Positions 1 through 12,457 of a stretch of 12,457 nucleotides of DNA are shown in pieces. The stretch is taken from assembly GCA_028704265.1 (NCBI GenBank), contig JAQVLH010000016.1, forward strand, positions 1 through 12,457. The letters are read 5' to 3'. This DNA comes from Candidatus Nanoarchaeia archaeon (GTDB lineage Archaea > Nanobdellota > Nanobdellia > Tiddalikarchaeales > Tiddalikarchaeaceae). Positions within the stretch are counted from its first letter, which is position 1, and the number at the start of each line of letters is the position of its first letter. The position numbers and the translations under genes were made by a program. The notes under the pieces are model-generated. The model searched no databases. It was not told where the DNA came from and saw only the letters and a list, made by a program, of their open reading frames with translations.

Positions 1-1
1 C

Positions 2-118
2 GAAGCTAAGAATAAAAAAATAGATGAAATGAAGGTTGAAGAAATATTAGAAAAAATGGTAAGAACCGGAGAGCTTTTTAAACCAAGGCACGGAATAATA
101 AGGAGGATAAACAAATGA
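2..118 (+). CDS. 3' end of a CDS truncated by the window edge; unidentified protein with a winged-helix-like C-terminal tail
   Basis: Frame 2 is open from the window edge and translates EAKNKKIDEMKVEEILEKMVRTGELFKPRHGIIRRINK. The stop TGA at 116-118 overlaps the next start (ATGA at 115-118). The tail GELFKPRHGIIRRI resembles the tail of the next ORF (SAIYEPTKHNYKVL), the G/x-[IL]-[FY]-x-P pattern seen at the end of replication-protein WH domains. Confidence 0.5.
   Translation, partial: EAKNKKIDEMKVEEILEKMVRTGELFKPRHGIIRRINK
101..107 (+). promoter_or_regulatory. Shine-Dalgarno sequence (AGGAGGA) for the 115-786 ORF, embedded in the last codons of the upstream CDS
   Basis: AGGAGGA, then a 7-nt spacer, then ATG at 115. 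The start overlaps the upstream stop in ATGA. Confidence 0.6.
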
Positions 119-786
119 GTGATTTTGAAAGATTAACCGCATATAAGACTACATTAAAAATTATTAATGCAGCAGAATATACTCCAATGCAAGGGCAAGC
201 AGATTATATTTCAATAAAAAATTTAAAAATAAGCAGGGTAAGAATTTTTGGAACAGTAGTAACAAAAACTATTGCGCAAGATTCCTCATACGCGTTTTTA
301 ACACTTGATGATTCAACAGACACAATGTCTATTAGCAGCAGGAAGGATTTCAAAACAGGGGAAACTAATGTAGAAATGTTTGAAAAAATAATGCCAGGAG
401 ACATTATTGAAATAATAGGAAGAGTAAATGAATGGGAAGGAAAAAGAAAAATAAATGCTGAAATAATAAAAACAATCTTTGACCCAAATCATTGGCTATA
501 TCATCAATATGAATTATTATTATCAAAAGAAAAAATTGAAAGAATAAAAGAAACAAAAGAAGAAGGAATAAGTACAGGCGTTGATATAAAAATTGAAAAA
601 AAACCAGAAGATTTAATACTTGAAATAATAAAAGAGAATGACATAGGCAAAGGAACAAGCATGGCATTAATAATAAATATGTCAAAATTAAAAGAAAAAA
701 ATGTTGAAGATGCGCTGAAAAATCTTTTAAATGATAGCGCAATATATGAACCAACGAAACATAATTATAAAGTGCTAGATGAGTGA
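115..786 (+). CDS. RPA32/Rpa2-like single-stranded DNA-binding protein (OB fold plus C-terminal winged helix)
   Basis: The N-terminal half has an OB-fold nucleic-acid-binding pattern (VRIFGTVV...AFLTLDDSTDTM...GDIIEIIGRVNEWEGKRKINAEII). A K/E-rich linker follows, then a WH-like tail (LILEIIKEN...VEDALKNLLNDSAIYEPTKHNYKVL) comparable to the eukaryotic RPA32 C-terminus. SD AGGAGGA at 101-107 lies 7 nt upstream of the ATG. Confidence 0.55.
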   Translation: MSDFERLTAYKTTLKIINAAEYTPMQGQADYISIKNLKISRVRIFGTVVTKTIAQDSSYAFLTLDDSTDTMSISSRKDFKTGETNVEMFEKIMPGDIIEIIGRVNEWEGKRKINAEIIKTIFDPNHWLYHQYELLLSKEKIERIKETKEEGISTGVDIKIEKKPEDLILEIIKENDIGKGTSMALIINMSKLKEKNVEDALKNLLNDSAIYEPTKHNYKVLDE

Positions 787-792
787 TAAATA

Positions 793-1197
793 ATGATGAG
801 TTATGAAGATTTAGTAAAAAGATTCAGGCAATTAATGCCATACAAAGGAGAAGAAAAAGTAAGATTTGAAGTTCCAAAAGTAAAAGGAAGAATGCAAGGA
901 AAGAAAACAATAATAAGCAATCTTAAGCAAATAGCTGACTTCTTAGACAGGGATGAAAAAATGCTTTTATCATTTTTATTAAAAGAATTAGCAACTAAAG
1001 GAATTCAAGAAGGACAATACACTAGCTTTAGCGGAAATTTTAGCGCTGATAAAATAAATGAAAAAGTGGATAAATTTGTTAGTGAATTCGTAAATTGCAG
1101 AGAATGCAAGAAACCAGATACTAAATTAGTGAAAAAAGACAGGGTAATGTTTATTACATGCATGGCATGCGGAGCAAAGTACCCGGTAAGAAAATGA
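793..1197 (+). CDS. eif2b: translation initiation factor aIF2 beta subunit
   Basis: 134 aa, the typical size. N-terminal YEDLVKRF... helix. C-terminal zinc ribbon CRECKKPDT...CMACGAKYPV (C-x2-C ... C-x2-C), characteristic of the eIF2-beta/eIF5 domain. Lies 6 nt after the previous stop. Confidence 0.9.
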   Translation: MMSYEDLVKRFRQLMPYKGEEKVRFEVPKVKGRMQGKKTIISNLKQIADFLDRDEKMLLSFLLKELATKGIQEGQYTSFSGNFSADKINEKVDKFVSEFVNCRECKKPDTKLVKKDRVMFITCMACGAKYPVRK

Positions 1198-1493
1198 TAC
1201 TTGCAAAATATCATCAATCTGAAAGAGATTTATTATTGGCAGCATGCGATTCTGATTTAATAGGCAAAACTATTATTTTAGAAAACGGGGCAGAGGTAAA
1301 AATATTAGAAAGCTTTTACAAAGATAAAATAGTCAGCGAAGAAGAATTAATAATCATGGCTAAAGAATGCACTACTGGGAATTTTTTCGGAAAAGAAACA
1401 ATTAATGCATTAACAAAAGCGGGAATAATATTCAAAGAATCAACAATGGACCTTAAAGGCGTGCCACACAGCCAATTATATAAATTTTTTTAA
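1194..1493 (+). CDS. DUF424-family conserved archaeal protein of unknown function
   Basis: MILAKYHQSERDLLLAACDSDLIGK... matches the DUF424 N-terminal pattern. I place the start at ATG 1194, which overlaps the aIF2-beta stop (ATGA at 1194-1197). The track start at 1158 would run 40 nt inside aIF2-beta. Confidence 0.7.
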   Translation: MILAKYHQSERDLLLAACDSDLIGKTIILENGAEVKILESFYKDKIVSEEELIIMAKECTTGNFFGKETINALTKAGIIFKESTMDLKGVPHSQLYKFF

Positions 1494-1852
1494 TATTCAA
1501 TATTTTTTTTATCAGGAATAAATTTAATTTCCAAACCCGAATTATACATTAATCTATCAACTGGTGCTGGAGATTTAGGCTCATCATCATCGTCATTATT
1601 ATTGCTAAATTCATGTTTTGAAACAGCATTTTTTAAAACTTTTTTGCTTTTAATTGCATTAAAATATTTCATAACTTCTTCCTTTTCCTTACCTGTTAAT
1701 TTTGGAGTAACTATTTCAGAATTATAATTTGAAACAGCGGCATTAAAATATTTAACTATTCTTTCCATTTCGCTGCCTGTTAATTCTGGAGAAACTATTT
1801 CAGCATTATGTTTTGAAACAGCGGCTTTAAAATACGATTGAATTTCACTCAT
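1490..1852 (-). CDS. hypothetical protein with about 28-aa tandem repeats and an acidic N/D-rich linker
   Basis: ATG start, with a TATA-like box centred about 28 nt upstream. Internal repeats are YFKAAVSKHNAEIVSPELTGSEMERIVK, YFNAAVSNYNSEIVTPKLTGKEKEEVMK and YFNAIKSKKVLKNAVSKHEF, then NNNDDDDE. I recognise no family. Confidence 0.6.
   Translation of the reverse strand: MSEIQSYFKAAVSKHNAEIVSPELTGSEMERIVKYFNAAVSNYNSEIVTPKLTGKEKEEVMKYFNAIKSKKVLKNAVSKHEFSNNNDDDDEPKSPAPVDRLMYNSGLEIKFIPDKKNIEY
1503..1510 (+). terminator. oligo-T (T8) candidate archaeal terminator for the plus-strand aIF2-beta/DUF424 unit
   Basis: Run of 8 T starting 10 nt after the DUF424 stop codon. It lies inside the C-terminal codons of the convergent minus-strand ORF. 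Confidence 0.35.
1692..1837. repeat. intragenic tandem duplication, period 84 nt (two well-conserved copies; a degenerate third copy at about 1605-1680)
   Basis: Copy A starts at 1692 (cctgttaattttggagtaactatttcagaattataatttgaaacagcggcattaaaata). Copy B starts at 1776 (cctgttaattctggagaaactatttcagcattatgttttgaaacagcggctttaaaata). My hand alignment gives 6 mismatches over the first 59 nt. Confidence 0.8.
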
Positions 1853-1870
1853 AATTATTAAAAAGAAATA

Positions 1871-1886
1871 ATTCTATTTAAAAAAG
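1871..1886 (-). promoter_or_regulatory. archaeal TATA-box promoter (plus-strand attctatttaaaaaag) for 1490-1852
   Basis: The minus strand reads CTTTTTTAAATAGAAT, centred about 28 nt upstream of the ATG at 1852. This implies a leaderless or very short-leader mRNA. The same 15-mer recurs at 2965-2979. Confidence 0.5.
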
Positions 1887-1908
1887 TATTTATGAGGGCA
1901 TTTTTAAT

Positions 1909-2391
1909 TTAAAGCATAATATTATTTTCATCATCAATTTTAAATACGCAATTTTCTTCAATCAATGTTAAAATTTTTTTAGCTTTTTTAACCTTTAATG
2001 ATTCTTCTTCATTTTCAGGAAGATGAGTTAGCACAAAATCCACAAAATTGTTGCTGTCATAACGAAAATGCAAATCGTTGATTTCTCCGATAGGGATATT
2101 ATCATTAAAGATAAAATTAATTATTTTGAATTTTGAAGATTCTTTATCACTCAAATATTTTAGGGCAAAATTTTTTATTTTTACTGGAATATTATCCAAG
2201 TAAGCTAATTTTTCCCTTGCAAATTCAGGGTGAGATTGAATAATATTATAGGCTTCTTCGTAAAGCTTTTGCTCAACTAAAAAATCAACAAAAGAAGATA
2301 AGTTTTTTTCATTTTTTTTAATGATTTTATTAACTGCGGTTTTTAATACTTCATAATTTTTTTTGAAAATTTCAGGATTTTCCTCAATCAT
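1909..2391 (-). CDS. hypothetical protein (160 aa)
   Basis: ATG start 20 nt downstream of the stop of 2412-2945, with no TATA-like box in that gap, so probably co-transcribed. No TM helix or signal peptide. No family recognised. Confidence 0.55.
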   Translation of the reverse strand: MIEENPEIFKKNYEVLKTAVNKIIKKNEKNLSSFVDFLVEQKLYEEAYNIIQSHPEFAREKLAYLDNIPVKIKNFALKYLSDKESSKFKIINFIFNDNIPIGEINDLHFRYDSNNFVDFVLTHLPENEEESLKVKKAKKILTLIEENCVFKIDDENNIML

Positions 2392-2411
2392 CCATTTAGG
2401 ATTTTTTTCAA

Positions 2412-2945
2412 TTATTTTTCAAGCATCAAAGAATCAGAATTTTGTAAAACTAATGATTTATAATCGACTATTTTGTCTTTAAACACATTATATTTATTTA
2501 ATAATGATGAAATGGCATTATAATATTTTTTGCCTATTAATTCTGGTATTTTTTCATTGATAATATTAAATCTTTTGCCAAGTTCATCATCAAGGCTTTT
2601 TATATAATTTTCATAATTATCTTTTTTTATAATATAATTTACAAGTTTTTTATATTCAATTCCGTTTTCATTAATAAAATTTGAATCTTGGATTATTTCA
2701 TAAAAAATTTTCATATTGTAAAATCTGTTAATCTCATTAATTGCGTCATTTTCTGAATAGTTATTTTTTGAAAAATCGGCCTTTAATGAAAAATCAGGAA
2801 AATTATTTTTAATATAATTGCTTGAAGTAGTTTTAAATAAAAATGATAACATTTTAGACATAAATTCTAGTTTCATCCAAGGGTTAAAATCAGGATTAAC
2901 TGAAGTGTCCTCTAAACTAAATTTTTGTTCTTCCATAATTATCAA
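2412..2945 (-). CDS. hypothetical protein (174-177 aa; start ambiguous)
   Basis: The track start at 2945 is a TTG. The first ATG is 9 nt downstream, at 2934-2936 (MEEQKF...). The TATA-like box at 2965-2979 is centred about 28 nt from the TTG and about 37 nt from the ATG. No family recognised. Confidence 0.55.
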   Translation of the reverse strand: MIIMEEQKFSLEDTSVNPDFNPWMKLEFMSKMLSFLFKTTSSNYIKNNFPDFSLKADFSKNNYSENDAINEINRFYNMKIFYEIIQDSNFINENGIEYKKLVNYIIKKDNYENYIKSLDDELGKRFNIINEKIPELIGKKYYNAISSLLNKYNVFKDKIVDYKSLVLQNSDSLMLEK

Positions 2946-2964
2946 TAAATTTAAATAAGAATTG

Positions 2965-2979
2965 ATTCTATTTAAAAAG
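2965..2979 (-). promoter_or_regulatory. archaeal TATA-box promoter (attctatttaaaaag) for the 2412-2945 / 1909-2391 pair
   Basis: Identical 15-mer to 1871-1885, sitting in the 51-nt gap between 2945 and 2997. Confidence 0.5.
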
Positions 2980-2996
2980 CTTTATAGCCGCATTTA

Positions 2997-3389
2997 TCAT
3001 CTTTCAATATTGCTGATTAATTCATCAAGGAATTCAAAATTTTTTTCTTTGCTTTTAAATTGCTCGCTAATTTTTTCCTTATTGTCAGTTATTATAATAT
3101 CAGAGTATTTAATACGCATATTAATTAATGAAGGAATATAATTTTTTCCAAAAAAACTAATAACATAATGCTTTTTTTCCAACAATTCGCTGCATTCTTT
3201 TTTTTTGTCCAAAGGTATGTAAATTGATATCATTTCAAGATTTTTTCTGCGTTCAGTTTCAACATTGGCATAATTAGGTTTTATAAGTGAAGTTTTTTCT
3301 TCAAAAATTCTATTAAAATAATTGTTAAATCTTTCTTCATCTTCTATATATACACTTACATCAATTATATCATTATTATTAATACTCAT
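2997..3389 (-). CDS. hypothetical protein (130 aa)
   Basis: ATG start. A palindromic TATA-like box is centred about 29 nt upstream. No TM helix or signal peptide. No family recognised. Confidence 0.55.
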   Translation of the reverse strand: MSINNNDIIDVSVYIEDEERFNNYFNRIFEEKTSLIKPNYANVETERRKNLEMISIYIPLDKKKECSELLEKKHYVISFFGKNYIPSLINMRIKYSDIIITDNKEKISEQFKSKEKNFEFLDELISNIER

Positions 3390-3409
3390 GAGAATAATAA
3401 TTATAAAAA

Positions 3410-3424
3410 ATTCTTTTTAAAAAG
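3410..3424 (-). promoter_or_regulatory. archaeal TATA-box promoter (attctttttaaaaag) for 2997-3389
   Basis: The core ctttttaaaaag (3413-3424) is a perfect 12-nt palindrome, centred about 29 nt upstream of the ATG at 3389. Confidence 0.45.
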
Positions 3425-3477
3425 ATTTCTATATTCATGCTGGCTTTTTTTTATAATATTAATTTTGTAGTCTATAG

Positions 3478-4440
3478 TTATTCCAAAGGGTTGGATTCAA
3501 AAGGTATTGAGCCCATAAATTTTTTCTTAAACTTCCTCCAGCTTGAATCAGGCTCGTAATTTTTTAAATCATTCCCTTCAATAAGCAAATTATATAAGTT
3601 TATTTTATCCTCAATATTATTGCAATGTCCTCTCATGTTTGCCAATAAAACATTATCATTGTAGGCATTCAAATTTATTTTAAAATTCTTAAGCCCAATC
3701 ATTTGGTTGGAAACTACTCTAAGCTTTTCAAGGCTTAATTTTTTAACGCTGTCAGGAAAAACAACCTTTTCATATCTTTCAATTTCCAATTCTGAAAGAT
3801 TTTCTAAATTGCCTATTCTTTCGTCAATTTTTAAATTTCTCATGCTGTCAATCAATAATAAGTCAAGCAAGAATTCGCTTTTAATTCTTTTAGATAAATC
3901 ATAAATTTCTGAAGAATTATGCCTAAAGCTCAAAGAGTCCCCCCTATAATTCATGTTTAATTTTTTGCATAAATATTCAGTTGCTTTAGGAAAATAAAAC
4001 TCAGGATGTTTAACTGCATCATGAATTTTCATAATATTTTCTTTGTCATTAATTTTCACTTCATTGCATGAGTAATAGCATAAAAAATCTAAATATTGAT
4101 AATGCTCTTTAGCCTGAATAGGGGTTACATTTTTTAATCCATGTTCAAGGTAAGAAGTGAAATTGCGAGTCATAAGATTTTCAATTTGAGGGCTCTGAAG
4201 CTTTAATCCTGTCAGATTTTTTAAGCTGAATATTTCAGGAGGAATAATTCCAGTAATGTGCGCATAGGTTATTTTATCATCTTCTATTTTGAAAAAATAA
4301 TCCCTTCGTAAAGCAGACCTGTTATTTTTAAGTGTAAGGGAGAATAAATAAGGCATTATTCCCTTATGCAATTCATAATTTTGGCTGAGCATTGATTCTA
4401 TAAATTTCTTGTCAGAGCTTATTAAATTTTCAATAACCAT
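3478..4440 (-). CDS. hypothetical protein with leucine-rich-repeat-like segments (320 aa)
   Basis: Two segments fit the LRR consensus: ITGIIPPEIFSLKNLTGLKLQSPQIENL (about residues 62-89) and IGNLENLSELEIERYEKVVFPDSVKKLSLEKLRVVSNQMIGLKNF (about residues 209-253). They are separated by about 120 residues I cannot assign. ATG start with a TATA-like box about 29 nt upstream. Confidence 0.6.
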   Translation of the reverse strand: MVIENLISSDKKFIESMLSQNYELHKGIMPYLFSLTLKNNRSALRRDYFFKIEDDKITYAHITGIIPPEIFSLKNLTGLKLQSPQIENLMTRNFTSYLEHGLKNVTPIQAKEHYQYLDFLCYYSCNEVKINDKENIMKIHDAVKHPEFYFPKATEYLCKKLNMNYRGDSLSFRHNSSEIYDLSKRIKSEFLLDLLLIDSMRNLKIDERIGNLENLSELEIERYEKVVFPDSVKKLSLEKLRVVSNQMIGLKNFKINLNAYNDNVLLANMRGHCNNIEDKINLYNLLIEGNDLKNYEPDSSWRKFKKKFMGSIPFESNPLE

Positions 4441-4461
4441 GGAATAATAGAAATAAATATT

Positions 4462-4474
4462 ATTATTTAAAAAT
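4462..4474 (-). promoter_or_regulatory. archaeal TATA-box promoter (attatttaaaaat) for 3478-4440
   Basis: Centred about 29 nt upstream of the ATG at 4440. Its T5 run on the minus strand lies about 25 nt after the carS stop, so it could also terminate carS transcription. Confidence 0.45.
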
Positions 4475-4496
4475 ATGTTATCACTTACCCGTTAAT

Positions 4497-5012
4497 TTAC
4501 CAGGGCTCTTTTTTGACTCCAATCTTGTAGCCAATAATATTAGCTAATCTATGGATTAAAGGAGTTAAAGTTAATCCTATAATCATTACCCAATAAGAGT
4601 ATTCAGTAAGAATTCTAATAAAAATTAAAGTGCCAATCATAAAATCCATCATATCTAATAATCCTGCATTTTGGCCTCTTTTCATATTCATGCGTCTTTT
4701 GATAAAACTTCCAGTTAAATCTCCAAGCATTGCACCTAATCCAATGAAAGCGTAGCCAAAAGGAGTAATATTAATCCAAGGCAAATTAAGATAATAATAA
4801 ACATATTTTATTAATAATCCTGAAATAAACGCTATTAAGCAGGCAAAAATTAATCCTTCAAAAGTTTTACCTTCGCCAAAAATCCTATTTTTTCCCCATT
4901 TTTTTCCAAAATCAAGAGAGTGTTTTTTAAATTTTATTAAAAAAGTAGGAGCCCCATTTGCTAAATAAGCAGGCAAAAGTAGCTGAATTGTTGAAATTAT
5001 AATATTTAGCAT
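4497..5012 (-). CDS. carS: CDP-archaeol synthase (CDP-2,3-bis-O-geranylgeranyl-sn-glycerol synthase, DUF46 family)
   Basis: Multi-TM protein with the CarS signature blocks LLLPAYLANGAP, GEGKTFEG, LGDLTGSFIKRRMNMKRGQ and LLDMMDF. Confidence 0.85.
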   Translation of the reverse strand: MLNIIISTIQLLLPAYLANGAPTFLIKFKKHSLDFGKKWGKNRIFGEGKTFEGLIFACLIAFISGLLIKYVYYYLNLPWINITPFGYAFIGLGAMLGDLTGSFIKRRMNMKRGQNAGLLDMMDFMIGTLIFIRILTEYSYWVMIIGLTLTPLIHRLANIIGYKIGVKKEPW

Positions 5013-5030
5013 AAATTATGATATTAGTTA

Positions 5031-5044
5031 GTTTTTTAAAAAGC
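5031..5044. promoter_or_regulatory. single palindromic TATA box (gTTTTTTAAAAAgc) shared by divergent carS and the CDP-alcohol phosphatidyltransferase gene
   Basis: The intergenic spacer is 51 nt (5013-5063). The TTTTTAAAAA centre at 5037/5038 is about 25.5 nt from the carS ATG (5012) and about 26.5 nt from the plus-strand ATG (5064). Confidence 0.5.
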
Positions 5045-5063
5045 CTATTATTTCATAGAAAAT

Positions 5064-5645
5064 ATGAGTAAATTATCAAAGATGAGGGATATTTTTCATA
5101 AAATAATTAATCCTTTCATATTATTTTTAGTTAAATTAAAAATAACTCCAAATATGGTAACAACTTCTTCTTTATTTTTTTTAGGAATCACGATTTATTT
5201 TATCTTTAAACAAAATCTCATTCTTGCAGCAATATTCATGATTTTAACTTCAGTTATTGATTCCTTGGATGGAGCTTTAGCAAAAAAAGTGGGAAGCACT
5301 AAATTTGGAGATTTTTATGATGCTTTTATTGACAGATGGGTTGAAGTTTCAGTTTTTTATGCATTAAGCTTAGCGTATCCTTTACTTTATCATTTATGTT
5401 TTTTAGCATTAGTATTTTCATTAATGACTAGTTATGTTGCAGCAAGAGCAGAAGTATGGACTATTGGTGTAAAAATAAAATATGTCGGCTCTATTGGCAG
5501 CAGGGCAGGAAGATTAATCACTTTAATAACAGCAATGCTGTTCAATCAATTATATATTGGTTTAATTTTAATAATAATTTTTGCTTCAATAACAATGGTT
5601 GCAAGAACTGCAGTAGTTGTAAAAACTTTAAGAAAAAAAATTTAA
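5064..5645 (+). CDS. CDP-alcohol phosphatidyltransferase family enzyme (archaetidyl-headgroup synthase; headgroup not assignable)
   Basis: Multi-TM protein with DSLDGALAKKVGSTKFGDFYDAFIDR. This matches the D-x2-D-G-x2-A-[RK]...G-x3-D-x3-D signature, with K in place of the usual R. Confidence 0.8.
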   Translation: MSKLSKMRDIFHKIINPFILFLVKLKITPNMVTTSSLFFLGITIYFIFKQNLILAAIFMILTSVIDSLDGALAKKVGSTKFGDFYDAFIDRWVEVSVFYALSLAYPLLYHLCFLALVFSLMTSYVAARAEVWTIGVKIKYVGSIGSRAGRLITLITAMLFNQLYIGLILIIIFASITMVARTAVVVKTLRKKI

Positions 5646-6358
5646 TTATTTTGAAATGCCAATAAATCTTCAGTTGTTAATTTCTTCTTGTCTTTAAGCT
5701 TATCCCATGCTTGGTTTTCTTTTTCCTGTATTATTTTTTCAATCTTTTCCTTGTTTTCTTTGAAATTTTTTACCTTGAAATTTTTATTCTTCTTATAATC
5801 AACAATAGCATCATCTAATTCTTTTGACACAATTCTTCCTTCTTTTTTTAATTCTTTTATCTTTTTTTGAACAGCATTCATGCTATTGCTAAATTCATTG
5901 CTTTTTTCAGCATTTTCAATTACTGCCTGATGAAACTCATTATGGTCTTTTCTTTTTAATTCCAAACTTTTAACTAAAGATCTAATTTTAATAACAACCT
6001 GATTTTCTTTTTGAGCTTCATTTAACTCTTTTTTTAATTCCTTAATCTCTTTAAGTATTTGCTCCTCTTTTTTAATAGGCAAAGCATTTATTTGAAAGAA
6101 CCATTCTTTTTTATTAATTAAACTTATTAAAGATTTAATATCTTTAAAATTACTTGCTTTTTTTTCAACATTAAGGTCAGATAATTCTTTTAATATTTTT
6201 TTAACTTCAGCAACGCATTCTTCTCTTTTTTGCTTAGAATCCTTTACTAAAACATTAATCTCATTTCTAGACTTTTCAAGCTTTTTAAACTCATTAATAT
6301 TTTTTACAATTTCATGTCTTATATTTGCAGACTTTTCTTTTAATTCATTCAAATTCAA
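5642..6358 (-). CDS. conserved archaeal coiled-coil protein (COG1340-like)
   Basis: K/E-rich heptad-like sequence throughout. Central EWFFQINALPIKKEEQILKEIKELKKEL and terminal KKLTTEDLLAFQ resemble the COG1340 pattern as I remember it. The start is TTG (6356-6358); the frame opens only 12 nt upstream, and the first in-frame ATG is over 150 codons downstream. Confidence 0.5.
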   Translation of the reverse strand: MNLNELKEKSANIRHEIVKNINEFKKLEKSRNEINVLVKDSKQKREECVAEVKKILKELSDLNVEKKASNFKDIKSLISLINKKEWFFQINALPIKKEEQILKEIKELKKELNEAQKENQVVIKIRSLVKSLELKRKDHNEFHQAVIENAEKSNEFSNSMNAVQKKIKELKKEGRIVSKELDDAIVDYKKNKNFKVKNFKENKEKIEKIIQEKENQAWDKLKDKKKLTTEDLLAFQNN

Positions 6359-6387
6359 TGTTAAGCACTCTCATTTTAGTAAACTAT

Positions 6388-6412
6388 AACCTTTTTATAT
6401 ACCAAAAAGGTT
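6388..6412. repeat. inverted repeat AACCTTTTT-(7 nt)-AAAAAGGTT in the divergent promoter region
   Basis: The arms at 6388-6396 and 6404-6412 are perfect 9-nt reverse complements. The spacer is atatacc. Confidence 0.7.
6392..6401. promoter_or_regulatory. TATA box (TTTTTATATA) in the 64-nt divergent spacer between 5642-6358 and 6423-7334
   Basis: Centred about 26 nt upstream of the ATG at 6423, implying a leaderless plus-strand gene. It is about 39 nt from the minus-strand TTG. It sits in the loop/left arm of the inverted repeat 6388-6412. Confidence 0.4.
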
Positions 6413-6422
6413 TAAAAATTTA

Positions 6423-7334
6423 ATGAAAATCAATTATTTATTAATTTTTCTCTTAATAATTCTTTTTTATCTCATTTCTCCGTTCTTTGCTACAATATTT
6501 AGTAGCTTATTATTAACTTATATAACTTTGCCTCTATTTAAAAAAATTGACAATTTTATAAAACATAGGAGAATTTCAGCATTGTTAACTACTTTTCTGT
6601 CAGTATTATTATTTTCTTTAATTTATTATTCTTTTTTTAAAATGATATTATTTATAATAAATGAGCTTAATTTATTTTTTTTAAATATAAACTTTTCAGC
6701 ATATATACCTATTGATAGTTCATTCATCTTTAATCCAATAAAATATCCTCAAAATCTTTTTTTAACCCCTTCAAAACAATTTCTTGATATAATCTTAATG
6801 ATTTTTTTAATATTTTATTTTTTGTATGAATCTAAAGGGTTTTTTGAAAATATAAATACTAAAATAAGCAAGCAGGATAAAAAAAAATTTTTAAAATTTA
6901 AAGAAAATTTTGATTTAATTTTAAAAAGCATATTTTTTAAATATTTTATGAAAGCAATTTTTTTAGGATTAATTGTTTATCTAAGTTTTTCATTGCTAGA
7001 ATTAAATTACGCTTTTGAATTATCCGTATTTAGCGCAGTATCTTCAATATTCCCTTTATTTAATATTGGAATTTTAGTATTATTGATTTCAATCTATTAT
7101 TTAATATTAGGAAATAATTTAATCTTTTTTATATTATTAATAGAATCGCTTTTTTTTATATTAATCCATTATAATTTTGATTTAATTTTTAAAATAAACA
7201 GGGAAATTAATCCTTTACTTTTTATAGCAGGAGCAATCATTGGAGTATTTTCATTAGGAGTATTTGGATTTATTGCCGGTCCAGTAATGGCAGGTGCTTT
7301 GCAGGCTTTTTATGAAACTATATCTGAACAATAG
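6423..7334 (+). CDS. AI-2E family (UPF0118/PerM-like) integral membrane transporter
   Basis: Polytopic membrane protein. The N-terminal SPFFATIFSSLLLTYITLPLFKKIDNFIKHRRISALLTTFLSVLL and the C-terminal GAIIGVFSLGVFGFIAGPVMAGAL match my memory of PF01594 conserved blocks. Confidence 0.55.
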   Translation: MKINYLLIFLLIILFYLISPFFATIFSSLLLTYITLPLFKKIDNFIKHRRISALLTTFLSVLLFSLIYYSFFKMILFIINELNLFFLNINFSAYIPIDSSFIFNPIKYPQNLFLTPSKQFLDIILMIFLIFYFLYESKGFFENINTKISKQDKKKFLKFKENFDLILKSIFFKYFMKAIFLGLIVYLSFSLLELNYAFELSVFSAVSSIFPLFNIGILVLLISIYYLILGNNLIFFILLIESLFFILIHYNFDLIFKINREINPLLFIAGAIIGVFSLGVFGFIAGPVMAGALQAFYETISEQ

Positions 7335-7509
7335 TTATTGCATTTTTTGGGCATTCTTTAGCAACTTTTCCGTTTAAACCAATAAAATTAAGTTTGAATT
7401 TCATAACATGCGCTTTTTTTTCCATAATTTTCCAATTTTCAGGATAAATTTTTGCGCATATTCCGCACCCGTTACACTTTTCTCTATTTAATTTAATTTG
7501 ATACATCAT
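7318..7509 (-). CDS. small single-cluster [4Fe-4S]/[3Fe-4S] ferredoxin
   Basis: 63 aa with CNGCGICAKIYP (C-x2-C-x2-C) and a distal ECPKNAI (C-P), the single-cluster ferredoxin arrangement. The ATG immediately follows the gpsA stop (TAAATGATG). Its 3' end overlaps the convergent 6423-7334 gene by 17 nt. Confidence 0.75.
   Translation of the reverse strand: MMYQIKLNREKCNGCGICAKIYPENWKIMEKKAHVMKFKLNFIGLNGKVAKECPKNAITIVQI
7343..7348 (+). terminator. oligo-T (T6) candidate terminator for 6423-7334
   Basis: T6 lies 9 nt after the TAG stop (7332-7334), embedded in the coding sequence of the convergent ferredoxin gene. Confidence 0.3.
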
Positions 7510-8445
7510 TTAAATAGAAATTGTGCCCTTTAAAAAAACTATGTTATAAATTTTTTCAAAAATTGGCAAAGAAATTTTTTTTTCATCAACTATTTTTCTT
7601 AAAATTTTTAAAGCATTTTCACCTTCAATAATCTGGCCTATGATTTCTTTAGCTTCATAGGATGATTTTCCTTGGGCAATTAATTCCCCGAATCTTTTAT
7701 TTCTTCCATCATTGCTTAAAGAGGTTACAATTAAATCCCCAATTCCTGCTAATGAATAAACACTTTTATTGCTTGCTCCTAAATTTTTGCAAATAATAGT
7801 CATTTCATTTAATGAGTTATAGATAAGCGCGGATTTAGTATTCATTCCATAATTTAATCCGCTAGCTATTCCTAAATAAATAGCGTAAATATTTTTTAAA
7901 AAACTGCAAAGTTCAACACCCAAAACATCATTGCTAATAGTAATATTATAATATTCTTTTTGAAAAATTTTCTTGCATTTATTTGCAGTTAATCCTTTTG
8001 AAGCAAAAACAACAAAAGTAGGAATTTTTTTCATAAGTTCATTAGCTATGCTTGGTCCTCCAACAACAACTATTTCATTATCAAAATATTCACTAATCAT
8101 TTGGCTCATAGTTTTATTAGTTAATTCATCTAATCCTTTAGAAAGAATAATAAAAATTGATTTTTTTGAAACAAAATTTTTCATCTCTTCGCAGACACTT
8201 CTTACAGCTTTAGAAGGAAGCGAAAAAACAACAATATCCGAATTAATTAAACATTCTTTTAAATTCATTGAAGAGGAGATATTATTTTCTAATTTAATTT
8301 CTGCATATTTTAAATTTAAATGATTATTATTAATATTTTCATAAACCTCTTTTTCAATAGTATACAACATTACTTTTGAATCAGCAGGTGCCAAGGTTGC
8401 AAAACTCGTGGCCATATTACCTGCTCCTAAAATAGCTATCTTCAT
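7510..8445 (-). CDS. gpsA: NAD(P)H-dependent glycerol-3-phosphate dehydrogenase (GpsA family)
   Basis: N-terminal Rossmann KIAILGAGNMATSFA, plus SKGL, GGPSIANEL, LKNIYAIYLGIASGLNYGMNTKSALI and LAGIGDLIVTSLSNDGRNKRFGELIAQG. These are collinear with the GpsA signature blocks. Confidence 0.85.
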   Translation of the reverse strand: MKIAILGAGNMATSFATLAPADSKVMLYTIEKEVYENINNNHLNLKYAEIKLENNISSSMNLKECLINSDIVVFSLPSKAVRSVCEEMKNFVSKKSIFIILSKGLDELTNKTMSQMISEYFDNEIVVVGGPSIANELMKKIPTFVVFASKGLTANKCKKIFQKEYYNITISNDVLGVELCSFLKNIYAIYLGIASGLNYGMNTKSALIYNSLNEMTIICKNLGASNKSVYSLAGIGDLIVTSLSNDGRNKRFGELIAQGKSSYEAKEIIGQIIEGENALKILRKIVDEKKISLPIFEKIYNIVFLKGTISI

Positions 8446-8467
8446 TAACTACTGATATAAAAAATAA

Positions 8468-8479
8468 ATTTTTAAATAG
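8468..8479 (-). promoter_or_regulatory. archaeal TATA-box promoter for gpsA-ferredoxin
   Basis: Plus-strand atttttaaatag reads CTATTTAAAAAT on the minus strand, centred about 28 nt upstream of the ATG at 8445. It lies in the 103-nt gap after pyk. Confidence 0.45.
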
Positions 8480-8548
8480 TTTGCCCTAATTATTTTAAAT
8501 TAACTATAATAGAAATATGCGTTGAAAAATATGAATTAATAACCATTT

Positions 8549-9895
8549 TTATATTTCTAATAATTCTTTAACTTTGTAAGCAATAATAGTGTTTGTTGTT
8601 TTTTTTACAAATAATCCTGCAGAAAAAACTATTACATCATCTTTATCAACAAATTTTTTTTTTAAGCATAATTTTGTAATATTATGAACTTCTTTAAGGT
8701 TATATTCTTTTAATTCTTTATAATGAACTGGCATTATTCCATAACTAATCATTAACTGGGAAGCAGTAATCTCGTTAGGAGTAAAAGCAATTATTAAATT
8801 ATTAGGTTTAAATCTGTTAATCATTCTTGCAGTGTAACCGCTTCTAGTTAAGCAAATAATCTTAGCATTAAGCTTATTTGAAACTAAATAAGCATTATAT
8901 GCAATGACATCAGGTATTTCATTGCTTTTATTGTCAATACCCATCATTTTATTGTAATTAGTTTCAGTATTAATGCAAATTTTAGTCATAGTTTTTACAA
9001 CTAATGCAGGATATTTTCCAATGCTTGTTTCTGCACTTAGCATTATTGCATCAGCTCCGTCAATAATAGCATTAGCAACATCACTCGTTTCAGCTCGTGT
9101 AGGAGTTTTATTAATAATCATTGATTCCATCATTTGAGTTGCAACAATAACTGGCTTGCCTGCAACATTGCATTTTTTGATTATATCTTTTTGAATTATT
9201 GGAACTTTTTCGCTAGGAATTTCTATGCCTAAATCTCCTCTGGCAACCATTATTGCATCAGCGGATTCTATTATTTCATCAATATTATCGACTCCCTGCT
9301 GGTTCTCAATTTTTGCAATAATTTTTACACATGAATCTTTAAGATTTTTTTTAGCAAACAATACATCTTTTTTATTTTTAGTAAAAGATAAAGCAATAAA
9401 TTCAATATTATTTTTAATAGCATATTCAAAACCTTCAAAATCTTTTTTAGTAAGCAAAGGCAAATCAAGATTAATATTCCTAAATGAAATGCTTCTATTA
9501 GGCATTAATTCTCCATCAGTTTTCATTTTTAAAAAAACTTTTTTATTTTTTATTTCATAAATTTCTCCTTCATCTAATCCGTCATTTAAATAAAAAGTGT
9601 CATTTATTTTTAATTTACTGAAAATATTAATGCTTAATCCAAAATTAATTATATCACCTTTTTTGAAAACTAGTAAATCATTAACAGTCCTCACTTCAGG
9701 ACCTTGAGTATCAAGAATTACAGGTTCATTGCATATACTTCTAAGATTGCTTATAATTTTGTCATATTGATTAAAATCTCCATGGCTCATGTTAATCCTG
9801 GCAGCATTCATTCCGTGTTCAATTAATTCTTGCAAAACATTTTTATCTAAACATGCAGGTCCAATAGTGCAAACAATTTTAGTTTTTTTAATCAA
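8549..9895 (-). CDS. pyk: pyruvate kinase
   Basis: KTKIVCTIGP, NMSHG, LDTQGPEVRT, IAKIENQQGV, MVARGDLGIEIP, ATQMMESM, PTRAETSDVANA and DAIMLSAETSIGKYP. The start must be the TTG at 9893-9895: the frame opens at 9916, and the first in-frame ATG would delete the conserved N-terminal block. Confidence 0.92.
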   Translation of the reverse strand: MIKKTKIVCTIGPACLDKNVLQELIEHGMNAARINMSHGDFNQYDKIISNLRSICNEPVILDTQGPEVRTVNDLLVFKKGDIINFGLSINIFSKLKINDTFYLNDGLDEGEIYEIKNKKVFLKMKTDGELMPNRSISFRNINLDLPLLTKKDFEGFEYAIKNNIEFIALSFTKNKKDVLFAKKNLKDSCVKIIAKIENQQGVDNIDEIIESADAIMVARGDLGIEIPSEKVPIIQKDIIKKCNVAGKPVIVATQMMESMIINKTPTRAETSDVANAIIDGADAIMLSAETSIGKYPALVVKTMTKICINTETNYNKMMGIDNKSNEIPDVIAYNAYLVSNKLNAKIICLTRSGYTARMINRFKPNNLIIAFTPNEITASQLMISYGIMPVHYKELKEYNLKEVHNITKLCLKKKFVDKDDVIVFSAGLFVKKTTNTIIAYKVKELLEI

Positions 9896-9896
9896 A

Positions 9897-10760
9897 TTAT
9901 ATCTCCTTTGAAATTGTTAATCCGGCAACTGCACCTTTAGCAACTGCTGTAGCTATCTGCCCAAAACCTGGAGTGCAATCTCCAGCAGCGAAAACTCCTG
10001 AAAGATTTGTTTTCATTTCAGAATTAACAATTATTTTATTATTTTCAACTAATAATCCAAGCATTCTTGCTAAATCATTAGAATCAGCATTGCCTGAAGC
10101 TATAAATATTCCATCAATTTTTAATTCTTCTTTATTAGTTTTTATTCCTTCAACTTTTTTTTCGCCAATTATTTTTTCAATAATAAATTCTTCAAATTTA
10201 ATTTCCTTATCATCCAATAATTTTTTGTCAAAGCTTAATTTTTTACCATTGCTGACAAGAGTAACATCATTGGTGTAATTCAATAATTCAATTGCTTCCT
10301 CCAAAGCGTATTCTCCATTGCCAATAACTATAACTTTTTTATTTTTAAAAAAAAAACCGTCACATGGCACGCAAAAACTAACCCCTCTTCCAATAAAATC
10401 CTCCTGGTTAATAATCTCTTTTTTAGCAGCGCTTGAGCCTGTTGCAATTAATAATTTTTTTGAAGTAAACTCTTTGCTATTTGCCAAACAATTAAATAAA
10501 CCTTTCTCATCAACAGAAATCTTAGTAACTAATGAGTTAAGAATTTCAGTTCCAAAACTTTTAGCTTGAGCTTCACCTTTCTCCATTAAAAGCTTTCCAG
10601 TTATTTCTCCAATCCCAAAATAATTATTAATATTGACTTCATTCTTCCAAATCTTATTTTCTTTCCCAATAACTAATACTTTTTTATTAGCTCTTGCTAA
10701 ATAAATTGCAGCTGAAAGTCCTGCAGGACCTCTACCAATAATAACGCAGTCATAAATCAT
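9897..10760 (-). CDS. trxB: thioredoxin reductase-like FAD-dependent pyridine nucleotide-disulfide oxidoreductase (low-Mr TrxR architecture)
   Basis: MIYDCVIIGRGPAGLSAAIYLAR (FAD GxGxxG), redox CxxC as CVPCDGFFF, a second dinucleotide fold VIVIGNGEYALEEA, and GVFAAGDC. I place the start at ATG 10758-10760, so GxGxxG begins at residue 8. A TATA-like box lies 26 nt upstream. The track start at 10808 would overlap aIF5B. Confidence 0.8.
   Translation of the reverse strand: MIYDCVIIGRGPAGLSAAIYLARANKKVLVIGKENKIWKNEVNINNYFGIGEITGKLLMEKGEAQAKSFGTEILNSLVTKISVDEKGLFNCLANSKEFTSKKLLIATGSSAAKKEIINQEDFIGRGVSFCVPCDGFFFKNKKVIVIGNGEYALEEAIELLNYTNDVTLVSNGKKLSFDKKLLDDKEIKFEEFIIEKIIGEKKVEGIKTNKEELKIDGIFIASGNADSNDLARMLGLLVENNKIIVNSEMKTNLSGVFAAGDCTPGFGQIATAVAKGAVAGLTISKEI
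9901..9907 (-). promoter_or_regulatory. Shine-Dalgarno sequence (AGGAGAT) for pyk, inside the last codons of the upstream flavoprotein gene
   Basis: The minus strand reads AGGAGAT-ATAAT-TTG. The SD is encoded within ...SKEI* of the upstream CDS, whose TAA stop lies 1 nt before the pyk TTG. Confidence 0.6.
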
Positions 10761-10780
10761 TAATAATAATATTTTTTGAG

Positions 10781-10791
10781 TTTTTTTAAAA
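10781..10791 (-). promoter_or_regulatory. archaeal TATA-box promoter for trxB-pyk
   Basis: tttttttaaaa sits in the 35-nt gap between the aIF5B stop (10796-10798) and the ATG at 10760, centred about 26 nt upstream. Confidence 0.45.
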
Positions 10792-10795
10792 GTTA

Positions 10796-12457
10796 TTATA
10801 AACCCCATAAAGGATTTGCTTTTCTTTGCATTGCAGCAATTTCTTTCAAAAGTTCAATTTCGCTTTTTGACAAAAAGCTTGCTAATCCTTTTTTAATTTT
10901 TAAATAATCTTTTTCAGGAATATAAGTGTAAAGTATTTCATTGTCTGAAAAATCCCTTTCATAAGTGGCATCATCAATGCTGCATGCAATCTTATCACCA
11001 GTTTTAGCAAGATTAATTGTTATATTTTGATTTTGTAATTGCTTAACTGTGCCTATAATTTTTCCGTTTTCTTTCATTATTTGCACTCCAGGCTTCAAGC
11101 TTCCTGATAAAATATTAACTCCAACTACTGCAGGTTTAGATTTTCTAAAAACAAAATCCCTCATAACTTGGATTTTTCCAGGAAGAACAACTGTATTTAA
11201 TTCTATTCTTTTTTTCTCTTCCATCTTAAAATTTTTCCATTCATTATATTTATCTAACAAATGATAAATAATATTACTATTAACTATTTTAATATCATTT
11301 TCAAGCGCTAAAATATTTGCATCATCGCTTACTTTTACATTAAATCCTAATATTATTCCATAATACAAATCCTTTTTTTTCATATGATTTGAATTGATAA
11401 TATCAATCTTGTTAATGTCTCCAATTTCGTTGCTTGAAATTTTTAAGCCATTTTTTCTTAAAAAACCCGTTAATGCTTCAATGCTTCCAAGACTGTCAGC
11501 TTTGACAATTATTCCTTCAGAATCATTATTTATAAGAACTGATTGTATTTCTTTTTGCATATCTTGAGCTATTTTTTCAGCTTCTTTTTGAGTATCCGCA
11601 CTTTGAATTGGCATTCCAGCAATTGCGTTTTCAAGTTCAGGGGCAGAAATTCTAATACCTTTAGCTGCAACGATTTCATCAACATGCTCAAAAGCGCATT
11701 TTTTATCCCTAATCTCCTGCAATTCCCAAGGTTTAAGCAATACTCTTATTTTTGTAATAATAGGCTTATTTACTCCTCCAACTATTAATAATTGATTTTT
11801 TTTTAAAATTCCATCATAAATAATTGCATCAATAGTAGTTCCTAATCCTGTTGTGTTTTTTACTTCAAGCACGCTTCCTTTAGCGTAGCCGTAATTTATT
11901 TCTAATTTTTTTTTTAAATATTTTTGAGCTAGCCCGCTAATCATCATTAATAATTCGCTAATGCCTTCTCCGCTAAATCCGCTGCAAGGAACAATTGCAA
12001 CACTTTGCGTGAAATCCTCAACTTTGTTAAACAAATCACAATTCATTCCATAATTTCCTAATTCAGCCATTAAAGCATAAACTTTTTTTTCAATATATTC
12101 TTTAACTTCAGATTTTTGAAAATTTAAACTTTCTAAATAAGATAATGTTTTTTGAACCTTCCAATTAGGTATTAAATCAATTTTGTTTGCAGCTATTACA
12201 AAAGGAACTTTAAATTGCTTAAGTATTTCAATACTTTCCTTAGTTTGAGGCTGAACTCCTTGAGTAATATCAATAACGAGTATTGCTAAATCCGCAATGC
12301 TTCCTCCTCTTTTTCTTAAATTAGTAAAAGCTTCATGTCCTGGAGTATCAATAGCTAAAAGTCCAGGAATTTCAAGAGTAATTTTCATTTTGTCAAGTAA
12401 ATTTCCGCAAATTTCTTTAATTTTATGTGTTGGAATCTCAGTTGCTCCAATACATTG
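10796..12457 (-). CDS. infB: translation initiation factor aIF5B (IF-2 family GTPase), 5'-truncated by the window edge
   Basis: The frame stays open upstream of the track ATG to the window end (QCIGATEIPTHKIKEICGNLLDK-MKITLEIPGLLAIDTPGHEAF). G-domain motifs are present: IGAT (switch I), DTPGH and NKID. The beta-barrel and C-terminal domains are of typical length. Confidence 0.9.
   Translation of the reverse strand, partial: QCIGATEIPTHKIKEICGNLLDKMKITLEIPGLLAIDTPGHEAFTNLRKRGGSIADLAILVIDITQGVQPQTKESIEILKQFKVPFVIAANKIDLIPNWKVQKTLSYLESLNFQKSEVKEYIEKKVYALMAELGNYGMNCDLFNKVEDFTQSVAIVPCSGFSGEGISELLMMISGLAQKYLKKKLEINYGYAKGSVLEVKNTTGLGTTIDAIIYDGILKKNQLLIVGGVNKPIITKIRVLLKPWELQEIRDKKCAFEHVDEIVAAKGIRISAPELENAIAGMPIQSADTQKEAEKIAQDMQKEIQSVLINNDSEGIIVKADSLGSIEALTGFLRKNGLKISSNEIGDINKIDIINSNHMKKKDLYYGIILGFNVKVSDDANILALENDIKIVNSNIIYHLLDKYNEWKNFKMEEKKRIELNTVVLPGKIQVMRDFVFRKSKPAVVGVNILSGSLKPGVQIMKENGKIIGTVKQLQNQNITINLAKTGDKIACSIDDATYERDFSDNEILYTYIPEKDYLKIKKGLASFLSKSEIELLKEIAAMQRKANPLWGL

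Follow-up and report, generated by a model that had tools for sequence, protein, structure and literature searches.

The block studied here comes from a Candidatus Nanoarchaeia MAG contig of approximately 26% GC, of which a stretch of 12,457 nucleotides (the window) was analysed. The ORF list bore out the run of five minus-strand ORFs that the first-pass annotation had reported between DUF424 and carS (120, 160, 177, 130 and 320 aa; A120, B160, C177, D130 and E320 in Table 1). The carS gene lies immediately upstream of E320 in the same orientation. The DUF424 gene is convergent on the block, and its stop codon overlaps that of A120, as had been described for the left edge; in relatives DUF424 adjoins either carS or cargo, including E homologues.

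Table 1. Features of the DUF424-carS interval and its flanks (positions in the window).
Feature	Position	Strand	Evidence or remark
DUF424, left flank	1158-1493	+	Pfam DUF424 E = 9.9e-16; synteny
A120 orphan ORF, 120 aa	1490-1852	-	ORF; codon score 0.58 bits/codon
Tandem duplication, 84 nt, in A120	1656-1739 + 1740-1823	-	82% identical; repeat search
A120 promoter, TATA box plus block-specific extension TTTTTAAATAGAAT	1871-1884	-	18 nt before ATG
B160 orphan ORF, 160 aa	1909-2391	-	ORF; codon score 0.34
C177 orphan ORF, 177 aa from TTG 2945	2412-2945	-	ORF; codon score 0.37
C177-B160 unit promoter TTTTTAAATAGAAT	2965-2978	-	19 nt before TTG; 14-mer identical to that of A120
D130 orphan ORF, 130 aa	2997-3389	-	ORF; codon score 0.43
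D130 promoter TTTTTAAAAAGAAT, third copy of the block-specific motif	3410-3423	-	20 nt before ATG
E320, soluble, 320 aa	3478-4440	-	ORF; homologues
LRR patch, ~3 degenerate units (…RIGNLENLSELEIERYEKVVFPDSVKKLSLEKLRVVSNQMIGL…), E320 residues ~194-261	3658-3861	-	Profile search; PDB
LRR patch, 1-2 units (ITGIIPPEIFSLKNLTGLKLQSPQIENL), E320 residues ~57-95	4156-4272	-	Profile matches
E320 own TATA box TTTTTAAATA	4464-4473	-	In the 56-nt spacer after carS
carS (CDP-archaeol synthase), right flank	4497-5012	-	Pfam CarS-like E = 6e-32; synteny

A codon model trained on conserved genes gave in-frame scores of 0.34-0.58 bits/codon in all five ORFs, and scores of approximately zero or below in the other frames (highest 0.06). 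The in-frame scores of A120, B160, C177 and D130 (hereafter A-D) were inside the range of the conserved genes. At least one stop-free run of at least 120 codons was present in just 6% of Markov-simulated blocks; here there are five, tiled on one strand. With host-like codons, standard TATA boxes and lengths beyond chance, the five ORFs look like real genes.

A TTTAAA box begins 29-32 nt 5' of the start codon in four of the five ORFs, as first claimed, with C177 counted from TTG 2945. This start agrees with the TATA spacing; the alternative start, ATG 2936, would give a protein of 174 aa. The same TATA type and spacing were found at carS and at the CDP-alcohol transferase, AI-2E transporter and G3PDH genes, and they are the genome-wide norm. 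B160 has no promoter of its own and starts 20 nt past the C177 stop (the distance given previously for the fifth ORF), and is therefore probably co-transcribed with C177. A block-specific promoter motif, TTTTTAAAWAGAAT, is common to the A, C-B and D units and missing at E320, whose promoter has no AGAAT extension. Two of the boxes had been described as an identical 15-mer; the repeated string exists, as a 14-mer. The motif TTTTTAAAWAGAAT occurs three times in the window, each time in the promoter of A, C or D (expected number 0.07; three reached in 0 of 200 shuffles), a shuffle statistic that is optimistic because the motif was defined post hoc from the same data. It was not found in approximately 65 kb of related loci. 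Its presence in the three units points to a shared origin or to co-regulation, and its position 18-20 nt before the starts suggests leaderless or near-leaderless mRNAs.

None of the five proteins reached the threshold in Pfam, NCBIfam, PADLOC or PHROGs, in agreement with the statement that they are unnameable from motifs. The companion statement, that all other CDSs of the window can be named, failed for a 238-aa coiled-coil protein with a sub-threshold DUF7121 match at best. A-D had no matches in the PDB, and none among viral (IMG/VR contigs) or GenBank phage sequences. Domain searches revealed no NTPase, nuclease, protease, TIR or other effector domain in the block proteins. They also revealed no integrase or transposase domain in the window, where there was no tRNA and no Rfam match, and the repeat search found no meaningful flanking repeat (the only one at a boundary is a palindrome that arose in coding sequence by coincidence); the corresponding remarks of the first-pass annotation were thus confirmed. 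The same applies to the lack of signal peptides and TM helices, as none of the five proteins has a TM helix or a hydrophobic N-terminus (maximum Kyte-Doolittle 19-residue mean below 0.8; both carS and the AI-2E transporter exceed 2.2). The short helical motif proposed for three block proteins had no statistical support, the best pair being A120/C177 (20 aa, E = 0.24).

In A120, a 28-aa repeat (YFxAAVSxxNxEIVxPxLTGxExE..K) is present in approximately 2.5 copies; the protein also has a linker of acidic, low-complexity sequence and, at its C-terminus, a short tail. The repeat is encoded by the 84-nt duplication, which shows sequence expansion in place; just two diagonals, this one included, had at least 31/38 matches (0 in 40 simulations). 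A120 remained a singleton in clustering at 90% identity. D130 has a predicted alternating beta/alpha pattern, and its single-sequence AlphaFold2 model was too low in confidence for use (pLDDT 44). The C177 and D130 genes are the most AT-rich among the soluble-protein genes of the window.

E320 has three relatives (P0002, 55% identity; P0007, 31%; P0019, approximately 30%) and, judged by these matches, is not a strict orphan. The four known members of the E family are Nanoarchaeia-restricted, soluble and approximately 310-320 aa long, and all are located in the carS/DUF424 interval (in locus L012 the DUF424 side alone is visible). E320 is under purifying selection, as pN was 0.27 and pS 0.73. 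With a dN of 0.34, E320 has a substitution rate close to that of DUF424 next to it (0.28), and the description of the block as fast-evolving fails for this gene. The LRR-like segments noticed in one protein proved real at the profile level: E320 has 3-4 degenerate LRR units in two patches, with a repeat-free stretch of approximately 100 residues between them. The E-family profile search gave 574 matches, mostly multi-stretch, the long ones falling repeatedly on query positions 190-260; all eight long matches checked against Pfam were genuine LRR proteins. Against the PDB, the profile matched LIC11098 (4u08, E = 3.7e-14) and also SHOC-2. Query positions 56-99 matched LRR proteins, including the plant LRR receptor kinases FLS2, ERL1/2 and MIK2. 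The best Pfam LRR match of E320 was below the gathering score (LRR_14, 12 bits vs. a cut-off of 40), and its AlphaFold2 model was likewise too low in confidence for use (pLDDT 44), with no visible solenoid.

The junction was compared across nine related loci. In L002-L004, L006 and L008 the flanks are syntenic (66-96% amino-acid identity) and all five block proteins are missing. No gene lies between DUF424 and carS in L002, where the stop codons of the flanking genes are 6 bp apart, or in L006; L003 carries an unrelated 161-aa ORF there, L004 an unrelated 404-aa ORF on the opposite strand, and L008 a gap of similar size. The cargo proteins showed no mutual relation (hhalign, blastp). An E homologue occupies the same position and orientation in L005, where it is touched by carS and DUF424 with no space for A-D, and in L011, with a 110-nt spacer; in L012 the contig ends inside the E homologue (three of the four E loci are known from short contigs only). 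Among the loci compared, A-D are present in the window lineage only. The content of the interval thus varies in relatives (empty, unrelated ORFs, E alone), as expected from the claim that this is the only accessory part of the window. In the loci compared, the five families do not co-occur: three other lineages have E alone, A-D were seen in the window lineage only, and the block is therefore not a single unit. The identity of aIF2-beta to that of the window is 85-96% in lineages without E and 70-72% in the E-bearing L011 and L012. Because the E-less lineages are the closer ones, E is, on this comparison of sequences, ancestral at the junction and appears to have been lost or replaced repeatedly. 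The view of the block as resident and not inserted therefore stands for E320; A-D were either added to an E-only state or lost in all other lineages sampled. The L002 and L003 genomes are 94-97% identical in DNA, yet differ at three junction sites with ORFan cargo, and identity falls to 84-89% beside two of the three. Changing orphan-gene content at such a junction is fairly ordinary for related DPANN archaea.

We favour, with a probability of roughly 0.7, a gene-turnover hotspot at a convergent junction, in which an ancestral LRR-motif protein is accompanied by a young A-D orphan cassette, and not a demonstrated defence module. The OB-fold/aIF2-beta/DUF424 (plus) and carS (minus) units meet tail to tail at the 3-kb interval, and such a junction would tolerate insertions because no promoter or operon gets disrupted. 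The interval would hold two unrelated layers. The first is E320, the putative original occupant, which has a standard promoter of its own immediately downstream of carS; by its motif, it is most likely a cytoplasmic protein-binding adaptor acting through the LRR surface. The second would be A-D, four orphan genes in three units (A; C-B; D) between E and DUF424, which may encode small soluble lineage-specific proteins rather than components of an E-centred machine. Cargo was probably exchanged through recombination in the conserved flanking genes and not by a site-specific element, a mechanism suggested by a single genome pair.

An origin of A-D from a virus, plasmid or other mobile element that integrated beside E and then decayed, losing its integrase and ends, is unlikely. 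Their absence from every sampled relative, the A/C/D promoter type unseen elsewhere in the window and in the related DNA, and the AT-richness of C and D would fit such an origin, and both archaeal viruses and genomic islands typically carry orphan genes (Hsiao et al. 2005, PMC1285063). However, host-like codon usage and the lack of any integrase, transposase, tRNA or att-like repeat argue against a remnant; the absence of relatives in IMG/VR contigs, GenBank phages and PHROGs weighs little, because DPANN viruses are poorly sampled.

Somewhat less probable still is that the five genes form a single lineage-specific module for defence, immunity or host interaction, with E as the sensor of a target and A-D as its small partners or effectors in the cytoplasm. 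For DPANN archaea, which live on hosts, interaction proteins are plausible, and the LRR motifs of E are real and belong to a fold that often serves recognition; the five genes are neighbouring, on the same strand and closely packed, and the promoter motif common to A, C-B and D suggests co-regulation. By contrast, E occurs without A-D in L005, L011 and L012, its own promoter does not carry that motif, a surface role is unlikely without signal peptides or TM helices, and the junctions of other relatives carry unrelated cargo. The defence reading found no positive evidence in PADLOC matches, effector domains or viral or phage links (all zero).

We consider it very improbable that A-D are ordinary vertical genes of an under-sampled clade, ancestral together with E and lost in the sampled relatives by streamlining. 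Their codons, GC content and promoters are host-like, insertion scars are absent, clean gene deletion is evident in L002, and the window lineage is compositionally distinct (26.5% GC vs. 32-38% in relatives), with no close relative reaching the block among the sampled loci. Nevertheless, all four genes would have been lost independently in every other lineage, including the three keeping E, no trace of A-D is seen in the spacer of L011 or in L005, and the A120 duplication suggests recent evolution in place. It is hardly credible that A-D, in part or as a whole, are non-functional ORFs, spurious or decaying: they have no recorded homologue, their sequences are of low complexity (N-, K- and I-rich) and both AlphaFold2 models were of low confidence, but stop-free runs of 120-177 codons are rare at such AT content, the four ORFs tile a single strand with gaps of 20-56 nt, their codon scores match conserved genes in frame only, and a TATA box is well placed at each transcription unit.

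Compared with known systems, the E-family profile aligns repeatedly to small bacterial LRR proteins (Leptospira LIC11098, LIC12759 and LIC10831; PDB 4u08, 4u09 and 4u06) and to the repeats of Roco proteins, SHOC-2 and plant receptor kinases. E320 and its relatives share the (L/I)Px(x)IGxLxxLxxLxLxxNxL-type unit of these proteins. Unlike them, E has few, degenerate units as well as family-specific N- and C-terminal regions, is below every Pfam LRR gathering score, and has no signal peptide, lipobox, Roc/COR, kinase or NTPase partner domain; its family is known from a single site in the genomes of one Nanoarchaeia clade. LRR immune sensors (prokaryotic NLR/STAND-like systems, Roco proteins) likewise offer LRR units as a possible recognition surface; in contrast to them, E and its neighbours have no NTPase, effector or signalling domain, and E stands alone in other genomes. 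Flexible genomic islands and islets are enriched in novel genes (e.g. Hsiao et al. 2005, PLoS Genet, PMC1285063). Compared with them, the junction is tiny (0-3 kb, 0-5 genes), has no integrase, tRNA or direct repeats, matches the host in composition and codons, and keeps its occupant E in position across deep divergence. It resembles the islands so described in being one fixed site among conserved genes with varying, mostly orphan cargo, and in that the close genomes L002 and L003 differ in cargo at several such sites.

The five minus-strand ORFs of the block (locus tags PHN56_01645 to PHN56_01665) lie where the first-pass annotation had placed them. In Markov simulations of the block, at least one stop-free run of at least 120 codons appeared in just 6% of the replicates; the real block holds five such runs, tiled on one strand. 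In-frame codon scores of the block ORFs were 0.34-0.58 bits per codon under a model trained on the conserved genes of the window (0.06-0.65 bits per codon for the conserved genes, each left out of training), and the alternative frames all scored approximately zero or below, the highest being 0.06. As far as sequence can show, the five ORFs are genes. GC content was 21-29% in the block and 20-32% in the individual conserved genes of the window; neither foreign composition nor foreign codon usage was detected in the cargo, whose codon scores lie inside the conserved-gene range. The proteins could not be assigned to a known family, as had been claimed: none of the five, that is, neither E320 (E) nor A120, B160, C177 and D130 (A-D), reached the curated threshold in Pfam, NCBIfam, PADLOC or PHROGs, and all five lack hydrophobic segments of the kind expected for a signal peptide or a transmembrane helix.

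Related loci were obtained by an aIF2-beta scan (one genome per species), a carS alignment against metagenomes and exact look-ups of homologues, which yielded nine independent loci (ten with the window). The flanking genes are syntenic in the closer relatives (66-96% amino-acid identity), while the DUF424-carS interval has at least five content states across the ten loci. The interval is empty in L002 and L006, with 6 bp separating both stop codons; it holds one unrelated ORF in L003 (161 aa, hydrophobic at the C-terminus), another unrelated ORF in L004 (404 aa, opposite strand), a gap of approximately 1.25 kb, similar in size to that of L004, in L008, an E320 homologue alone in L005, L011 and L012, and A-E in the window. 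Gene content at this position thus varies although the flanks are conserved and syntenic, as in a flexible islet or gene-turnover hotspot, and the first-pass description of an accessory, variable region was borne out. In L011, a 29-aa ORF and a spacer of approximately 110 nt, unlike A-D, lie between the E homologue and DUF424 and could be a remnant or seed of extra cargo.

Coordinates of the features discussed in the window and in the related loci
Feature	Contig	Position	Strand	Remarks
A120	window	1490-1852	-
B160	window	1909-2391	-
C177	window	2412-2945	-
D130	window	2997-3389	-
E320	window	3478-4440	-
Tandem duplication in A120	window	1656-1823	-	84 nt, 82% identity
Boundary repeat D5	window	1470-1507, 3584-3621
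DUF424 ORF as listed	window	1158-1493	+	40-nt overlap with aIF2-beta 3' end (1158-1197)
DUF424, probable start	window	1167	+	31-nt overlap with aIF2-beta
carS	window	4497-5012	-
CDP-alcohol phosphatidyltransferase	window	5064-5645
Coiled-coil protein	window	5642-6358	-	238 aa
GpsA-like dehydrogenase	window	7510-8445	-
carS	L002	4177-4692
carS	L003	6098-6613
G3PDH/pyruvate kinase junction	window	8446-8548		spacer of approximately 100 nt
G3PDH/pyruvate kinase junction	L002	8159-9670		503-aa orphan ORF, no window homologue
G3PDH/pyruvate kinase junction	L003	10088-11562		approximately 1.47 kb, not alignable to L002
Third indel site	L003	1983-3391		1.4-kb insertion (or deletion in L002)
Third indel site	L002	1984/1985
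29-aa ORF	L011	1250-1339

That the 161-aa and 404-aa ORFs or A-D are diverged relatives of E was rejected, and no kinship was detected among the cargo proteins (hhalign probabilities below 1%; all-vs-all blastp E > 0.2). The alternative cargo proteins match no Pfam family. The idea that the five genes form one unit did not hold either. E occurs without A-D in three lineages, A-D were seen nowhere else, and the co-occurrence of component families expected of a five-gene module was not found in a search that, for A-D homologues, was not exhaustive. In L005, the E homologue directly abuts carS on one side and DUF424 on the other, leaving no room for A-D.

A word-indexed search of 5.8 billion proteins returned a single relative of E320 (P0002, 55% identity, full length), and two further relatives, P0007 (313 aa, 31% identity, E = 1.4e-21) and P0019 (cut at the N-terminus), emerged when 1.84 billion cluster representatives were searched exhaustively with a profile. 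All members of this family (4/4) lie in the carS/DUF424 interval and are oriented as carS. E is present in the distant lineages L011 (aIF2-beta 70%, carS 61% and DUF424 44% identical to the window) and L012 (aIF2-beta 72%, DUF424 40%) while it is absent from nearer ones (aIF2-beta 95.5% identical in L002 and L003, 85-87% in L004 and L008), indicating that it is the ancestral occupant of the junction and that loss or replacement of E occurred on more than one occasion. In the comparison of the window with L005, pN was 0.27 and pS 0.73 for E (nominal dN/dS approximately 0.13, dS being saturated), and dN was 0.34 for E, 0.28 for DUF424 and 0.15-0.19 for carS. E is constrained, and its rate is just slightly above that of its fastest neighbour.

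The E320 sequence contains the LRR motif (tandem 20-30-residue units, LxxLxLxx(N/C)xL). The E-family profile produced multi-stretch matches at query positions 57-95 and 190-260 (E down to 7e-25); the other matches, approximately 570, were mostly long proteins, each aligned 5-17 times by these two stretches. All eight of the long matches scanned against Pfam were genuine LRR proteins (LRR_14, LRR_8 or LRR_4), and half of them (4/8) carried Roc or Roc-COR domains; Roc-COR domains were confined to these distant matches and are absent from the E family. Among PDB structures, Leptospira LIC11098 was matched with E = 3.7e-14 in an alignment showing IGxLxxLxxL, and FLS2 and SHOC-2 were likewise matched by the profile on the IGxLxxLxxLxL motif. 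E320 scored below every Pfam LRR cut-off (LRR_14, E = 0.086, 12 bits against a cut-off of 40), as did P0002 and P0007 (13-14 bits), and it had no NCBIfam match. With the motif present and the curated threshold missed, E partly qualifies as an LRR protein; it carries approximately 3-4 degenerate LRR units in two patches. AlphaFold2 prediction from a two-sequence alignment gave a poor model (mean pLDDT 44) with helices in the repeat region. Judged from the motif alone, E would have a cytoplasmic protein-binding role. The E family is small, previously undescribed and clade-restricted, has LRR motifs and is tied to the carS/DUF424/aIF2-beta neighbourhood; the binding partner of E, if found, could point to a conserved function linked to that neighbourhood.

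A-D had no relatives in the related loci and nothing better than E = 0.14 among PDB sequences. A, B and D are singletons at 90% clustering, and C177 was absent from the protein collection in the 174-aa ATG form that was looked up; A-D are provisionally regarded as proteins without homologues. D130 gave a poor AlphaFold2 model from its single sequence (pLDDT 44). A tandem duplication in A120 encodes a 28-aa repeat, YFxAAVSxxNxEIVxPxLTGxExE..K, together with a third partial copy, and the repeat matches no known family.

Four of the five ORFs are preceded by TTTAAA boxes (beginning 29-32 nt ahead of the start codon), and B160 starts 20 nt past the end of C177, in line with the first-pass annotation. 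Box and spacing are the standard promoter of this genome, being the same at carS, the CDP-alcohol transferase, the transporter and G3PDH. Two finer claims had to be corrected: the identical 15-mer described at two promoters is actually a 14-mer, and the helical motif said to be shared by three of the proteins had no statistical support. The promoters of the predicted transcription units A, C-B and D have in common an extended motif, TTTTTAAAWAGAAT, located 18-20 nt before the start codon; the E promoter and the housekeeping promoters share with them just the TATA core. TTTTTAAAWAGAAT occurs three times in the window, never beyond those promoters (chance expectation 0.07), and 0 of 200 shuffles reached three, for a motif defined after seeing the data. 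It is absent from approximately 65 kb of related loci. TTTTTAAAWAGAAT sets A-D apart from E as a unit with a shared origin or shared regulation, and it gives the cassette a specific promoter motif that can be tested. A-D are probably a young, lineage-specific orphan cassette, situated at a junction whose content changes from one close relative to the next.

The searches for a mobile-element or viral origin of the block were negative. No integrase, transposase or other recombinase gene was detected in the block or the rest of the window (Pfam, NCBIfam, PHROGs), nor any tRNA that could serve as a target, as had been reported, nor any Rfam family. The block proteins had no match in PHROGs and no relatives in IMG/VR contigs, and A-D had none in GenBank phages (tblastn), collections in which DPANN mobile elements are poorly sampled. 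D5, the sole boundary repeat above chance, was rejected as an insertion scar or att site, because it lies inside the E coding region, stops at 38 nt, is near-palindromic (AATTATATAA, which encodes "LY" codons on both strands) and recurs in L005.

How the content changes was suggested by L002 and L003, whose DNA is 94-97% identical and which yet differ at three gene junctions, each apparently with ORFan cargo. Next to two of the three, DUF424-carS among them, identity drops to 84-89%. The carS genes of the pair are 85% identical; among the neighbours of carS, aIF2-beta is 99.3% and the CDP-alcohol transferase 98.4% identical. This suggests that a divergent carS allele was imported by recombination along with the cargo ORF. 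Cargo may accordingly be swapped through homologous recombination in flanking genes, a step proposed from this one genome pair, and insertions would do least harm at a tail-to-tail junction. The other two variable sites of the pair, one of them between G3PDH and pyruvate kinase, are listed in the table.

The window is a complete contig (12,457 bp, GC 26.5%) of a Candidatus Nanoarchaeia (DPANN) metagenome-assembled genome, and Logan contigs from run SRR22315503 carry DNA identical to it. The Logan contigs L001 and L013 showed 100% identity with the window and hence offered no population variants for a pN/pS of A-D; the strain contig L010 is 98% identical and ends in carS, and exact look-ups of aIF2-beta and carS for population variants added nothing new. 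Outside the block the window encodes ordinary proteins: an OB-fold RPA-like protein, aIF2-beta, DUF424, carS, a CDP-alcohol phosphatidyltransferase, a coiled-coil protein, an AI-2E-family transporter, ferredoxin, a GpsA-type glycerol-3-phosphate dehydrogenase, pyruvate kinase, a thioredoxin-reductase-like flavoprotein and aIF5B, truncated at the contig end. The coiled-coil protein, kept in relatives at 61-89% identity and matching DUF7121 below threshold (22.5 bits against a cut-off of 29), is another core gene that is effectively unnamed. DUF424 orthologues in L003 and L004 begin at an internal Met (MRS...), which is probably the true start. The GpsA-like NAD-dependent enzyme is bacterial-type (Pfam NAD_Gly3P_dh_N and _C) and is encoded within a few kb of carS and the CDP-alcohol phosphatidyltransferase gene, both archaeal lipid genes, a proximity that may be of interest for the lipid stereochemistry of this archaeon. 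The GC content of the window compares with 30-38% in all relatives (L002-L012), despite the 70-96% identity of the flank proteins, which suggests a strong drift of the lineage towards AT.

The defence or immunity function put forward in the first-pass annotation found no support. None of the five proteins had a match in PADLOC-DB v2 at E <= 1, and the interval is not a member of any defence system of that collection. Neither E nor A-D has an NTPase domain (NACHT, NB-ARC, Roc) or an effector domain, and the interval consequently does not belong to the NLR- or Roco-type sensors. No literature specific to DPANN LRR proteins or to this MAG was found. It is also conceivable, and in our judgement very unlikely, that A-D are a co-regulated cassette recruited beside an ancestral LRR adaptor, the two jointly serving a DPANN episymbiont as a lineage-specific system for recognition or host interaction. 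E would then be a binding scaffold and the fast-turnover orphan proteins its swappable partners, and the unrelated 161-aa and 404-aa ORFs of sister genomes would be other cassettes using this docking site.

The original observation was largely right, and the apparent five-gene mystery module resolves into two things, the E family and the orphan cassette, with limited impact. The case illustrates that orphan genes are still being gained and lost at tail-to-tail junctions of streamlined DPANN genomes without visible mobile-element machinery. So far there is no sign of a new kind of system; a new small LRR-motif family and a lineage-specific orphan cassette share a known kind of variable site. 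Flexible genomic islands are described as enriched in novel genes (Hsiao et al. 2005, PMC1285063). Unlike flexible genomic islets, the interval is without foreign composition and mobility genes; in its richness in novel genes it resembles such an islet in miniature.
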